Shown here: positions 1 through 64,000 of the stretch, one piece after another
Position numbering within the stretch: the first letter of the stretch is position 1
Layout: each line of letters opens with the position of its first letter
Assembly: GCA_036274075.1 (NCBI GenBank)
Contig: DASUGK010000115.1
Span: 34,944-98,943, forward strand
Direction of reading: 5' to 3'
Source: Steroidobacteraceae bacterium
GTDB taxonomy: Bacteria; Pseudomonadota; Gammaproteobacteria; Steroidobacterales; Steroidobacteraceae
DNA length: 64,000 nucleotides
Notes under the pieces: generated by a model
Database searches by the model: none
What the model was told of the DNA's origin: nothing
What the model saw: the letters and a program-made list of their open reading frames with translations, nothing else
Made by a program: the position numbers and the translations under genes

Positions 1-2
1 GC

Positions 3-1145
3 GTGGACGCCGGCTTGCTGGACGCCCTGCTGGCCGCGGGCGCAGGACCCCGGCTCGGCGCCGAAGACGTGGCCGCGCTCCGGCATGCCGGCGTGTTGCG
101 CAGCGAGTGCCGTTTCGAGGATGGCTGCATCGTGTCGCCCGATGGCGTGCGCATCGAGGCGGACCTCGGCAGTCCGAAGGCGCGCGCCGCGTTGACGGCG
201 TGCCTGGGATTGGAACTGCAGGGCGGCACCGTGATGCACGCCGGCTTCCTGCTCGGTCCGCGCTCTTTCTATGCCGCGCTCAATGCGCTGCCGGAATCGG
301 AGCGGCGGCTGTTCGACATGCGCGGCGTGGCCTTCATCAACCAGCTTTACGGCGAGGACCTGCCGTTGCGCGTCGCGCAGCGCAGCCATGCGCGCTTCGT
401 GAACACCACGATGATGCTCACCACGCTCGGCGCCGCGGTGTCCGACGGCCTGGCCGACGGGCGCGTGGTGTCGGGCGTCGGCGGCCAGTACAACTTCGTC
501 GCGATGGCGCATGCCCTGCCCGGCGCGCGTTCCATCCTCTGCGTGCGCGCCACGCGCCGCAAGGACGGCAGGCTGGCGTCGAACATCGTCACGGGTTACG
601 GCAACACGACCATCCCGCGCCACCTGCGCGACATCGCCATCACGGAATACGGCGTGGCCGACCTGCGCGGCCGCACCGACGCCGAGTGCATCGCGGCCAT
701 GATCGACATCGCCGATTCGCGCTTCCAGGACGAACTGCTCGCCGCGGCCAAACGCGCCAACAAGATCGATTCGGGTTATCGCATCCCCGAATCACGCCGC
801 CACAACACGCCCGAGCGCCTCGCCGCGGCCTTCACCGCGCAGCGGCGCGCCGGCCTGTTCTCGGAGTATCCGTTCGGCACCGACCTGACACGCGAGGAAA
901 TCGAACTGGCGCGCGCGCTGCGCTGGCTCAAGGAACACACGGGCACGCGCTGGCAGCGTTGGAAGATGGTGGCCCGGTCATTCACCACGCGCGTGGATCC
1001 GCGCGACCAGCCCTACCTCGAGCGGCTGGGCCTCGGCACGCCGCGTGACATGCGCGAGAGCATCAGCGCGGATCTCGTGGTGCTGGCGCTGAATGCGACT
1101 CGACAGCCGGCGGCTACTTCGCAAACAGGCGCGAAGGATCCTTGA
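3..1145 (+). CDS. acetyl-CoA hydrolase/transferase family protein (C-terminal part; 5' end lies outside the window)
   Basis: ORF open from the window edge. The stretch [26 protein letters not shown]...[25 protein letters not shown] is typical of the AcetylCoA_hyd_C domain. Confidence 0.7.
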
Positions 1146-1530
1146 AGGCCTTGAACTCGAGCGCGTTGCCGGACGGGTCGTAGAGGAACATCGTCGCCTG
1201 CTCGCCCACCTGGCCCGCGAAGCGGATGCCGGGTTCGATCTCGAAGCGGACCGCCGCCTGGCGCAACCGCTCGGCGAGCGCGTGCCAGGCCTGCCACTCG
1301 AGCACCACGCCGAAATGCGGCACCGGCACGTCGTGGCCGTCGACCTCGTTGTGATGCACGTAGGCCTTGCGGCCCGGATCGAGATGCGCCACCACCTGGT
1401 GGCCGAAGAAGTCGAAGTCCACCCACTCATCGCTGCTGCGCCCCTCGGGGCAGCCGAACAGCCGCCCGTAGAAATCGCGCGCGGCGGCAAGGGAGTGAAC
1501 CGGGATGGCGAGATGAAAGGGTTGCAGCAT
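1114..1530 (-). CDS. VOC (glyoxalase/bleomycin-resistance/dioxygenase fold) family protein
   Basis: Start taken at the internal ATG ([14 protein letters not shown]...), which has an AGGA 7-10 nt upstream. The ORF track start at 1560 would overlap glpQ. The HLAIPV...FYG...LG N-terminus is typical of the VOC fold. Confidence 0.7.
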
Positions 1531-1541
1531 GCGCGTCCTGT

Positions 1542-2687
1542 CTACTGGCGGCGGTTCCACCAGGCGTCGCGCGCGCGCACGGCCAGGTCGGGGAAATCGG
1601 AGAAAAAGCCGTTGATGCCGGCGTCGAGCAGCGCGCGGATTTCCCGGTCGATATCGCCCCGGGTGGCGGCGTCACCCGCGGACCTGAGGTCGGGCGGCAG
1701 GAATTCGTTCTCGGCGCGCAGCGTCCAGACGTGCACGCCCAGGCCCGCGGCGTGCGCGCGCCGCGCCAGCCCGGTGTCCTCGATCCTGCCGTCCTTGAAC
1801 TGCACCACCGCCCACTTGTGCGGGGCGATGGCATCGGCGTACGTCGCGATTTCCTTCAGGCCGGCATCACTCATGAGATCGAGGTAGCTGCGCTTGTCGC
1901 CCGCGAGCGTGAAATCGAAGGGCTGGCCGCCCGGCTCCATGAGTTGCACCAATGGCAGGTCGGTGCGGCTGCGCAGCGCCTTGAGGTTCGCCACTTCGAA
2001 GGACTGGATCCAGCAGGGATCCGAGCGGCGCTGGTAGCCGTGCCGGGCCAGGGCTTCGAGCATGGGCTGGTCGAACTGGAAACCGGCCTTCGCGAAGTAG
2101 CTGGGATGCTTGGTTTCGGGATAGATGCCGATGCGCGGCGGTGGCGGCAGCCCGGCGATGCGTGCCTTCGCGGCGCGCTGCGTATTGGCCGCGTCCACGA
2201 GATCCAGGAACTCCTCGAAGGTCGGGATCGCGAACACCCCGTCGTAACGCGTGTTGGCCTTGCGCAGCTCCGGCAGCCGCTCGCGCGCGCGCAGCGTCTT
2301 GAGCTCGGCGAGCGTGAAGTCTTCGGTGAACCACCCGGTGAGCGAGGTTCCGTCCACCGTCTTCGTGGTCTTGCGCGCCGCGAACTCCGGGTGTGACGCC
2401 ACGTCCGTGGTTCCCCCGATCTCGTTCTCGTGCCGCACCACGAGTGCGCCATCCCGCGTGAACACCAGGTCGGGTTCCACGTAATCCGCACCCTGTTGAA
2501 TGGCGATGAAGTACCCCGCCAGCGTGTGCTCCGGCACGTAACCGCTGGCGCCACGGTGCGCTATGACAAATGGGCGGTCGGCCGCCGCGATTGAACTTAC
2601 CGTCATGAGAACTGCGCCCGCGAATCCGGCGGCGAGGCGGCGCCAGAATCGGCCGCGCTGCAGGAATTGCCCGCTTTCGTACTGCAT
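1542..2687 (-). CDS. glpQ: periplasmic glycerophosphodiester phosphodiesterase
   Basis: N-terminal signal-like segment, then the GDPD motifs [13 protein letters not shown]...[25 protein letters not shown]. Confidence 0.85.
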
Positions 2688-2720
2688 CGCAGCCCTTCAT
2701 CCACCAGGGGAAATGCGCCC

Positions 2721-3485
2721 ATGAAATCCATTGTCCGCCGCTGGCAGGAGCTTACGTTTGGCAATGTGGCTTGTCTCTCCCTCGTGGCCGGAGCCGCCCT
2801 CGGCGCAGCCGGATGTGCCAGCGATCCCGACCCGGTCGTCGTCGGCCAGCCGCTGACGCTGCCCAATATCAACGAACACTGCGCCGTCGCGCAGAAGGAA
2901 GTCGCCTCGTCGCGGGTGCCGGCGCGCAACGTGCTGGTGACCGACTACCAGGCCTTCTCGCGCGCCTCGCCCCAGGTGAAGCCGCTCGAAACCATGCAGT
3001 TCGTGGTCTACGCGGATGCGCAGAAGACCCGCCCGCGCATGATCTCCTGCAAGCTGCACAGCGCCGACCGGATCCGCGCCGAATACGGCGCCACCGCCGC
3101 CGGTGAAGCCACGTCCTGCGCGCGCCTCAATCGCCGCACGCTGGACGCCGTCATGGCCACGATGACCGAACGGCAGAAGAAGAAGATGCCGTTCAAGGGC
3201 CCGGTGCCGGTGATGCTCGAGCCCGACCTGCAGGCCGCCAGCGAGGCGGACTGGCTGCAGGAATACACCATGGTCCAGACCGATGCCGGCGGCACGCTGC
3301 GCATCCGCGCCAAGAGCCTCGGTGCGGGGAATGGCAACACGCGCGTAAGCTCGCGGCCCTCGCCCGGCAATGGCCGGCAGTACTGCCAGCTCATCGCGCC
3401 GGACTATCTCAAGCGCGTGCTGACCGGCGAAGTGAAGCTGCCCGCGGGCGAATTCGCCGACGGCAGCCAGACCGTGCGCCGCTAG
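2721..3485 (+). CDS. hypothetical lipoprotein
   Basis: Internal ATG at 2721 gives MKSIVRRWQELTFGNVACLSLVAGAALGAAGC, a signal peptide plus lipobox-like AAGC. I recognise no family. Confidence 0.55.
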   Translation: MKSIVRRWQELTFGNVACLSLVAGAALGAAGCASDPDPVVVGQPLTLPNINEHCAVAQKEVASSRVPARNVLVTDYQAFSRASPQVKPLETMQFVVYADAQKTRPRMISCKLHSADRIRAEYGATAAGEATSCARLNRRTLDAVMATMTERQKKKMPFKGPVPVMLEPDLQAASEADWLQEYTMVQTDAGGTLRIRAKSLGAGNGNTRVSSRPSPGNGRQYCQLIAPDYLKRVLTGEVKLPAGEFADGSQTVRR

Positions 3486-3527
3486 CGGCCTGCGCCGCCG
3501 GCGCCCTGGCCTGCTACTCTCGCGGCC

Positions 3528-4175
3528 ATGGCATCGGCCGCGCCCGCGTATTCGCCAATCGAGGAGTTGATCCACGCCCTGACGGCGGGGCTGGGCATCA
3601 TCGCCTGCGCGGTCGCCATTCCGTGGCTGGCCTGGGTCTCGGCCGGCGATGCGGCGCGCATGGTCGCCGCGCTGGTGTTCGGGGCCAGCGCCCTGGCCAT
3701 GTTCGTCACCTCGGTGGTCTACCACGCGGCGCGCGCGCCGGAACTCAAGCTGGTGCTGCGCAAGTTCGACCACGCCGCCATCTATCTACTCATCGCGGGC
3801 ACGTACACGCCGATCACGCTGGTGGCCATGCGCAATACCTGGGGCTGGGTGCTGTTCGGCGCCATCTGGGCGCTGGCGGTGTTCGGCATCGTCGCCAAGA
3901 CCGCGGTGGGCTTCCGCTTCCCGAAGCTGTCGGTGTTCCTGTACCTCGCCATGGGCTGGTTATGCATCATCGCCATCCGGCCGGTTGCGGATTCGCTGAC
4001 CAGCACGGAGCTGGCATGGGTCATAGCCGGCGGCGTGGTGTACACCGCCGGCGTGCCGTTCTACGTGTGGAAGTCGCGCCGCTATACGCACGCCGTGTGG
4101 CACCTGTTCGTGCTCGGCGGCGTCGCCTGCCATTTCGCGGCCGTGCTCAGCGTGGTGTCGGCGCCCGCCGGCTGA
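3528..4175 (+). CDS. hemolysin III / PAQR family membrane protein
   Basis: 215 aa with about seven hydrophobic segments. Contains the HAAIYLLIAGTYTP and HAVWHLFVLGG motifs of the HlyIII family. Confidence 0.8.
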   Translation: MASAAPAYSPIEELIHALTAGLGIIACAVAIPWLAWVSAGDAARMVAALVFGASALAMFVTSVVYHAARAPELKLVLRKFDHAAIYLLIAGTYTPITLVAMRNTWGWVLFGAIWALAVFGIVAKTAVGFRFPKLSVFLYLAMGWLCIIAIRPVADSLTSTELAWVIAGGVVYTAGVPFYVWKSRRYTHAVWHLFVLGGVACHFAAVLSVVSAPAG

Positions 4176-4178
4176 ACC

Positions 4179-6425
<2,247 letters not shown>

Positions 6426-6497
6426 GGTCCGAGTGTAAACCGAAACGCCTCTTGGGCAGTCTGAAGGGGACGAACCCGCATACCTGGGAGACTCATC

Positions 6498-7337
6498 ATG
6501 CGCTCGACATTCTGGCTGGCCCTGCTGGCCCTGGCCCCCATGGCCGCCATCGCCTCCGACGACAATTGTAAATTCCGCGCCGACCGCACCGGCGGTACCG
6601 ATGCCAAGGGCGTGGAAAAAGTGATCATCCGCGCGGGGGCCGGCGACCTCAAGGTCACGGGGCGCTCGAACGCGGCCCGCATCGAGGCGCACGGCGTGGC
6701 CTGTGCGGGCAAGCAGGAAATGCTGGACGCCTCGCAGATCAGCGTGCGCCGCGAAGGCAACGTGGTCTACGTCGAGACCACCTTGCCGCAGAACGATGAC
6801 AGCTGGTCCTGGGGCAAGAACGACTACGCCGGCATCGACCTCGATGTCGCGCTGCCTTCGGGCGTGCCGGTGGACGCGATCGATTCCAGCGGCGACGCAA
6901 CGCTGGAAGATCTCCACTCGCTGGTCATGCAGGACAGCTCCGGCGACCTGACGCTCGCGCGGATCGCGGGCGCGATCGAGGTCACCGACAGTTCCGGCGA
7001 CCTGCGCATCCGGAACGCGGGCAGCGTGCGGCTGCGCGACAGCTCCGGGGACATCGAGATAGACGCGGTGACGGCCGACGTCGTCGTGCAGATGGACAGC
7101 TCCGGCGACATGGAGATCAACCACGTCGACGGCAGCGTGGTGATCGAGCAGGACAGCTCGGGCAGCATCCGCGTCGAGAACGTCAAGGGCAATGTCGACG
7201 TGAAGTCCGACAGCTCGGGCGACATCTATGCCGCCCGCGTTACCGGCAACTTCACGGTCAGTGAGGACAGCTCGGGCAGCATCGACCACGACGGCATCGG
7301 CGGCCGGGTCACCATTCCAGACAACAAGCAGGACTAG
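6498..7337 (+). CDS. secreted repeat protein, DUF4097/putative-adhesin-like beta-helix (eight DSSG[DS] units)
   Basis: Signal peptide [21 protein letters not shown], followed by eight ~19-aa units that each begin DSSGD or DSSGS. Confidence 0.65.
6882..7337 (+). repeat. eight in-frame ~57-nt units encoding DSSG[DS]-initiated repeats
   Basis: Periodic DSSGD/DSSGS in the translation. This mirrors as an SPELS periodicity in the spurious antisense ORF 6824-7225. Confidence 0.8.
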
Positions 7338-7342
7338 CGGGA

Positions 7343-7963
7343 ATGGCCATGACGGCGCGGGAGCAATTCCAGGGCTGGCACCTGGCGGTGTCGACCATCC
7401 TGATGATCGCGGGACTGCTCGGCCTCGATCGTCTGGTGGCCGTGTATTTCCACGAGTCCGGTCACCAGGGCGCGTGGCTGTTCGTCCAGGGCACGATCCT
7501 GTTCGACACGGTCACCGGCAAGGACATCTCCAAGTTCCTGCCGGGGCTGGTGCTCATCGCCGCCGCGCTCGTGATGCTGGCGGTGCCGCGGAGCCGCAGG
7601 CTCGGCTGGAGCACGCTGTTCGTCGGCAGCGTGCAGCTGCTGGGCACGCTGGTCACGGGGGTCGCCAAGAACTTCTTCGACCGCCTGCGGCCCTTCCAGG
7701 TGCTGGAGCGCGGCGACTGGAGCCACGTGTGGTTCGTGGACGGAACCGCATTTCCATCCGGGCACGCGGGCTATTACTTCGGCCTGTTCCTGCCGCTGGC
7801 GTGGTTGTTCCCGCGCTGGCGCTGGCCGCTGATCCTGGCGCCGTGGTTCATCGCCATCGCGCGAGTCAACGCGAACGATCACTTCGTGAGCGACGTGGCG
7901 GCCTCGATGGTGATCGTCGGCCTGCTGACCCTGTTGATGGCGCGCGTCACGCGCCAGCGTTGA
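7343..7963 (+). CDS. PAP2 family phosphatase (membrane)
   Basis: Multiple TM segments. Contains the PAP2 motifs [16 protein letters not shown] and NDHFVSDV. Confidence 0.75.
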
Positions 7964-8846
7964 GCGGCAGGAGCGCCAGGCGTTCGGCCTGGCGGCGCAG
8001 CATCGGCCCGAAATTGTGGCGGTCGAAGAATTCGGTGAGCGCGGCGATGTCCGGCGTGCGCCGCGCCAGCTCGGGATGCGCGATCTCGAGCGGCATGTCG
8101 CAGGCGATCTCGGTGAGCCGCCGCGCGAGGAACGCCGCCTCGCGGTGTTCCAGCAGTTTCGCGGCGAGTTTGCCGGCGCCGCGCACGGGAATTTTCGCCA
8201 CCTCGTCGAGGTTGTCGTAGAGCTCCTCGAGCGAGGCGAATTCCTTCATCAGCGCGGCCGCGGTCTTCGGGCCGACGCCGGGCACACCCTTGATGTTGTC
8301 GACGCTGTCGCCCATGAGCGCGAGGAAGTCCGCGAAGCGCTCTGGCGCCACGCCGAACCGTTCCTCGATCTGGTGGTAGCGATAGTGCGCGTTGTCGGTG
8401 TAATCCCAGTACACGTCGCCGTCGCGGATCAGCTGCGCGAAATCCTTGTCGCGCGTGACCAGCGTGGCCGGCAGCCCTGCGCGCCGGCAGCGCGTCATGA
8501 GCGTCCCGACGATGTCGTCGGCTTCGTACTCGGCGTGGCTGAACGCAGGCACGCCGACGTGCCGGCAGAACTCGCGGCAACTCGCGAACTGCACCTTGAG
8601 ATCCGCGGGCGGCGGCTCGCGATTGGCCTTGTAGGCCGGGTAAATCTGGTTGCGGAACGAGGTCGTCAGGCTCTCGTCGAAGGCCACCGCGATGTAATGC
8701 GGCCGGGCGCGTTCGATGAGGTCGCCGAGGAATCGCGCGAAGCCGAAGGTGGCGTGCGCAGGCTGCCCGTCGCGGTCGGTCATGTCGGGTGGCATCGAGT
8801 AGTACGCGCGGAACACGTACACCGAGGCGTCGATGAGATAGATCAC
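7947..8846 (-). CDS. 5'-3' exonuclease / flap endonuclease (Xni/ExoIX-like)
   Basis: N-terminus MIYLIDASVYVFRAYY, an EADD acidic cluster, and the H3TH segment GDSVDNIKGVPGVGPKTAAALM. Confidence 0.8.
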   Translation of the reverse strand: MIYLIDASVYVFRAYYSMPPDMTDRDGQPAHATFGFARFLGDLIERARPHYIAVAFDESLTTSFRNQIYPAYKANREPPPADLKVQFASCREFCRHVGVPAFSHAEYEADDIVGTLMTRCRRAGLPATLVTRDKDFAQLIRDGDVYWDYTDNAHYRYHQIEERFGVAPERFADFLALMGDSVDNIKGVPGVGPKTAAALMKEFASLEELYDNLDEVAKIPVRGAGKLAAKLLEHREAAFLARRLTEIACDMPLEIAHPELARRTPDIAALTEFFDRHNFGPMLRRQAERLALLPLNAGA

Positions 8847-8912
8847 GTGCGGATGGTAACGGCGGACTCCGAAAGCCGCACTTCCATCGCGTCCGGCTGC
8901 CCGGACACGCGC

Positions 8913-9635
8913 TCAGCCGGTGAGTGCCACCTGCCCCATGCCGCCGGGAATGGCGCTTTCCAACGGCGCGGCCTGGCGCCGCTCGGCGCGCTGCACGGCC
9001 GCGTCCACCATGGTCGCGAACAGCACCGCGGTGTCGTCGAGGCTCTGCGTCGCCAGCCCGAGATCCCGCGGCCGGCGCACGATCTGCTGGCAGCAGCTGG
9101 AAACCTGGTTGTCGCGCACGCTGTCGACCACGGATCCTTCCGCGAGCGCGCGCAATGCCTTGTCGGTGACTCCGCCCCGCAACGAAGCCTGGTGCCACAA
9201 CGGGTAGAGCACGCGCGGCATGCGCTCGAAGAACCACAGGTAGCCCACGAGTCCCACCGCGGCACGTTCGACCAGCTGGTAGTGGGCGTACGCGGCCAGC
9301 GCGATGGTCTGTGGCAGCGGCGTGAGTGACACGCTGTCGAGCGAATTCAGCCCGAGCGAGCGCAGGTCGTCGAGAAACGAACGACCCTGGTGGAAGGCCA
9401 GCGCGGGAACGGACAGCAGCTCCTGCCAGGCGCTCCAGTCTTCGGCCGGAACGACGTCGGCGGCGATCTCGCGCAGCCGCGAGTGCACGTTGATGACGTA
9501 GTTGAGCTCGAGGAGAAGTTGCCGATGTGTCGCCGCGCCGAGCGCGTTGCCGCGAAACCACTCCATCGTCCCGGCCAGCGCCGAGGACCGCGTGAGAACG
9601 TCGAACTCGAGCGAGAAAACGTCGGCGCTGTTCAT
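8913..9635 (-). CDS. hypothetical protein, probably all-alpha and cytoplasmic
   Basis: 240-aa ORF with typical GC3-rich codon usage. I recognise no motif with confidence. It is divergent from the first CHAT gene. Confidence 0.5.
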   Translation of the reverse strand: MNSADVFSLEFDVLTRSSALAGTMEWFRGNALGAATHRQLLLELNYVINVHSRLREIAADVVPAEDWSAWQELLSVPALAFHQGRSFLDDLRSLGLNSLDSVSLTPLPQTIALAAYAHYQLVERAAVGLVGYLWFFERMPRVLYPLWHQASLRGGVTDKALRALAEGSVVDSVRDNQVSSCCQQIVRRPRDLGLATQSLDDTAVLFATMVDAAVQRAERRQAAPLESAIPGGMGQVALTG

Positions 9636-9681
9636 CCCTTGGCCTGTGGTCGTGGCGCGGCAAACTGGTCTTGCCTATGTA

Positions 9682-9708
9682 GTGTCACGAGTTCAGGGTT
9701 TCTCTCAC
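9682..9708 (+). promoter_or_regulatory. bipartite motif GTGTCAC-N12-TCTCTCAC, copy A (upstream of CHAT paralog 1, in the divergent control region)
   Basis: Read directly from the sequence. Same half-sites and same 12-nt spacing as copies B and C. Confidence 0.55.
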
Positions 9709-9745
9709 TTGGCGCTGTCATAACCACAAACTATTTTCAATCAAA

Positions 9746-9766
9746 GACTTACTACAAACCCTGCCT
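9746..9766 (+). promoter_or_regulatory. conserved 21-nt block GACTTACTACAAACCCTGCCT, copy 1
   Basis: Identical 21-mer to 13303-13323. It lies 64 nt downstream of the start of bipartite motif copy A. Confidence 0.5.
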
Positions 9767-9840
9767 CCATTCTCCAATTCCGTTGCAGCGTGACGCAGGT
9801 GCCTGTAAACATTGGCGTTGCAACAAGGGGACTCGAGGTC

Positions 9841-12800
9841 ATGCGCGCCTGCGCCGGCGCCGAAAACGCCAATAAAAAACGCCTGCGCGCATTGTTCCAG
9901 ACACTGTGTACCGCCTGGGTGCTGTGCCTTTGTGCCTGCACCGGAAGCTTCGAGACCGAACCACTCGTCGAATTCTCCACCGAGGTGGTGGTCGGCGGCG
10001 CGCAGCCGCATTCCATCGCCCGCCAGCTGGACGCGGGTACATGGCTGCTCGAGGTCCGTGAACGCGATGTCGACCTGCGCGTGAAGGTGGAGGCCGGCGG
10101 GGCGCGCACCGAACTCGCCGATGCCTTCCTGCGCCACGGCGTGCACCGCATGGTAGTTAGCCTGCCGGAACGGTCGCGGTTCGAAGTGACGCTGGTCAGC
10201 ACCGACCAGCGCGAGTGGAAGGGCGCCGCCGCGGTACGCATCCTGCGCTGGCCCGCGAGCGAGCCGGATGCGGAGCCCGACCACCGCCTGCTCGGATTCC
10301 GCGCACTGGGAGAAGGCAGCGCAGTCGCCGCGCAGGACAACGCCGGGGCGTGGCGCTCGGCGCTGGGTCCGCTGCGCGAGGCCGAGCGGCAGTTCCAGGC
10401 GGCCGGTGACATCCAGTCGCTGGCGGAGGCGGAATACCAGCGCGCCTGGATCGAGCTGGGACTGCTGCACGACCACGGCGCGAGCCGCCGGACCGCGGCG
10501 TCGGCCCTGGCCCATTTCCGCCACAGCGGCGACGCGGTGGGCGCGCATCGGGCAGGAGTCCTGCTGGGCCAGGCGGAATTCGGCGTGGCCGCGAACATGG
10601 GACCGCGAGTGCGGCGCACCGAACAACTTGCGCTGCTCAACACGGCGGCGCGGCGCATGACCCAGGCGCTGGTGTTCTTCGAAAGGCGGGACCTGCAGTC
10701 CGATGTCCTGGCCGCGATGGGCTGGTCGCGCACCCGCGAGAAGCTGCTGGGACGTTGCGATGAGAACGTCACGGTCCACGAAAACATCCGCCAGCGCGCG
10801 CGGGCGCGCGGCGATCGGTACTTCGAGGCGGTCGCCGCGATGGACCTCGGCGACATCGCGCAGCGGCGCGGTGATCTGGTGCAGGCCGCTGCGCTGTACG
10901 AGGGTGCGCTGCCGTCGATCGATCGCGACCGCAACCCGGAGTTGTACGCGAGGTTGATTTCCCGGCTCGGGACCGCGCTACTGGCGCGCGGTGAATTCGA
11001 CCGGGCGCAGGCGCTCCACTCGGAAGCCCTGGGCGTGTTCTCTGCGCGCGGTGACGACAGCGCGATGGCGCGCGAACTCGTCGCGCTGGCGTCGCTGCGG
11101 TTGAGTACCGGGAGCGTGGAGCGCGCCCTGCACATCGTCCAGTCTGCGCTGCCGGTGTACGAGAGCACACGCGACCTGGAAGGCAAGGTCTCGGCCCTGC
11201 AGGTCGCCGGCAACGCCGCCGCCGCACTCGGGCGACACGAGCAGGCCCTCGGGTACCTGCGCACGGCCGAGCGCCTCGATCGCCACGGTTCCAGCGTCGA
11301 TCGCACACGCGTGCTCATCGCCCGTGAAATGCGCCTGCTCGGCAACCTGGGCGGCGCGGAAGAAATGCTCGCCAAGGCGCTGCAGACGCGGAACGAGGCG
11401 GTGCACGCAGACACGCTGGCGGAACGCGCGCAATTGCGCATGCACCAGCTGCGGCAACGCGAAGCCCTCGCCGACCTGCGCGCCGCCGACGCGCGTTACT
11501 CGCAGCTCAAGCTCGACTTCAGGCGCATCGAGTCGAGCTCGGCGCTGTCGCTGGCGCTGCTGGATGCGGGTGACATCCCGGGCGCGGGCAAGGCTGCCGA
11601 CATCGCGGTGGCCTTGGAACGCCGCATCCGCGCCAGGGCCTCCAACCCCGAGATGCGGGCGCGTTTCCTGTCGGCCAGTTACTCGCCCTACGAAGCGCGT
11701 ATCGAGGTCGACCTCGCCGGTGCGACATCCGATCGCGACGCGGTGTGGCGCGCCTTTCGCACGGCCGAGGCCGTGCGCGCGCGATCGCTCGCCGACCGGC
11801 TGGCGCAGACCTCGCGCGGCCCCACGCGACGCGACGCCGAGATCGACGGGCTGCGACAGACCATGGCGTCGCTGCAACTGGATCTCGACAGGATGTCGGA
11901 GGACGGCGTCGACGCGCGGGCACTGATGGAGACGCGGCGGCGCATCGACGCCACGCAGGCGCGCCTCGAGGCACGCCTGCTGCGCCAGGATGGCGTGCAG
12001 GCATCCATCCAGACCGGCATTCCCGAATCGCGTGCCTCGGCGCAGTCGCTGCTGCCCGATGACGCGGCCGTGCTGGCGTTCTTCGTGGGCGAGCGCCGCT
12101 CGCATGGCTGGCTGCTGACCCATCGCGAGCTGCGGCACGCGGTGCTGCCCGGGCGCGCCGTGCTCAACGAGCTCGTCGCGGCCACCATCTCGCAACAACG
12201 CGCGACGGTGAAATCACCGGCGGTGAACGCCTTCACGCCGATGCTGGATTCACTGCTGCAGGGCGTGGCCGCGAAGCGGCTGCTGATCCTTCCCGACGGC
12301 CCGCTGCACGGCATGCCGTTCGCGACCATCCCGCTGCCGCGCGGAACGTCGCGGGAGCTGCTGATCGACCGGTTCGTGATCGCCGGCGCGCCTTCGCTCG
12401 CCGTGGCACTGCGTCCGGCGCCGCGGCACCGCGATGACGGGACGCTGGTGGCGGTGATCTCCGACCCGGTCTACACCTCGGACGACCGGCGGCTGACCGT
12501 CGCGACCGGAGACGCGGCATTGTTCCGCGGTGACGACGGCGAGTCGCACCGCCTGGCGCGCCTGCCCTACTCGGCCATCGAGGCGCGTTCGGTGATGCGC
12601 GTCTTCGACGGCGCGCGCATCATCGCGCTCAACGGCTTCGACGCCACCGCGCGCCGCGTGGTCGCGCTGCCGTCGAAGGATCTCGACGTGCTGCATTTCG
12701 CCACGCACGCCGTGATCCGCGAGGACGCACCGGAGCAGTCCGCGCTGTTCCTCAGTGAATACGCCGCCGACGGTTCACCGGTGGCCGCGGACCGCCTCAC

Positions 12801-13125
12801 CGCCGACGACATCACGCGCAGCGGCCTGCGTGCCGACATCGTGGTGCTCTCCGGCTGCGCCACCGGCGATGGCCGCGAGCTGCGCGGCGAAGGCGTGCTC
12901 GGGCTCACCTACGGCTTCCTCGCCAATGGTTCCAATACCGTCGTGGCATCGTTGTGGCCGGTGGAGGACGCGCTGACCGCGCGGTTCATGGAAGAGTTCT
13001 ACACGGCGTACCGTGCGACGGGACACGCCGCCGAGGCGTTGCGCGCCGCGCAACTGCGCGGCCGCAACAAGACCGGGCCCACCGTCTGGTCGAGTTTCGT
13101 GGTGCGGTCCAACAGCCTGCCCTGA
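9841..13125 (+). CDS. TPR-repeat CHAT-domain (caspase-like peptidase) protein, probable lipoprotein, paralog 1
   Basis: ATG 9841 has AAGGGGA 9 nt upstream; the GTG at 9790 is an alternative start. Signal/lipobox ...WVLCLCAC. Long helical TPR-like middle region. C-terminal CHAT motifs LHFATHAVIR (His codon 12706-12708) and VVLSGCATGDG (Cys codon 12856-12858). Confidence 0.85.
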   Translation: MRACAGAENANKKRLRALFQTLCTAWVLCLCACTGSFETEPLVEFSTEVVVGGAQPHSIARQLDAGTWLLEVRERDVDLRVKVEAGGARTELADAFLRHGVHRMVVSLPERSRFEVTLVSTDQREWKGAAAVRILRWPASEPDAEPDHRLLGFRALGEGSAVAAQDNAGAWRSALGPLREAERQFQAAGDIQSLAEAEYQRAWIELGLLHDHGASRRTAASALAHFRHSGDAVGAHRAGVLLGQAEFGVAANMGPRVRRTEQLALLNTAARRMTQALVFFERRDLQSDVLAAMGWSRTREKLLGRCDENVTVHENIRQRARARGDRYFEAVAAMDLGDIAQRRGDLVQAAALYEGALPSIDRDRNPELYARLISRLGTALLARGEFDRAQALHSEALGVFSARGDDSAMARELVALASLRLSTGSVERALHIVQSALPVYESTRDLEGKVSALQVAGNAAAALGRHEQALGYLRTAERLDRHGSSVDRTRVLIAREMRLLGNLGGAEEMLAKALQTRNEAVHADTLAERAQLRMHQLRQREALADLRAADARYSQLKLDFRRIESSSALSLALLDAGDIPGAGKAADIAVALERRIRARASNPEMRARFLSASYSPYEARIEVDLAGATSDRDAVWRAFRTAEAVRARSLADRLAQTSRGPTRRDAEIDGLRQTMASLQLDLDRMSEDGVDARALMETRRRIDATQARLEARLLRQDGVQASIQTGIPESRASAQSLLPDDAAVLAFFVGERRSHGWLLTHRELRHAVLPGRAVLNELVAATISQQRATVKSPAVNAFTPMLDSLLQGVAAKRLLILPDGPLHGMPFATIPLPRGTSRELLIDRFVIAGAPSLAVALRPAPRHRDDGTLVAVISDPVYTSDDRRLTVATGDAALFRGDDGESHRLARLPYSAIEARSVMRVFDGARIIALNGFDATARRVVALPSKDLDVLHFATHAVIREDAPEQSALFLSEYAADGSPVAADRLTADDITRSGLRADIVVLSGCATGDGRELRGEGVLGLTYGFLANGSNTVVASLWPVEDALTARFMEEFYTAYRATGHAAEALRAAQLRGRNKTGPTVWSSFVVRSNSLP

Positions 13126-13240
13126 ACGCGCGCGGCCGGCAGGCCCCCTAACTACCTGGAACCGGCGGGCCCGGGCGGGCGCTCGCGGCCGGGAGCCGCG
13201 TCGCCCCGGCCGCCCAAAACCCGGCGGCCATTCGTTATAA

Positions 13241-13267
13241 GTGTCACGACTTCGCGATTTCTCCCAC
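13241..13267 (+). promoter_or_regulatory. bipartite motif GTGTCAC-N12-TCTCCCAC, copy B (upstream of CHAT paralog 2)
   Basis: Read directly from the sequence. Same half-sites and same 12-nt spacing as copies A and C. Confidence 0.55.
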
Positions 13268-13302
13268 CTGCAACCGCAGGCCGCGAAGATTTTTTCTCGC
13301 CG

Positions 13303-13323
13303 GACTTACTACAAACCCTGCCT
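13303..13323 (+). promoter_or_regulatory. conserved 21-nt block GACTTACTACAAACCCTGCCT, copy 2
   Basis: Identical 21-mer to 9746-9766. It lies 62 nt downstream of the start of bipartite motif copy B. Confidence 0.5.
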
Positions 13324-13398
13324 ACGAAATCGACGCTCAATTGCGGCACAATGCCTGTGCCAGTCAACACTTACCCCCGCCGCGGGGGGTCCGCTTGC

Positions 13399-16300
13399 AT
13401 GTCCTTCCGCGATCGAGTCGCCATTGATTTCGCCCTGAATCCGCGGACCGGCGTCGTCACGGTTTTCTGCGCCGCCTGCGCGTTCATGATGGCCGCGTGC
13501 ACCGGTGGATCCGGTCGGGAGCTTACCGAAGTCCTGTCCAGCGATCTGCCGGTGGGCCCCGACGCGCCCGCGAATGCCGCACCGCAGCTTCCGCCGGGCG
13601 TGTACCTGGTCGAAGTGCGCGAACGGGACGTCGACCTGCGCGTGGTCATCGACGCGGCCGGCAGCCACGCGGAGCTCGAGGACGGCGTGCAGCGCCACGG
13701 CCTGCACGCCGACGTAGTTAGACTGCGACAGCCCGCGGCACTGCGCATCGAGGCACGCAGTGCCGACTACGGCGGCAAGCGCGGCAGCGCGCAGGTGCGC
13801 GTGTCGCGCTGGAAATACCCGGTGGACACGGCGCCGGACGAGCTGGAGAACGGCTTCACGGCCTTCGGCGCCGGCGGCCGCGAGACGGCGCGCGGTGAAC
13901 CCGCCGGCTGGGAGCGCGCCGCGCAGCAGCTGCGCCGCGCCAGCGCCCTGTTCGCGGAGGCCGCGGACGAGCCGGCGCGCGCGCAGGCCGAGTATTCGCT
14001 GGGAAGCCTGGAGTACCTGCTGCGCATGCAGTGGCAGGCGGCGATCCGCGCCGCCGACACCGCCGCCGACGGCTACGAATCGCTCGACGACGAGACCGGC
14101 CGGCACCGCGCCGGCGTGCTGCGGGCTTCCGCCGAGATCGAAATCGCCCGCGGAATGAGCGCGAGCTCTCAAACCGCCGAGCGCAACGCGCTGTTCGAGT
14201 CGATCGATCGGCGGCTGCGCGATGCGGCCGCGTACTTCGGCAAGGATGGCGCCGCGATCGACGAGGCCTACAGCATTAACATGCGCGGCGTCGGCTTCTA
14301 CAGCGCCGGCAACGACGCACGCGCCGCGGAGTTCTTCGCGCAGGCAGGCGAACTCGCGCGCCGCAACCAGGATTCGACGCTGGAGGTGAAGACGCTCAGC
14401 AACCTGGCCTGGATCCATCAGCGCCGCGGCGAGATTGCGCGCGCGGCGAGCGAATACCAGGCGTTGATGCCGCTGCTGGACCGTGATCGCGACGCCGACA
14501 TGTACGCAACCACGATCACCAACTACGGCCAGTGCCTGATCGCGCTCGGCGAGTTCGACCGCGCGCTGACGCTGCACACGCAGGCCCTCGAAGTATTCGC
14601 CACCCGCGGAGCCGACGCGGACCGCGGCAAGCAGCTCAATGCACTCGGCGGGCTCTACATCCGCGTCGGCGAGCTCGAACGCGCGCTGTCGACACTGCGC
14701 ACGGCCATTGAGGTGCACGGCAAGGTGGGCGCCGGCTGGGCGCGCGCCGCGGCCCTGCGCATGGCGGGCAACGTCGCAGGCGCACTCGGGGATCCGCGCG
14801 GGGCACTCGTCTACCTGCGCGAATCGATGGAGCAAGACGCTCAGCCCGAGGCCGTGGCGAGGACCCGGGTATTGATCGCAGCACAGCTGCGCGCGCTCGG
14901 CGACCTGCGCGGCGCGGAGCGCGAACTGGTCGAAGCACAGCGGGATGGCAGTGAGCTGACGCGCGCCAATGCCACGGCGGAGCGTGCCCGGCTGCGGCGT
15001 GCGCAGCGCGATTTCTCCGCGGCGCTGGCCGATGCGCGTGCCGCGGACGCATCGTACGAATCACTCGGGCTGGACTTCGACCGCATCGAGACCCACACGG
15101 TGATGTCGCAGTCCCTGATCGCCCTCGGCAACGCGCGCGAGGCACTGGCGGCAGCCAACGCGGCGATTGCCATCGAGCAGCGCATTCGCGTCGGATCCGC
15201 CAACCCGGAGTGGCGCGCGCGCTTCCTTGCTGAACGTTATTCGCCCTACGAGGCGCGTATAGCCGCCGAGCTCGCGGCCGGCGGCGACGATGCAGCCTGG
15301 CAGGCTTTTCGCACCACCGAGACCGTGCGCGCACGTTCGCTCGCCGAGCAGCTCGCGGCGCGGATGGATCTCCGGTCGAGCCGGGCGGTGACCGAAGTGG
15401 ACCCGGCCGGCAACGCGTTGCGCGCGGAACTCACCGCACAGCAGCTGCGACTCGAAAGCCGGATGGATCGCGGCGGCGCCGACCCCGCAGAACTCAGCGA
15501 ACTGCGGCGCTCCATCGAGGAGACGCGCGCGCGCATCGTCGCGAACGAATTGCGGCGGCGGGATATTTCCGGAGTGTCGGCAGCCGCCGCCAGGATTTCC
15601 GGCCAGCTGCGCGACGTGCAGGCCGCGATCCCGGCCGACACCGCCGTGCTGGCCTATTTCGTCGGCGACGAGAACAGCCACGCATGGCTGCTGACGCGCG
15701 ACTCGCTGCAGCACGCCACGCTGGCGGGACGTACCGGATTGCAACGCACGGTCGATGCCTTCGTCGCCGCGAGCCGCAGCGGCGCCGTGACGCCCGCCTC
15801 GCGCGCGGCCGGCCGCAACCTGCTCGGATCGCTGCTCGACCACGTCACGGCGAAACGCCTGCTGGTCATCGCCGATGGTCCGCTGTACGCCGTGCCGTTC
15901 GCCGCGCTGCAGCCCGCGGCGAGTTCGCCGGGTGTGTTGGTCGAGCGCTTCGTGATTTCCTATGCACCGTCGCTGGCGCTGGCCATGCACGCGCCGTCGG
16001 CGGCGGGAACCGCGACACGCGTCGCCGTGATCTCGGATCCGGTGTACGCGCAGGACGACAGCCGGCTGCGGCTCGCGTTGGCGGACGACGCCAGTGCCTA
16101 TCGCAGCGGCGAACAGCCGCGCGACAGGCTGACGCGCCTGCAGTATTCCGGCCTCGAAGGGCGCACCGTCGCGCGCGCGTTCGCCGGCCGCGACACCGTC
16201 GAGATCAGCGGCTTCGACGCCACGCCGGAACGCGTGCTGGCGCTGCGTTCCCAGCCCCTGTCGGTGCTGCACTTCGCCACGCACGCGCGGATCAGGCGCG

Positions 16301-16692
16301 ATTCGCCCGAGCAGTCGGCGCTCTATCTCAGCGAGTACAGCGCCAGCGGCCGGTCGATCGCCGAGTCGCGGCTCACCGCGGATGAAATCTCGCGCACCGG
16401 CCTGCGCGCGGACCTCGTGGTGCTGTCGGCCTGCGCCACCGGCGACGGCGGCGCGGTGCGCGGCGAGGGTGTGCTCGGACTCACCTATGCCTTCCTCGCG
16501 AACGGCTCGCGTTCGGTCGTGGCCTCGTTGTGGCCCATCCAGGACGCGTCCACCGCGCGTTTCATGAAGGAGTTCTACGACGCGTATCGCAAGACCGGCC
16601 GCGCCGCCGACGCGTTACGCACCGCCCAGCTGCACGAACGCGGTGGCGTCGCATGGACGAGTTTCGTCGTCCGCGCCAACGAATTTCCCTGA
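13399..16692 (+). CDS. TPR-repeat CHAT-domain (caspase-like peptidase) protein, probable lipoprotein, paralog 2
   Basis: ATG 13399 has a G-run 9 nt upstream; the ATG at 13351 is an alternative start. Signal/lipobox ...FCAACAFMMAAC. Collinear with paralog 1 (EVRERDVDLRV, YSPYEARI, AFRT.E.VRARSLA). CHAT dyad LHFATHARIR (His 16282-16284) and VVLSACATGDG (Cys 16432-16434). Confidence 0.85.
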   Translation: MSFRDRVAIDFALNPRTGVVTVFCAACAFMMAACTGGSGRELTEVLSSDLPVGPDAPANAAPQLPPGVYLVEVRERDVDLRVVIDAAGSHAELEDGVQRHGLHADVVRLRQPAALRIEARSADYGGKRGSAQVRVSRWKYPVDTAPDELENGFTAFGAGGRETARGEPAGWERAAQQLRRASALFAEAADEPARAQAEYSLGSLEYLLRMQWQAAIRAADTAADGYESLDDETGRHRAGVLRASAEIEIARGMSASSQTAERNALFESIDRRLRDAAAYFGKDGAAIDEAYSINMRGVGFYSAGNDARAAEFFAQAGELARRNQDSTLEVKTLSNLAWIHQRRGEIARAASEYQALMPLLDRDRDADMYATTITNYGQCLIALGEFDRALTLHTQALEVFATRGADADRGKQLNALGGLYIRVGELERALSTLRTAIEVHGKVGAGWARAAALRMAGNVAGALGDPRGALVYLRESMEQDAQPEAVARTRVLIAAQLRALGDLRGAERELVEAQRDGSELTRANATAERARLRRAQRDFSAALADARAADASYESLGLDFDRIETHTVMSQSLIALGNAREALAAANAAIAIEQRIRVGSANPEWRARFLAERYSPYEARIAAELAAGGDDAAWQAFRTTETVRARSLAEQLAARMDLRSSRAVTEVDPAGNALRAELTAQQLRLESRMDRGGADPAELSELRRSIEETRARIVANELRRRDISGVSAAAARISGQLRDVQAAIPADTAVLAYFVGDENSHAWLLTRDSLQHATLAGRTGLQRTVDAFVAASRSGAVTPASRAAGRNLLGSLLDHVTAKRLLVIADGPLYAVPFAALQPAASSPGVLVERFVISYAPSLALAMHAPSAAGTATRVAVISDPVYAQDDSRLRLALADDASAYRSGEQPRDRLTRLQYSGLEGRTVARAFAGRDTVEISGFDATPERVLALRSQPLSVLHFATHARIRRDSPEQSALYLSEYSASGRSIAESRLTADEISRTGLRADLVVLSACATGDGGAVRGEGVLGLTYAFLANGSRSVVASLWPIQDASTARFMKEFYDAYRKTGRAADALRTAQLHERGGVAWTSFVVRANEFP

Positions 16693-16711
16693 TTTGCCCA
16701 AGGAGACCCCG

Positions 16712-17254
16712 ATGATCAAGATCCCATTTCGATTTCGCAGTCTTGCCCGCCTGTGCCTCGCAGCGACGGCGTTCACAAGCGCGTCCGCGCTCGCGGGCGA
16801 TCCGGACCCAGCCGTCGCGCCGTGGCTCGGCAAGGAGATCACCATCACGTCGTCGACGCTGGGTGATCATGTGCCGCCAGGCGGCAAGCTCACCTTCGTC
16901 TACGACGGTGAAGACGACGTGGTGCGCGTTTGCACGCGTTCGGTCCCGACCAAGCGCGCGGTGTGGAAGATGGATCTCGCCGTGCCCTGCGCCGTGGCGC
17001 TGAACGTGGTGCGTGGCGAGCGTTATTGCTCCGACGACGAGGTGAAGACCGGTGACGCCGAAGTGCTGTCCACGTGCCACCGCCTGCGCAGCCACGACGT
17101 CGCGCTGCACGCGGCCGCCGCCAAGGACGCCGTGGAACTGCACGACGTGATCGTGTTCCTGCTGCAGCCCGGCGCGGACAAGAAGCATTCGATCTCGATC
17201 CTGCTGGATTCTCCGTCGCGCGTGACGCACGCCGGGCACATCATCGGCGAGTAG
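16712..17254 (+). CDS. small secreted hypothetical protein (4 Cys)
   Basis: AGGAGA lies 6 nt before ATG 16712. Signal peptide MIKIPFRFRSLARLCLAATAFTSASALA. No recognisable family. The gene starts 19 nt after the CHAT paralog 2 stop. Confidence 0.6.
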   Translation: MIKIPFRFRSLARLCLAATAFTSASALAGDPDPAVAPWLGKEITITSSTLGDHVPPGGKLTFVYDGEDDVVRVCTRSVPTKRAVWKMDLAVPCAVALNVVRGERYCSDDEVKTGDAEVLSTCHRLRSHDVALHAAAAKDAVELHDVIVFLLQPGADKKHSISILLDSPSRVTHAGHIIGE

Positions 17255-17256
17255 CC

Positions 17257-18810
17257 TTGACGAGCCGTTCTCTTGCGCGGGGCTTCTTCACCATCCTCCT
17301 GCCTTTCGCGGCCTCGGCCGCACTGGCGGGGGGCCTCGCGCAGGCGAACGAACCCGGAATCTGCGGCCGCAACCAGGCCGGGAGCCCGAACGGACTGCGG
17401 GCGCCGGCGGCGGTAACGGCCTACCTCGATTCACTGTCCGGCAGCACACGATTCGATTTGCGCGACGCCTGCGCCTCCTGGGCAGGGACGAATTCAGACC
17501 GCCGGCGTCGCGCAAACGATGGCGCGCGCGGTGACCCCGTCCCGGCACGCTTCATCGTGTTTCCCGCACCGGACGTGGAAATGCAGGCGCTGGCCTCGCA
17601 CCTGAAGCGGGATAACCACGTCTACAGCGTGGAAACCGCCAGCCGGTTCGTGGTCGCATCGTTCGACCGGCAGGTTTCGACGCGCCGGCTGCGACGTGTC
17701 CTCGACGATCCCCTGGTCGATTACGCCGAGCCCGACTGCGACGGGCCGGATTTCCTCACCACCTCCATCGAACTGCTCGACTACGGGCGCGACGGCTCGA
17801 GTTGCTGGCAGCGTGCCGCGCGTACCACGTTTCCCAACGATCCCTGCATCGACGAGCTGTGGGGACACACGAAGATCGGCTGGAATTCCGACATTGCGCG
17901 GCGTTCGCTGCCGCGCATCGTCGCCGTGCTGGATTCAGGCATCGATGCTGCGCACGAGGACCTCGCGAGCAACGTGTTGATCGACATTCCCGGCGAGCCG
18001 CGCGGCTCGCAGGGCAGCCGCCTGAATGCGCAGTGCGCCACCAGCGGCCTGTGTTATCCGCACGGCACCGAGATGGCCGGCACCATCGGCGGCCGCATGG
18101 ACAATGGCATTGGTGTCGCCGGCGTCGCACCGAACAGCCGGCTGCTGCCCATCGTCATCAGCCGGGTCGACCACGGACTGCTGGCGCGCCTGTCCACCAT
18201 CGCCGAGGGCATCGATGCTGCGGTGCGGGGCGGCGCCGACGTGATCAACATCAGCGCCAAGTGGCCCGTGGACAGCCGCGCGATTTCCGCCGCCATCTAC
18301 GCGGCAGTGGGCGGGAATTCCTCCACCCGCCGGCTGGTGGTCACCGGCTATGCCACCAGCCTGCAGCGCGACGAGACGGTGCGCGAGTACTTCCCCTCCC
18401 GCTACCGTTGCCTGCCCGGCGTGGTCGCGGCCGTGCCCACGGACATGCGCGGGCGCGATCTGTTCAATCCCGAGGGCCGCCCAAGTGCGACGGACGGCAG
18501 GATTCAGGCACCCGGCGTGGACATCGTGGTGACAACGACCGAGAATTCCGCGCAAGGTTACGCGCTGTCCGAGGCAGCCGGCGCATCGAGCGCCGCGGCC
18601 TACGTTTCGGGCGCGGTAGCCCTGGTCTGGGGCAGCCCGCCGCTCAACAAATGCGACGCCCAGCAGATAAAACAGTTGCTGTTCTGCAGGAGCAAGTCCA
18701 GCAACTCGTCGCGGTACCCATGGATCAATGTCGATTTTCTCGGTGAACTCGGTTCGGTCGGCGCGGGCGCGGACTGCCACGCGGCCATGGAAGCGCTCGG
18801 CTGCACCTAA
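17257..18810 (+). CDS. S8 (subtilisin) family serine peptidase, divergent
   Basis: TTG start 2 nt after the preceding stop gives the signal-like LTSRSLARGFFTILLPFAASAALAGG. Triad motifs are VAVLDSGID (Asp 17932-17934), HGTEMAG (His 18061-18063) and GASSAAAYVSG (Ser 18586-18588). The usual AAGN oxyanion motif appears replaced by TGYA, but that alignment was done by eye. Confidence 0.75.
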   Translation: MTSRSLARGFFTILLPFAASAALAGGLAQANEPGICGRNQAGSPNGLRAPAAVTAYLDSLSGSTRFDLRDACASWAGTNSDRRRRANDGARGDPVPARFIVFPAPDVEMQALASHLKRDNHVYSVETASRFVVASFDRQVSTRRLRRVLDDPLVDYAEPDCDGPDFLTTSIELLDYGRDGSSCWQRAARTTFPNDPCIDELWGHTKIGWNSDIARRSLPRIVAVLDSGIDAAHEDLASNVLIDIPGEPRGSQGSRLNAQCATSGLCYPHGTEMAGTIGGRMDNGIGVAGVAPNSRLLPIVISRVDHGLLARLSTIAEGIDAAVRGGADVINISAKWPVDSRAISAAIYAAVGGNSSTRRLVVTGYATSLQRDETVREYFPSRYRCLPGVVAAVPTDMRGRDLFNPEGRPSATDGRIQAPGVDIVVTTTENSAQGYALSEAAGASSAAAYVSGAVALVWGSPPLNKCDAQQIKQLLFCRSKSSNSSRYPWINVDFLGELGSVGAGADCHAAMEALGCT

Positions 18811-18834
18811 CTACCGGCGCGCGCGGGGCACCCC

Positions 18835-19503
18835 GTGAGCGCGCTTTCCCTCGACGAAATCGAGAAAGTCGTGGCGGCGGCGCTCGACGGCGACCGCCAG
18901 GCCGAGTCGCGCATGCTGGCGGCGCTGCGGCCGGGCGTGCTCGCGGTGCTGCGTTTCGGGGCATTTCACCGCTGGATCGACGCCGAGGACCTGACGCAGG
19001 AAACCCTGCAGGTGGTCGTGGAACGCGTGCGCGCGCGGACCATCGACGATCCGCGCAAGGTGTTCGCCTTCGCCGCGGCGACCGCGCGCAACATGGCGCT
19101 GAACGCCGCGCGCAAGATGCTGCGCCAGCAGACCGTGGTCGACTCCGAGCTGGTCGACGAGCTGGCGCAGAACATGGAAACCGAGCCCGGCGACATGTCG
19201 GAGGCGGACGACCGCCACCTGGCCCAGGCCGTCATGGCGCTGCTGGACGAACTACCCACGCAGCGGGACCGCGAGGTGCTGGTACGGTTCTATCTAGACG
19301 GCACCGACAAGCAGCAGCTGTGCCGCGAACTCGGACTTTCCCCTAAGCATTTCGACCGTGTGCTGATGCGGGCCCGTACGCGGCTGCGCAACATCGTCGA
19401 ACGGCGCGCACCGCACCTGGCCCTGGTGCCGCGAATCTCGGCTGTTTTGCTCCCATTGGCGATTTCTTTCACGTTTTGGGTGAGAGATTTTGGCTCCTGG
19501 TGA
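18835..19503 (+). CDS. ECF-type RNA polymerase sigma-70 family factor with a ~33-aa hydrophobic C-terminal tail
   Basis: GTG start. Region 2 (DAEDLTQETLQVVVERV) and region 4 (LPTQRDREVLVRFYLDGTDKQQLCRELGLSPKHFDRVLMRARTRLRN) are recognisable. The tail ISAVLLPLAISFTFWV is encoded by atypically AT-rich codons. Confidence 0.85.
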   Translation: MSALSLDEIEKVVAAALDGDRQAESRMLAALRPGVLAVLRFGAFHRWIDAEDLTQETLQVVVERVRARTIDDPRKVFAFAAATARNMALNAARKMLRQQTVVDSELVDELAQNMETEPGDMSEADDRHLAQAVMALLDELPTQRDREVLVRFYLDGTDKQQLCRELGLSPKHFDRVLMRARTRLRNIVERRAPHLALVPRISAVLLPLAISFTFWVRDFGSW

Positions 19504-19506
19504 CAC
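19480..19506 (-). promoter_or_regulatory. bipartite motif GTGTCAC-N12-TCTCTCAC, copy C (inverted; spans the sigma stop codon and abuts the anti-sigma ATG)
   Basis: The plus strand reads GTGAGAGA-N12-GTGACAC, the exact reverse complement of the copy A half-sites. Confidence 0.5.
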
Positions 19507-20271
19507 ATGTCACTCATGAAGTCTCTTGATCGCCAATCGCTGGAAGAACAGGCGCGCCTGGTATCGCGTTATGTCGCGGGCGACCTGTCGCGTTCGGAAC
19601 GGGCCGAGTTCGAGGCCTGGCTGGTGGCATCCCCCGAACTGGCTGCCGAGGTCGAGATGGAACGCCGCCTGCGGCGTGGCATCGCGAGCGCGGCACGGCG
19701 CGGATGGCTGAAGCGCGGCACCGAGCCGGTGCCGGAGGCCCGCGAACAGCGCTGGCGCATGGCCATCGCCGCGAGCGTGGTCGTGTCTCTGCTGCTGATG
19801 GGCGTGACTTTCGTGTTGCCCAGTGGCTCATCCGACGAATCCCGGACAACCGCCAGCACCACGCCGGTGAAGCCATCGCTGCCGCGCATCGTGCGTCTCG
19901 GCGCGGTCCGTAGCCTGGAGACGACCCCCGACATCCTGGTGTCGCGCCTCACGCCGCCGAGCGAACTCACCATCGAGCCCGAAGTCGTTGTGCTCACCTG
20001 CCCCGATGGCAGGCTCGAGCTGGAATGCGCCGGTGGCGCCGCGCCGCAGACTCCGCAGTATCCCGAATACGAGATGGAACTCGTGAGCCGCCAGGTGTCG
20101 CACGTGGCATGGCGCTCCCCGCGACAGTTGCCGACGTCCGGTTCCGTGCTGTCGTTCGTGCTGAGCGAGCCCGAGCAACTGGAGGCCGGTGACTACGACG
20201 TCATCGTGCGGGGCCACTCCCCCGAGCACGAAGAAGTCGTGGCGCGCTTCTGGCTGCGCGTCACCGAGTAG
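19507..20271 (+). CDS. putative anti-sigma factor (non-zinc, single-pass membrane)
   Basis: Begins 3 nt after the sigma stop. N-terminal helix pattern YVAGDLSRSERAEFEAWLVASPELAAEV. One TM segment, WRMAIAASVVVSLLLMGVTFVL. About 140-aa exported C-terminal domain containing 2 Cys. Confidence 0.65.
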   Translation: MSLMKSLDRQSLEEQARLVSRYVAGDLSRSERAEFEAWLVASPELAAEVEMERRLRRGIASAARRGWLKRGTEPVPEAREQRWRMAIAASVVVSLLLMGVTFVLPSGSSDESRTTASTTPVKPSLPRIVRLGAVRSLETTPDILVSRLTPPSELTIEPEVVVLTCPDGRLELECAGGAAPQTPQYPEYEMELVSRQVSHVAWRSPRQLPTSGSVLSFVLSEPEQLEAGDYDVIVRGHSPEHEEVVARFWLRVTE

Positions 20272-20305
20272 CAAGCGGGAATGTGATCGCGCCGCCCGGC
20301 GATCG

Positions 20306-21043
20306 TCAGCTCAGGTACTTCTTGATCCGCGCGTGCAGCGGCGAGTGCCGCGGGAAGTGCGCGCGCAGGTATTCCATCTGGTCGGCCAGCACGCGCCGTC
20401 CCTTCAGGAAGATGTACTCCGCGTAGGTCGGCGTGAACGGTACCGCGATGAGCTGCATCTTCGCCTGCTCGGGCGTGCGCGACGCCTTGAGGTTGTTGCA
20501 GCGGCGGCAGGCCGCGACCACGTTGGTCCACACGTCGCGGCCACCCTGGCTGAACGGCCGGATGTGATCGCGCGACAACTCGCGCACCGGGAAGCGCTGC
20601 GCGCAGTACATGCAGAAGTGCGCGTCGCGGCGGAACAGCGTCTGGTTGTTCAGCGGCGGCACGTAATCGTGGCGCGTGTTCCCGGGATTGCCGGTGTGCC
20701 CGATGGTGGCGACGATGGAATTCACTTCGAGCACGGTACGCAGGCCCGAGCGCGCACTCACGCCGCCGTAGAGCTTGAACAGCGGGCTGCCGCAGGTGTA
20801 CGCCACCTGTTCCTGGTGATACAGCCGCGCCGCTTCCTTGTAGTCGATCCACTCCAGCGGCATGCCGGACACGTCCGTTCGGAGCACGAGCTGGGAGAGC
20901 GCGCGGCTCGAGTAGCCCGCGATGAGGCGCAGATCGGAGAGGTCTCCACGATCCGCCTTTTCCAGATCGATGCCCAGCATTTGGCATGTAAGATAAGCCA
21001 GTCCTGTGCGAGAATTCAACGCCGCAAGACATTCATTTAACAC
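20306..21043 (-). CDS. HNH endonuclease family protein
   Basis: C-terminal HNH core CMYCAQRF...LSRDHIRPFSQGGRDVWTNVVAACRRCNNLK. The start is uncertain: GTG at 21043 or ATG at 20980. Confidence 0.75.
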   Translation of the reverse strand: MLNECLAALNSRTGLAYLTCQMLGIDLEKADRGDLSDLRLIAGYSSRALSQLVLRTDVSGMPLEWIDYKEAARLYHQEQVAYTCGSPLFKLYGGVSARSGLRTVLEVNSIVATIGHTGNPGNTRHDYVPPLNNQTLFRRDAHFCMYCAQRFPVRELSRDHIRPFSQGGRDVWTNVVAACRRCNNLKASRTPEQAKMQLIAVPFTPTYAEYIFLKGRRVLADQMEYLRAHFPRHSPLHARIKKYLS

Positions 21044-21099
21044 GGGAAAACAAGGCCCTTTGGCTCACGGGCCACAGGTTTCACGGGGAGTCCAGTCAA

Positions 21100-22230
21100 A
21101 TGCCCATCACGATCGGTGCGCTGAAGGAAAGCGCGCCTGGTGAAACTCGCGTCAGTCTCGTGCCCGAAGTCGTGGACAAGTTCACGGCTGCCGGCGTCCG
21201 GGTCGTGCTGGAACCGGGGGCCGGCGCGCGCGCCCAGTTCCCGGATGCGCTCTACAAGAAAGGTGAATGGGCCGGTAGTTCGGCCGCCATCCTCTCGCAG
21301 GCCGACGTGCTGCTGACCGTCGCTCCCCTCGGCCTCGAACAGATCGGCCAGCTCAAGCCCGGCGCCGTGGTGGTGGGCTTCCTGCAGCCGCATGCCCGGC
21401 AGGCCGAGGTCAAGGCCCTGCGCGACCGCAAGATCACCAGCTTCGCCGTGGAGCTGATCCCGCGCATTTCCCGTGCCCAGAGCATGGATGGCCTGTCCTC
21501 GCAGGCGGCCCTGGCGGGTTACAAGGCCGTGCTCATCGCCGCTAACAACCTCGAAAAGTTCATGCCCATGCTGACCACGGCCGCCGGCACCATCCGCCCG
21601 GCCCAGGCGCTGGTCATCGGCGCCGGTGTGGCCGGCCTGCAGGCCATCGCCACGGCACGCCGCCTGGGCGCGGTGGTCGAGGCCTACGACGTCCGCAGCG
21701 CCACTCGCGAACAGGTGAAATCGCTGGGCGCCAAGTTCGTCGAGACCGGGGTCAGCGCCGACGGCGCCGGCGGCTACGCGCGCGAGCTCACCCCCGAGGA
21801 GAAGGCCAGGCAGCAGGAGGCCCTGGATTCACGGATTGCAGCCGCCGACGCGGTCATTTCGACGGCCTCGGTGCCCGGCCGCAAGGCCCCGGTCATCATT
21901 TCGAAGGGTGCCGTCGAGCGCATGCGCGCCGGCTCGGTGATCGTCGACATTGCCGCCGAGCAGGGTGGCAACTGCGAGCTGACCAAGGCCGGCGAAACCG
22001 TGGTCAGCGCCAATGGCGTGAAGGTCATCGGGCCCGTGAACCTGCCCGGCAGCCTGGCCTACAACGCCAGCGAAATGTACGCCCGGAACCTGTTCAACTT
22101 CCTCAAGCCCGCCATCGACAAGTCGGGCGAGCTGAAGATCGACTGGAACGACGAAGTGTTCGCCGGCGCCGTGCTCACGCATGACGGCGTCATCAGGCAC
22201 GAAGCCACGCGCAAGGCCGTGGAGGGATAA
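21100..22230 (+). CDS. pntAA: NAD(P) transhydrogenase subunit alpha, part 1
   Basis: Alanine-dehydrogenase/PNT fold. NAD-binding motif VIGAGVAGLQAIATARRLGA. Confidence 0.9.
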   Translation: MPITIGALKESAPGETRVSLVPEVVDKFTAAGVRVVLEPGAGARAQFPDALYKKGEWAGSSAAILSQADVLLTVAPLGLEQIGQLKPGAVVVGFLQPHARQAEVKALRDRKITSFAVELIPRISRAQSMDGLSSQAALAGYKAVLIAANNLEKFMPMLTTAAGTIRPAQALVIGAGVAGLQAIATARRLGAVVEAYDVRSATREQVKSLGAKFVETGVSADGAGGYARELTPEEKARQQEALDSRIAAADAVISTASVPGRKAPVIISKGAVERMRAGSVIVDIAAEQGGNCELTKAGETVVSANGVKVIGPVNLPGSLAYNASEMYARNLFNFLKPAIDKSGELKIDWNDEVFAGAVLTHDGVIRHEATRKAVEG

Positions 22231-22233
22231 GAC

Positions 22234-22548
22234 ATGACCGGAATCGTTGCGCTCTACATCTTCATGCTCGCGGCCTTCACCGGCTACGAAATCATCGCCA
22301 AGGTGCCGGTCATCCTGCACACCCCGCTGATGTCGGGATCCAACTTCGTGCACGGCATCGTGCTGGTGGGCGCCATGGTGGCGCTCGGTGGCGCGGTGAC
22401 GCCGCTCGAGAAGGTCATCGGCTTCATCGGCGTGCTGCTGGCCGCGGGCAACGCGGTCGGTGGCTACGTGGTCACCGAGCGCATGCTCGAGATGTTCAAG
22501 TCGTCCGGCGCCAGGAAGACCCAGGCAGAAAACAAGGGCGGGCACTAA
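22234..22548 (+). CDS. pntAB: NAD(P) transhydrogenase subunit alpha, part 2 (membrane)
   Basis: 104-aa protein with about 3 TM segments, lying between pntAA and pntB. Contains GSNFVHGIVLVGA. Confidence 0.85.
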   Translation: MTGIVALYIFMLAAFTGYEIIAKVPVILHTPLMSGSNFVHGIVLVGAMVALGGAVTPLEKVIGFIGVLLAAGNAVGGYVVTERMLEMFKSSGARKTQAENKGGH

Positions 22549-23981
22549 TGGAAGAGGTCATGCAAGCGCCGGGGTTCGCGACGCGATACCTGGTCATCGA
22601 CATCAGCTACTTCCTCACGGCCGTGCTGTTCATCATGGGCCTCAAGCGCATGAGTTCGCCCGTGACCGCACGCAGCGGCATCCTGTGGGCCGGCGCGGGC
22701 ATGCTCGTGGCCACGCTCGTCACATTCATCTACCCGGGGATGGGCAACTTCGAGCTCATCATCGCCGCGATTGTCGTGGGCACCATCATCGCCTGGTGGA
22801 GCGGCAAGAAGGTCGCCATGACCGACATGCCGCAGATGATCGCGCTGTACAACGGCATGGGCGGCGGCGCGGCCGCGGCCATCGCCGCGGTGGAGCTGTA
22901 CCGCGCGGCCTTCGCGAACCAGGCGAACCAGGCCGTGGCGCACAGCACCGTGGTCATGTCGCTGGCCGTGGTCGGCGGCATCATCGGCGCCATCTCCTTC
23001 AGCGGTAGTTTGATCGCCTGGGCCAAGCTGCAGGGCGTGATCAACAAGACCGTGCGCTTCGGCGGCCAGAAGATTGTGAACGGCGCGCTGTTCCTCGGCT
23101 CGCTGGGCGTGGGCGTGATCGTGGTGATGCACCATGGCGCTGATCCCCTGCACGTCTCGCTGATCTTCGCGCTGGCGCTGCTGTTCGGCATCGCCATGAC
23201 GCTGCCCATCGGCGGCGCCGACATGCCGGTGGTGATATCGCTGTACAACGCGCTCACCGGCCTCGCCGTCGCATTCGAAGGCTTCGTCATGAACAACGCC
23301 GCGATGATCATCGCGGGCACGGTCGTCGGCTCGGCCGGCACGCTGCTCACGCAGCTCATGGCCAAGGCCATGAACCGTTCGCTGGCCAACGTGCTGTTCT
23401 CGGACTTCGGCTCCGGTGGCGGCGCGGTCGCCACGGAAGTGAAGGGTTCGATGAAGCCCATCGAGGCCTCGGACGTGGGTGTCATGATGGCCTTCGCCGG
23501 CAAGGTCATCGTCGTTCCCGGCTACGGCATGGCCGTGGCGCAGGCCCAGCACAAGGTCTGGGAGCTGTGCCAGCTGCTCATCGATCGCGGCGTCACGGTG
23601 AAATTCGCCATCCACCCGGTGGCGGGCCGCATGCCCGGCCACATGAACGTGCTGCTGGCCGAGGCGGGCGTGCCCTACGACCTGATCTCCGACCTCGATG
23701 AGATCAACGCCGAGTTCGAAACCGCCGACGTGGCCCTCATCATCGGCGCCAACGACGTCGTCAACCCGGTGGCGCGCACCGACAAGTCCAGCCCCATCTA
23801 CGGCATGCCGATCCTGAACGCCGACAAGGCGAAGAACGTCATCGTCATCAAGCGCGGCCAGGGCGCGGGCTTCTCGGGCATCGAGAACGCACTCTTCTTC
23901 CTCGACAACACGCGCATGTTGTACGGCGACGGCCAGAAGGCGGCCGCGGAGCTGGTCAACGCCGTCAAGGCCGTGGGCTAG
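22548..23981 (+). CDS. pntB: NAD(P) transhydrogenase subunit beta
   Basis: TAATG overlap with pntAB. Polytopic N-terminal half. C-terminal dIII motifs VPGYGMAVAQAQH and HPVAGRMPGHMNVLLAEA. Confidence 0.9.
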   Translation: MEEVMQAPGFATRYLVIDISYFLTAVLFIMGLKRMSSPVTARSGILWAGAGMLVATLVTFIYPGMGNFELIIAAIVVGTIIAWWSGKKVAMTDMPQMIALYNGMGGGAAAAIAAVELYRAAFANQANQAVAHSTVVMSLAVVGGIIGAISFSGSLIAWAKLQGVINKTVRFGGQKIVNGALFLGSLGVGVIVVMHHGADPLHVSLIFALALLFGIAMTLPIGGADMPVVISLYNALTGLAVAFEGFVMNNAAMIIAGTVVGSAGTLLTQLMAKAMNRSLANVLFSDFGSGGGAVATEVKGSMKPIEASDVGVMMAFAGKVIVVPGYGMAVAQAQHKVWELCQLLIDRGVTVKFAIHPVAGRMPGHMNVLLAEAGVPYDLISDLDEINAEFETADVALIIGANDVVNPVARTDKSSPIYGMPILNADKAKNVIVIKRGQGAGFSGIENALFFLDNTRMLYGDGQKAAAELVNAVKAVG

Positions 23982-24150
23982 GCAGCCGCAGATCCGGGGG
24001 CGAACCCCTCCCTCGGAAAGGTGCATCGGCGGTCACCGGGGTCTATATTTTCGGTGCGATGCGAGCCGGGGGACGGCACCGAGCTCGCGCGCTACCAGGC
24101 AATTGCACAGGGACTGCAGGTTGTAGGCGAGGGAGCGCTGGGGAGCCAGC

Positions 24151-25167
24151 TTGTCGCATCGGCGCATGGGCCTGTTTCTTGCCTGCCTCGTGGCAGCCGG
24201 GGCCGCCTGCGCGCAGGATTCCGCGCCCACCGTCGAGTCCCTGATCACGCTCAACGCAAAGCAGCGTGAAAACACGCTGGCTGCCATCCGCAATTCACGC
24301 AATGCCGACGCCACGCTGCTTGCGCTGAGCACGCAGGCCGCGACCCGGGCCGAGGCGCGCCGCCAGTCAGGCCAGCCGCCGCTGTTCGCCGGCTGCCTGC
24401 GGGGCGATGAGTTCGAGCTGGGCGCCCAGCTCGGCCTCGCGCGCGCGTCCTACGACAGCAAGGCCTACCGCGCGCTGGCCGCCGAATACCGCCGCCTGAC
24501 GACCGCACTGCGCACGGCGCTGTCGTCTGCGCGTTCGAGCGGCAACTGGCGCAAGCGCTTTTCGCACCTGGGCCACTGGATCAGCGATTGGGAACGCGCC
24601 AAGGACCCGGCGACGCGCGAGTTGCTGGAACGCACGCTGGTCGACCAGGGCATCCGCGCCTCGCTGAGCGCGTTCGACGGCGCGAAGATCTACGGCAAGA
24701 CGCGCGCCGCGGCCGCGCTGCGCGCCTACGACGAATACCTGTTCAATCTCATGTGCACGGCCGACGAGGACAATCTCCGCTGGCTGCGCGGCCAGGTGGC
24801 GCGTAATGGCTGGTTCGACATCAGCCGCTACGGCGCCGCCGCCGACCAGGCGGCGTGGCTCATGGTGCAGCATGCCGACGGCGACCATGCCTACCAGGCG
24901 TACATCGTCAGCGTGCTCGCCCCGAAAGCCACGACCCACGAGACCAATCCGCAGAACTTCGCGTTCCTCAGCGACCACGTCGCGGTGCGCTCCGGCGAGC
25001 CGCAGACCTATGCCACGCAGATGGAATGCGTGGACGGAGAATGGCTCGCGCCCCAGGTCGACTCACCCGAGAACCTCGATGCGCGGCGCGCCTCGGTGGG
25101 GCTGCCGCCTTACCGCGTGCAGGTCAGCCAGCGGCGCAATCTCCACTGCGCGCAGAAGTCCCGCTGA
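24151..25167 (+). CDS. hypothetical secreted protein
   Basis: Signal-like GLFLACLVAAGAACAQ. Start is either TTG 24151 or ATG 24166. No family recognised with confidence. Confidence 0.5.
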   Translation: MSHRRMGLFLACLVAAGAACAQDSAPTVESLITLNAKQRENTLAAIRNSRNADATLLALSTQAATRAEARRQSGQPPLFAGCLRGDEFELGAQLGLARASYDSKAYRALAAEYRRLTTALRTALSSARSSGNWRKRFSHLGHWISDWERAKDPATRELLERTLVDQGIRASLSAFDGAKIYGKTRAAAALRAYDEYLFNLMCTADEDNLRWLRGQVARNGWFDISRYGAAADQAAWLMVQHADGDHAYQAYIVSVLAPKATTHETNPQNFAFLSDHVAVRSGEPQTYATQMECVDGEWLAPQVDSPENLDARRASVGLPPYRVQVSQRRNLHCAQKSR

Positions 25168-26071
25168 GCGATGGCAGAACGGGCCGCGTGGCCTTGCATT
25201 GCTCGACGCGCGCGATCACGTCGGCGCGGCGCGCACCTTCCAGCGGCAGGCGCGGCATGCGAACCCGCTCCGAACCGCGGCCCATGATCTGCTCGGCGAG
25301 CTTGATGGACTGCACCAGGTCATGGTCGGCATCGAGGTGCAGCAGCGGCATGAACCAGCGGTAGATGCGCCGCGCCTCGTCCCAGTCGCCGCGTCGCGCC
25401 GCCGCGACCATGGCCACGGACTCGCGCGGGAATGCACTGGTGAGCCCCGAGACCCAGCCGCGTGCTCCCAGCAGGAGTCCTTCCAGCGCCACGTCGTCGA
25501 GCCCCGCGAGCAACGTGTAGCGATCGCCGAAGCGATTGATGATGTCGGTGAAGCGGCGCGGATCCGGCGCGCTCTCCTTGAGCGCCACGATGTTGGGGAT
25601 GGCCGCCAGCCGCTCGAGCGTTTCGACCCCGATCGACACGCGGTACGCCGGCGGATTGTTGTACAGCATGATGGGCAGCGCGGTGGCTTCCGCCACCGCG
25701 CGGAAATGTGCGTACAACTCGGCGGGCGTCGGCACGTACACCATCGCCGGCAGCACCATCAGGGCGCCGATGCCGAGTTTCTCGGCGTCGCGCGCGAATT
25801 CCACGGCGCGATCCGTGGTCAGCTCGGATACACCTGCCACCAGCGGCACGCGCCCGCCGACCGCGTCGATGCCGGCGCGCAGCGCCAGCCGTTTCTCCTC
25901 GGGCTGCAGTGAATTGTTCTCTCCCACGGTGCCGAGCAGCACCAAGCCGTCGACGCCGTCCGCGACCAGGGCGGTCAGCGTCCTGTGGCAGGCGGGAATA
26001 TCCAGTGAAAGGTCGGCGGCGAATTGCGTGGTTGCCGCGGGATAGACGCCGTGCCAGAGGGGCTTGGCCAA
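25124..26071 (-). CDS. dihydrodipicolinate synthase (DapA) family lyase
   Basis: Contains GVDGLVLLGTVGENNSL and the overall DHDPS-family layout. I cannot tell whether it is the true DapA or a paralog. Confidence 0.8.
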   Translation of the reverse strand: MAKPLWHGVYPAATTQFAADLSLDIPACHRTLTALVADGVDGLVLLGTVGENNSLQPEEKRLALRAGIDAVGGRVPLVAGVSELTTDRAVEFARDAEKLGIGALMVLPAMVYVPTPAELYAHFRAVAEATALPIMLYNNPPAYRVSIGVETLERLAAIPNIVALKESAPDPRRFTDIINRFGDRYTLLAGLDDVALEGLLLGARGWVSGLTSAFPRESVAMVAAARRGDWDEARRIYRWFMPLLHLDADHDLVQSIKLAEQIMGRGSERVRMPRLPLEGARRADVIARVEQCKATRPVLPSLSGTSARSGDCAAG

Positions 26072-26120
26072 TCAGCTGCTCCTTGGAGATTTCTTATGCG
26101 GCATCTCAGCGGCATCGAGA

Positions 26121-26654
26121 TCAGTGATCGCGGTGCTTGGCGAAGGCGATGCGGTCGAGCACGCCGAGCAATACGGCCGACAGGACGAAGGTCATGTGCA
26201 GGATGATGTACCACATGATCTGCGCGTCCGTGTACGTGCTGTCTTCCTGGGTTCCAACCTTCATGAAGATTCGCAACAGGTGGATCGAGGAAATCGCCAC
26301 GATGCTGGCCGCCACCTTGAGCTTGAGCGTGCCGGCATCGAGTTTGCCCAACCAGCTGAGCGAGTCCGAACCTTTGGCGTCGATGGTGGACACGAAGTTC
26401 TCGTAGCCCGAGAACATAACCATGACGATGAGGCTGCCGACGAGGACGATGTCGATCATGGCTAGCACGGTGAGCACCAGGTCCTGCTCTTCCATTTCCA
26501 GCAGGCCGTGGAAAACCTCCCAGGCCGCCTGGAAAAACTTTACGCCCAATGCCAACAGCGCCAGTGAAAGGCCCAGGAACAAGGGCGCGAGCAACCAGCG
26601 CGAACTGAACAGGACCTTTTCGAAAATTTCTTCAGACTTGGACGCCACTGGCAC
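26121..26654 (-). CDS. UPF0114 (YqhA) family membrane protein
   Basis: N-terminus [23 protein letters not shown] is typical of the YqhA/TIGR00645 family. Confidence 0.7.
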
Positions 26655-26733
26655 GCTCCGGCTGTTGACGAGGCGCGCGTATTGTAGCCAAACGATGCCG
26701 GTTGGTAGGCTCCTCTCGACACGGAGGTATCAC

Positions 26734-27213
26734 ATGCTCAAGCGCCGCGATCTCTTCACCGCCCTGGCCGCCTCGGCCATCACGCTGGCCTGTGTTTCCA
26801 TCGCCCAGCAGCCCGCCAAGCTGCTCGATTCGACGGCCTGGAAATGGGAGGACATGCCGGCGAAGAAGACCGACGTCGGCGAACTGCGATCGGTCGTGCG
26901 CGAGCCCACGCGCACGCTCGACGAACTCGAGATGCACATCACCACGCTGAATCCGCACACCGCCTCGCATGCGCCGCACACGCATCCCAACGAGGAGATG
27001 GTCATCGTGCGCGAGGGCACGCTGCAGGCGCACGTGAACGGCAGGGAGATCGTCGTCGGGCCGGGATCGGTGTTGTTCTTCGCCTCGATGCAGCCACACG
27101 CGGTGCAGAACGTCGGCGACGGGCCGGCCAGCTACTTCGTCATCAACTGGAAGAGCACGGCCGGCGGAACGAAGCAGATCCCGAAACCGCCCTCGGGCCC
27201 CAGCGTCCAATAG
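26734..27213 (+). CDS. exported cupin-domain protein
   Basis: GGAGG precedes ATG 26734. Tat-like start MLKRRDLFTALAASA. Cupin motifs HAPHTHPNEEMVIV...G and PHAVQNVG. Confidence 0.7.
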   Translation: MLKRRDLFTALAASAITLACVSIAQQPAKLLDSTAWKWEDMPAKKTDVGELRSVVREPTRTLDELEMHITTLNPHTASHAPHTHPNEEMVIVREGTLQAHVNGREIVVGPGSVLFFASMQPHAVQNVGDGPASYFVINWKSTAGGTKQIPKPPSGPSVQ

Positions 27214-27240
27214 CCTGCTGGTGCCGGGCGGCCTGCGCCC

Positions 27241-27771
27241 TCACTGCGGCGGAGGCTGCGGACGCCGGGCACGGCGGCGCTCCAGCCAGCGCTGGCGTTC
27301 CTCCGGCGTGGCGTTGTGCCAGCGTTCGCGCAGGCGACGGCGCTGTTCCGGCGTCAGCTTCTTGAAGTCGCGATAACCCTCGCGCACGCGCTGCTGCTGC
27401 TCGGGCGGCAGGTCGCGGAAGCGGTGCCAGCGCTTTCGAGCAAGCTCGCGTTGCTCGGGCGTGAGTTCCTGCCAGCGCTGGAAGCGCGCCCGCGCGCGTT
27501 CCCGCTGTTCGGGCGTCATCGACATCCAGCGGCGCGTGCCGCGCATCAGGCGTTGCTGCTGGTCGGGGGGAAGCGTGTCCCAGCGATCGCTGTAACGGCT
27601 GAGTAGCTTCTGCTCCTCCGCGCTCAGCGACTTCCACTCGACACGCGCCGGCGGCTCGGCGGCCGGCGATTCGGCGCGGCTGCGCCCTACCAGCGCGAGA
27701 TTCAGGCCGACCGCGACCAGCGCGGCCAGCGCCGCGCGGCGGGTGGGTGAGAAATTTCGCGGCTTACTCAT
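27241..27771 (-). CDS. DUF3106 domain protein (exported, RxxW/EQR repeats)
   Basis: Signal peptide followed by repeated ...PEQRER/W... units such as MTPEQRERARARFQRWQELTPEQRELARKRWHRF. Confidence 0.7.
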   Translation of the reverse strand: MSKPRNFSPTRRAALAALVAVGLNLALVGRSRAESPAAEPPARVEWKSLSAEEQKLLSRYSDRWDTLPPDQQQRLMRGTRRWMSMTPEQRERARARFQRWQELTPEQRELARKRWHRFRDLPPEQQQRVREGYRDFKKLTPEQRRRLRERWHNATPEERQRWLERRRARRPQPPPQ

Positions 27772-27977
27772 TTGTCGGGCTCGTCGTTCTCATCGTTCCG
27801 GGGCGGCGGCGCCTTGGGCTGCGGCTTGCGCGTGCCGGCGATCCTTTCGAAATCACCATTCGCGAGGAAATCGGAGAAATCTTCGCCCTGCGATTCATCG
27901 TTGACCTCGTCGATGCCACCGAGGAACTCCAGCAGGTCTTCCTCGGGCTCATCTTTCTTGTCCTGCGGATCGCTCAC
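27768..27977 (-). CDS. small acidic hypothetical protein
   Basis: GTG at 27977 overlaps the upstream stop as GTGA, and its own stop overlaps the downstream ATG as ATGA. Asp/Glu-rich, 69 aa. The ORF-track start at 28001 is the alternative. Confidence 0.45.
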   Translation of the reverse strand: MSDPQDKKDEPEEDLLEFLGGIDEVNDESQGEDFSDFLANGDFERIAGTRKPQPKAPPPRNDENDEPDK

Positions 27978-28336
27978 GATTCCACTTCGCCCGCGGCCCA
28001 TTCATAGAACTCGAGGTCTTCGCCCTCGGCCACGATCTCCGCGTCGGCGTCGCTCAGGAATTCCAGGTCCTCGTTCAGCGCGGCGACGGGCGCGGTCGCG
28101 GTCGGCCGCGTGCCGCCGGTCCACGTCATCACGGCGAGCACGGCCACGGCCGCCGCGGCGCCGGCCGGCGCGAAGAACCACCAGCGTGACCGCGCCGGGC
28201 GCTGCAATTGTTCGAGCGCCGCGTGGCGCGCCTGCGTCAGCTTCGACAAGGTGCGGCCGTCGAGGCGCGAGGCGCTCTCGTCGAGCACTTCGCGCGTGCG
28301 TTTCTCGAAGCCGCTGTCCTGTGTTTCCTGGTTCAT
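27974..28336 (-). CDS. DUF3619-like membrane protein (putative anti-sigma partner)
   Basis: 120 aa with one TM (WWFFAPAGAAAAVAVLAVM). Starts 9 nt downstream of the ECF sigma stop. This position is typical of beta/gammaproteobacterial sigma-DUF3619-DUF3106 operons. Confidence 0.6.
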   Translation of the reverse strand: MNQETQDSGFEKRTREVLDESASRLDGRTLSKLTQARHAALEQLQRPARSRWWFFAPAGAAAAVAVLAVMTWTGGTRPTATAPVAALNEDLEFLSDADAEIVAEGEDLEFYEWAAGEVES

Positions 28337-28345
28337 GTGCGGACC

Positions 28346-28882
28346 TTAGATCACTTCGCCCAACCGCGCGCGCAACGTCTCGAGCGCGCGGAAATAATGC
28401 GTCTTCACGCTGCCCTCTGAGCAGCCCATGGCGCTCGCCGTCTCGCTGACGTCGAGCCCCTCGAAATTCCGGAGCAGGAAGGCCTGCTTCTGGCGCGCCG
28501 GCAGCTCGGCCACGGCGGTTTCGAGCACGCCGATGGCTTCGTCCAGCTCCAGCCGCCGCGCCGGCGTCGGTTCATGGCCGGGCGCCTGCGCGATCGGGTC
28601 GTATTCCTCGTCGTCCTCGGCATCGCGTGACGGCAACCAGGCCATGATGCGGCCGCGTACCGTGCGCCGCCGCTGGAAGTCGCGAATGCAGTTGGCGAGG
28701 ATGCGGTAGAACAGCGGCCGCCACTCCTCGCTGCTGCGCGAGGCATAGGACTGCACCAGCTTCATCATGGAGTCCTGTACCGCGTCGAGCGCATCGTCGT
28801 CATTGCGCAGGCTCAGCTGCGCAATCTTGAAGGCGCGCTTCTCGACACCGGACAGAAACTGTTCGAGCGCGCGGCTACTCAT
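28346..28882 (-). CDS. ECF-type RNA polymerase sigma factor
   Basis: ATG 28882 is preceded by AGGAGAGG. Region 2 DDALDAVQDSMMKLV and region 4 LPARQKQAFLLRNFEGLDVSETASAMGCSEGSVKTHYFRA. Confidence 0.85.
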   Translation of the reverse strand: MSSRALEQFLSGVEKRAFKIAQLSLRNDDDALDAVQDSMMKLVQSYASRSSEEWRPLFYRILANCIRDFQRRRTVRGRIMAWLPSRDAEDDEEYDPIAQAPGHEPTPARRLELDEAIGVLETAVAELPARQKQAFLLRNFEGLDVSETASAMGCSEGSVKTHYFRALETLRARLGEVI

Positions 28883-29229
28883 CCTCTCCTGGTCCCGACT
28901 TCGCTCGGCCCCGAAATCAGGCGCATGTTCGGGCGTGTTATAAACGCCGGCGAGCGTAACAAACGCGGTCATGAGCGGTGTAACGCGCTGCACGGCGATG
29001 CGTTGACCGCGTCGCTGCCGCACTGCGTTTCCGTGAATCAGGAACTTACGAACACTCTCGCAGGCTGCCTGTCACGTGTCCGTCATGTGACAAAAGGCCG
29101 CGGACGTCCAATCCCATAACTGGTTGTTTCGACTGGAAAGCCGCATATGTGCTCACGATTCGACCAGAGAAACGAGAAACTGCAAAAACACCGCATTTTT
29201 GTCGGCTGCGTCCGACTCCATCCACAGAC

Positions 29230-29252
29230 TTATCCACACGCACTGTGGAAAA
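29230..29252. promoter_or_regulatory. pair of inverted DnaA boxes (TTATCCACA-N5-TGTGGAAAA) upstream of priA
   Basis: Perfect consensus 9-mer at 29230-29238. TTTTCCACA, which fits TTWTNCACA, is on the other strand at 29244-29252. A degenerate CCATCCACA lies at 29218-29226. Confidence 0.55.
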
Positions 29253-29280
29253 CCCTGAAGGCGCCCCCTTGACGCGGACC

Positions 29281-31469
<2,189 letters not shown>

Positions 31470-31473
<4 letters not shown>

Positions 31474-32201
31474 CGCCGCACCGGATCCCAGCCCGCGTCG
31501 CGGGCTTTTTCTTCGCCCGTGGCATCGAGCGCCTCGCCGGCGATCCGCGCCTCGATGGCCTGCAGCACCGCAGGCGGCGGCGAGGCTGCCTGCCGCAGGT
31601 CGCCGGCCGCCGCCTCGGTGGTCACCGGGATGCGCCATTCGCCTGCGATGCGGCAGCCCAGGCCTGCCGTGCCGGCATCGCGCAACTGAAAGCTGCGGCA
31701 GAAATGCCCGTCACGGGTCTCGAACGACAGCCCGATGCGCACCGGGTCGGCCTCGGTCTGCGTGCCGGCGAGCTGCCGCTCCAGCGCCGCGGCCAGCGCG
31801 CCGCGCGCCACCAGCGAGCCGTTGCTCGCCGTCATGAGAGGTTCGGCCGGCGACAGCAGCTTCCAGGAAATGACGGCGCCCAGCGCCAGGCTCGCCGCCA
31901 TCGCGCCCCACTCGCGGGCGCGCCACGGCATGCCGGGAGGTTTGCCGCGGACCGGGAACTGCACCACTTCGCCGCGACGCGCCGGCTCCGCGCCACGCGC
32001 CGTGTTCACGAGGCGTTCCGGCACGGGCTGACCGAGCACGGGCCCGAAGGCGCCCGCCACGCGGTCGCGCAATGCGCGGTGCTGCGCGACGCGGCGCGCG
32101 AGCTCGGGATCGTTTTCCACGGCGGCCGCGATCTCGGCGCGTTTCACCTCGTCGAGTTCGCCGTCGGCGAAAGCCATGAGAGTGTCGTCGTCGTATTTCA
32201 C
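31470..32201 (-). CDS. putative anti-sigma factor (non-zinc, single-pass membrane)
   Basis: GTG 32201 overlaps the sigma stop as GTGA. N-terminus LMAFADGELDEVKRAEIAAAVENDPELA. TM segment WGAMAASLALGAVISW. Confidence 0.6.
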
Positions 32202-32725
32202 GTTGCGGCTCCCACCTTTTCGTCGGCGAGCGCGGCGGCCAGCGCCGTCCGGCCGCGGGCCAGGCGGCTGGTCAACGTGCCGATGGGAATCTCCAGCACT
32301 TCCGCGGCCTCCTTGTACGACATGCCTTCGACCAGCACGCAGGCGATGGCCAGGCGTTGCTCTTCGGGTAGTTTGTCCATGGCCTCGGACACGGACCACA
32401 GGGAAGTGTTGGTATCGGCGGGTGTCACCGCCGGATGTTCGCCGCTGTCGTCGGGCAAGGCGACCTCGGCGCGCCGCGCGCGCGCCCTGCGGTCGTCGAG
32501 CCACGCGTTCTTCATGATGCCGAACAGCCAGGAAGACAGGTTCGCGCCCGCGCGGAACTGCCCGCGGTGACGCAACGCGCGTTCCACCGCGACCTGCGCG
32601 AGGTCGTCGGCGTCGTGCTGGTTGCGCGACAACGAGCGGGCGAAGCGCCGCAGCCGCGGCAGCAGGGCGACGATGAGTTCACCGATTTCCTCCGGAGACG
32701 ATGTCATGCTTTCATGATGGATCAT
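32198..32725 (-). CDS. ECF-type RNA polymerase sigma factor
   Basis: Region 2 DADDLAQVAVERAL and region 4 LPEEQRLAIACVLVEGMSYKEAAEVLEIPIGTLTSRLARGR. Start is ATG 32725 or ATG 32707. Confidence 0.85.
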   Translation of the reverse strand: MIHHESMTSSPEEIGELIVALLPRLRRFARSLSRNQHDADDLAQVAVERALRHRGQFRAGANLSSWLFGIMKNAWLDDRRARARRAEVALPDDSGEHPAVTPADTNTSLWSVSEAMDKLPEEQRLAIACVLVEGMSYKEAAEVLEIPIGTLTSRLARGRTALAAALADEKVGAAT

Positions 32726-32750
32726 ACGACCGGCAAGTTCGTTTTCTTCC

Positions 32751-34082
32751 ATGGGAAAGCCGATGCGACGCGCCGCCCGTAAATTGCCCCGCACCTGCGC
32801 CCTGCTGCTCGCCCTGGCACTGGCCGGAGGGGCCCGCGCGCAACTGCCGCAAGTGCAATTGCCGCCGGTGCAGGTGCCGGGAGTGCCCACGCCCTCGTTG
32901 CCTGACGCCAGGCGCGCGCTGGGCGGCACGCTCGAGCAACTCTCCGCCGTGCGCCGGTTGCGCGTCGAAGACCTGGCGCGCGCGCATCGCGCCGAACTCG
33001 ATCGCGATCCGCGGGGCGAGCTCGTGGTGCGCGCCGAAGTGGTCGGCATCGACGTCACCGAAGCGGCGCTGGCCAGGGCCGTGAAAGCGGACTTTCGCGT
33101 GCTGCGAACCGAAGAACTGCCCGACCTCGGCGTTAAGGTCACCGTGCTGCAGACGCCTGAAGGCATGAGCGCCAGCCGCGGACTCAGGAAACTGCGCAAG
33201 CTGGATCCCGAGGGCACCTACGACTTCAACCATGTGTATCTCGACAGCGGTGCCATGCAGGCCGGAGCAACCCGGCCTGCCGCTGCCGCCGCGGATGCCC
33301 CGTCCGCCAGTGGCGCCATTCGCGTCGGGCTCATCGACGGCGGCGTCGACACCTCGCACGTGACCTTGCGGGGCAACACCGTGCACCTGTTCGGCTGCGG
33401 CGAAGCGCGTGTGCCGAGCGCCCACGGCACCGCGGTGGCGTCACTGCTCGCCGGATCCGCCGGCGATTTCCACGGCGCCGCGCCGCAGGCCGAGTTGTTT
33501 GCCGCGGATGTGTACTGCGGGCTGCCGGCCGGCGGTGCGGTCGATCGTCTCGCCGCCGCGCTGGGTTGGATGGCGCGCGAACGCGTCGCCGTCATCAACG
33601 TGAGCCTGGTCGGACCGCGAAATGCCTTGCTGGAACGCGTGGTCGCCTCACTGGTGAGCCGCGGTTTTCTCATCGTCGCGGCCGTCGGCAACGACGGGCC
33701 GGCGGCTCCGCCGCTGTACCCGGCCGCGTATGACGGCGTCATGGGCGTCACCGCGGTCGACGCCCGGCACCGCGTGCTGATCGAAGCGTGCCGCGGCAAA
33801 CATCTCGACCTCGCTGCGCCGGGCGCGGACATGTCCGCCGCAACTCTCGGCCAGTCCGGGCAGACGGATGCCTTTGCGTCGGTGCGCGGCACGTCATTCG
33901 CCGCGCCGATTGTTGCCGGCCTGCTGGCGCGCACGCTGGCCCGCCCCGACTCCGCCGCGCGTGATCAAGCGGTCGCCGCGCTGGCCGGCAGCGCCGAAGA
34001 CCTGGGGCCCCGCGGGCGCGACGATATATATGGAGCGGGCTTGGTCGGCACCGACGTGGCGCCTCTGTCCAGCCAGCGATAA
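32751..34082 (+). CDS. S8 (subtilisin) family serine peptidase with N-terminal propeptide-like region
   Basis: Signal LLLALALAGGARAQ. Triad motifs GLIDGGVD, SAHGTAVASLLAG and RGTSFAAPIVAG, with the oxyanion motif AAVGNDG. Confidence 0.85.
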   Translation: MGKPMRRAARKLPRTCALLLALALAGGARAQLPQVQLPPVQVPGVPTPSLPDARRALGGTLEQLSAVRRLRVEDLARAHRAELDRDPRGELVVRAEVVGIDVTEAALARAVKADFRVLRTEELPDLGVKVTVLQTPEGMSASRGLRKLRKLDPEGTYDFNHVYLDSGAMQAGATRPAAAAADAPSASGAIRVGLIDGGVDTSHVTLRGNTVHLFGCGEARVPSAHGTAVASLLAGSAGDFHGAAPQAELFAADVYCGLPAGGAVDRLAAALGWMARERVAVINVSLVGPRNALLERVVASLVSRGFLIVAAVGNDGPAAPPLYPAAYDGVMGVTAVDARHRVLIEACRGKHLDLAAPGADMSAATLGQSGQTDAFASVRGTSFAAPIVAGLLARTLARPDSAARDQAVAALAGSAEDLGPRGRDDIYGAGLVGTDVAPLSSQR

Positions 34083-34154
34083 ACTTTTACGGATCAGATG
34101 GTTACGGCATCGTCGATGCTCCAGGGAAGAAATCGCCCGCCCCGGTCGTAGTAC

Positions 34155-34196
34155 CTCCTGAGAGCTGCGGATCACCCGCGGCGCAAACCTCAGGAG
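34155..34196 (+). promoter_or_regulatory. 5' leader hairpin pairing CTCCTGAG with CTCAGGAG (the SD of the gene starting at 34203)
   Basis: The 8-bp perfect inverted repeat was read directly. The 3' arm covers the AGGAG of the Shine-Dalgarno sequence. Confidence 0.45.
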
Positions 34197-34202
34197 AGAT
34201 TC

Positions 34203-35027
34203 ATGAACAAGCATTTCATCAAGCGGGTCGCGGTGTTCGCGCTCATCTGTGGCGCGCCGCTGATCCAGGCGCAGGTGCTCGGCGGCGGTGCCGCGGGCGG
34301 TCTTGGCGGCGGCCTCAATGGCACGCTGGGTGGCGGCATGGGGTCGATCGGCGGCGCCGGCAATGGCGCTGCGTCGGGTTCGCTCGGTGGCGGTCTTGAC
34401 GGCACAGGCACGCTGCGCCGGACCACCACGGGCGCGATGGATCACACCCGCGAAGCCACCCGCCGCGTGCGTGATCGCGCGGCCAGCACGCGCGACACGG
34501 TGCGCGGCACCAGCGAATCGGCGGCGTCCTCGGCGCAGGCCACGGCCAGTGGCGCCGTCAACGGCGCGGCCAACTCGGCCGGCAATGGCATCGCTGGTAC
34601 GGTGAACACCACGGGTTCCGCGGCGGGTGCGGTCCAGCAGTCGGCCTCGGCCGCGGGCAGCAACGTCAACGGCAATGCCGCGGGCAACGCGGCGGGCGAC
34701 CTCACGGGCTCGATCAACTCGGCGCCGGTGGCGGTTCCCACCTTGCCGGGCGAGATGCCCACCGCGCCAAGTGCCCCTGCGGCTCCGAGCGCGCCGGCCA
34801 CGCCTGCTCTGCCCGGCCTGCCGGCGGTGAATCCGCAGGCCTCGGGCAATGCCCACGGCAATGCGAACGGCAGTGCTTCGGGTTCGCTGATCAAGAGCGA
34901 CACGGCACCGGCGACTGGCAGCAGCCAGTCCTCGGGCTTTGCTTCCCCGGTGCAGGCCTCGGCAGATGCCAACGCGAATGCCGATGCCAATGCCAATGCC
35001 TCGGTGAGCACGTCTCCGCAGCAGTAA
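34203..35027 (+). CDS. secreted Gly/Ala/Ser/Asn-rich low-complexity protein
   Basis: AGGAGAG SD and signal peptide MNKHFIKRVAVFALICGAPLIQAQ. Then GGGAAGGLGGGLNG..., AAGNAAG... and a C-terminal ADANANADANANA stretch. Confidence 0.6.
   Translation: MNKHFIKRVAVFALICGAPLIQAQVLGGGAAGGLGGGLNGTLGGGMGSIGGAGNGAASGSLGGGLDGTGTLRRTTTGAMDHTREATRRVRDRAASTRDTVRGTSESAASSAQATASGAVNGAANSAGNGIAGTVNTTGSAAGAVQQSASAAGSNVNGNAAGNAAGDLTGSINSAPVAVPTLPGEMPTAPSAPAAPSAPATPALPGLPAVNPQASGNAHGNANGSASGSLIKSDTAPATGSSQSSGFASPVQASADANANADANANASVSTSPQQ
34962..35000 (+). repeat. hexanucleotide-type (GCN-AAY / GCC-GAT) microsatellite encoding ADANANADANANA
   Basis: Read directly as gca gat gcc aac gcg aat gcc gat gcc aat gcc aat gcc. 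Confidence 0.75.
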
Positions 35028-35040
35028 CGTTCGCGCAAAG

Positions 35041-35080
35041 AAAAACGGCGGGGCCCGCGAGGGTCCCGCCGTCTTCATTT
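35041..35080. terminator. bidirectional intrinsic terminator between convergent genes
   Basis: The ACGGCGGGGCCC-GCGA-GGGTCCCGCCGT stem-loop is flanked by AAAAA upstream, which gives a T-run on the minus strand, and by CTTCATTT downstream. Confidence 0.65.
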
Positions 35081-35093
35081 GCCGGCCGGGGTA

Positions 35094-35561
35094 TCAGGTC
35101 TTGGGTTCAGGGCCGCGGCGATGTCCGCCCCCGCGCTGCAGTTCTTCCTTGCTCAACAGGCCGTTCTTGTCCTTGTCGAGCGTGCTGAAGCGCTCGGCCA
35201 GTTTCGGCATGTTGGACTGCACTTCGTCGAGCGACAGGGATCCGTCCGCGTTGGCGTCGGCCTCCTTGAAGCGGTCGTCGAAGGCCTCGCGCATCTTGCC
35301 GCGGCGCGTCTCGCGGGCCTGCTTGGTTTCCTCGGGCGTGACGTAGCCGTCCTTGTCGAGGTCCAGCTTTTCGAACCATTCATTGGTGCGCTCCGTGGCC
35401 GCGGCATTCGCCTCGGCCCGGGACACTCGGCCGTCGCCGTCCTTGTCGGCGCGCATTTCGTCGCCACGCGGCGCGTCGCTGCGCGGCGAGTCGCCGGCAA
35501 AGGCGTGGGTGGCGAGCAGCGCAGCAACTGCCAGCGCGCAGGTCGAGAGGGTGGTCTTCAT
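35094..35561 (-). CDS. secreted EF-hand calcium-binding protein (four EF loops)
   Basis: Signal peptide plus four EF loops: DKDGDGRVSRAE, DLDKDGYVTPEE, DANADGSLSLDE and DKDKNGLLSKEE. Confidence 0.8.
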   Translation of the reverse strand: MKTTLSTCALAVAALLATHAFAGDSPRSDAPRGDEMRADKDGDGRVSRAEANAAATERTNEWFEKLDLDKDGYVTPEETKQARETRRGKMREAFDDRFKEADANADGSLSLDEVQSNMPKLAERFSTLDKDKNGLLSKEELQRGGGHRRGPEPKT

Positions 35562-35714
35562 CGGGTATCTCCTGGAAATGAAAATGAGGCCTGCACCGGT
35601 CTCAACGCACCCGCCGCTTCCCGGTTGACACCCTCCCGCGGCGGGAAGGCGCGGGAAACCGCGGGTCCTTGCTAAGATTCGGGCCGTTTCATCGAGTTCC
35701 AGACAGGTTCCCCC

Positions 35715-37472
35715 GTGAAATCCGAGCTAGAGCGCCTGCTGCGTGAGGCGCTGCGAACACTTGTTCCCGCCGTATTGCCCGAGCCCGCCGACGAATCGCA
35801 GGTGGTGGTGGAGCGCACTCGTGATCCGGCCCACGGCGACTTCGCCAGCAACATCGCCATGCGGCTCGCCAAGGCGGCACGCAAGAATCCGCGCGAGGTC
35901 GCGCAGGCCATCGTCAAGGCATTGCCCGCGAACCAGCTGGTCGCATCCGCGGAAATCGCCGGCGCGGGTTTCATCAATTTCCGGCTGGCCAAGGACGCCT
36001 GGTTCGCGGCGCTCAAGTCCGTCGCCGCACAGGGTGAAGCCTACGGACGCAGCGAGGTCGGCGCACGCCGCAAGGTGATGATCGAATTCGTCTCGGCGAA
36101 CCCCACCGGCCCCATGCACGTGGGCCACGGGCGCGGCGCGGCTTACGGCGCGACGCTGGGCAATCTGCTCGAGGCCACGGGCCACGACCTCTACCGCGAG
36201 TACTACATCAACGATGCCGGCCGGCAGATCGACATCCTGGCGGTCAGCGTCTACCTGCGTTACCTCGAGCTCTGCGGCGAGCCGGTGGCCTTTCCGTCGA
36301 ACGGCTACAAGGCCGACTACATCCTGCCGGTGGCGAAGGCGCTGCATGCAAAACGCGCCGAGGCCCTGAAGCGCCCTGCCGTCGACGTCGCGCGCGGCGC
36401 GCCGCCGGACGCACCGGCCGGCGACAAGGACAAGCACATCGACGGGCTCATCGAGAACTCGCGTAAATTGCTCGGTGCCGCGGAGTTCGATTCCATCGTG
36501 CTGTTCGCGCGCGACGCGATGCTGGCCGACATCCGCAACGATCTCGACGAGTTCCGCGTCACCTTCGACAACTGGTACTCGGAGCGCGAATTGAACCGGT
36601 CCGGCGCCGTGGACCGCGCCATCGAGGCGCTGCGCAAGTCGGGCCACATGTACACCAGGGACGGCGCCGAGTGGTTCAAGAGCACCGACTACGGCGACGA
36701 CGAGGACCGCGTGGTCATCCGCGCCAACGGCGAGAAGACCTACTTCGCCTCGGACATCGCCTATCACTACGACAAGCGGCAGCGCGGCCATGACCTGCTG
36801 ATCGACGTGTGGGGCGCCGATCACCACGGCTACGTGACGCGCGTGCGCGGCGCGCTGCAGGCGCTGGGCAACCCGGGAGATTGCTTCGAGGTCACGCTCA
36901 TGCAGCTCGTGAGCCTGTTCCGCGGCGGCGAGAAGCTGTCCATGGGCAAGCGCGAGGGCAACTTCGTCACGCTGCGCGACCTGCGCAACGAGGTGGGCAA
37001 CGACGCCTGCCGCTTCTTCTATCTCATGCGCAGCCACGACCAGGCGCTGGACTTCGACCTTGAACTGGCGAAATCGCGCAGCAACGAGAACCCGGTGTAC
37101 TACGTGCAATACGCGCACGCCCGCGTCTGCTCGGTGATGAAGGAGCTGGCCGCGCGCGGCCACGAATACGATGCCGCGGCCGGCGCGGCCAACCTCGCGC
37201 AGCTCGGCAATGCCCACGAACAGGCGGTGATCACCGCCATCACCCGCTATCCCGAGATCGTGGAGCGCGCCGCGCTCGATCGCACGCCGCACACGCTGGT
37301 GCATTACCTGCGCGACCTTGCGAACACGCTGCACACCTATTACAACGCGGAAAAATGGATCGTCGAGGATTCCGCCGTGCGTAACGCGCGCATCACCCTG
37401 GTCCTGGCCGTGCAGCAGGTGGTGCGCAACGGCCTGGCCCTGCTCGGCGTGTCGGCGCCCGAGAGCATGTGA
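35715..37472 (+). CDS. argS: arginine--tRNA ligase
   Basis: GTG start. Class I HIGH-type motif ANPTGPMHVGHGRGAAYG, and ArgRS N-terminal and DALR regions. Confidence 0.92.
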   Translation: MKSELERLLREALRTLVPAVLPEPADESQVVVERTRDPAHGDFASNIAMRLAKAARKNPREVAQAIVKALPANQLVASAEIAGAGFINFRLAKDAWFAALKSVAAQGEAYGRSEVGARRKVMIEFVSANPTGPMHVGHGRGAAYGATLGNLLEATGHDLYREYYINDAGRQIDILAVSVYLRYLELCGEPVAFPSNGYKADYILPVAKALHAKRAEALKRPAVDVARGAPPDAPAGDKDKHIDGLIENSRKLLGAAEFDSIVLFARDAMLADIRNDLDEFRVTFDNWYSERELNRSGAVDRAIEALRKSGHMYTRDGAEWFKSTDYGDDEDRVVIRANGEKTYFASDIAYHYDKRQRGHDLLIDVWGADHHGYVTRVRGALQALGNPGDCFEVTLMQLVSLFRGGEKLSMGKREGNFVTLRDLRNEVGNDACRFFYLMRSHDQALDFDLELAKSRSNENPVYYVQYAHARVCSVMKELAARGHEYDAAAGAANLAQLGNAHEQAVITAITRYPEIVERAALDRTPHTLVHYLRDLANTLHTYYNAEKWIVEDSAVRNARITLVLAVQQVVRNGLALLGVSAPESM

Positions 37473-38068
37473 GGGAGCCCGCCCTGGTCGCGAAAATCAC
37501 CAGCCGCGATTTCAAGCGCTCCCGTTCGGGCGGGCTGCGCCTGGACGTCGGCCGCTGGCGCGAGTTCGCCGTGGGCCTGGCCGCAGGCCTGTCGCTGTCC
37601 CTGTTCGTGCTGGTCTGGCAGAACTACCGCGAGAAGGAAGCCGCCCGGGCCGCCGCCGAGGTGCCGCGTCCCGAACCGCGACCCGACAAGTCCGCGGCCG
37701 CCGGAGAAGCCGAGGACAGCGCCAAGAACTACGACTTCTACGACATGCTGCCGAACTTCGAGGTCGTGGTGCCCGAGAAGGATGGCGAGGTGTCGAACCA
37801 GCGCACCGCGGCACCGGCGAAAGTGGAACGGCCCGGCGTCTACGTGCTGCAGGCCGGCTCGTACCGGCAGCAGGAAATCGCCGACCGCAAGCGCGAGCAG
37901 CTCAAGCGCCAGGGCATCGACGCCAACGTGCAGCGCGTGGCCGTGGACGACGACGTCTGGTACCGCGTGCGCATCGGCCCGATCACCGACCTCGACGAGG
38001 TGAATCGCCTGCACGCGCGCCTGCGCGCCGCGGATCTCGATCCGCTCGTGATCCGCGTCGGCGAATGA
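37469..38068 (+). CDS. SPOR domain-containing protein
   Basis: GTG overlaps the argS stop. One TM segment. C-terminal SPOR-like YVLQAGSYRQQEIADRKREQLKRQGIDANVQRV...WYRVRIGP. Confidence 0.75.
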   Translation: MREPALVAKITSRDFKRSRSGGLRLDVGRWREFAVGLAAGLSLSLFVLVWQNYREKEAARAAAEVPRPEPRPDKSAAAGEAEDSAKNYDFYDMLPNFEVVVPEKDGEVSNQRTAAPAKVERPGVYVLQAGSYRQQEIADRKREQLKRQGIDANVQRVAVDDDVWYRVRIGPITDLDEVNRLHARLRAADLDPLVIRVGE

Positions 38069-39189
38069 GCATGGCGAACGCGCCACTGCGATTTTGCTTC
38101 GCGGCTGGCGTGTTGCTGGCGCTGGCGGGCTGCGCCACGCAGCCGCCGGCCCCGGCGCCCGCGCCGCCACCGCCCGAGGCACCGAAGCCCGCACCGTTGC
38201 CGCCGCCCACGCACCCCGGTCTCACGCTGGCAGCGGTTGGCGACATCATGCTGGGCACGGATTTCCCCGAGAACATCCTGCCGGACGACGACGGCGTCGG
38301 CTTCCTGCAGGCGGTGACGCCCATCCTTTCCGCGCCGGACGTGACCTTCGGCAACCTCGAAGGCGTGCTGATGGACGGCGGCGAGCCGGTGAAGCAATGC
38401 AAGAACCCGAAGATCTGCTTCCTGTTCCGCTCGCCCACGCGGTATGCCGCGTATCTCAAGGCGGCGGGCTTCGACGTCATGAGCCTCGCCAACAACCACG
38501 CGCGCGACTTCGGCGAGGAAGGCCGCTCCTCGAGCATGGCCGCGCTCGACGCCGTCGGCATCCTGCACTCGGGGCGCGAAGGGACCGTGGCGAGCTGGAT
38601 CGCCAACGGACGGCGCGTGGCGCTGGTGGCGTTCGCGCCCAACGTCGGCGCGAACTCGCTCAACGATCCGCAGATCGGCCTGCCGCTGGTGAGCCAGCTG
38701 GCCGCCACGCACAACATCGTGATCGTGTCCTTCCACGGCGGTGCCGAGGGCAATGGCGCGGAGGTGCTGCCGTTCGTGCGCGAGATCTTCGCCGGCGAGG
38801 ATCGCGGCAACGTGGTCGAGTTTGCGCGCTCCATGGTGGATGCGGGTGCGGACGTGGTCATCGGCCACGGGCCGCACGTGGTGCGGGCCATGGAACTGTA
38901 CCGCGACCGTTTCATCGCCTACAGCCTGGGAAATTTCGCGACGTACTACGGCATCAGCGTGGAAGGCAATCGCGGCATCGCGCCCATCCTGCTGCTGACG
39001 CTCGACGATGACGGGCGCTTCGTGTCCGGGCAGGTCGAGGCGACGACGCAAGTCCGCCCGGCTGGTCCTACCCTGGACCCGTCGAAGACGGTCATCGACC
39101 TTCTGCGCACCCTGACTGCCACCGCGTTTCCCGACGGCCTGCTGCAGATCCGCGAGGATGGCGCGCTTTCGCGTCGCGCCGTGCCGTAA
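38065..39189 (+). CDS. CapA family (metallophosphatase-like) lipoprotein
   Basis: ATGA overlap with the SPOR gene. Lipobox LALAGC. Contains GDIMLG...FGNLE...SLANNHARDFG. Confidence 0.75.
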   Translation: MSMANAPLRFCFAAGVLLALAGCATQPPAPAPAPPPPEAPKPAPLPPPTHPGLTLAAVGDIMLGTDFPENILPDDDGVGFLQAVTPILSAPDVTFGNLEGVLMDGGEPVKQCKNPKICFLFRSPTRYAAYLKAAGFDVMSLANNHARDFGEEGRSSSMAALDAVGILHSGREGTVASWIANGRRVALVAFAPNVGANSLNDPQIGLPLVSQLAATHNIVIVSFHGGAEGNGAEVLPFVREIFAGEDRGNVVEFARSMVDAGADVVIGHGPHVVRAMELYRDRFIAYSLGNFATYYGISVEGNRGIAPILLLTLDDDGRFVSGQVEATTQVRPAGPTLDPSKTVIDLLRTLTATAFPDGLLQIREDGALSRRAVP

Positions 39190-39207
39190 TCAAACCGAGG
39201 TGTCGCC

Positions 39208-39621
39208 TTGCCATCCGCCATCAAGCTCACCCTGCTCGCTGCGCTGATGCTCGCGTGCAGCGCCTGCGCGCGTTTCGAGAATCCCATCGTGGCCGAGAAT
39301 GGCCAGAGGTTCGACGACCGGCTCGCCGGTCGCTGGCACGCCGAGGGAAAAGAAGGAACGGTGGACATGGAGATCCGACGCGCCGGTGAGGAAGGCCTGG
39401 TCGTCATGACCACCACGGAAGCAGGCCAGGAACCGAAATCGGAAGATTTCCGCCTGGTCACCGCCAGGCTCGAGCGGCAGACGTTCGCCAGCGTCACCGA
39501 TCCGGCAAAGGAAGGGGCGAACTGGGTCCTGTTCCGATACGACGTCGTTTCGCCGGACCTGCTGATCATCTACGTGGACGAACGAGCTGCTGCCTGGCAA
39601 GGCGGACGAATCCGGCATTGA
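39208..39621 (+). CDS. hypothetical lipoprotein, apparently truncated by a frameshift (see finding)
   Basis: TTG start and lipobox LMLAC. After the stop at 39619-39621, clean GC3-rich coding continues in the +1 frame to the TAG at 39737-39739. Confidence 0.5.
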   Translation: MPSAIKLTLLAALMLACSACARFENPIVAENGQRFDDRLAGRWHAEGKEGTVDMEIRRAGEEGLVVMTTTEAGQEPKSEDFRLVTARLERQTFASVTDPAKEGANWVLFRYDVVSPDLLIIYVDERAAAWQGGRIRH

Positions 39622-39760
39622 AGGCAGCAAGACGGTGACCGCCTCGAGCGAGCAGCTGCGCGAATTCGTCCTGGGGTACGGGAGCGTGAGTTTCGACGAC
39701 CAGCCCGCCGTCGAGTTCCGGCGCGTCCCGCCCGGCTAGCCGCGGCGGCGCAACGTCAAA

Positions 39761-41128
39761 CTACTCCGCGTCGTCGGTGATGTTGCGAAAGTCGACGCCC
39801 AGCGAGCGCAGCTTGCGGTACAGGTGCGTGCGTTCCATGCCGACGCGCTTGGCGAGCTGCCCCACCTTGCCGTTGCAGAGCAGGAGCTGCTGCTGCAGGT
39901 AGGCGCGCTCGAACTGCTCGCGCGCTTCGCGCAGCGGCAGCGCCAGCAGGTCCTGCTTGACCAGCGGTTCGGCGGTCGGCGCCTGCGCCGCGAGCTCGCG
40001 CTCGATCTCGTCGAGGCGGATCTCCTCGCTGCCGCCCTGCAGGAGCAGCCGCTGCACCAGGTTCTTGAGCTCGCGGACGTTGTCGGGCCACGGATAGTTG
40101 CGCAGGCGATTCTGCGCGGCGACGCTGAACTTGCGGAACGTGAGGCCTTCGCCGTCGACGAAGCGGTCCACGTAGTGGCGCAGCAGGTCGGGCACGTCCT
40201 CGGTGTACTCGCGCAGCGGCGGCACGCGCACGATGAGCGTGTTGAGATGGGCGAGCAGGTCGCGGCGGAACTCGTCGCTGCGGGTTTCGATGCCGGGCCG
40301 GGCCGAGGACAACAACCGCGCCTTGAAGGTGACCGGCGTGTTGCCGCCGACGCGCATGAACTGGCCGCTCTCGAGAGTGCCGAGCAGCGCGCGCTGCGCC
40401 TGCGGCGGCAGGTCTTCCAGCTCGTTGATGAAAAGCGTTCCGGCGCCGGCGCGCTCCAGCACGCCGGGCGCGATCTGCCCGTTGGACTCGGTGCCGAACA
40501 GCACCTGCTCGGCGCCGTCACCGCGCAGCGTGCTCGAGATCAGCGTGACGAACGGGCGCGAGGCGCGCGGGCTGGCGTCGTGGATGAAGCGCGCGAAGGC
40601 TTCGCGTCCCGTACCGGTCTCGCCGACCAGCAGCACGGGGGAATCATTGGTGGCGATCTGCGCGAGATCGGCGCGCAGCTGCTGCATGACGCGGCTGCGG
40701 CCCACGGGCACGCCGGGCGAGGCGGCCAGCAACTTGCCCGCGTGACGCTTGCGCTTGCCGGCTTCGAGGGCGCGTTCCACGGTGCGCAGCAGCTTCTGCA
40801 GCGACAGCGGCTTCTCGACGAAATCGAATGCGCCTAGCCGCGTGGCCTCGACCGCGGTTTCCACCGTGCCGTGGCCGGACATCATGACCACCGGGCACGA
40901 CGACTCCGCCGACTGCCCGGACCATTCGCGCAGCAGCGTGATGCCGTCGGTGTCCGGCATCCAGATGTCGAGCAGCACGAGGTCGGGCAACTGGCGGGCG
41001 CGCGAGGCGCGCGCCTGGCCGGCATCCCCGGCCACGTCCACGTCGTAACCCTCCTCGGAGAGGATTTCCTTGAGGAGGCCTCGAATGTCTGCTTCGTCGT
41101 CGACGACCAGAATGTGTGCGGCGCTCAT
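39761..41128 (-). CDS. ntrX: AAA+ response regulator, NtrX-like (receiver + sigma-54-interaction-type ATPase + Fis HTH)
   Basis: Receiver ILVVDDEADIR...LLDIWMPDTDG. Walker A GETGTGRE. The GAFTGA loop is not visible, as in NtrX. C-terminal HTH. Overlaps the upstream kinase gene. Confidence 0.7.
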   Translation of the reverse strand: MSAAHILVVDDEADIRGLLKEILSEEGYDVDVAGDAGQARASRARQLPDLVLLDIWMPDTDGITLLREWSGQSAESSCPVVMMSGHGTVETAVEATRLGAFDFVEKPLSLQKLLRTVERALEAGKRKRHAGKLLAASPGVPVGRSRVMQQLRADLAQIATNDSPVLLVGETGTGREAFARFIHDASPRASRPFVTLISSTLRGDGAEQVLFGTESNGQIAPGVLERAGAGTLFINELEDLPPQAQRALLGTLESGQFMRVGGNTPVTFKARLLSSARPGIETRSDEFRRDLLAHLNTLIVRVPPLREYTEDVPDLLRHYVDRFVDGEGLTFRKFSVAAQNRLRNYPWPDNVRELKNLVQRLLLQGGSEEIRLDEIERELAAQAPTAEPLVKQDLLALPLREAREQFERAYLQQQLLLCNGKVGQLAKRVGMERTHLYRKLRSLGVDFRNITDDAE

Positions 41129-43383
41129 GCTCGCTCCTTCCTGGGTTCGGCGCGCCTTTCGCGCGCCACTGTCTGTCGGGTTCCGTCAGTTACCGGCAAG
41201 GATACACGCACGCGCGCGCCACCTTCCGGCCGATTGTCGGCCTCCACGCGGCCGCCGTGTTCCTCGACGATCTTTTTTACAATCGCGAGCCCCAGGCCGG
41301 TGCCCTTCGGCTTGCTGGTCACATAGGGGTCGAATACTCGCCCCAGTACCTCGCGCGTGAAGCCGGGACCATTGTCACTTACCGTAATCGTGGCGTACTC
41401 GGCCCCGGCCGCGGTTTCCAGCCTCGTAGCCACCATGACCCGCCCGGAAGGCGAATGTTCCACGGCCTCGACCGCGTTGACGATGAGGTTGTTGAGGATC
41501 TGGCGCACGCGGCCGCGGTCGGCTTCGACCAGGTCGATGTGCGGATCGGCGTCGACTTCGATCTGCACCGCCGCTTCCTGCACGCGGTGCAGGTCGGCCA
41601 CTTCGGCGACCAGCGCATTGAGCGGGAACTTGGTCACCTTCATGTCCGGTGCGCGCGCGTACTCGCTGAAGGCGTTGACCATGGCCTTCATGGCCTCCAC
41701 CTGCTGCACGATGGTGTAGGTCGCGCGGTCCAGCACCTGCGCGTCCTCGCCCTTCATGTGCTCCAGGTAGCGGCGCCGCATGCGCTCGGCCGACAGCTGG
41801 ATGGGTGTCAGCGGATTCTTGATCTCGTGCGCGAGGCGCCGCGCGACCTCGCCCCATGCCGCGTCGCGCTGCGCCTGCAGGAGCGCGCTGATGTCGTCGA
41901 ACACGATGACGTATCCGCCCTGGCGCTCCGCGTCGTCCTCGGCGTGTTCGTTGCCGGGCAGCGGCGTGCAGGCGCACACCAGCACGCGCGCGCCGGCCAT
42001 CTCGGGCTTGAGGTCCATCTGCTCGCGCCATTCCTCTTCGCCGCGCGCCAGGCGCGAGCTGACTTCGCCGACGAAGCGCGCGAAACGCGGGTTGTCCGCG
42101 GTGAGCGCCTCCAGCGGCTGGCCCACGCCCTGCTCGAGGTCGACGCCGAGAATGCTGCTGGCCGCGTGGTTGGCGCTGCGCAGCACCAGGTCGCGGCCGA
42201 TGGCGATGACGCCGGTAGTCAGGCGCGCCAGGATGATCGACAGCCGCTCGCGTTCTCGTTCCACCGCCGTCTGGCTGCGCGTGGTCTCCTCGCGCGCGCG
42301 GCGCAGCCGCTTGGTCATGTCGTTGAACGAATGCACCAGGAAGCCCATCTCGTCGCGCGACGGCAGCGGCAGGCGCGTGCCGAAGTCGCCCTTGCCGACC
42401 GCGCGGGTACCCGCGATCAGGTCCTGCACCGGTCGCGTGAGCTTCTCGGCGGAGTAGATAGCGCCATATATCGCGGTAAGCATTGCCAACAGCAGCACCA
42501 GCGTCAAAGTCATCCGAAAGCTGTTCTTCACCGGCTCGCGTTGCGCTGACAGCTCGCCGTGCTGCGAATAGGATCGTTGCACGGCCTCGGATAAACGCGC
42601 GAGCTGCGGCGGCACCGGGTAGACGGCCACCACGAAGCGACCTTCGCTCGATCCCGGAGCAGCCGCGATAGGTGCCGCGGTGTTGATCAGGTAGTCGCCC
42701 TCCGACAGCGGCTCCAGGCTCCAGTAGGTATTTCCGCCCGCCATCGCGCGCGTCATCTCGGGCGTGGCGTAACGCGGCACGTTGGTCGAGATGTCGCCGG
42801 CGCTGCTGGCCGCGAGCACGCGGCCCAGCGAACCGTACACCACGATCTCGATGGCGCCGCTCTCGACGCGCTGCGTGTCGGTGGCCAGGTCCCAGTCGGA
42901 CACCGGGGTGGTGGCCAGCTCGCCCGCGAACAGCTCGGTACTGCGCGCGTACTCGCGCATGCGCACGTCCATCGCGGCCTTCGACAGCTCCAGCGCGTCG
43001 GTCAGGCCCTGCTTGATCTCCACCTTGAACCAGCTGTCGATGCCGCGGTTCAGGAACTCCAGGCTGAATAGATAGACGATGATCAGCGGCGCGATCACCA
43101 GCGAGCCGAAGATGGCCACCGTGCGCGCCGTGAGGCGCGAGCCGGGAACCTGCGCGCGGAACGCGCGCACCAGTTCGATGATCTTGCGCGCCAGCAGCAC
43201 GCTGACCGTGATCACCGCGATGGCGTTGACCAGCAGGATCCACGGCTGCAGCTTGCTGTACTGGACCGAGTTCTGGACCGACAGCGCGAGCAGCAGCAGC
43301 AGGCCGCCGCTCACCAGCACCCACAGTGCGATGAGTCCGAGGGTGCCGATCCTCCTCAGCGCTGCAGGGACCATGAGAACCAC
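41125..43383 (-). CDS. ntrY: sensor histidine kinase, NtrY-like (TM-HAMP-PAS-HisKA-HATPase)
   Basis: N-terminal TM bundle, a HAMP-like region, the H-box RLAHEIKNPLTPIQL, and ATPase motifs DNGPGF and GTGLGLAIV. Confidence 0.75.
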   Translation of the reverse strand: MVLMVPAALRRIGTLGLIALWVLVSGGLLLLLALSVQNSVQYSKLQPWILLVNAIAVITVSVLLARKIIELVRAFRAQVPGSRLTARTVAIFGSLVIAPLIIVYLFSLEFLNRGIDSWFKVEIKQGLTDALELSKAAMDVRMREYARSTELFAGELATTPVSDWDLATDTQRVESGAIEIVVYGSLGRVLAASSAGDISTNVPRYATPEMTRAMAGGNTYWSLEPLSEGDYLINTAAPIAAAPGSSEGRFVVAVYPVPPQLARLSEAVQRSYSQHGELSAQREPVKNSFRMTLTLVLLLAMLTAIYGAIYSAEKLTRPVQDLIAGTRAVGKGDFGTRLPLPSRDEMGFLVHSFNDMTKRLRRAREETTRSQTAVERERERLSIILARLTTGVIAIGRDLVLRSANHAASSILGVDLEQGVGQPLEALTADNPRFARFVGEVSSRLARGEEEWREQMDLKPEMAGARVLVCACTPLPGNEHAEDDAERQGGYVIVFDDISALLQAQRDAAWGEVARRLAHEIKNPLTPIQLSAERMRRRYLEHMKGEDAQVLDRATYTIVQQVEAMKAMVNAFSEYARAPDMKVTKFPLNALVAEVADLHRVQEAAVQIEVDADPHIDLVEADRGRVRQILNNLIVNAVEAVEHSPSGRVMVATRLETAAGAEYATITVSDNGPGFTREVLGRVFDPYVTSKPKGTGLGLAIVKKIVEEHGGRVEADNRPEGGARVRVSLPVTDGTRQTVARERRAEPRKERA

Positions 43384-43943
43384 TCGCTCTCGCGATGCCA
43401 GTCATCGGTCCAGAAGAGCAGCACCCGCATGGTGTCGGACAGGCGCCCGCGCCGGATCCCGGCGCGCAGCGAGACGCGGTACTGGCGCTTCGGCGACAGC
43501 TGCAGCGAGGTAACGATGGGCAATGCCTCGAAGGTGCCGAGCGCTTCGAGCGCCTCTTCCAGGGTGGCGTAGCTGTGCTGCTCGTTGCCGGAGGCGTCGA
43601 GGTCGCGGGTCAGGTAGCGGTCGCTGACCGCGTGGTAACTGAGCTCGCGATGCAGGGTCCTCTCGAAGATGGTCTCGTCCACCCAGAAGCGCCGTTCGCG
43701 CGAGACCACCACGTCGAGATCGAAGGAAAGTGTCAGGCCGTCCTTGAGCGCCGCCCGGATGTCGTCGTTCACCGGATACGCCACGCGCGCGAACAACTGC
43801 AACGAGCCCTGTTCGACGGTCACGTAAGCCGAGCGCACCTCGAGCACGCCATCGAGCGCATCGGCGCGCGACGGCGAAACCGAGCCGGCGCCGAAGGCGG
43901 CGAACAGCAGCATCAGGAGAACGGGCGCGCGGCGCGGATACAT
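43356..43943 (-). CDS. DUF4390 domain protein (exported)
   Basis: Signal peptide. Occupies the conserved position between rsmB and ntrY that I know from beta/gammaproteobacteria. Confidence 0.6.
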   Translation of the reverse strand: MYPRRAPVLLMLLFAAFGAGSVSPSRADALDGVLEVRSAYVTVEQGSLQLFARVAYPVNDDIRAALKDGLTLSFDLDVVVSRERRFWVDETIFERTLHRELSYHAVSDRYLTRDLDASGNEQHSYATLEEALEALGTFEALPIVTSLQLSPKRQYRVSLRAGIRRGRLSDTMRVLLFWTDDWHRESEWFSWSLQR

Positions 43944-43960
43944 CGAGGTCCTGGAATTCC

Positions 43961-45337
43961 CTAGGTCGTCAGTTTATGGATGCAGGCATAGTAGAAGCCA
44001 TCGGTACCTGCATCGCCACCCGGCAGCAGCTGCCAGCCGACACTGCGCTCGATGAGTCCCGGCGGCCGCGGCAGTCCGTCCGGCCAGGCGCCCGCGGCGG
44101 CGCGAGGTTCGCCGGCCAGCAGGGCCGCGACCACGTGCTCGTTTTCATCCGGCAGTACCGAACAGGTGCAGTAGATGAGACGCCCGCCGGGCCGCAGTAG
44201 TTCGAAAGCCGTGCGCAAAATCTGTCGTTGAGTGGTCGCGAAGGCGCCGATGTCGCCCGGCCGGCGCAGCAGCTTGATGTCCGGGTGCCGGCGGATGACG
44301 CCGCTGCCGGAACAGGGGGCGTCCACCAGCGCGCGGTCGAAGGACGCCGGCGCCAGCGAGGGCGGCCGCGTGCGCAGGTCCGCTGCGAGCAGCAGCGCCT
44401 GCCGTCCCGCCCGCTCGAGGTTCTGGCGCACGCGCTGCAGGCGCAGCGGGTCGTGATCCGCGGCGACGATTTCCGCCAGATCGGGCGTGCGCTGGGCGAT
44501 GTGCAGGGTCTTGCCGCCGGGCGCGGCACAGGCGTCCAGCACCCGCGTGCCGGGCTGTGCATCGAGCAGCGGCGCGGCGAGCTGCGCGCCCAGGTCCTGT
44601 ACCGACACCGCGCCGGAATCGAAGCCCGGCAGGATCTGCACCGGCGCCGCGTGCTCGAGCACCACCGCGTCGGGATTCCAGTCGACGGCACGCGCGTCGC
44701 GGCCGAGGGCGCGCCAGGAGCGCAGGAAATCCGTGACCGTGAGCTGCGCGGGGTCGACGCGCAGCGCCATGGGCGGATGCAGGTTGTTGGCAGCCAGCAT
44801 GGGCTCGGCCCGTTCTTTCCAGGCCTCGACCAGTGCATCGACCAGCCAGCGCGGATGGGCGTGGCGCTGCGCGAGGTCCTGGTCCGCGGCGGCTAACAAC
44901 CCGGCGCGCTGCGCGACGAACTTGCGCAGCACCGCGTTGACCATGCCGCTGGCGCGCCCTTCGCCCACGATGCGACTGGCGTCCACCGCCAGGTGCACCT
45001 GCGCCTCCGCGGCGCCGCGCGAGTACTCCACCTGGTGGGCCGCGGTCACCAGCAGCGCCGCGAGCTTCGGCGACAACTCGTCGAACGGCCGGCTCAGCAG
45101 CGGCGCCAGCGCGGGTGCCAGGCGGAGGTACCAGCGCATCGTGCCCAGCGCGACCGCGCGCACCGCCGCGCGATCGGTGCGTGCCTGCGCGGCCTCGAGG
45201 GCGTCGTCGGACGAGCGGCCTTCGTTGACCACCGCGTGCACCGCGAGCGCGGCCTGCGCGAGAGTCATGGCCCCGGGTGCGTGGCGCTCGCGCCGCGGTC
45301 CGGCGCCTGCGCCTGGCTTGCGACGAGGCGACTTCAT
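43961..45337 (-). CDS. rsmB: 16S rRNA (cytosine967-C5)-methyltransferase
   Basis: N-terminal NusB-like domain. SAM motif DACAAPGGKT and catalytic region DAPCSGSGVIRRHPD. Lies downstream of fmt. Confidence 0.88.
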   Translation of the reverse strand: MKSPRRKPGAGAGPRRERHAPGAMTLAQAALAVHAVVNEGRSSDDALEAAQARTDRAAVRAVALGTMRWYLRLAPALAPLLSRPFDELSPKLAALLVTAAHQVEYSRGAAEAQVHLAVDASRIVGEGRASGMVNAVLRKFVAQRAGLLAAADQDLAQRHAHPRWLVDALVEAWKERAEPMLAANNLHPPMALRVDPAQLTVTDFLRSWRALGRDARAVDWNPDAVVLEHAAPVQILPGFDSGAVSVQDLGAQLAAPLLDAQPGTRVLDACAAPGGKTLHIAQRTPDLAEIVAADHDPLRLQRVRQNLERAGRQALLLAADLRTRPPSLAPASFDRALVDAPCSGSGVIRRHPDIKLLRRPGDIGAFATTQRQILRTAFELLRPGGRLIYCTCSVLPDENEHVVAALLAGEPRAAAGAWPDGLPRPPGLIERSVGWQLLPGGDAGTDGFYYACIHKLTT

Positions 45338-46275
45338 GCGCCCAACCGTGCGCCGGCGATGCGCACGCCGTTGGCGAAATCGCGCGCCGATACCGGCCGC
45401 TTGCCGGCACGCTGCAACTCGCGCAGCTGCACCACGCCTTCACCGCAGGCCACGCGCAGGCCTGAGTCGTCCAGGCCTAGCAAGCTGCCCGGCTCGCCGG
45501 CGCGGCCCGCCGCGTCGAGCAGGCGCGAACGCAGGATGCGCAGCGGTTGCCCGTCCAGGCGAGTCTCGGCCACGGGCCAGGGATTGAAGGCGCGGATCTG
45601 CCGGTCGATGTGTGTCGCCGGGGAATTCCAGTCGATGAGCGCCTCGGATTTTTCGATCTTGGGCGCGTAGGTCGCGCCCGCGGAAGGCTGCGCGCGGCCC
45701 GGGAGCGTGCCCGCCGCAAGACCGTCGATGGCTTCGAGCAGGGCCGCGGCGCCGAGTTCGGCAAGCGCGTCGTGCAGGTCGCCCGCGGTGTCGTCGGCGC
45801 CGATGGCGCGGCGCCTTTCGAGCAGCATCGGCCCGGTATCCAGCCCCTCGTCCAGCTGCATGATGGTGATGCCGGTTTCCGCGTCACCGGCGAGCAGCGC
45901 GCGCTGGATCGGCGCCGCGCCACGCCAGCGCGGCAACAGCGAGCCGTGGATGTTGAGGCAGCCCAGGCGCGGCAGCGCCAGCGCCGCGGCGGGCAGGATC
46001 AGGCCGTACGCCACCACCACCATCAGGTCCGGCGACCACTCGCGCAGCGACCCGAGCCCTTCCGGTGTCTTCAGGGTCTGCGGCTGCGCCACCGGCACGC
46101 CGCGCTCCGCCGCGAGTAGTTTGACCGGCGAGGCGCGCAGCTCGCGGCCCCGCCCCGCGGGCCGGTCCGGCTGCGTGAGCACGCCCACCACCCGGTGGTG
46201 CGAATCGAGCAGCGCGCGCAACGCGGGCAACGCGAATTGCGGCGTACCCGCGAACGCTATGCGTAGGGATGTCAT
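45334..46275 (-). CDS. fmt: methionyl-tRNA formyltransferase
   Basis: Contains RIAFAGTPQFA, NIHGSLLPRWRGAAPIQRA and the def-fmt-rsmB context. Confidence 0.92.
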   Translation of the reverse strand: MTSLRIAFAGTPQFALPALRALLDSHHRVVGVLTQPDRPAGRGRELRASPVKLLAAERGVPVAQPQTLKTPEGLGSLREWSPDLMVVVAYGLILPAAALALPRLGCLNIHGSLLPRWRGAAPIQRALLAGDAETGITIMQLDEGLDTGPMLLERRRAIGADDTAGDLHDALAELGAAALLEAIDGLAAGTLPGRAQPSAGATYAPKIEKSEALIDWNSPATHIDRQIRAFNPWPVAETRLDGQPLRILRSRLLDAAGRAGEPGSLLGLDDSGLRVACGEGVVQLRELQRAGKRPVSARDFANGVRIAGARLGA

Positions 46276-46308
46276 CGGGACGCCCGAGGGCCGGGGACGG
46301 CGCTCGGT

Positions 46309-46848
46309 TCAGTAGGCGCGCGCCGTGGCGGACTCGCGCGTGCGGCTGGCGCGTTCCTTGCGATCCTTCTCGAGCTTCTTGCGAATGCGTTCGCGCTTGA
46401 GATCCGACAGGTAATCGACGAACAGCTTGCCCTCGAGGTGATCCATCTCGTGCTGCAGGCAGACGGCGGCGAGGCCTTCGAGTTCGACTTCGAAGGACTT
46501 GCCCGAGGCGTCCTGGGCGCGGGCGCGCACCTTCACCGGGCGCTTCACCTCGTCAAATATGCCGGGCACGGACAGGCAGCCCTCTTCGGTCACCCCCATG
46601 CCTTCAGCCGCCAGGATTTCCGGATTGCAGAACACCTGCGGCTGATCCTTCGTCTCGGAAACATCCATGACAATCAAGCGCTTATGGAAGTCCACCTGGG
46701 TCGCGGCCAGGCCGATGCCGGGGGCGGCGTACATGGTCTCGAACATGTCCTCGACCTGCTTGGCCAACGCCGCGTCGAACACCTCGACGGGGGTCGCCTT
46801 GGTGCGAAGACGGGGGTCCGGGTACTCAAGAATTTGCAGGCGCGCCAT
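46309..46848 (-). CDS. def: peptide deformylase
   Basis: The three PDF motifs are present: [17 protein letters not shown] and QHEMDHL. Confidence 0.93.
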
Positions 46849-47032
46849 GATGTTCTGCTCGATTGCTGCTAATGTTTGGATGATTCGGTCGTGGACAAGG
46901 ACTGCCGGTACGCCCGGGAGTTCTGTCCCGTGATCCAGCGCACAGACTTGACAATAGATCGAGCCCTAACGTGCCGCGGCGGATTATAACAGTGGGGTCC
47001 GCTTGCCCCACTTACGGATTGAGGAGTGGAGG

Positions 47033-48274
47033 ATGTTTTCGAATCAACAACTTAAAGAGTCGCGCGTACTCGCCCGGGTAACGCCGCGCCTCCTGGGTCT
47101 CATGGCCTTCTTTGCCGCCGCCGTGCTCCTGGCGGGCTGCCAGACGGCGCCCGAGGAATTTCCTCGCGCCGCCGCTCCGCCGCCGCCGCCCGCAGCCGCC
47201 GAGTCCGCGGATCCGGCCAATGACATGACCGCGACCGAAGCGGCCATCGCGGCAATGAACGAGATGGCGCCCGCCGAGGCTCCCGCGCAGACCGCGCAGC
47301 TCATCCGCCCCGACGCGCCGATGAACTACACCGTCAAGCGTGGCGACACGCTGTGGGATATCGCGGCGGTGTTCCTCAAGGACCCCTGGTTCTGGCCCGA
47401 GATCTGGCAGATCAATCCGCAGGTCGAGAATCCGCACCTTATTTATCCCGGCGACGTGCTGTCGCTGGCCTACGGCGCCAACGGCGACGCGCACGTCAGC
47501 ATCTCGCAATACAGCGGTGCGCGCCTGCAGCCGCGCCTGCGCAGCGAAGGGCTCGACGGACCCGTGGACGCGCTGCCCTACTCCGCGATCGCGGCGTTCC
47601 TGTCCAAGCCCAGCGTGCTGGTCGAGGAACAGATCCTCAGCGCCCCGCACATCCTCGCGTTCCGTGACCAGCACATGATCGGCGGCACCGGGCACGAGGC
47701 CTACGTGCAGAACCTGAATGCGCCGCTCAACCAGCGTTTCACGGTCATGCACGTGGGCGAGCCCATCGTCGACTTCGAGACCAATGAACTCATCGGCTAC
47801 CAGGCGGCTTACGTCGCCACGGCCGTGGTCAACAATCCGGGCAAGATCACCAAGACCGTGCTGACCGAAGGTGCGCGCGAAGCGCTGCGCGGCGATCGCC
47901 TGATCGCGCAGGAAGGCGACGTGCCGCTGACCTTCACGCCGCACGCGCCCAAGGGCCAGATCGATGGCCAGATCATCGCGATCGCGGACGAGGCCACGGA
48001 AGTCGGCCAATACCAGGTGGTCGTGTTGAATCGCGGCGACCGCCATGGCCTGACCACGGGCGCGGTGCTGGCGGTGGACCAGCGCGGTGAAGTCGTGCGG
48101 GACGTCTGGAACCGTCGTCCTTTCGGCAAGGATCCGCACGGCGCCGTGGTGGAGTTGCCGTACGAACGCGCCGGCACGCTGATCGTCTTCAAGGTCTTCG
48201 ACCGCGTGAGCTACGGCCTGATCATCGGCGCGCGCGCCCCGATCCAGGTGGCGGACCGCGCGTACTCGCCCTGA
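47033..48274 (+). CDS. LysM domain-containing protein
   Basis: GGAGTGGAGG SD before ATG 47033. Signal/lipobox-like LLAGC. LysM segment YTVKRGDTLWDIAAVFL...YPGDVLSL. Confidence 0.75.
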   Translation: MFSNQQLKESRVLARVTPRLLGLMAFFAAAVLLAGCQTAPEEFPRAAAPPPPPAAAESADPANDMTATEAAIAAMNEMAPAEAPAQTAQLIRPDAPMNYTVKRGDTLWDIAAVFLKDPWFWPEIWQINPQVENPHLIYPGDVLSLAYGANGDAHVSISQYSGARLQPRLRSEGLDGPVDALPYSAIAAFLSKPSVLVEEQILSAPHILAFRDQHMIGGTGHEAYVQNLNAPLNQRFTVMHVGEPIVDFETNELIGYQAAYVATAVVNNPGKITKTVLTEGAREALRGDRLIAQEGDVPLTFTPHAPKGQIDGQIIAIADEATEVGQYQVVVLNRGDRHGLTTGAVLAVDQRGEVVRDVWNRRPFGKDPHGAVVELPYERAGTLIVFKVFDRVSYGLIIGARAPIQVADRAYSP

Positions 48275-48297
48275 TCTGAAACCAGTCATTCGCAGCA

Positions 48298-48332
48298 GAA
48301 AGGGCCAGTCTTCGGACTGGCCCTTTCCTTTT
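48298..48332 (+). terminator. rho-independent terminator after the LysM gene
   Basis: GAAAGGGCCAGTC-TTCG-GACTGGCCCTTTC stem-loop followed by CTTTT. Confidence 0.75.
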
Positions 48333-48343
48333 AGGCTGGTGTC

Positions 48344-49471
48344 ATGGAAGACCAGCCCGAACTCCCGCCGCGACGCCTGTGCCTGGCCGCGAGGACGCCA
48401 GCACTCGGCGCCGGCGCGCTGGCCGCGATCACGGCCGAGAGTCCCGATCTCGAGGTGATCGAATTTCCGGACGCCACGCGGCTGGCGCAACTCGGCCTGA
48501 CCAAGGCCGGCATCGCGTGGCTGCTGTCACCCGATCGCGCGCGCATCGATGCGGACCTGCGCTGGCTCGAGGCCTCGGGCTGCACGCTGCTGCCGGCCAC
48601 CAGCGACGCGTACCCCGAGTTGCTGCGCCAGTCGCCCGACGCTCCCGCCGTGTTGTGGGTGCGCGGGAAGGCGGCGGCGCTGTCCGAGCCGCAGCTCGCG
48701 ATGGTGGGCAGCCGCAGTCCCACCGCGGGCGGACGCGCCACGGCGCGCGAGTTCGCCGCGCGCTTCGCGCGCGTTGGGCTCATCATCACCAGCGGCCTCG
48801 CGCTGGGCATCGACGCCGCCTGCCATGAAGGCGCGCTGGACGCCGAAGGATTAACGATCGCCGTGCTGGGCCATGGCCTCGACAGCGTGTACCCGCGCGA
48901 ACACCAGCACCTCGCCAGCCGCATCGCCGGCAGCGGCGCGCTCGTGTCCGAGTTCGCGCCGGGCACCCCTCCCCTTCACCATCATTTTCCGCGGCGCAAT
49001 CGCATCATCGCGGGCCTGTCGCACGGGACCCTGGTGGTCGAAGCGGCCCAGGATTCGGGCTCGCTGATCACGGCCCGGCTGGCTGGCGCCGCCGGCCGCG
49101 AGGTGTTCGCCGTCCCCGGATCCATCCACAATCCGCTCGCGCGCGGCTGCCACGAGCTGATCCGGCAGGGAGCCAAGCTGGTGGAAGGCATCGAGGACGT
49201 CCTGGCCGAGCTCAAGATTTCCCTTTGTCACCAACTACTTGCGCAACCCCAGGCGGCACCGCCGCAGACGCCCGCGGCGGCGCCCGCGTTGGACAAGGCA
49301 TACAAAATCCTGTTAGATGCGCTCGCCTTCGAGCCGGCGAGCGTCGATAGCTTGATCGAACGCACGGGCATGAACAGCGAATCGATCGCCTCGATGCTGC
49401 TGATCCTGGAGCTCGACGGCCACGTGGCGCCGCACCCCGGCGGCCGATACAGCCGCATGGCGGGACATTAG
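48344..49471 (+). CDS. dprA: DNA-processing protein DprA (Smf)
   Basis: Rossmann-like core MVGSRSPTAGGRATA...ITSGLALGIDAACHEGAL. Sits in the def-side dprA-smg-topA context. Confidence 0.88.
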   Translation: MEDQPELPPRRLCLAARTPALGAGALAAITAESPDLEVIEFPDATRLAQLGLTKAGIAWLLSPDRARIDADLRWLEASGCTLLPATSDAYPELLRQSPDAPAVLWVRGKAAALSEPQLAMVGSRSPTAGGRATAREFAARFARVGLIITSGLALGIDAACHEGALDAEGLTIAVLGHGLDSVYPREHQHLASRIAGSGALVSEFAPGTPPLHHHFPRRNRIIAGLSHGTLVVEAAQDSGSLITARLAGAAGREVFAVPGSIHNPLARGCHELIRQGAKLVEGIEDVLAELKISLCHQLLAQPQAAPPQTPAAAPALDKAYKILLDALAFEPASVDSLIERTGMNSESIASMLLILELDGHVAPHPGGRYSRMAGH

Positions 49472-49488
49472 TCTTCTACGGCGACAGC

Positions 49489-49971
49489 ATGACCGGAAGT
49501 GTTCTAGACATTCTTATTTACGTGTTCGACCAGTACATGCTGGCCGAACTGCCCGAAGTCCCCGAGCGCGAGACGCTCGCCGCGGACCTCGAGCGCGCCG
49601 GGTTCGGGCGTCACGATGTCGAGCGCGCGCTCGACTGGCTCGCGGACCTCGCGGGCGAACGCTCGCGCCCCGAGATCACCGCCAACCGCGCCATCCGGGT
49701 GTTCTCGGAACTCGAAGTCGAACGCATCCCGGCCGCCTGCCGCGGCTACCTGCTGCAGCTCGAGACCGACGGCATCCTCTCGCCCCTGCAACGCGAAATC
49801 GTGATCGACCGGCTGGTCGCGCTCGAAAGCGACAAGTACGGCGACGAAGTCGACATCGACCGCCTCAAGTGGCTGGTGCTGATGGTGCTGTCGAGCCAGC
49901 CCGGGCAGGAACAGGCTTGCGCACGCATGGAAGATCTCGTGTTCGAAGACCCCCCAGCTCTCCCGAATTAG
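49489..49971 (+). CDS. smg: Smg (DUF494) protein
   Basis: N-terminus VLDILIYVFDQYM, ~160 aa, located between dprA and topA. Confidence 0.8.
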   Translation: MTGSVLDILIYVFDQYMLAELPEVPERETLAADLERAGFGRHDVERALDWLADLAGERSRPEITANRAIRVFSELEVERIPAACRGYLLQLETDGILSPLQREIVIDRLVALESDKYGDEVDIDRLKWLVLMVLSSQPGQEQACARMEDLVFEDPPALPN

Positions 49972-49977
49972 GACGCG

Positions 49978-52530
49978 ATGGCTGACAACCTGGTCATCGT
50001 CGAGTCGCCCGCCAAAGCGAAAACCATCAAGAAGTACCTCGGCAAGGATTTCGAGGTGCTCGCTTCGTATGGCCACGTGCGCGACCTCGTGCCGAAGGAA
50101 GGCGCCGTCGATCCCGACAAGCACTTCGAAATGAAGTACCAGTCGATCGAGCGCAACCAGAAACACGTCGACGCCATCGCGCGGGCACTCAAGAAATCCA
50201 AGGCGCTGTACCTCGCGACCGACCCGGACCGCGAAGGCGAGGCGATTTCCTGGCACCTGCGCGAGTTGCTCGCGGAACGCGGCGAGCTCAAGGGCAAGGA
50301 CGTCAAGCGCGTGGTGTTCTACGAGATCACCAAGGGCGAGATCCAGAAAGCCGTGGCTGAGCCGCGCGACCTGTCGCTCGACCTGGTGAACGCGCAGCAG
50401 GCGCGCCGCGCCCTCGACTACCTGGTGGGTTTCAATCTCTCGCCGCTGCTGTGGAAGAAGGTGCGGCGAGGCCTGTCCGCCGGGCGCGTGCAGAGCCCCG
50501 CGCTGCGCATGATCTGCGAGCGCGAGCACGAGATCAGTATCTTCAAGCCGCAGGAATACTGGACGCTGGAAGCCGAGGGCGAACACAGCGCGCAGACGTT
50601 CCCGCTCAAGCTGGTGGAATTCGACGGCAAGAAGGTCGAGCAGTTCAGCTTCACCAATGAAGCGGCGGCGCGCGGCGTCGAGCAGTCCATCAAGGATGCG
50701 GCGCAGGGTTTCCTGCACGTGGTCTCCATCGACCGCAAGCAGCGCCGCCGCAATCCCTCGCCGCCGTTCACCACCTCGACGCTGCAGCAGGAGGCGGCGC
50801 GCAAGCTCGGTTACTCCGCGCAGCGCACGATGCGCCTGGCGCAGCAGCTCTACGAAGGCGTCGACTTCGGCGAAGGCAGCATCGGCCTCATCACCTACAT
50901 GCGTACCGACTCGGTGAACCTGGCCGCCGACGCGGTGCGCGAGATGCGCGAAGTCATCGCGAAGGAATACGGCAAGGAAGCGGTCTCGGAAGAGCCGCGG
51001 GTCTACAAGACCAAGTCACGCAACGCGCAGGAAGCGCACGAAGCCATCCGCCCGACCTCGGCCGCGATCCTGCCGTCGCGCCTGGAAGGCAAGATCGATC
51101 CCGACCAGTACAAGCTTTACGCGCTGATCTGGAAGCGCGCGGTGGCCTCGCAGATGGCGCACGCCCTGTTCGACACTGTCGCGGTGGACATGCGCCCGGG
51201 TTCCGGTGCGGAATCTTCCGCCGGCGGCGGCACGACGCTGCGCGCCAACGGCTCCACGCTCATCAAGCCCGGTTACATGGCCGTCTACCAGGAAGACGTG
51301 GACGACGGCAAACCGGAGAACGAGAGCGACCGCATCCTGCCGGCCATGAAGGACGGCGACGTGGTCACGCTGCTGAACATCCACGGCGACCAGCACTTCA
51401 CCGAGCCGCCGCCGCGTTACTCGGAAGCCTCGCTGGTCAAGGCGCTGGAGGAACACGGCATCGGCCGGCCTTCGACCTACGCCACCATCATCTCGACGCT
51501 CAAGGACCGCGAGTACGTCGACATGGACAACCGGCGGTTCATCCCGACGGACATCGGCAAGATCGTCAACGGCTTCCTGTCCAAGCATTTCCACAAGTAC
51601 GTGGAGTACGGCTTCACCGCCGCGCTAGAGGACGAGCTCGACGCGGTGTCGCGCGGCGAAGAGGACTGGACCCAGCCGCTCAGGAAATTCTGGAAACCCT
51701 TCGTCTCGCAGGTCGACCACGTCGAGAAGAACGTGTCGCGCGAGGAAGTCGCGCAGGCGCGCGAGCTCGGCAAGCACCCGGAGAGCGGCAAGCCGGTCAC
51801 GGTACGCATGGGCCGCTACGGCCCGTTCGTGCAGATCGGTACCAAGGACGACGAGGAGAAACCCAAGTTCGCCGGGTTGCGGCCGGGGCAGAAGATGGAC
51901 CTCATCAAGCTGCCCGAGGCCCTCGAGCTCTTCAAGCTGCCGCGCAAGCTCGGCCAGACCGCCGAGGGTGAACCGGTGGAGGCCAACATCGGGCGTTTCG
52001 GGCCGTACATCAAGTACGGTGCGAAATACGTGTCGCTCAAGCCGCCAGACGATCCCTACACGGTGGAGCTCGACCGCGCGCTCGAGGTCATCCGGCTCAA
52101 GAAGGAAGCGGATGCCAACCGCATCATCCAGGACTTCGGCGTCGACAACATACAGGTGTTGAACGGCCGTTACGGCCCGTACATCACCGACGGCAAGCGC
52201 AACGCGCGCATGCCGAAGGACGCCGATCCGAAAACCATCGCACTCGATTTGTGCCGCGAGCTGCTGGCCGCTGCACCACCACGCGGCAGCCGTTTCGGCC
52301 GCAAGAAGGCCGCCGCGCCCGCCGCGGCCGCGCCGGCTGCAGCGGAAAGCGCAGCAAGCGCCAGGCCGGAAAAGAAATCCGCCAAGGCCGCGGGCAAGGC
52401 GGCGGCGGCCGTTCCCGCAGCGAAGCCGGAGAAGAGAGCGGTAACAAAGAAAAAATCCGCGGCACGCGCCGCCGCGAAATCCGCCACGTCCGTTCCCAGG
52501 AAAGCGCCCGCGAAACGCAAGAAGGCCTGA
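49978..52530 (+). CDS. topA: DNA topoisomerase I with Cys-less C-terminal repeats and a ~77-aa Lys/Ala-rich tail
   Basis: Toprim start LVIVESPAKAKTIKKYLG and active-site region GLITYMRTDS. C-terminal repeats MGRYGPFVQIG, IGRFGPYIKYG and NGRYGPYITDG. Tail ...KKSAKAAGKAAAA...KRKKA. Confidence 0.92.
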   Translation: MADNLVIVESPAKAKTIKKYLGKDFEVLASYGHVRDLVPKEGAVDPDKHFEMKYQSIERNQKHVDAIARALKKSKALYLATDPDREGEAISWHLRELLAERGELKGKDVKRVVFYEITKGEIQKAVAEPRDLSLDLVNAQQARRALDYLVGFNLSPLLWKKVRRGLSAGRVQSPALRMICEREHEISIFKPQEYWTLEAEGEHSAQTFPLKLVEFDGKKVEQFSFTNEAAARGVEQSIKDAAQGFLHVVSIDRKQRRRNPSPPFTTSTLQQEAARKLGYSAQRTMRLAQQLYEGVDFGEGSIGLITYMRTDSVNLAADAVREMREVIAKEYGKEAVSEEPRVYKTKSRNAQEAHEAIRPTSAAILPSRLEGKIDPDQYKLYALIWKRAVASQMAHALFDTVAVDMRPGSGAESSAGGGTTLRANGSTLIKPGYMAVYQEDVDDGKPENESDRILPAMKDGDVVTLLNIHGDQHFTEPPPRYSEASLVKALEEHGIGRPSTYATIISTLKDREYVDMDNRRFIPTDIGKIVNGFLSKHFHKYVEYGFTAALEDELDAVSRGEEDWTQPLRKFWKPFVSQVDHVEKNVSREEVAQARELGKHPESGKPVTVRMGRYGPFVQIGTKDDEEKPKFAGLRPGQKMDLIKLPEALELFKLPRKLGQTAEGEPVEANIGRFGPYIKYGAKYVSLKPPDDPYTVELDRALEVIRLKKEADANRIIQDFGVDNIQVLNGRYGPYITDGKRNARMPKDADPKTIALDLCRELLAAAPPRGSRFGRKKAAAPAAAAPAAAESAASARPEKKSAKAAGKAAAAVPAAKPEKRAVTKKKSAARAAAKSATSVPRKAPAKRKKA

Positions 52531-52760
52531 AGGCTTATGTTCAATTTCGTTCCCCGACGTGATTGAACCCGCGATTGAATTAAGTCGTAGCGCGGAGTAG
52601 CGTCGCCAGCGGGTCCTGGATAACACGGTGCGCGAGCCAAGGAGGTGGCACGCACTGCTCGCGGCATCAAAGAAGAACCGCCGCGTTCCCGAGGCTCTCG
52701 TCTGCGAAGACCTGGCCTTGGCGTGTATCCGGAAAAACAGGTTCTCAGGGGATACATTCA

Positions 52761-55700
52761 ATGAAGAGCAAACGTGTTCGTCACGGCCAGGTAGCTTTGG
52801 CCGTGTGTGGCGCGTTGTTGTCGGCGGGTACGATCGCCGCGGCCGCAGGACCGCGCCCGTTATCCGTCGCCGACACCGCGCGTCTGTCCGCGCTGACGCT
52901 TCCCGAGCCGATCTCCACCGAAGGCAACCTGCCGAAGGTGCTGCACCCGAGCCTCGCCGGCCTGACCGGCAGGCACGAAGTGCTGATCCGCCTCGGTGGC
53001 CAGTCGGTCGCGGGATCCGACGAGTCGCGCTCACGGGAGGACGTGGCCGCCGAACAGGCTGCCGCCGTCGACCGCATCCTCGCGGTCGCTCCGAGCGCCG
53101 ATGTGCGCGCCTCGCTGCAGCTGGCGCTGAACGCCGTGGTGATGAGCGTCGATGCCGCCGATCTGCCGGCGATCGCACGCGACACCGCCATCACGCGCAT
53201 CGTCGGTGTCTCTAACTACAGCCAGGACCTCTCCGAGACGGTGCCGTACATCGGCGCCGACACGGCGCATGCCCTCGGCGCCCGCGGCCAGGGTGTACGC
53301 GTCGCGGTCATCGACAGCGGCGTCGACTACACGCATGCCGCGCTCGGCGGCCCCGGCACGCAGGCCGCGTACGAAGCCGCGTGGGCGCCACTGCCGCCGG
53401 CGGGCGCACCGGCCATCCCGGTGCTGACCAGCGGCGGTTACCTCGTGGTCGACGACCCGGCGACGGCCGCGGACAACGGCCTGTTCCCGAGCTCCAAGAT
53501 CATCGGCGGCTACGACTTCGTCGGTGAGCGCTGGCCGAACAACGCCCCTCCGGGCGGTGTCTCGTTCCTCGAACCCGATCCGGATCCGATCGCGGCGCCC
53601 GACGCCACCACCTTCGGTGGCCACGGCACGCACGTGTCCGACATCATCGCCGGCAAGCTCGGCGTGGCCCCGGCCGCCAAGATCGTCGCGATCAAGGCGT
53701 GCTCGGCCCCGGCGACCTCTTGCAGCGGCACCGCGCTGCTGCAGGCGATGGACTTCGCGCTCGATCCGAACCAGGACGGCCGCATCCGCGACCGCGTGGA
53801 CATCATCAACATGTCGCTGGGTTCGCCGTATGGCCAGCCCTTCGACGACGACCTGTCCGAAGCCGTGGACAACGCCTCGAAAGTGGGTGTGTTGACCGTG
53901 GCCTCGGCCGGCAACAGCGCCGACAAGCAGTTCATCACGGGTTCGCCCGCGGCTGCTTCCTCGGCACTGAGCGTCGCGCAGACCGCGGTTCCCTCGGCCA
54001 CGCTGCAGCTGATGACGGTGACGTCGCCGCCTGCGGGTGACAAGGGCGCGGTCTTCCAGCCCTGGTCGGCGCCGCTGACCACGGTCATCGAAGGCGCGGT
54101 GTTCTACCCACCGACCACCGGCGGCAAGCGCATCGGCTGCGCGGATGCCAACGGCGCCAACCCGTTCGCACCCGGTGAACTGCAGGGCATGATCGTGCTC
54201 GTCGATCGCGGCACCTGCTCGTTCAGCCTCAAGATCTCCAACATCGCGGCGGCGGGCGGACGGCTCGGCATCATCGGCCTGATCACCCCGGATGCTCCGT
54301 TCGGCGGTGCGTTCGGCGGCGGCACGCCTACGATCCCGGGCTACATGATCAGCCAGGCGGACGCGAACCTGCTGCGCACCGGCACGGGTGCCGTGCGCTT
54401 CGATCCCGCCAACCTGGCGGATCTCGCCGGATCGCTGGCCTCCACGTCCTCGCGCGGTCCGCGCTTCGACGACAACATCGTGAAGCCGGAAATCGGCGCG
54501 CCCGGCGCGTCGGTGTCGGCGATGTCGGGCAGCTTCACCGGGACCGCCGCGTTCGGCGGCACCTCGGGTGCGGCACCGATGGTCACGGGTGCGGCGGCCA
54601 TCCTCAAGGCGGCACGTCCGTTCCTCTCGGCCACAGACATCAAGCAACTGCTGATCAATACCGCGCAGACCGAGGTGTACCAGCCGTCGTCGTCGGCCAC
54701 CGTCCTGCCGGACCAGCTCGCCCCGATCACCCGTATCGGTGGTGGCGAAGTCCGCGTGGATCGTGCACTGCTCTCGCCGGTGATCGTCCACGACATCACC
54801 GGTGACAAGGTCTCGCGAGTCCACGGCGCCATGAGCTTCGGACTGCTCGATGCCTCGAAGGGCAACCACGTCCTGCAGCGCAAGTTGCAGGTCGAGAACC
54901 GCACGTTCTTCCCGCTGGTGTACAAGGTGACGCCGACGCTGCGTTACCAGGACGACAAGGACACGGGCGCGGTGAGCATGTCGGTCAGCCCATCGACTAT
55001 TGTCGTGCACCCCTTCGGCAAGACCCAGGTCAACGTGAAGCTCACGGTGGACGGCACCAAGCTGCGCGACAGCCAGATGAACGCCGGTTCGCGCGGCAAT
55101 GCCATCGGGCCCCTGACGACCAACGAGTACGACGGCTACGTCGTGTTCCAGGGCGCGCACCACAAGGTGACGATGCCGTGGCACATCCTGCCGCGTAAGT
55201 CGGCCGAGGTCGTGGCGAAGCTGCCTGGCAACAAGCTGAAGATCGATCCGAACACCGGCACGGGAACCGTCGCCCTCGAGAACAAGGGCGTCGGCACGGC
55301 GCAGATCTTCGCGTACTCGATGCTGGGCACGGGTCCGGACACTCCGGGGGGCGAGCGTGGCGCCGGGGAGCCGAATCCCACGATTCGTGCGGCCGCGGTC
55401 AACACGTTCCTGACTCCGGCCGGGCAGGTCTGCAGCGTGAATCCGAACTTCGTCTGGGAGTTCGTGTTCAACATGCACGAGCGCAAGGCCTCGCCGGTGG
55501 GCACGATCCACGAGGTCGACATCGACGTGAACGGCGACGGACTGGATGACTTCTTCGTCATCAACCAGGACGTCGGCGGCATCACGGCGCTCAGCGATGG
55601 CCGCCAGGTCACGGCGGTGATCAATGCCGCGACCGGCGCCAGCATCGCGCGGTTCTTCGTCGAACACGGCACCAACTCGTCGAACGTGATCCTGCGTGTC

Positions 55701-56036
55701 TGCGGCAGCGACATGGGCCTCACGCAGGCGGCGATCGGCACGCCGATGACGCTGAACTACTTCGCGTACAGCTGGTACTTCGGTGGCGAAACCTCGCACC
55801 TCGGTCCGTTCAAGGCCACGCCGTTCGGTGAGGAATTCACCGCGGTGGTGCCGGGAGATTCGCTGGCCTACAAGCAGAAGGCGGATCTCGCGGTCAACCA
55901 GTGGGCCCTGTTCCCGGGTACCGACCCGGCCGCGGGTGTACTGCTGATCAACAACAGCGACTTCACGTTCTTCGGCCTGTCCGCGAATACGGGCGGCGCC
56001 ACGCGTGCAACAGAGGCGACTCTGCTGCCGCGCTGA
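52761..56036 (+). CDS. large secreted S8 (subtilisin) family peptidase with an inserted PA-like domain
   Basis: Signal peptide. Triad motifs VAVIDSGVDYTH, GHGTHVSDIIAG and GGTSGAAPMVTGAAA, with oxyanion motif ASAGNSA. A PA-like insert (GMIVLVDRGTCSFSLKISN) lies between Asn and Ser. Long C-terminal beta-rich region. Confidence 0.85.
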   Translation: MKSKRVRHGQVALAVCGALLSAGTIAAAAGPRPLSVADTARLSALTLPEPISTEGNLPKVLHPSLAGLTGRHEVLIRLGGQSVAGSDESRSREDVAAEQAAAVDRILAVAPSADVRASLQLALNAVVMSVDAADLPAIARDTAITRIVGVSNYSQDLSETVPYIGADTAHALGARGQGVRVAVIDSGVDYTHAALGGPGTQAAYEAAWAPLPPAGAPAIPVLTSGGYLVVDDPATAADNGLFPSSKIIGGYDFVGERWPNNAPPGGVSFLEPDPDPIAAPDATTFGGHGTHVSDIIAGKLGVAPAAKIVAIKACSAPATSCSGTALLQAMDFALDPNQDGRIRDRVDIINMSLGSPYGQPFDDDLSEAVDNASKVGVLTVASAGNSADKQFITGSPAAASSALSVAQTAVPSATLQLMTVTSPPAGDKGAVFQPWSAPLTTVIEGAVFYPPTTGGKRIGCADANGANPFAPGELQGMIVLVDRGTCSFSLKISNIAAAGGRLGIIGLITPDAPFGGAFGGGTPTIPGYMISQADANLLRTGTGAVRFDPANLADLAGSLASTSSRGPRFDDNIVKPEIGAPGASVSAMSGSFTGTAAFGGTSGAAPMVTGAAAILKAARPFLSATDIKQLLINTAQTEVYQPSSSATVLPDQLAPITRIGGGEVRVDRALLSPVIVHDITGDKVSRVHGAMSFGLLDASKGNHVLQRKLQVENRTFFPLVYKVTPTLRYQDDKDTGAVSMSVSPSTIVVHPFGKTQVNVKLTVDGTKLRDSQMNAGSRGNAIGPLTTNEYDGYVVFQGAHHKVTMPWHILPRKSAEVVAKLPGNKLKIDPNTGTGTVALENKGVGTAQIFAYSMLGTGPDTPGGERGAGEPNPTIRAAAVNTFLTPAGQVCSVNPNFVWEFVFNMHERKASPVGTIHEVDIDVNGDGLDDFFVINQDVGGITALSDGRQVTAVINAATGASIARFFVEHGTNSSNVILRVCGSDMGLTQAAIGTPMTLNYFAYSWYFGGETSHLGPFKATPFGEEFTAVVPGDSLAYKQKADLAVNQWALFPGTDPAAGVLLINNSDFTFFGLSANTGGATRATEATLLPR

Positions 56037-56063
56037 AGACCGGAAGATCTTGCGATGCCATTG

Positions 56064-56097
56064 GGCCCCCGCGGGAAACCGCGGGGGCCTTTTTATT
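56064..56097 (+). terminator. rho-independent terminator after the large S8 peptidase gene
   Basis: GGCCCCCGCGG-GAAA-CCGCGGGGGCC stem-loop (11-bp GC stem, GAAA loop) followed by TTTTTATT. Confidence 0.85.
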
Positions 56098-56566
56098 CGC
56101 GGATGCCGGTCCGCTCGACGCGCGCGATGAAACAACCCGCCTCGGCATGACGCAGGTGGATCCATTCGGCCTGCGACGACGCAAACAACCGTTCGATCTG
56201 CGCCTCGGGCGGCAGGCCATTGCCCGTAACGAGTTCGGTAACGCGGCTGCCGGCGGCGCGCGCCTCGAAGGCCAGCGGCAGCGCGCGCAGGCCTTCGGGA
56301 AAACCCGCCCCGGAGAATGCGCGGCAGTGTTCCGCGTGGATGAACACCGGGCCGGGCGCCATGAGGGTGCCGTCGCGCGCCGCGGGCCGATAGGTGAACA
56401 GCAGGCGCGAGTCGCGCCCCACCTCGAAGGGTTGCAGGCAGCAGCGGCAGGGGCCGGTGCCGCGCGCCATTTCCAGCTGCGCGGCATGGCCGTATCCCGG
56501 CGACACATGCGTGCGGCGCACTTCATCGGCCAGTTCCTGCGGGATCGAAAACACGGCGTATGACAT
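56093..56566 (-). CDS. DUF1203 domain protein
   Basis: 157 aa containing the GPCRCCLQPF motif I associate with DUF1203. Confidence 0.6.
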   Translation of the reverse strand: MSYAVFSIPQELADEVRRTHVSPGYGHAAQLEMARGTGPCRCCLQPFEVGRDSRLLFTYRPAARDGTLMAPGPVFIHAEHCRAFSGAGFPEGLRALPLAFEARAAGSRVTELVTGNGLPPEAQIERLFASSQAEWIHLRHAEAGCFIARVERTGIRE

Positions 56567-56650
56567 GGCTGACTCCTCGTGGGAGCAGCGTGAATCAACG
56601 TGGTTGCGCGGGCGACCCGGAGCTTGCGGACTTGCCGGCCGCGGCAGGAA

Positions 56651-57154
56651 TCAACGGTCCGGCGTGGTGGGTGGCGGCCCGGCTCGTGGCTCGACACCTT
56701 CGGGCGCGCGCTGGCGCGCATCGTCGATCGGGCGCTGGCCCGGCTTGGGCGAGGCGCAGTTGACGACGTTGCCGCGGCTGTCGGTGTGATAGAGCAGCTC
56801 GCCTCCGGTGGTCTTGGCCGTGACACGGAATCCCTCGACGAGCATCTGCGTGTACATGCGCCCGGGCTCCGGGCAACCCAGCGAACCGTCAGGCCACGTG
56901 ACCTGCTCGGCGCGCGTCAGCACCACGGCACTCTCCGCCACCTTGAAACGCCTGGCCGCGTCGGCCACCACTGCGCGCCGCACTTCGCGTGGAATCGACG
57001 CCGTCGTTACCTGCTGGCCGGTGGGCGCCAGCACGGCCTGTTCGGGATCGGGGATGCGCGTGGGCGGAGCGACTCCGGCTCCCTTGGGCCGCACGTCACC
57101 GGCGCAGGCCGCGGTCGCCGCGAAAACGGTCAACAGGATCAGCTTACGCAACAT
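56651..57154 (-). CDS. hypothetical lipoprotein
   Basis: N-terminus MLRKLILLTVFAATAACAG gives a signal peptide plus lipobox. No family recognised. Confidence 0.55.
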   Translation of the reverse strand: MLRKLILLTVFAATAACAGDVRPKGAGVAPPTRIPDPEQAVLAPTGQQVTTASIPREVRRAVVADAARRFKVAESAVVLTRAEQVTWPDGSLGCPEPGRMYTQMLVEGFRVTAKTTGGELLYHTDSRGNVVNCASPKPGQRPIDDARQRAPEGVEPRAGPPPTTPDR

Positions 57155-57210
57155 GGCCTCGCACCTCCGGCCGACAGTGTATAAACGGCGCGGCGCATGA
57201 AAAGGGTCTC

Positions 57211-58041
57211 ATGAAATACCGCCACCAGTACCACGCCGGCAACTTCGCCGACGTCCACAAACACGTGCTGTTGCTCGACATCCTCGGCGCGCTCACGCGC
57301 AAGGACAAGGGCCTGCTGTTCGTGGACACGCACGCGGGCCGTGGCATGTACGAGCTGTATCCGGGCGATGCGCAGCACCCGGCCGAATGGCAGGCTGGCG
57401 CCGCGAAACTGCTGGCCGCGAAACCGCGGCACGAGGGGCTGGCGCGCTACCGCGAACTGGTGGCCACGGGTGTGCGCGGTGCCAGCCTGCATTACAGGGG
57501 TTCACCGCTGCTCGCCATGCAGCTGCTGCGCTCGCAGGATCGCGCCGTGTTCTTCGAGACCCAGCGCGACGAGGCTGGCCAGCTGCGCAAGTCGCTCGGG
57601 GGCGCCGCGCGCGCGCGCGTGGAGAGCACCGACGGCTTCGCGGGATTGCGCGCGTTGCTGCCGCCACCCGAGCGGCGCGGCTGCATCCTCGTCGATCCGC
57701 CGTTCGAGGAACGCGCCGACTACGCGCGCATGCATGACGCCACGGTCGACGCCCTGCAACGCTTCGAGACCGCGGTGCTGGTGTTGTGGCTGCCGGTCAA
57801 GCTGCGCGGCGACTTCGATCACTGGTTCGCCTCGCTGGCGCGCGCGGTGTCGCGGCCGCTGCTGGCCTCCCTGCTGTGGGTGCTGCCGCCCGACTCGCGC
57901 GCCGCGCTCAACGGCTCGGCGCTCGTGGTGGCGAACCCGCCCTATCTACTCGAGGAAGGCATGCGCGAATGGCTGCCGGAACTGCAGGCGCTGCTCGCGG
58001 GCGCGCAGGGCGGCTCCGAGATGCTGGTGCGCGGCGCCTGA
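57211..58041 (+). CDS. rlmJ: 23S rRNA (adenine2030-N6)-methyltransferase
   Basis: N-terminus MKYRHQYHAGNFADVHKHVLL and the DPPFE motif, both typical of RlmJ. Confidence 0.85.
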   Translation: MKYRHQYHAGNFADVHKHVLLLDILGALTRKDKGLLFVDTHAGRGMYELYPGDAQHPAEWQAGAAKLLAAKPRHEGLARYRELVATGVRGASLHYRGSPLLAMQLLRSQDRAVFFETQRDEAGQLRKSLGGAARARVESTDGFAGLRALLPPPERRGCILVDPPFEERADYARMHDATVDALQRFETAVLVLWLPVKLRGDFDHWFASLARAVSRPLLASLLWVLPPDSRAALNGSALVVANPPYLLEEGMREWLPELQALLAGAQGGSEMLVRGA

Positions 58042-58059
58042 CACCCGCGCGCCGCCGGC

Positions 58060-58716
58060 TCACTCGACGCCGGCGACGACGGTGCGTTCCAGCGCTTCAC
58101 TCGGCGCCGCGCCGCGCGACAGCACCGCCACGGCGCCATTCCCCGCCGGGAGCAACACGCCGCGGAAGCCGTGCTCCGAGAATTCTCGGCGCGCCGCGAC
58201 TTTCTCGTGGGCCAGCAGCATCACCGTCATCGGACCCTCGTCGGTCTGCACGACGAAGTGTGGCACCTGCCGGCCATGGAACGGACAGGCCATGGCATAG
58301 ACCACGGGCAGCTTGCTGTCGAACTTCACGCCCGCCTGTTGCAGCACCGAGTCGATGTCCGCCTCGGACAGGACCTGCTGCCGGTCCCAACTACCGGCCT
58401 CGTGCAGCACGTGGCTGGTCACCTCGCCCGCCAGCGCCGGCCGCGGATTCAGCCACCAGGCGCCGCCCGCCAGCAGCAGCGCCAGCACCATCGAGGCCGC
58501 GAGCGCGAAGCGGCGCGAGCGGACCTGCGGGCGCGCGCGGAAATGCGTGAGCGGGACTTCCAGCGCGCTGCGCACGCGCGCGTCGAGCGACACGGTCTCG
58601 TCGCGGAAGCGGCGGCAGTCGGCGCAGCCGGCGAGATGCGTCTCGACTTCGGCGGGCAGCTCGTGCGGCGCCGCGCCGATGTGCAGCCGTGCGTGGCGGC
58701 AGTCCGTGGTGTTCAT
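58060..58716 (-). CDS. zinc-binding anti-sigma factor (ZAS N-terminus, DUF3379-like C-terminus)
   Basis: ATGA overlap with the sigma gene. H-x3-C-x2-C motif (THLAGCADC). One TM segment. Confidence 0.7.
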   Translation of the reverse strand: MNTTDCRHARLHIGAAPHELPAEVETHLAGCADCRRFRDETVSLDARVRSALEVPLTHFRARPQVRSRRFALAASMVLALLLAGGAWWLNPRPALAGEVTSHVLHEAGSWDRQQVLSEADIDSVLQQAGVKFDSKLPVVYAMACPFHGRQVPHFVVQTDEGPMTVMLLAHEKVAARREFSEHGFRGVLLPAGNGAVAVLSRGAAPSEALERTVVAGVE

Positions 58717-59237
58717 TCCACGTCCTCCGCGGGTTCGAGCCCATATATGGTGCGCAGGCGGTTGCGCGCCCGGAACAGGCGCGTCAGCACGGCTGCCTGG
58801 GTGAGCCCGAGCTCGGCGGCGATCTCGGCGGTGGAGAATCCGCCTAACACCTGCATCACCAGCGGTTCACGATATTCGCCAGGCAGTTGCATGATCGCGC
58901 CGCGCAGGTCCTGCAGGCCCGCGTCGCCCTCGGAGGCCAGCGCCGGGTCGCCCAGCGCCTCGACGCTGTCGACGTCCACGGTGGGCAGGCGCTTGCGCTC
59001 GTAGAGCCGGGCGTGTTCGCGGCGCACGATGGTGAACAGCCACGGCCGGGCCGACGCGGGATCCTTGAGCTCCTCGCGCGACTTCCAGGCCCTGATCAGC
59101 GTCTCCTGCACCACGTCCTCCGCCACCGACCGATCACGCGCCAGCCAGCAGGCAAAACGCAGCAGGTCCGGCCGCAACATCTCGAGCAGCCGCGTGAAAG
59201 GCGCAGCCCCCGACATTCCGCGCGGGGCCGGCTTCAT
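58713..59237 (-). CDS. ECF-type RNA polymerase sigma factor
   Basis: Region 2 VAEDVVQETLIRAW and region 4 LPGEYREPLVMQVLGGFSTAEIAAELGLTQAAVLTRLFRARNRL. Confidence 0.85.
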   Translation of the reverse strand: MKPAPRGMSGAAPFTRLLEMLRPDLLRFACWLARDRSVAEDVVQETLIRAWKSREELKDPASARPWLFTIVRREHARLYERKRLPTVDVDSVEALGDPALASEGDAGLQDLRGAIMQLPGEYREPLVMQVLGGFSTAEIAAELGLTQAAVLTRLFRARNRLRTIYGLEPAEDVE

Positions 59238-59285
59238 GTATAAGACCGGCCGGATGGGCCGCTTATTTCAGCTTTCATTTCAGCG

Positions 59286-60110
59286 ATGAACGCCCCCGAT
59301 CAGTATGGCGTGGTCGGCCACCCGATCAGTCACAGCTGGTCTCCCTTCATCCACGGGCTGTTCGCCAAGCAGACGGACCAGTCCCTCGTCTACCGCCTCT
59401 ACGACATCGTGCCGGAGAACTTCCGCGCGCAGGTGCTCGAGTTCTTCACGCGCGGCGGCCGTGGACTCAACGTGACCGTACCACACAAGGAAGCCGCGGC
59501 GGAGTTGGCCAACGACCTCACCACCCGGGCCGACCGGGCTGGCGCCGTGAACACGCTGATCCTCAACGACGACAACACCCTGCTCGGCGACAACACCGAC
59601 GGCCACGGGCTGGTCACCGACCTCACCAAGAACCTCGGCCTGAACATCACCAACGAGCGCCTGCTGATCCTCGGCGCCGGTGGCGCCACGCGCGGCGTGA
59701 TCGAGCCGCTGCTGTCGCTGGGCCCCACCGAGCTGGTGATCGCCAACCGCACGCCGGAGCGCGCGGTCAACCTGGCGTCGTTGTTTTCCGACCTCGGGGC
59801 GGTGCGCGGCTGTGGCTTCGAAAACGTCGGTGACGACCCTTTCGATCTCATCATCAATGCGACGGCCGCGGGGCTCACCGGGTCGGTACCCAATGTCGCG
59901 CCCGCGGTCGTGGCCAGCCACACCGTCTGCTACGACATGAGCTACAGCAAGACGGCGACGCCGTTCGTGACCTGGGCGGTTGAACAGGGCTGCGCGCGGG
60001 CCCATAAAGGCTGGGGCATGCTGGTCGAACAGGCCGCGGAATCCTTCACCCTGTGGCGCGGCGTGCGCCCGGATACGGAGCCTGTCCTCGCCGCCCTCGG
60101 GATCAAATGA
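59286..60110 (+). CDS. aroE: shikimate dehydrogenase
   Basis: Contains GVVGHPISHSWSP, LNVTVPHKE and LGAGGATRG. Confidence 0.9.
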   Translation: MNAPDQYGVVGHPISHSWSPFIHGLFAKQTDQSLVYRLYDIVPENFRAQVLEFFTRGGRGLNVTVPHKEAAAELANDLTTRADRAGAVNTLILNDDNTLLGDNTDGHGLVTDLTKNLGLNITNERLLILGAGGATRGVIEPLLSLGPTELVIANRTPERAVNLASLFSDLGAVRGCGFENVGDDPFDLIINATAAGLTGSVPNVAPAVVASHTVCYDMSYSKTATPFVTWAVEQGCARAHKGWGMLVEQAAESFTLWRGVRPDTEPVLAALGIK

Positions 60111-62131
60111 AGATGAGTGAAGCGCAAATCAGCGGGACCGCGTTGCCCGCGTTCGATCGTATCAATGCCGGCGAGGTCGAGCCCGCCATCCGTGCGCTGC
60201 TGGAACGCAGCCGCGGCGAAGTGGCCACCCTGGAATCGCAACCACACCCCACCTTCGAGAACACGGTGCTGCCGCTCGAGCAGCTGTCGCACCGCCTGTC
60301 GCGCACCTGGTCGCCCATCAGCCATCTCAATGGCGTGCTGAACTCCGACGAGCTGCGCGCCAGCTACAACGCCTGCCTGCCGTTGCTGTCGAACTACTGG
60401 ACCGACCTGGCGCAGAGCGAACCGCTGTACCGTGCCTACCGCGCCATCGCCGCCAACGAGCAGGCCGGCCTCGACGGCGCGCAGCGCCGCGTGCTGGAGC
60501 GCGCACTCGAGGATTTCCGCCTGGCCGGCGTGGGCCTGCCGAAGGACCGCAAGGAACGTTACAAGGCCGTGGTGCAGGAGCTGGCGCTGCTCGGCGCGAA
60601 GTTCGAAGAGAACGTGCTCGACGCCATGAATGCCTGGACGCGGCACGTCATCGATCCCGCGGAGCTCGCGGGCATCAATCCCGTCATCGTCGAACAGGCC
60701 CGCGCGCGCGCCGCGGAGCGCGGCATCGAGGGCTGGTTGTTCGCGCTGGAGCAGCCCACCTACGTCGCGATCATGACCGACGCCGACTCGGAACCGTTGC
60801 GGCGCGATTTCTACGAGGCCTGGTCCACGCGCGCCTCGGACCGCGGGCCCTCGGGCGGCAAGTTCGACAACACCGAGGTGATGAAGAAGATCCTGGCCCT
60901 GCGCCACGAGGCGGCACGGCTGCTCGACTTCCCCAACTACGCGGCCTACGCGCTGGCCACGCGCATGGCACCGTCCAACGAGGCGGTGTTCGACTTCCTG
61001 CACCAGCTGGCGCGCGTGGCGAAGCCGGCCGCGGCACGTGAATACGCCGAGCTCGAAGCCTTCGCCGGCCGCAAGCTCAACGCCTGGGACGTCGGCTACT
61101 ACTCCGAGAAGCTGCAGCAGAAGCTGTTCTCGATCTCGCAGGAAGAACTGCGGCCCTACTTCCCGCTGCCGCGCGTGCTCGAAGGTCTGTTCGCAGTGGC
61201 CGAGCGGCTGTTCGGCGTGAAGATCGTCGAGCGCCAGGGCGTGCCGGTGTGGCACGCCGACGCCCGCTTCTTCGAGATCCACGACGGCAGCGGCAAGGCC
61301 CGCGCCGGTTTCTATCTCGACGCCTGCGCGCGGCCGAAGAAACGCGCCGGCGCATGGATGGACGATTGCGTGGGACGCAAGGAGTTCGGTGCCGAGCAGA
61401 CCGTGCCGGTGGCCTACCTGGTGTGCAATTTCCTGCCGGCCGGCGCCGGCAAACCCGCGTTGCTCACGCATGACGACGTGGTGACGCTGTTCCACGAGTT
61501 CGGGCACGGCCTGCATCACATGCTGACGCGCGTGGCCTATCCGTCCATTGCCGGTATCAATGGCGTGTCCTGGGACGCGGTCGAGCTGCCGAGCCAGTTC
61601 ATGGAGAACTTCGCGTGGCGGCCCGAGGTGCTCGGGCCCATGGCGCGGCACTTCGAGACCGGCGAACCGCTGCCGGCCGGAAAGCAGGCGCAACTGCTGG
61701 GCTCGCGCACCTTCCAGGCCGGCCTCGCCACCATGCGCCAGCTCGAGTTCGCGCTGTTCGATTTCCGCCTGCATGCCGAGTACGACCCGGCGCAGGGTGC
61801 GCGCATCGACCAGATCCTCGCCGAGGTGCGCGCCGAGGTGGCCGTGTTCGCGGTGCCGGAGTGGAACCGCTTCCCGCACAATTTCGCGCACATCTTCTCG
61901 GGTGGTTACGCGGCCGGCTACTACAGTTACAAGTGGGCCGAGGTGCTCGCCGCCGATGCCTTCAGCGCCTTCGAGGAACGCGGCGTGTTCGACCGTGGCG
62001 TCGCGCAGCGCTTCCTGGATTCCATCCTGTCACAGGGCGGCAGCCGCAAGGCGCTCGACGCCTTCGTCGATTTCCGCGGCCGTCCGCCGGACGTGAACGC
62101 GCTGCTGAGGCAGCAGGGCCTCGGCGGATGA
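60107..62131 (+). CDS. prlC: oligopeptidase A (M3 family)
   Basis: ATGA overlap with aroE. Zinc motif HEFGHGLHHM. M3 layout throughout. Confidence 0.9.
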   Translation: MKMSEAQISGTALPAFDRINAGEVEPAIRALLERSRGEVATLESQPHPTFENTVLPLEQLSHRLSRTWSPISHLNGVLNSDELRASYNACLPLLSNYWTDLAQSEPLYRAYRAIAANEQAGLDGAQRRVLERALEDFRLAGVGLPKDRKERYKAVVQELALLGAKFEENVLDAMNAWTRHVIDPAELAGINPVIVEQARARAAERGIEGWLFALEQPTYVAIMTDADSEPLRRDFYEAWSTRASDRGPSGGKFDNTEVMKKILALRHEAARLLDFPNYAAYALATRMAPSNEAVFDFLHQLARVAKPAAAREYAELEAFAGRKLNAWDVGYYSEKLQQKLFSISQEELRPYFPLPRVLEGLFAVAERLFGVKIVERQGVPVWHADARFFEIHDGSGKARAGFYLDACARPKKRAGAWMDDCVGRKEFGAEQTVPVAYLVCNFLPAGAGKPALLTHDDVVTLFHEFGHGLHHMLTRVAYPSIAGINGVSWDAVELPSQFMENFAWRPEVLGPMARHFETGEPLPAGKQAQLLGSRTFQAGLATMRQLEFALFDFRLHAEYDPAQGARIDQILAEVRAEVAVFAVPEWNRFPHNFAHIFSGGYAAGYYSYKWAEVLAADAFSAFEERGVFDRGVAQRFLDSILSQGGSRKALDAFVDFRGRPPDVNALLRQQGLGG

Positions 62132-62937
62132 ATGCCGCCACCGGCGGTGGCCCAGTCCGAGAACAATACTTCTCGATCGCCACGTGGAACGTGAACTCGC
62201 TGCGCGTGCGCAGCGAACAGCTCATGCAGTGGCTGGCCGCAACAAAGCCCGACGTCGTTGCACTGCAGGAAACCAAGATGCAGGACCCGGACTTCCCGCA
62301 TCCGGAATTCACGGCCGCCGGCTACCACAGCGTGTTCAGCGGCCAGAAGACCTACAACGGCGTGGCATTGCTGTCGCGCCTGCCGATGACGAACTTCGTC
62401 CGCGACATCCCGGACTTCGACGATCCGCCGCGGCGCGTGCTGGCCGCCGACATCGGTCCGTACCGCGTCATCAATCTGTACGTGCCCAACGGCCAGGCGC
62501 CGGGCTCGGAAAAATTCGCGTACAAACTCAAGTGGCTGGAAGCACTTCGTCACTGGCTGGCGAAGGAAGCGGCCGCGCATCCCGGGCTCATCGTGTTAGG
62601 CGACTTCAACATCGCGCCGGAGGATCGGGACGTGCACGACCCTGCCGCCTGGGTGGGCTGCGTGCACGTGAGCCCGGAAGAACGCGCCGCGCTCAAGGCC
62701 ATCACCGACCTCGGCCTGGTCGATGCCTTTCGCCACTTCGAACAACCCGAGAAATCGTTCAGCTGGTGGGATTACCGGCAGGGCGCTTTCCGGCGCAACA
62801 ACGGTTTGCGCATCGATCTCATCCTGGTGCATCAGCAGCTGCTGCCGTCGCTGGCCAGCTGCCGCATCGACGTGGAGCCGCGGCGCGCCGAACGCGCCTC
62901 CGACCACACGCCCGTCATCGCGACTTTCCGGGCCTGA
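62128..62937 (+). CDS. xthA: exodeoxyribonuclease III
   Basis: ATGA overlap with prlC. Contains ATWNVNSLRVR, LQETK, GDFNIAP and SDHTPV. Confidence 0.9.
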   Translation: MNAATGGGPVREQYFSIATWNVNSLRVRSEQLMQWLAATKPDVVALQETKMQDPDFPHPEFTAAGYHSVFSGQKTYNGVALLSRLPMTNFVRDIPDFDDPPRRVLAADIGPYRVINLYVPNGQAPGSEKFAYKLKWLEALRHWLAKEAAAHPGLIVLGDFNIAPEDRDVHDPAAWVGCVHVSPEERAALKAITDLGLVDAFRHFEQPEKSFSWWDYRQGAFRRNNGLRIDLILVHQQLLPSLASCRIDVEPRRAERASDHTPVIATFRA

Positions 62938-63094
62938 AACGGGCCGGCTTTACCGTAAGCTGCCGCGCGGCGCGATTACGGCATGACACCAGCGTGACGC
63001 GGTTCACGGTGGGCCGCGGGGTGCCCCGCCACCGCTGGTCTTTTCGCAACCCGCTGCCTAGACTCCCGCATCTTGTTAGTTTTCGGACATTTAC

Positions 63095-64000
63095 GTGCTC
63101 GCTGAATCGCGTCGCAGCGACTACGACGTCACCGACACGGTGCTCGTGAGCTCGGCTCCGGATGTGCGGGCCGCGGTCGAAGAGCTGTTCGCCCGTGTCT
63201 GGCCCGGCCGGAAATTCCCCGCCTTCGCGCATGTCTTCACCGACTTCGACCGCCTGTTCTCGGGCCGCATGCCCGGCTACTTCGGCGTCGACACCGTCTA
63301 CCACGACCAGCAGCACACGCTGGACATCACGCTGGCCACCGCGCGCCTGATCGTCGGCCACGAACTGCAGGTTCCCGAGGCGCAGAAATTCGGGCCCGAG
63401 CGCGCCATGCTCGGCATCGTCGTTGCGCTGTTCCACGACGTGGGCTACCTGCGCAGCACGCGTGATGCCGACGTGCCCAACGGCGCGGAATTCACCACCA
63501 TACACGTGTCGCGCGGCGCGGCCTTCCTGCGGGACTATCTACCCAAGATCGACCTCGGCAGCTGGGCCGGCATCGCCGCCGAGATCATCCACTACACCGG
63601 CTACGAGCGGCCGTTCAGGAGCATCGTCGCGCCCGACCCGCGCGACCACAAGCTCGGGCACCTGGTCGGCACCGCCGATCTCATGGCGCAGATGGCCGAC
63701 CGCTGCTACCTCGAGAAATGCCGCGACCGCCTGTACGCCGAATTCGTGCTGGCCGGCGTGGCGCTGCCGATCGGCGAGAACGGCCACGTGAAAGTGCGTT
63801 ATGCCTCGGGTCTCGACCTGCTGCGCCAGACGCCGAAGTTCGTGTTCGACATGCGCGCCAAGAGGCTCGACGGCGAGTTCAACCGCGCCTACCGCTACCT
63901 CGAGATCCTGTTCAACGGCCGCAATCCCTACATGGAATCGATCGACCGCAACCTCGAGTACCTGCAGCGCATCCTGCGCAGCGAGAACTGGCGGCTGCTG
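63095..64000 (+). CDS. HD-domain (metal-dependent phosphohydrolase-like) protein, 3' end outside the window
   Basis: Not in the ORF track because no stop is reached. My own translation from GTG 63095 is stop-free and GC3-rich to the window end, and contains ...VALFHDVGYLRS... (HD motif). Confidence 0.6.
   Translation, partial: MLAESRRSDYDVTDTVLVSSAPDVRAAVEELFARVWPGRKFPAFAHVFTDFDRLFSGRMPGYFGVDTVYHDQQHTLDITLATARLIVGHELQVPEAQKFGPERAMLGIVVALFHDVGYLRSTRDADVPNGAEFTTIHVSRGAAFLRDYLPKIDLGSWAGIAAEIIHYTGYERPFRSIVAPDPRDHKLGHLVGTADLMAQMADRCYLEKCRDRLYAEFVLAGVALPIGENGHVKVRYASGLDLLRQTPKFVFDMRAKRLDGEFNRAYRYLEILFNGRNPYMESIDRNLEYLQRILRSENWRLL

Follow-up and report, generated by a model that had tools for sequence, protein, structure and literature searches.

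The closest described counterpart of the locus reported here is the DdvA-DdvS pair of Myxococcus, in which DdvA is a periplasmic TPR-CHAT protein that is itself the anti-sigma factor and is proposed to cleave itself (PMC11506125). DdvA was described in 2018 and its structure solved in 2024; its protease activity has only been proposed, with its linker as the proposed cleavage target, and mutants of its catalytic dyad had no phenotype under the conditions tested (PMC11506125). The DdvS/DdvA operon also codes for an unknown protein and a second peptidase, of the C25 type (PMC11506125). The premise of an earlier note on this DNA, that the CHAT proteins studied so far are all cytoplasmic, is outdated, as the TPR-CHAT region of DdvA is periplasmic. 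Cytoplasmic examples are found in CRISPR systems. In the type III-E Craspase, which is RNA-guided and Cas7-11-dependent, Csx29 cleaves Csx30 and relieves an ECF-like CASP-sigma, and the promoters of the locus are reported to be autoregulated (PMC10028731). In the type III-B system of Haliangium, a SAVED-CHAT protease activated by cyclic oligoadenylate feeds a PCaspase cascade with a sigma factor and its inhibitor PCi (bioRxiv 10.1101/2023.06.23.546230).

The present locus lies in a 64-kb window, meaning the whole stretch of Steroidobacteraceae DNA that was analysed, and comprises six genes on the + strand, for which the open reading frames concur with gene calls made independently on identical metagenome contigs: CHAT1 (9841-13125; 1094 aa), CHAT2 (13399-16692; 1097 aa), a small secreted protein (16712-17254; 180 aa), a secreted S8 subtilase (17257-18810; 517 aa), an ECF sigma factor (18835-19503; 222 aa) and a single-pass anti-sigma factor (19507-20271; 254 aa). 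The last five genes are separated by gaps of 19, 2, 24 and 3 nt, and CHAT1 from CHAT2 by 273 nt. Gene strand, spacing, domains, His/Cys codons and lipoboxes are all as the earlier note gave them, and Pfam searches matched CHAT, TPR_12, Peptidase_S8 and the Sigma70 regions in the expected genes. Its proposal of a single transcription unit is not supported. A terminator-like GC hairpin (13208-13229, + strand; GGCCGCC-loop-GGCGGCC, then a T-rich tail) lies 3' of CHAT1, drawn from a consensus scan whose sites are no more numerous in the region than by chance, and a second copy of an upstream non-coding module precedes CHAT2. Because these two features separate the CHAT genes, the block probably forms two co-regulated transcription units, CHAT1 and CHAT2-small-S8-sigma-anti-sigma.

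The upstream module, some ~135 nt in length and almost invariant across genomes, stands once 5' of each CHAT gene (copy 1 at 9682-9813, copy 2 at 13241-13371, both + strand), each copy ending 27 nt 5' of the ATG. Its conserved blocks, which occur only twice in the window, are in order GTGTCACGAsTTC-N4-TTTCTCTCAC, CTTACTACAAACCCTGCCT, (A/G)TTGC(G/A)GC and GTGCCTGTAAACATT. In 12 related loci the module keeps both positions and hardly varies, while the CHAT proteins there are only ~45-85% identical; within +/-10 kb it is found only 5' of the two CHAT genes, and in one locus (L021) CHAT1 has been lost, yet the modules persist in tandem. A search of Rfam gave no match to the module, no conserved RNA fold was found in it, and no ECF-type -35/-10 elements could be assigned; its most promoter-like part, TTGCGG-N17-TAAACA, looks like a sigma-70 promoter. 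The presence of two near-invariant copies would be compatible with co-regulation or autoregulation.

The two CHAT proteins are 45% identical over their full length, match the Pfam CHAT model at 1e-53 (CHAT1) and 1.4e-53 (CHAT2), and both match TPR_12. The claim of an intact catalytic dyad was borne out: the codons singled out earlier are those of H956/C1006 in CHAT1 and H962/C1012 in CHAT2 (motif HFATHA ... VVLSxCATG), and H962 and C1012 are invariant columns in a 35-sequence family alignment that has CHAT1 among its rows. Export of both proteins as lipoproteins, likewise claimed, is strongly predicted, the lipobox Cys (LCAC and MAAC in the window) being an invariant alignment column and a PROSITE-like lipobox pattern occurring in 112/116 full-length homologs. 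An AF2 model of CHAT2 (pLDDT 80) comprises a beta-sandwich (residues 42-138), a helical solenoid (148-730) and the CHAT domain (745-1097); its top PDB fold match is DdvA (8rw5/8rot; E 1.8e-14 over ~1000 columns), followed by separase and, as the third-ranked class, Craspase Csx29. With DdvA as the best PDB match, a periplasmic TPR-CHAT protein coupled to an ECF sigma factor is therefore already known. CHAT1 and CHAT2 possibly form a heteromer.

The small protein carries a Sec signal peptide and four Cys residues, all invariant, is predicted to adopt an 8-stranded beta fold, and belongs to a family specific to the Steroidobacteraceae-type clade. The subtilase (Pfam Peptidase_S8, 3e-20) has a signal peptide, an invariant D226, H269, S444 triad and 12 conserved Cys; its N-terminal region of ~200 aa, which has no Pfam match, appears propeptide-like by eye. 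The sigma factor matches Sigma70_r2, Sigma70_r4_2 and Sigma70_ECF in Pfam, scores above the cutoff of the ECF superfamily model TIGR02937 (NCBIfam; 68.9 bits vs cutoff 42.9), and ends in a conserved hydrophobic tail of ~30 aa. The anti-sigma factor matches DUF4880 weakly in Pfam, and its N-terminus, a helix motif without zinc ligands, matches the NCBIfam model 'antisigma' NF052375 at 6e-8. Beyond a TM segment at ~84-105, an S/T/P-rich linker shows little conservation, and the exodomain that follows it (~120 aa, 2 Cys) is conserved. Conservation indicates that translation probably starts at ATG 19516 (MKSLD...) rather than at 19507.

A survey of gene neighbourhoods, proposed in the earlier note, established that the gene order is identical in 12/12 related Steroidobacteraceae-type loci covering the cluster. 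On either side lie housekeeping genes (5'-3' exonuclease, pntAB, DHDPS, PriA) that are syntenic across the clade, which argues that the module is vertically inherited core genome and not a mobile island; in one locus (L009) it is intact despite insertions on both sides. More distant sigma relatives (31-52% identity) lie among other flanking genes, and in all six out-of-clade loci with enough flank (L024, L025 from the cultured Fluctibacter halophilus, L026, L027, L028 and L029) the sigma gene has as neighbours a gene for an exported TPR-CHAT protein and one for a homologous anti-sigma factor. Gene orders differ among these loci, with L024 again showing CHAT - small lipoprotein - S8 - sigma - anti-sigma, and the accessory genes differ by lineage: one type has S8 and another a haem-peroxidase-like protein, while L026 has none. 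Apart from sigma and anti-sigma, only TPR-CHAT is kept in every case. One locus (L020), with a sigma factor 68% identical, has no CHAT neighbour. The cluster is thus confirmed as a real, exported module conserved as a unit in soil Gammaproteobacteria.

In its overall design the cluster resembles a DdvA system with its parts unfused and with two proteases. Both couple an ECF sigma/anti-sigma pair to a periplasmic TPR-CHAT protein whose His-Cys dyad is intact, both have a flexible juxtamembrane linker in the anti-sigma factor and an unknown protein and second peptidase alongside (here the small protein and S8), and for both the CHAT domain is proposed to make a site-1 cut, after which RseP would act. 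Unlike DdvA, the TPR-CHAT protein here is not joined to the anti-sigma factor: it is a lipoprotein in its own right, bears an additional beta-sandwich at its N-terminus and is duplicated; the anti-sigma factor is small (~250 aa) and lacks zinc ligands, the second peptidase is S8 and not C25, the clade-specific 8-stranded beta protein accompanies the CHATs, the host is a gammaproteobacterium, and there is no CBASS or CRISPR regulon nearby. The sigma factor shows no detectable relation to DdvS beyond the ECF level; as no DdvS chain appears among its PDB sequence matches, the two systems are analogous and not orthologous. With Craspase the cluster would share control of an ECF-type sigma factor by a TPR-CHAT protease through its inhibitor, although the anti-sigma factor here bears no relation to Csx30 or Csx31 and no cas genes occur in the 64-kb window. 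In the SAVED-CHAT/PCaspase system, too, proteases of two kinds are encoded together with a sigma factor and a small putative inhibitor, and the system offers the concept of one protease activating another; unlike the module here it is cytoplasmic, its second protease is a C14 caspase and not an S8 enzyme, and the small protein has no homolog among its proteins. Finally, the DegS/RseA/RseP-sigmaE and PrsW/RsiW-sigmaW systems also have a single-pass anti-sigma factor with cytoplasmic sigma-binding and extracytoplasmic domains and a dedicated envelope protease for the first cut, as is proposed here. In canonical regulated intramembrane proteolysis the site-1 enzyme is a PDZ serine protease encoded elsewhere, whereas the candidates here are operon-encoded caspase-fold Cys proteases and/or the subtilase.

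We favor, at roughly even confidence, a reading in which the cluster is an envelope ECF sigma/anti-sigma module, functionally a 'split' relative of DdvA-DdvS in which a free-standing, exported TPR-CHAT lipoprotein, present here in two paralogs, serves as sensor-protease. We infer that the CHAT lipoproteins could cleave the anti-sigma factor in trans, in the manner of site-1 proteases. At rest, the small anti-sigma factor would keep sigma bound at the inner membrane. The beta-sandwich and the TPR scaffold of the two CHAT proteins would sense a cue from the periplasm or envelope and switch on the His-Cys dyad; the protease would then cut the juxtamembrane linker or exodomain, and housekeeping RseP-type and cytoplasmic proteases would complete the degradation. 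Freed sigma may act on both upstream modules, raising expression of both units in positive feedback. S8 and the small beta protein would be accessory, most likely a second tier, for example one of zymogen processing or an inhibitor/adaptor pair. That the closest solved structure is a protein proposed to cleave itself makes a regulated-proteolysis model reasonable, and fusion in one lineage (DdvA) with neighbouring genes in another argues for a direct functional link. The model is further supported by the sigma/anti-sigma/TPR-CHAT linkage beyond synteny, the invariant dyad in both paralogs and conserved lipobox Cys, the upstream module duplicated 5' of each CHAT gene, the resemblance of the S/T/P-rich linker to the proposed DdvA cleavage target, the Csx29 and SAVED-CHAT precedents for CHAT/caspase-like control of sigma regulators, and the unknown protein and C25 peptidase of the DdvS/DdvA operon, which the small protein and S8 parallel. 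Against it count the upstream module, to which no ECF-type -35/-10 elements could be assigned, the distance of the sigma factor from DdvS, the varying accessory genes together with L020, the silent DdvA dyad mutants, and the caveat that genes conserved beside ECF sigmas may be regulon targets and not regulators (Casas-Pastor et al., PMC7826278). The cluster would lend itself to testing whether caspase-like proteases of the envelope turn on genes by cutting an anti-sigma factor.

In a possible though rather doubtful alternative, the sigma/anti-sigma pair senses its cue conventionally, for instance by DegS/RseP-type proteolysis or conformational change. The CHATs, S8 and small protein would then take no part in signalling and would form the regulon of that pair, a proteolytic toolkit induced in the periplasm or at the surface that serves protein turnover, nutrition, competition or the remodelling of the envelope. 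Identical modules 5' of both CHAT units are expected of regulon members, accessory enzymes that vary by lineage (S8 vs haem peroxidase) are typical of outputs, S8 is secreted, rich in disulfides and propeptide-like at its N-terminus, and regulators and targets are hard to separate in ECF neighbourhoods (PMC7826278). However, TPR-CHAT alone is always kept with sigma and anti-sigma, the closest structural relative of the CHAT2 model is fused to an anti-sigma factor, and the characterised TPR-CHATs are narrow-specificity switches, not bulk degraders (PMC10028731, PMC11506125).

It is improbable that the module is instead an anti-phage or anti-invader alarm, with periplasmic TPR-CHAT detecting phage or foreign protein, as proposed for DdvA (PMC11506125), and sigma inducing defence genes elsewhere in the genome. 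All three studied CHAT-sigma couplings occur in defence contexts, the CHAT proteins have weak PADLOC BovA matches (E 6e-5 to 4e-4) and a conserved HNH gene adjoins, but module and flanks hold no recognised defence system, the syntenic flanks point to core genome, and the upstream module is confined to the two CHAT genes within +/-10 kb. A very slight probability attaches to the view that unrelated genes lie together by chance or through synteny alone. Since the housekeeping genes on either side are likewise conserved in the Steroidobacteraceae-type clade, in-clade gene order by itself proves little; the short gaps between the last five genes, the shared upstream modules and the intact module of L009 nevertheless speak against chance, and the sigma/anti-sigma/TPR-CHAT association in six out-of-clade loci with unrelated flanks effectively refutes it.

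Six genes on the + strand occupy the window between 9.6 and 20.3 kb, exactly as the earlier note had claimed, with limits set by ORF listing and translation and by independent gene calls taken from identical public metagenome contigs. They encode two TPR-CHAT proteins, CHAT1 (9841-13125) and CHAT2 (13399-16692), a small protein of 180 aa (16712-17254), an S8 peptidase (17257-18810), an ECF sigma factor of 222 aa (18835-19503), and a predicted anti-sigma factor of 254 aa (19507-20271), in DNA whose G+C content is ~68% across the window. The domains first read from sequence held up in Pfam, where CHAT with TPR repeats, Peptidase_S8, and sigma regions 2 and 4 were all matched. In agreement with the earlier reading, all four products encoded upstream of the sigma are predicted to be extracytoplasmic, because the CHAT proteins carry lipoboxes and the S8 peptidase and the small protein carry signal peptides, as also seen in the homolog alignments.

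Among Steroidobacteraceae-type loci, the order CHAT-CHAT-small protein-S8-sigma-anti-sigma recurs in every locus that covers it (L007-L012, L016, L019, L022, and L023, plus partial contigs). The flanks are conserved too, with genes for a 5'-3' exonuclease and a 240-aa protein upstream and HNH and pntAB genes downstream, and therefore the in-clade order alone cannot separate function from synteny. A first homolog search with the sigma returned only relatives of at least 81% identity and no context from outside the clade; more distant relatives came from an exhaustive search of representatives, and their loci were then taken from genomes and metagenomes. In six of six out-of-clade loci with usable flanks, a homologous anti-sigma gene and a gene for an exported TPR-CHAT protein accompany the sigma gene, in a genomic context that differs from the clade's. 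An uncultured gammaproteobacterium (L024) has the order TPR-CHAT, small lipoprotein, S8, sigma, anti-sigma, and a Lysobacteraceae locus (L026) has TPR-CHAT, a 217-aa protein, sigma, anti-sigma. Fluctibacter halophilus JC2043 (L025) and a metagenome contig (L028) share the order sigma, anti-sigma, haem-peroxidase-like protein, small ORF, TPR-CHAT lipoprotein; on two other metagenome contigs, sigma and anti-sigma are followed by a CadC-like regulator and TPR-CHAT (L027) or lie divergent from TPR-CHAT (L029). No such neighbour was seen for four further sigma matches, which are on short contigs or more distant, and around a 68%-identical sigma (L020) the gene context is unrelated. Outside the clade, the association of sigma, anti-sigma, and TPR-CHAT described in the earlier note recurs in all six of these loci, and its alternative, chance juxtaposition of unrelated genes, is effectively excluded. 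Since all six share them, the sigma, the anti-sigma, and an exported TPR-CHAT protein are the conserved core of the module.

CHAT1 and CHAT2 are 45% identical end to end and score 183.2 and 182.7 bits with the profile of the caspase-like, clan CD CHAT proteases (PF12770, cutoff 24; E-values 1e-53 and 1.4e-53), alongside TPR repeats. The His and Cys codons quoted in the earlier note do encode H956/C1006 in CHAT1 and H962/C1012 in CHAT2, and in a 35-sequence alignment that includes H956/C1006 of CHAT1 the columns of CHAT2 H962 (HFATHA) and C1012 (VVLSxC) are invariant. Motif position (HFATHA, VVLSxCATG) and the fold match to DdvA, an anti-sigma of Myxococcus, and to the Craspase protease Csx29 mark both pairs as the predicted catalytic dyad. 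The lipoboxes LCAC and MAAC are likewise present in the two window proteins, their Cys column being invariant in the same alignment. More than 120 full-length CHAT2 homologs of ~1090 aa were found at 45-90% identity, the named ones coming from Steroidobacteraceae MAGs; by regular expression, 112 of 116 full-length homologs show a lipobox pattern where the signal peptide ends, and the other four are N-terminally truncated gene calls. On this pattern, CHAT1 and CHAT2 are predicted lipoproteins. The AF2 model of CHAT2 (pLDDT 80) comprises a lipoprotein signal, a beta-sandwich (residues 42-138), a TPR solenoid of ~580 residues, and the CHAT domain, and its best PDB matches by Foldseek are the DdvA structures 8rw5 (E 1.8e-14) and 8rot (4.8e-14) over ~1000 aligned columns, followed by human separase and then Csx29. 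This link emerged solely from the fold search: sequence searches of the PDB with a single sequence, a full-length profile, or a profile of the CHAT domain returned only TPR matches and no solved CHAT protein.

CHAT2 orthologs also share a conserved cytoplasmic n-region (MSVRDRVAIY...; 13399-13445) ahead of the signal-peptide core, which is conserved at the DNA level as well (ATGTCCGTGCGCGAT). Such conservation is unusual in signal peptides and may reflect translational control. In one related locus (L009), an additional 330-aa ORF (9012-10004) lies between the first upstream non-coding element and CHAT1; it matches the N-terminal beta-sandwich and first TPRs of the CHAT proteins, with 39% identity to CHAT2 residues 22-274, which makes it a third, truncated paralog. 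L009 also carries a BACON/GCE gene, inserted behind the anti-sigma.

At 68.9 bits, the sigma clears the cutoff of the ECF superfamily model TIGR02937 (42.9), with Sigma70_r2 and r4_2 detected in the ECF (group IV) layout of sigma-2 and sigma-4 regions only. Its nearest NCBIfam subfamily, TIGR02989, scores 62 bits, below the cutoff of 124.6, and the candidate group ECF220 ('Proteobacteria, C-terminal extension, TM proteins at +1/-1') is only a lead. Conservation of the sigma is unusually high, at 78-83% identity in loci where the CHAT proteins share only 45-60%. It ends in a conserved hydrophobic tail of ~30 aa (19411-19503, residues ~193-222, APHLALxPRIxAxLLPLAxSFTFWVRxF), which may tether the sigma to the membrane or serve as a regulatory extension; several distant relatives (P0363, P0364, P0369-P0371, P0377, and P0378) have a similar tail. 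The N-terminal helix of the anti-sigma matches NF052375 at 6e-8, below the curated cutoff, and its RYVAGDLS..ERAEFEAWL aligns with AYVLGALS..DRREFEAHL of RslA at E 0.75, with the zinc ligands replaced. A hydrophobic segment was read from the sequence at about residues 84-105, and the conserved start is probably ATG 19516. On one related metagenome contig (L007, 15477-16916), the sigma stop TGA reads TTA, giving an in-frame sigma/anti-sigma fusion of 479 aa that could be a real one-chain protein or a sequencing error.

The S8 peptidase scores 73 bits with PF00082 (cutoff 21.8, E 3e-20) and carries a Sec signal peptide; the triad D226, H269, and S444 and 12 Cys are invariant among homologs, and, as read by eye, another residue seems to stand in place of the usual oxyanion-hole Asn (VTGYATS). 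In the small protein, a signal peptide is present and four Cys are invariant; its confident AF2 model (pLDDT 81) is an eight-stranded beta protein for which a PDB fold search gave nothing better than E 0.4, the sub-significant matches being 8-stranded barrels with a vague resemblance to lipocalins or streptavidin. Pfam, NCBIfam, and PADLOC gave no match for the small protein, and its HMM matched none of the small ORFs of the out-of-clade loci. Outside the core of sigma, anti-sigma, and exported TPR-CHAT, the S8 peptidase and the small protein are accessory parts of a single branch of the module family. In the Fluctibacter-type modules (L025, 11387-13205; L028, 5250-7105), a 444-aa animal-haem-peroxidase-like protein and a 171-178-aa ORF with no obvious signal peptide stand in place of this pair.

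The most conserved DNA of the locus is a non-coding element of ~135 nt found upstream of each CHAT gene, copy 1 at 9682-9813 and copy 2 at 13241-13371, each ending 27 nt before the respective ATG; proteins of the same genomes are only about 50% identical. Its blocks, which include GTGTCACGACTTC-N4-TTTCTCTCAC and CTTACTACAAACCCTGCCT, occur at these two sites only within the 64-kb window and are nearly invariant at both positions in 12 of 12 in-clade loci that cover them (L007-L012, L016, L018, L019, and L021-L023 share the element with the window). A Steroidobacteraceae MAG (L021) lacks CHAT1, yet keeps both copies in tandem, ~500 nt apart (3851-4520), ahead of its single CHAT2-like gene. A structured RNA was considered and set aside, with no Rfam match, an RNAalifold energy of -0.55 kcal/mol, and no covariation; the element is most likely a DNA-level promoter or operator. 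By eye, it holds no convincing ECF-type -35/-10 pair (AAC...CGT) and shares no convincing motif with the upstream regions of the out-of-clade operons. The pairs seen instead are sigma-70-like (TTGxxx-N16-17-TAxxxx), and ahead of them stands a loosely shared motif of the AATTG type (CAATTGC in copy 2 of the window and in L028, CAATTGA in L026, AAATTGC in L025). A terminator-like hairpin follows CHAT1, in a region where such sites are not more numerous than expected by chance. The single transcription unit claimed in the earlier note is not supported: with the element ahead of each CHAT gene and the hairpin after CHAT1, the genes probably form two units under shared regulation, one holding only CHAT1 and the other running from CHAT2 to the anti-sigma.

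In DdvA of M. xanthus, a transmembrane anti-sigma, the periplasmic part spans ~900 residues and forms a TPR-CHAT whose dyad is intact; self-cleavage of DdvA in trans, as a site-1 step before RseP, has been proposed and not observed, and the operon with the ECF sigma gene ddvS also encodes an unknown protein along with a peptidase of the C25 type (PMC6061681, PMC11506125). In Craspase, the TPR-CHAT protein Csx29 cuts Csx30 and so relieves the ECF-like CASP-sigma (PMC10028731), and a SAVED-CHAT to PCaspase cascade includes a sigma factor and its inhibitor (bioRxiv 10.1101/2023.06.23.546230). Because these systems are already published, the general idea is not new, and the view that every studied CHAT protein is cytoplasmic is outdated, the TPR-CHAT of DdvA being periplasmic. 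What stands of the earlier interpretation is that the module is real, exported, and conserved; the cytoplasmic-only premise and the single transcription unit do not. Like DdvA, the module has a predicted extracytoplasmic separase/craspase-like TPR-CHAT architecture, judged from the Foldseek match and the conserved export signal, and an ECF sigma encoded alongside, here within one string of genes and 2.1 kb downstream; homology of this sigma to DdvS was not detected at the level of PDB sequences. Whereas DdvA joins ASD, TM, and TPR-CHAT in one chain, the CHAT proteins here have no ASD and begin with the signal peptide of a lipoprotein, and a gene of its own encodes the 254-aa anti-sigma. In the openly accessible literature, a search for CHAT domains with ECF, anti-sigma, or periplasmic found only DdvA, Craspase, and SAVED-CHAT, and no description was found of an unfused lipoprotein TPR-CHAT arrangement or its duplication, of TPR-CHAT paired with a subtilase and a small beta protein, of a wider gammaproteobacterial family of such modules, or of a core-genome rather than defence-island setting.

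The best-supported model, to which we give an even chance, is a split DdvA-like circuit whose proteolytic steps we infer throughout. The CHAT lipoproteins, possibly heteromeric by analogy with the DdvA dimer, would use their beta-sandwich/TPR scaffold to sense an envelope cue and would cut the variable juxtamembrane linker or the exodomain of the anti-sigma; RseP-type and cytoplasmic proteases would finish release of the sigma, which would feed back on the two upstream elements. That the proteases are instead the product of the switch and not part of it is possible, if rather unlikely. A role as a defence alarm is clearly improbable and lacks local support: DdvA controls a CBASS/CRISPR defence island, whereas this module gave no defence matches and is flanked by housekeeping genes, and Cas7-11 (gRAMP), the CRISPR array, and Csx30/Csx31 of type III-E Craspase are absent among called neighbours within +/-10 kb. 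PADLOC covered the six proteins of the module and the neighbouring HNH protein; it returned no Cas match for the former, weak Cas9 HNH-domain matches for the latter, and nothing beyond weak CHAT/BovA and HNH matches. The split DdvA-like circuit could be carried further, to a reading that we regard as doubtful when its two parts are taken jointly: that exported TPR-CHAT lipoproteins encoded as separate chains act in trans as site-1 sensor-proteases, a class not recognised before, on a whole family of ECF anti-sigmas in Gammaproteobacteria, and that in Steroidobacteraceae a subtilase and a caspase-like enzyme form a two-tier cascade gated by the small beta-barrel protein as inhibitor or adaptor. 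If true, this would be an envelope-located analogue of caspase cascades.

For DdvA, the firing of an ECF sigma response by a caspase-like protease of the periplasm is a proposed step. The split arrangement puts protease and substrate in different genes and thereby offers a genetically separable system in which this proposal is directly testable; the compact, highly conserved upstream element could serve as an activity reporter, and a related module is present in the cultured strain Fluctibacter halophilus JC2043. The pairing of a CHAT/caspase-like protease with a sigma regulator, previously seen only in phage-defence islands, here extends to envelope signalling encoded in the core genome and passed on by vertical descent, in Gammaproteobacteria that are abundant in soil. 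It reveals a wider, uncharacterised module family, among whose likewise uncharacterised parts are the small beta protein, the exodomain of the anti-sigma, and the hydrophobic sigma tail.

Several neighbours deserve mention. A divergent 240-aa gene (8913-9635, - strand) with a weak Haem_oxygenase_2 match shares its intergenic region with copy 1 of the upstream element; it is syntenic clade-wide and missing from the out-of-clade modules. Directly 3' of the module lies a gene for a 224-aa HNH endonuclease (20306-20980, - strand), 91-97% identical across the clade and more conserved than every module protein, with weak PtuB/Cas9-HNH profile matches and no partner ATPase. A second, unrelated ECF sigma cluster, made up of a Sigma70_ECF gene and then a DUF3619-like gene and two small ORFs, adjoins priA ~8 kb downstream of the module (~27974-28972, - strand, coordinates inferred from gene calls of locus L001).

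Follow-up and report, generated by a model that had tools for sequence, protein, structure and literature searches.

Gene content of the CHAT/ECF block

The window (the whole 64-kb stretch of DNA analysed here) contains a block that is comprised of two genes for TPR-CHAT proteins, a small secreted protein, an S8 subtilase, an ECF sigma factor and an anti-sigma factor (Table 1). The genes for the small secreted protein and the subtilase are tightly packed between the second CHAT gene and the sigma gene, and throughout the unit running from CHAT2 to the anti-sigma gene the intergenic gaps measure 2-24 nt; no convincing terminator was found between 13400 and 19460. The sigma factor, which is the sole DNA-binding protein of the module, consists of sigma-70 region 2 and region 4 only with a short hydrophobic tail, and displays no SnoaL-like extension. 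Its family is narrow: out of 1.84 billion representatives, no more than 13 clusters reach E <= 1e-30. The topology of the anti-sigma factor was read from the sequence by eye. Its start, placed at 19507 in an earlier reading of the sequence alone (hereafter the sequence-only reading), has to be moved to the conserved ATG at 19516, where the orthologues have CACAAGTCACTC-ATG and no earlier ATG.

Table 1. Genes and sequence features of the CHAT/ECF block, in window coordinates.
Feature	Position	Strand	Remarks
TPR-CHAT protein 1 (CHAT1)	9841..13125	+	Lipoprotein-type signal peptide
TPR-CHAT protein 2 (CHAT2)	13399..16692	+	
Small secreted protein (16712-17254) and S8 subtilase (to 18810)	16712..18810	+	Probable TTG start of the subtilase at 17257
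ECF sigma factor	18835..19503	+	222 aa; narrow family; proposed reader of the motif
Anti-sigma factor	19516..20271	+	N-terminal anti-sigma domain, one transmembrane segment, periplasmic domain of ~150 aa
Copy A, AGTGTCACGAGTTCAGGGTTTCTCTCAC	9681..9708	+	132 nt before the start codon of CHAT1 (ATG, 9841)
Conserved block TTGATT-N16-TATGAC	9717..9744	-	A-specific; possible sigma-70-type promoter
21-mer GACTTACTACAAACCCTGCCT, first copy	9746..9766	+	Downstream of copy A
TTGCAG-N18-AAACAT, with TGt before the AAACAT block	9783..9812	+	In front of CHAT1; possible weak sigma-70-type promoter
Terminator-like hairpin GGCCGCC-CAAAACCC-GGCGGCC, then ATTCGTTATA	13208..13229	+	Between the CHAT1 stop codon and copy B
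Copy B, AGTGTCACGACTTCGCGATTTCTCCCAC	13240..13267	+	131 nt before the start codon of CHAT2 (ATG, 13399)
21-mer GACTTACTACAAACCCTGCCT, second identical copy	13303..13323	+	Downstream of copy B
TTGCGG ... TCAACA blocks	13341..13369	+	In front of CHAT2; equivalent of 9783..9812
RNA hairpin 1, TCTTTCAC-GTTTTGG-GTGAGAGA, then UUUU	19465..19487	+	Inside the last sigma codons
Copy C, GTGTCACCAGGAGCCAAAATCTCTCAC, inverted	19480..19506	-	Sigma/anti-sigma junction
RNA hairpin 2, GGUGAC-ACAU-GUCAC core	19495..19519	+	Base pairing between the stop codon of sigma and the start codon of anti-sigma

A two-part motif with ECF-like geometry

A pattern search for GTGTCAC-N12-TCTCYCAC returned exactly three matches in the window, at 9682-9708 (+), 13241-13267 (+) and 19480-19506 (-), and these are the three copies that the sequence-only reading had listed (copies A, B and C). 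Not one of 100 dinucleotide-preserving shuffles of the window gave any match (chance expectation 0), and when up to three mismatches were allowed just one extra site appeared, unrelated to the three copies. That the window holds no further copy, as had been concluded by eye, is correct for the full motif but not for the heptamer GTGTCAC alone, which occurs six times, i.e. at chance level.

The full consensus of copies A and B, AGTGTCAYGA-N8-TTTCTCYCAC(YT), is a two-part sequence of 28 bases. An alignment of orthologous upstream regions, suggested earlier as a check, found it conserved and near-invariant in 36 related loci from ~30 Steroidobacteraceae species, and the same holds for 116 metagenome instances. 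The middle 8 nt of the spacer and the flanking DNA vary between species and the length of the spacer is constant: TGTCAC-N16-YCAC is invariant in length in more than 130 main-clade instances and is 1 nt shorter in a sister clade. Chance or an artefact of paralogy was ruled out as the origin of the motif by the shuffles together with the footprints in ~30 species. The end of a mobile element or a repetitive extragenic palindrome was likewise rejected, as the motif is not palindromic and synteny is fixed in the 36 loci; an inverted partner copy that would mark a transposon end was looked for near the transposase of locus L042 and none was found.

Two elements separated by a fixed spacer of ~16-17 nt and free sequence are characteristic of ECF promoters, and judged from its sequence TGTCAC-N16-YCAC(C/T)T has such a geometry, so that the 16 nt counted in the sequence-only reading between TGTCAC and YCAC stand. 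Copy B also has the location expected of an ECF promoter, upstream of an operon encoding both sigma and anti-sigma factor. With ~20 invariant positions, including the bases adjoining both elements, the motif exceeds the usual length of ECF promoters, and its conserved blocks (10 + 10 nt) carry a TnTCAC direct repeat, 20 bp apart.

Copies A and B and their leaders

Copy A is kept in all related loci with enough flanking sequence, including two from which CHAT1 is deleted (L023 and L032). Copy B, which heads the unit composed of CHAT2, the small protein, the S8 peptidase, sigma and anti-sigma, shows 0 mismatches in nearly all of the ~30 species. Every copy of a CHAT gene has retained its own motif and leader, as is illustrated by the three units in locus L011. 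This comparative evidence supports the earlier proposal that A and B are promoters heading the CHAT units, and it makes autoregulation plausible, because the second CHAT unit ends in the sigma and anti-sigma genes. The arm sequences of the terminator-like hairpin that closely precedes copy B differ between species, with pairing preserved in an alignment read by eye.

Copies A and B had been described as lying in otherwise diverged DNA, which proved incorrect: both leaders contain the identical 21-mer, followed by TTGCRG and then CCTGTAAACAT. The core of the 21-mer, ACAAACCC, starts 42-46 nt past the motif in the 116 metagenome instances, and the 21-mer is absent from the sister clade. The blocks at 9783..9812 are conserved in both leaders, and the sister clade has them as well; they score under the cut-off of the consensus scan, which detected no sigma-70 consensus promoter in either leader, and could possibly form a weak sigma-70-type promoter with extended -10 for CHAT1. 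The A-specific block on the minus strand is present in all A regions, L023 and L032 included, and absent from B. It is a possible sigma-70-type promoter of the divergent haem-oxygenase-like gene (8913-9635), which would then be transcribed through copy A. The distance of 47 nt between copy A and the ATG of this gene had been given correctly, and it lies within 42-47 nt in 85 of the 89 instances.

A riboswitch or structured leader RNA was excluded, as neither leader had an Rfam match at E <= 1 and no conserved leader RNA structure was found (RNAalifold consensus of -1.3 kcal/mol for A and -5.8 kcal/mol for B). Since conserved structure and Rfam matches are both lacking, the blocks of the A and B leaders would act as sequence. 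A sigma-54 -24/-12 element was considered by eye for both leaders and rejected, its spacing being unsuitable.

An inverted copy at the sigma/anti-sigma junction

Copy C spans the last 8 codons of the sigma gene, its stop codon (19501-19503, as had been noticed before) and 3 nt more, ending 9 nt before the ATG at 19516. The exact sequence is restricted to the window's own clade; in most species it shows 1-2 mismatches in TCTC (TGTC, TGCC or ACTC), a sub-block that is variable in copy C and invariant in A and B. A position weight matrix built from A and B was over-fitted to their paralogous spacers, and the ranking it gave for copy C was therefore dropped in favour of a count over the 20 positions that do not vary in A and B, of which copy C matches 16 in the window and 14-15 elsewhere. 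By plain mismatch count, two other sites in the cluster do nearly as well as copy C.

Constraint on this stretch is strong. Within copy C, the synonymous sites of the sigma gene hardly vary (normalised entropy of 0.15, compared with 0.42-0.62 elsewhere), and the Arg codon within it is AGR in 34 of 34 distinct sigma genes, against 6.5% elsewhere. The junction RNA is predicted to fold with -23.2 kcal/mol (z = -3.4). Both blocks of copy C map onto hairpin arms, block 2 being the 3' arm of hairpin 1, in which one pair displays compensatory changes (G-C, C-G, U-G) with a covariation score that was matched in 0 of 500 shuffles; the 3' arm of hairpin 2 is poorly conserved.

Copy C was doubtful at first, because it overlaps both coding sequence and an RNA hairpin. 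Copies A and B might be functional and copy C a mere look-alike, maintained by the C-terminal sigma codons, by translational coupling of the anti-sigma gene and by the terminator-like hairpin at 19465-19487; in the main clade, a hairpin that sequesters the start codon also accounts for its sequence. The covarying hairpin and the stability of the fold agree with this explanation, as do the incomplete match to the A/B-invariant positions, the two other sites of similar score and the variable TCTC, but comparison between clades argues against it, and we regard it as rather unlikely.

In the sister clade, where the sigma factor is ~50% identical and the same module is surrounded by different neighbouring genes, the motif with the shorter spacer lies in front of CHAT, and an inverted copy CTGTCAYGAC-N7/8-...CTCTCAG occupies the same sigma/anti-sigma junction. 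Block 1 of this junction copy is non-coding in three sequences, in which the stop codon falls in block 2, and lies over the stop codon in three others, so that the copy is retained whether or not its DNA is coding, i.e. independently of the reading frame. Position 1, a G in all main-clade copies, is a C in the sister-clade copies at the junction and upstream of CHAT alike; a look-alike would not be expected to change jointly with the CHAT-upstream copies. In a third clade the anti-sigma gene starts 58 nt away, and yet a TGTCAC-N16-TCAC core covers the stop codon of sigma at this junction. The layout of the unit, with sigma and anti-sigma at its end, is the same in the three clades; L168, a more distant ECF/anti-sigma pair that has no CHAT gene, is too diverged to be interpreted. 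Moreover, true copies elsewhere are likewise found antisense at gene 3' ends (see below). Given the inverted junction copies across clades and the concerted change at position 1, copy C is therefore probably functional, and its earlier reading as an antisense promoter gains support from the occurrence of such copies in three clades and their frame independence in the sister clade.

Motif copies outside the block

The motif had been thought to lie inside the CHAT/ECF block. This is true for all three copies in the window, but exact matches also occur in ~10 other genomic contexts beyond the block, of which the window contains no orthologues. Most of these copies face against the neighbouring gene and point into the 3' ends of convergently oriented genes for envelope proteins (PEP-CTERM, BON, lipoprotein and DUF882 proteins). 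Two (L131 and L141) lie 37-40 nt upstream of the ATG of a divergent gene, and two convergent intergenic regions also carry the motif, which thus occurs in both orientations relative to genes. Sites that face gene 3' ends or divergent ATGs do not fit a simple promoter for a protein gene. No terminators delimiting small RNA genes were found downstream of the other copies, and their flanks show no homology to the A/B leader (p > 0.05), an apparent resemblance at L131 being at chance level. An association with tRNA genes was dismissed, as a single context has one (tRNA-Pro, 320 nt downstream, L070).

This distribution bears on the main rival explanation, an operator, which the sequence-only reading had already mentioned. 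The 28-mer would then be bound by a regulator whose gene lies outside the module, e.g. a winged-helix protein on the TnTCAC repeats, which would act independently of orientation and whose targets would comprise the CHAT and anti-sigma genes, the divergent gene and further genes for envelope proteins. Besides the mixed orientations and the convergent intergenic sites, an operator is favoured by copy A, L131 and L141, three contexts independent of each other in which the motif precedes the ATG of an oppositely oriented gene by 37-47 nt, and by the long conserved blocks with their direct repeat; the possible sigma-70-type promoter downstream of A and B could be the regulated element. But the module encodes no such regulator, and yet it keeps both kinds of site in new neighbourhoods, with a concerted base change. 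In B (CCCAC) the half-sites show little similarity, the 20-bp spacing misfits the 10-11 bp repeats of OmpR/PhoB-type sites, and the 1-nt change of spacing in the sister clade is of a kind tolerated by sigma promoters. An operator is judged a rather unlikely explanation.

Read in reverse, as GTGRGAGAAA-N8-TCRTGACAC, the motif could be a promoter of the anti-sigma gene (with a near-leaderless transcript), of the haem-oxygenase-like gene and of other genes 37-47 nt downstream. In 5/6 tandem contexts the reversed motif runs in the direction of the next gene, and the distances to the ATG are steady (9-10 nt for anti-sigma in two clades, and 37-47 nt in the case of three other genes). However, there would be no target for copy B or for any of the copies upstream of CHAT in the sister clade, no duplicated CHAT gene has lost its forward copy, the spacing between the ECF-like elements GAAAC and CGT is just 8 nt in reverse, and the third clade has its anti-sigma ATG 58 nt away; a reverse promoter is very improbable.

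Proposed regulation of the block

The explanation we favour, and hold to be somewhat probable, is that copies A and B are promoters dependent on the sigma factor of the block and that copy C, conserved at the junction, serves for antisense transcription or as a roadblock. The sigma factor would read TGTCAC as its -35 element and YCAC(C/T)T, 16 nt away, as its -10 element. Copies A and B would drive the two TPR-CHAT lipoprotein genes from predicted starts near 9715 and 13274, and transcription of the B unit through the sigma gene would result in positive autoregulation. Copy C would be a third site for the same holoenzyme, inverted at the sigma/anti-sigma boundary. Once sigma is free, polymerase at copy C would start an antisense transcript near 19473 into the sigma gene, or, alternatively or additionally, would block sense polymerases from entering the anti-sigma gene; either action would shift the balance between sigma and anti-sigma.

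A more far-reaching version, which we put forward tentatively, combines the sense start of the CHAT-protease operon with antisense transcription from the inverted junction promoter and from similar sites at the 3' ends of envelope genes. If true, the regulon would have a large cis-antisense share and a built-in shift in the sigma:anti-sigma ratio once sigma is released. That an ECF sigma factor controls envelope proteins by antisense transcription is hinted at by the copies directed towards the 3' ends of genes.

To our knowledge, most groups of ECF sigma factors still have no known promoter, and the present analysis supplies a testable candidate for a narrow ECF family of an uncultured lineage. 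Sigma and anti-sigma factors are normally produced in a fixed ratio because their genes are co-transcribed. A sigma-dependent site between the two genes could break this ratio, and copy C, if it works as promoter or roadblock, would be a new control device.

Comparison with known systems

The pho box bound by PhoB consists of CTGTCAT direct repeats every 11 bp. Its half-site resembles block 1 of the motif (GTGTCAT/GTGTCAC, and CTGTCAC in the sister clade), but there is no second half-site 11 bp off, and block 2 of the motif is CTCYCAC, 20 bp off.

Repression of envelope proteins by ECF-driven RNAs is represented by E. coli sigma-E, with MicA, RybB and MicL, and by B. subtilis sigma-X/M, with the antisense RNA to yabE. 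If the forward reading of the motif is right, the sigma factor described here would likewise start RNAs that oppose envelope-protein genes; in contrast to those systems, these RNAs are predicted to be cis-antisense and to start from gene 3' ends, including that of the sigma gene itself.

The target promoter of ECF41 sigma factors is TGTCACA-n16-CGTC (Wecke et al. 2012, PMC3426412). The -35 TGTCACA given for this group in the sequence-only reading was right, and the motif indeed has the -35 core TGTCAC(G/A) and the ~16-nt spacer in common with ECF41 promoters, which like copy B lie upstream of an operon including the sigma gene. The assignment does not extend to the rest: the putative -10 of the motif is YCAC(C/T)T instead of CGTC, and the neighbours of ECF41 promoters are COE genes (carboxymuconolactone decarboxylase, oxidoreductase, epimerase), whereas here they are CHAT, S8 protease and haem-oxygenase-like genes. 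ECF41 sigma factors are defined by a fused C-terminal regulatory domain (a SnoaL-like extension of ~100 aa) and have no anti-sigma factor; the 222-aa protein of the block lacks this domain, has a separate membrane anti-sigma factor encoded by the adjoining gene instead, and is not a member of ECF41.

The hrp box of HrpL (ECF32), GGAACCNA-N13-14-CCACNNA with the -10 variants CACCT/CACTT (PMC10384996), shows the reverse pattern. Its -10 (CCAC/CACCT/CACTT) and the distance of this element from the -35 hexamer are the same as in the motif, and by this analogy YCAC may be taken as the -10 element; its -35 is GGAACC in place of TGTCAC, and regulon, organism and sigma factor are unrelated, so the motif was not classified as a hrp box. 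None of the best 25 of 41 NCBIfam matches of the sigma factor is an HrpL-specific family. The main text of the ECF classification paper (PMC7826278) mentions neither CHAT nor this motif.

DdvS of Myxococcus xanthus is an ECF sigma factor whose anti-sigma factor DdvA has a periplasmic TPR-CHAT domain; its promoters are GTAA-n16-CGT, unlike the motif described here, and an inverted site at the sigma/anti-sigma junction is not described for it (PMC6061681, PMC11506125). Both systems tie an ECF sigma/anti-sigma pair to TPR-CHAT proteases, and several sigma-dependent promoters within one locus, as present at the DdvS locus, are likewise predicted here. In DdvA the TPR-CHAT part is fused to the anti-sigma factor, whereas the Steroidobacteraceae block has a small anti-sigma factor, two separate TPR-CHAT lipoproteins and an S8 protease. 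With two TPR-CHAT lipoproteins and a subtilase linked to it, the ECF family has a layout that recalls DdvA, the parts being separately encoded.

Organization of the module and its motif copies

The window derives from a Steroidobacteraceae metagenome-assembled genome with a G+C content of ~68%. Its module (9841-20271) comprises two TPR-CHAT lipoproteins, a small secreted protein, an S8 subtilase, an ECF sigma, which is the only DNA-binding protein travelling with the module, and a short membrane anti-sigma. A pattern search of the window recovered the three copies of GTGTCAC-N12-TCTCYCAC (A, B and C) described in the sequence-only reading; 100 dinucleotide-preserving shuffles gave no match, and allowing three mismatches added only one unrelated site, while the GTGTCAC heptamer by itself occurs six times, which is the chance level. 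The anti-sigma gene had been started at ATG 19507, a codon confined to the window's own clade; the conserved start is ATG 19516, located 12 nt past the sigma stop codon, and no Shine-Dalgarno sequence was found before it.

Features of the window and motifs upstream of the sister-clade CHAT genes
Feature	Position	Strand	Sequence
Haem-oxygenase-like protein	8913-9635	-	
Motif copy A	9682-9708	+	
A-specific conserved block	9717-9744	-	TTGATT-N16-TATGAC
21-mer, CHAT1 leader	9746-9766		GACTTACTACAAACCCTGCCT
TPR-CHAT lipoprotein 1 (CHAT1)	9841-13125	+	
Terminator-like hairpin	13208-13229		
Motif copy B	13241-13267	+	
21-mer, CHAT2 leader	13303-13323		GACTTACTACAAACCCTGCCT
TPR-CHAT lipoprotein 2 (CHAT2)	13399-16692	+	
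Small secreted protein	16712-17254	+	
S8 subtilase	about 17257-18810	+	
ECF sigma	18835-19503	+	
Hydrophobic sigma tail (residues about 196-222)	19420-19503		ISAVLLPLAISFTFWV
Hairpin 1	19465-19487	+	
Motif copy C	19480-19506	-	
Membrane anti-sigma	19516-20271	+	
HNH endonuclease	20306-21043	-	
Weak look-alike	21005-21032	-	AATGTCTTGCGGCGTTGAATTCTCGCAC
Sister-clade motif, locus L161		forward	CTGTCACGA-N7-TTTCTCTCAC
Sister-clade motif, locus L157		forward	CTGTCGCAA-N7-CTTCTCTCAC
Sister-clade motif, locus L159		forward	CTGTCGCGA-N7-GATCTCTCAG

Conservation of copies A and B and their leaders

Comparison of orthologous regions, comprising 36 related loci from ~30 species (sigma identity 77-100%), showed the motif, with at most two mismatches, at the same three places in every locus having enough flank, and no further copy in the 20 kb fetched around these 36 loci. 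Alignments define the conserved unit as AGTGTCAYGA-N8-TTTCTCYCAC, which usually has YT after it and A/T-rich bases before it. Its central 8 nt differ in sequence, as does the DNA on either side, but the spacer length is constant. A terminator-like hairpin stands 11 nt before copy B, and neither upstream region, A or B, contains a sigma-70 consensus promoter. The DNA around both copies had been considered otherwise diverged, but the two leaders share an identical 21-mer, TTGCRG and CCTGTAAACAT. The 21-mer, whose ACAAACCC core begins 42-46 nt past the motif, is near-invariant across the main clade formed by the window's relatives; it has neither a palindrome nor a fold, has no further copy in the window, and is missing from the more distant sister clade. 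No conserved RNA fold or Rfam match was found for the A and B leaders. The conserved block specific to A is possibly a promoter for the haem-oxygenase-like gene; it would then oppose the putative forward promoter head-on and transcribe across copy A.

Species carry between one and three CHAT genes, along with pseudogene remnants, and each CHAT copy retains its own motif and leader. Loci L011 and L022 carry three CHAT genes, and CHAT1 was lost in L023 and L032, where conservation next to the divergent gene persists from motif A through to the 21-mer. In these four loci the duplicated or lost unit consists of terminator, motif, leader and CHAT gene.

Transcription starts, sigma use and the effect of copy C are all what we infer, and with moderate confidence we predict that the motif serves as the promoter recognized by the ECF sigma of its own module. 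Copies A and B would drive the CHAT units, copy B also driving the sigma and anti-sigma genes, and copy C would be a conserved inverted site at the sigma/anti-sigma boundary, acting as a start for antisense transcripts, a block to read-through, or both.

The sigma/anti-sigma junction

Judged from the main clade alone, copy C could be a look-alike. It covers the terminal sigma codons (V R D/H/V F G S W stop) and the CAC after them; its exact match is limited to the window's own clade, the TCTC sub-block being TGTC, TGCC or ACTC elsewhere. Of the 20 positions that never vary in A and B it matches 14-16, hardly more than do two other sites, the first inside the sigma gene, the second upstream of the HNH gene. 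A weak look-alike (15/20 of these positions) is located ~25 nt before the start assigned to the HNH endonuclease in orthologues; it is conserved across species, yet so is the whole surrounding region, which is possibly coding.

Nucleotide-level constraint acts at the position of copy C. Synonymous entropy over the last 13 sigma codons is 0.15, versus 0.42-0.62 elsewhere, and all 34 distinct genes use AGR at the Arg codon (6.5% elsewhere in those genes) and GTG at the Val codon (51% elsewhere). RNA structure accounts for part of this constraint: two hairpins form in the plus-strand fold (-23.2 kcal/mol, z = -3.4). Hairpin 1, inside the last sigma codons, is terminator-like, with UUUU directly after it and compensatory changes, and could dampen transcription running on into the anti-sigma gene. 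Pairing within it joins codon 210 (ATG) to codon 218 (CAT), which explains why Met210 and His218 of the sigma co-vary. In hairpin 2 the sigma stop codon is paired with the anti-sigma start codon.

The low score and the hairpins would suit a mere look-alike, a reading that we nevertheless consider doubtful, given the sister clade (sigma ~50-53% identical), in which the same module has other neighbouring genes. There, the minus strand of the junction reads TCTGTCA(C/T)GAC-N7/8-...CTC(T/G)CAG in all six sequences, and block 1, the GTGTCAC side, stops 9-10 nt short of the anti-sigma ATG, just as it does in the main clade. Three sequences place the sigma stop codon in block 2 (the TCTCYCAC side), leaving block 1 non-coding; the other three place it in block 1, with block 2 coding. 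The junction element is therefore kept independent of the reading frame. The sister-clade CHAT upstream region carries the forward motif ~170 nt from the ATG, its spacer 1 nt shorter. Since position 1 is G in every main-clade copy of A, B and C and C in both sister-clade kinds, CHAT-upstream and junction sites change together. In a third clade, CTGTCAC-N12-TATTTCAC extends across the sigma stop codon, and the anti-sigma gene starts 58 nt away.

Block 1 sometimes has its own inverted copy in front (contig L076 4580-4635, L157 4283-4307, window 19500-19513), examples being CTCGGGACAC-N8-GTGTCACGAG, GCGACAGC-CGC-GCTGTCGC and GTGAC-N4-GTCAC.

Motif copies outside the module

Metagenome contigs were scanned with the 28-nt A/B consensus, counts being matches within at least 120 stretches. 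At least 116 A/B-type instances were found; among the matches listed, about 22 lacked the 21-mer. Three of those were dismissed as chance, lying in AT-rich DNA or within another organism's coding sequence, and the remainder represent, among the matches listed, about 10 independent G+C-rich contexts. The proposed confinement of the motif to the CHAT/ECF block consequently holds for the 20 kb fetched around related loci but not for these contexts. They share a T (often TAGT) before the motif and CACYT after it. Neighbouring genes mostly concern the envelope (PEP-CTERM, BON, lipoproteins, DUF882 peptidase, DUF676 esterase) and mostly lie on the strand opposite the motif. Among the matches listed, the motif is aimed at a gene 3' end in seven contexts, 1-190 nt from the stop, and two contexts place it 37-40 nt upstream of the ATG of a divergent gene. 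The flanks showed no homology to the A/B leader, and no terminators delimiting small RNAs were found downstream. A transposon end at contig L042 was rejected for want of an inverted partner copy. In L141, about 15-330 nt past a forward copy, an AHSA1/SRPBCC-like pseudogene, truncated and carrying an in-frame stop, suggests local rearrangement beside that copy.

These copies resemble copy C in being aimed at a gene 3' end, a pattern hard to reconcile with a promoter serving protein-coding genes only. The main alternative, that the motif is an operator for a factor encoded outside the module, seems to us rather improbable.

Comparison with known promoters and sigma systems

In the forward orientation the element reads TGTCAC-N16-YCAC(C/T)T; a promoter in the reverse orientation is very unlikely. 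The -35 resembles TGTCACA of the ECF41 element (TGTCACA-n16-CGTC; PMC3426412), as had been suggested, but the sigma itself is not an ECF41 member: it has 222 aa, contains no domains other than sigma-70 region 2 and region 4, matches PF07638, and has an anti-sigma gene next to it. Its family is narrow (13 clusters at E <= 1e-30). A hydrophobic stretch after region 4 ends the protein; also kept in the sister and third clades, this tail may anchor the sigma to the membrane or have a regulatory role. The putative -10 and the spacing are similar to those of the HrpL hrp box, GGAACCNA-N13-14-CCACNNA, with -10 variants CACCT and CACTT (PMC10384996). The promoters of DdvS, which belongs to a TPR-CHAT anti-sigma system, are GTAA-n16-CGT, unlike the motif here. 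The anti-sigma may be cleaved by the CHAT or S8 proteases, and the module looks like a split version of the DdvA arrangement, in which TPR-CHAT is fused to the anti-sigma.
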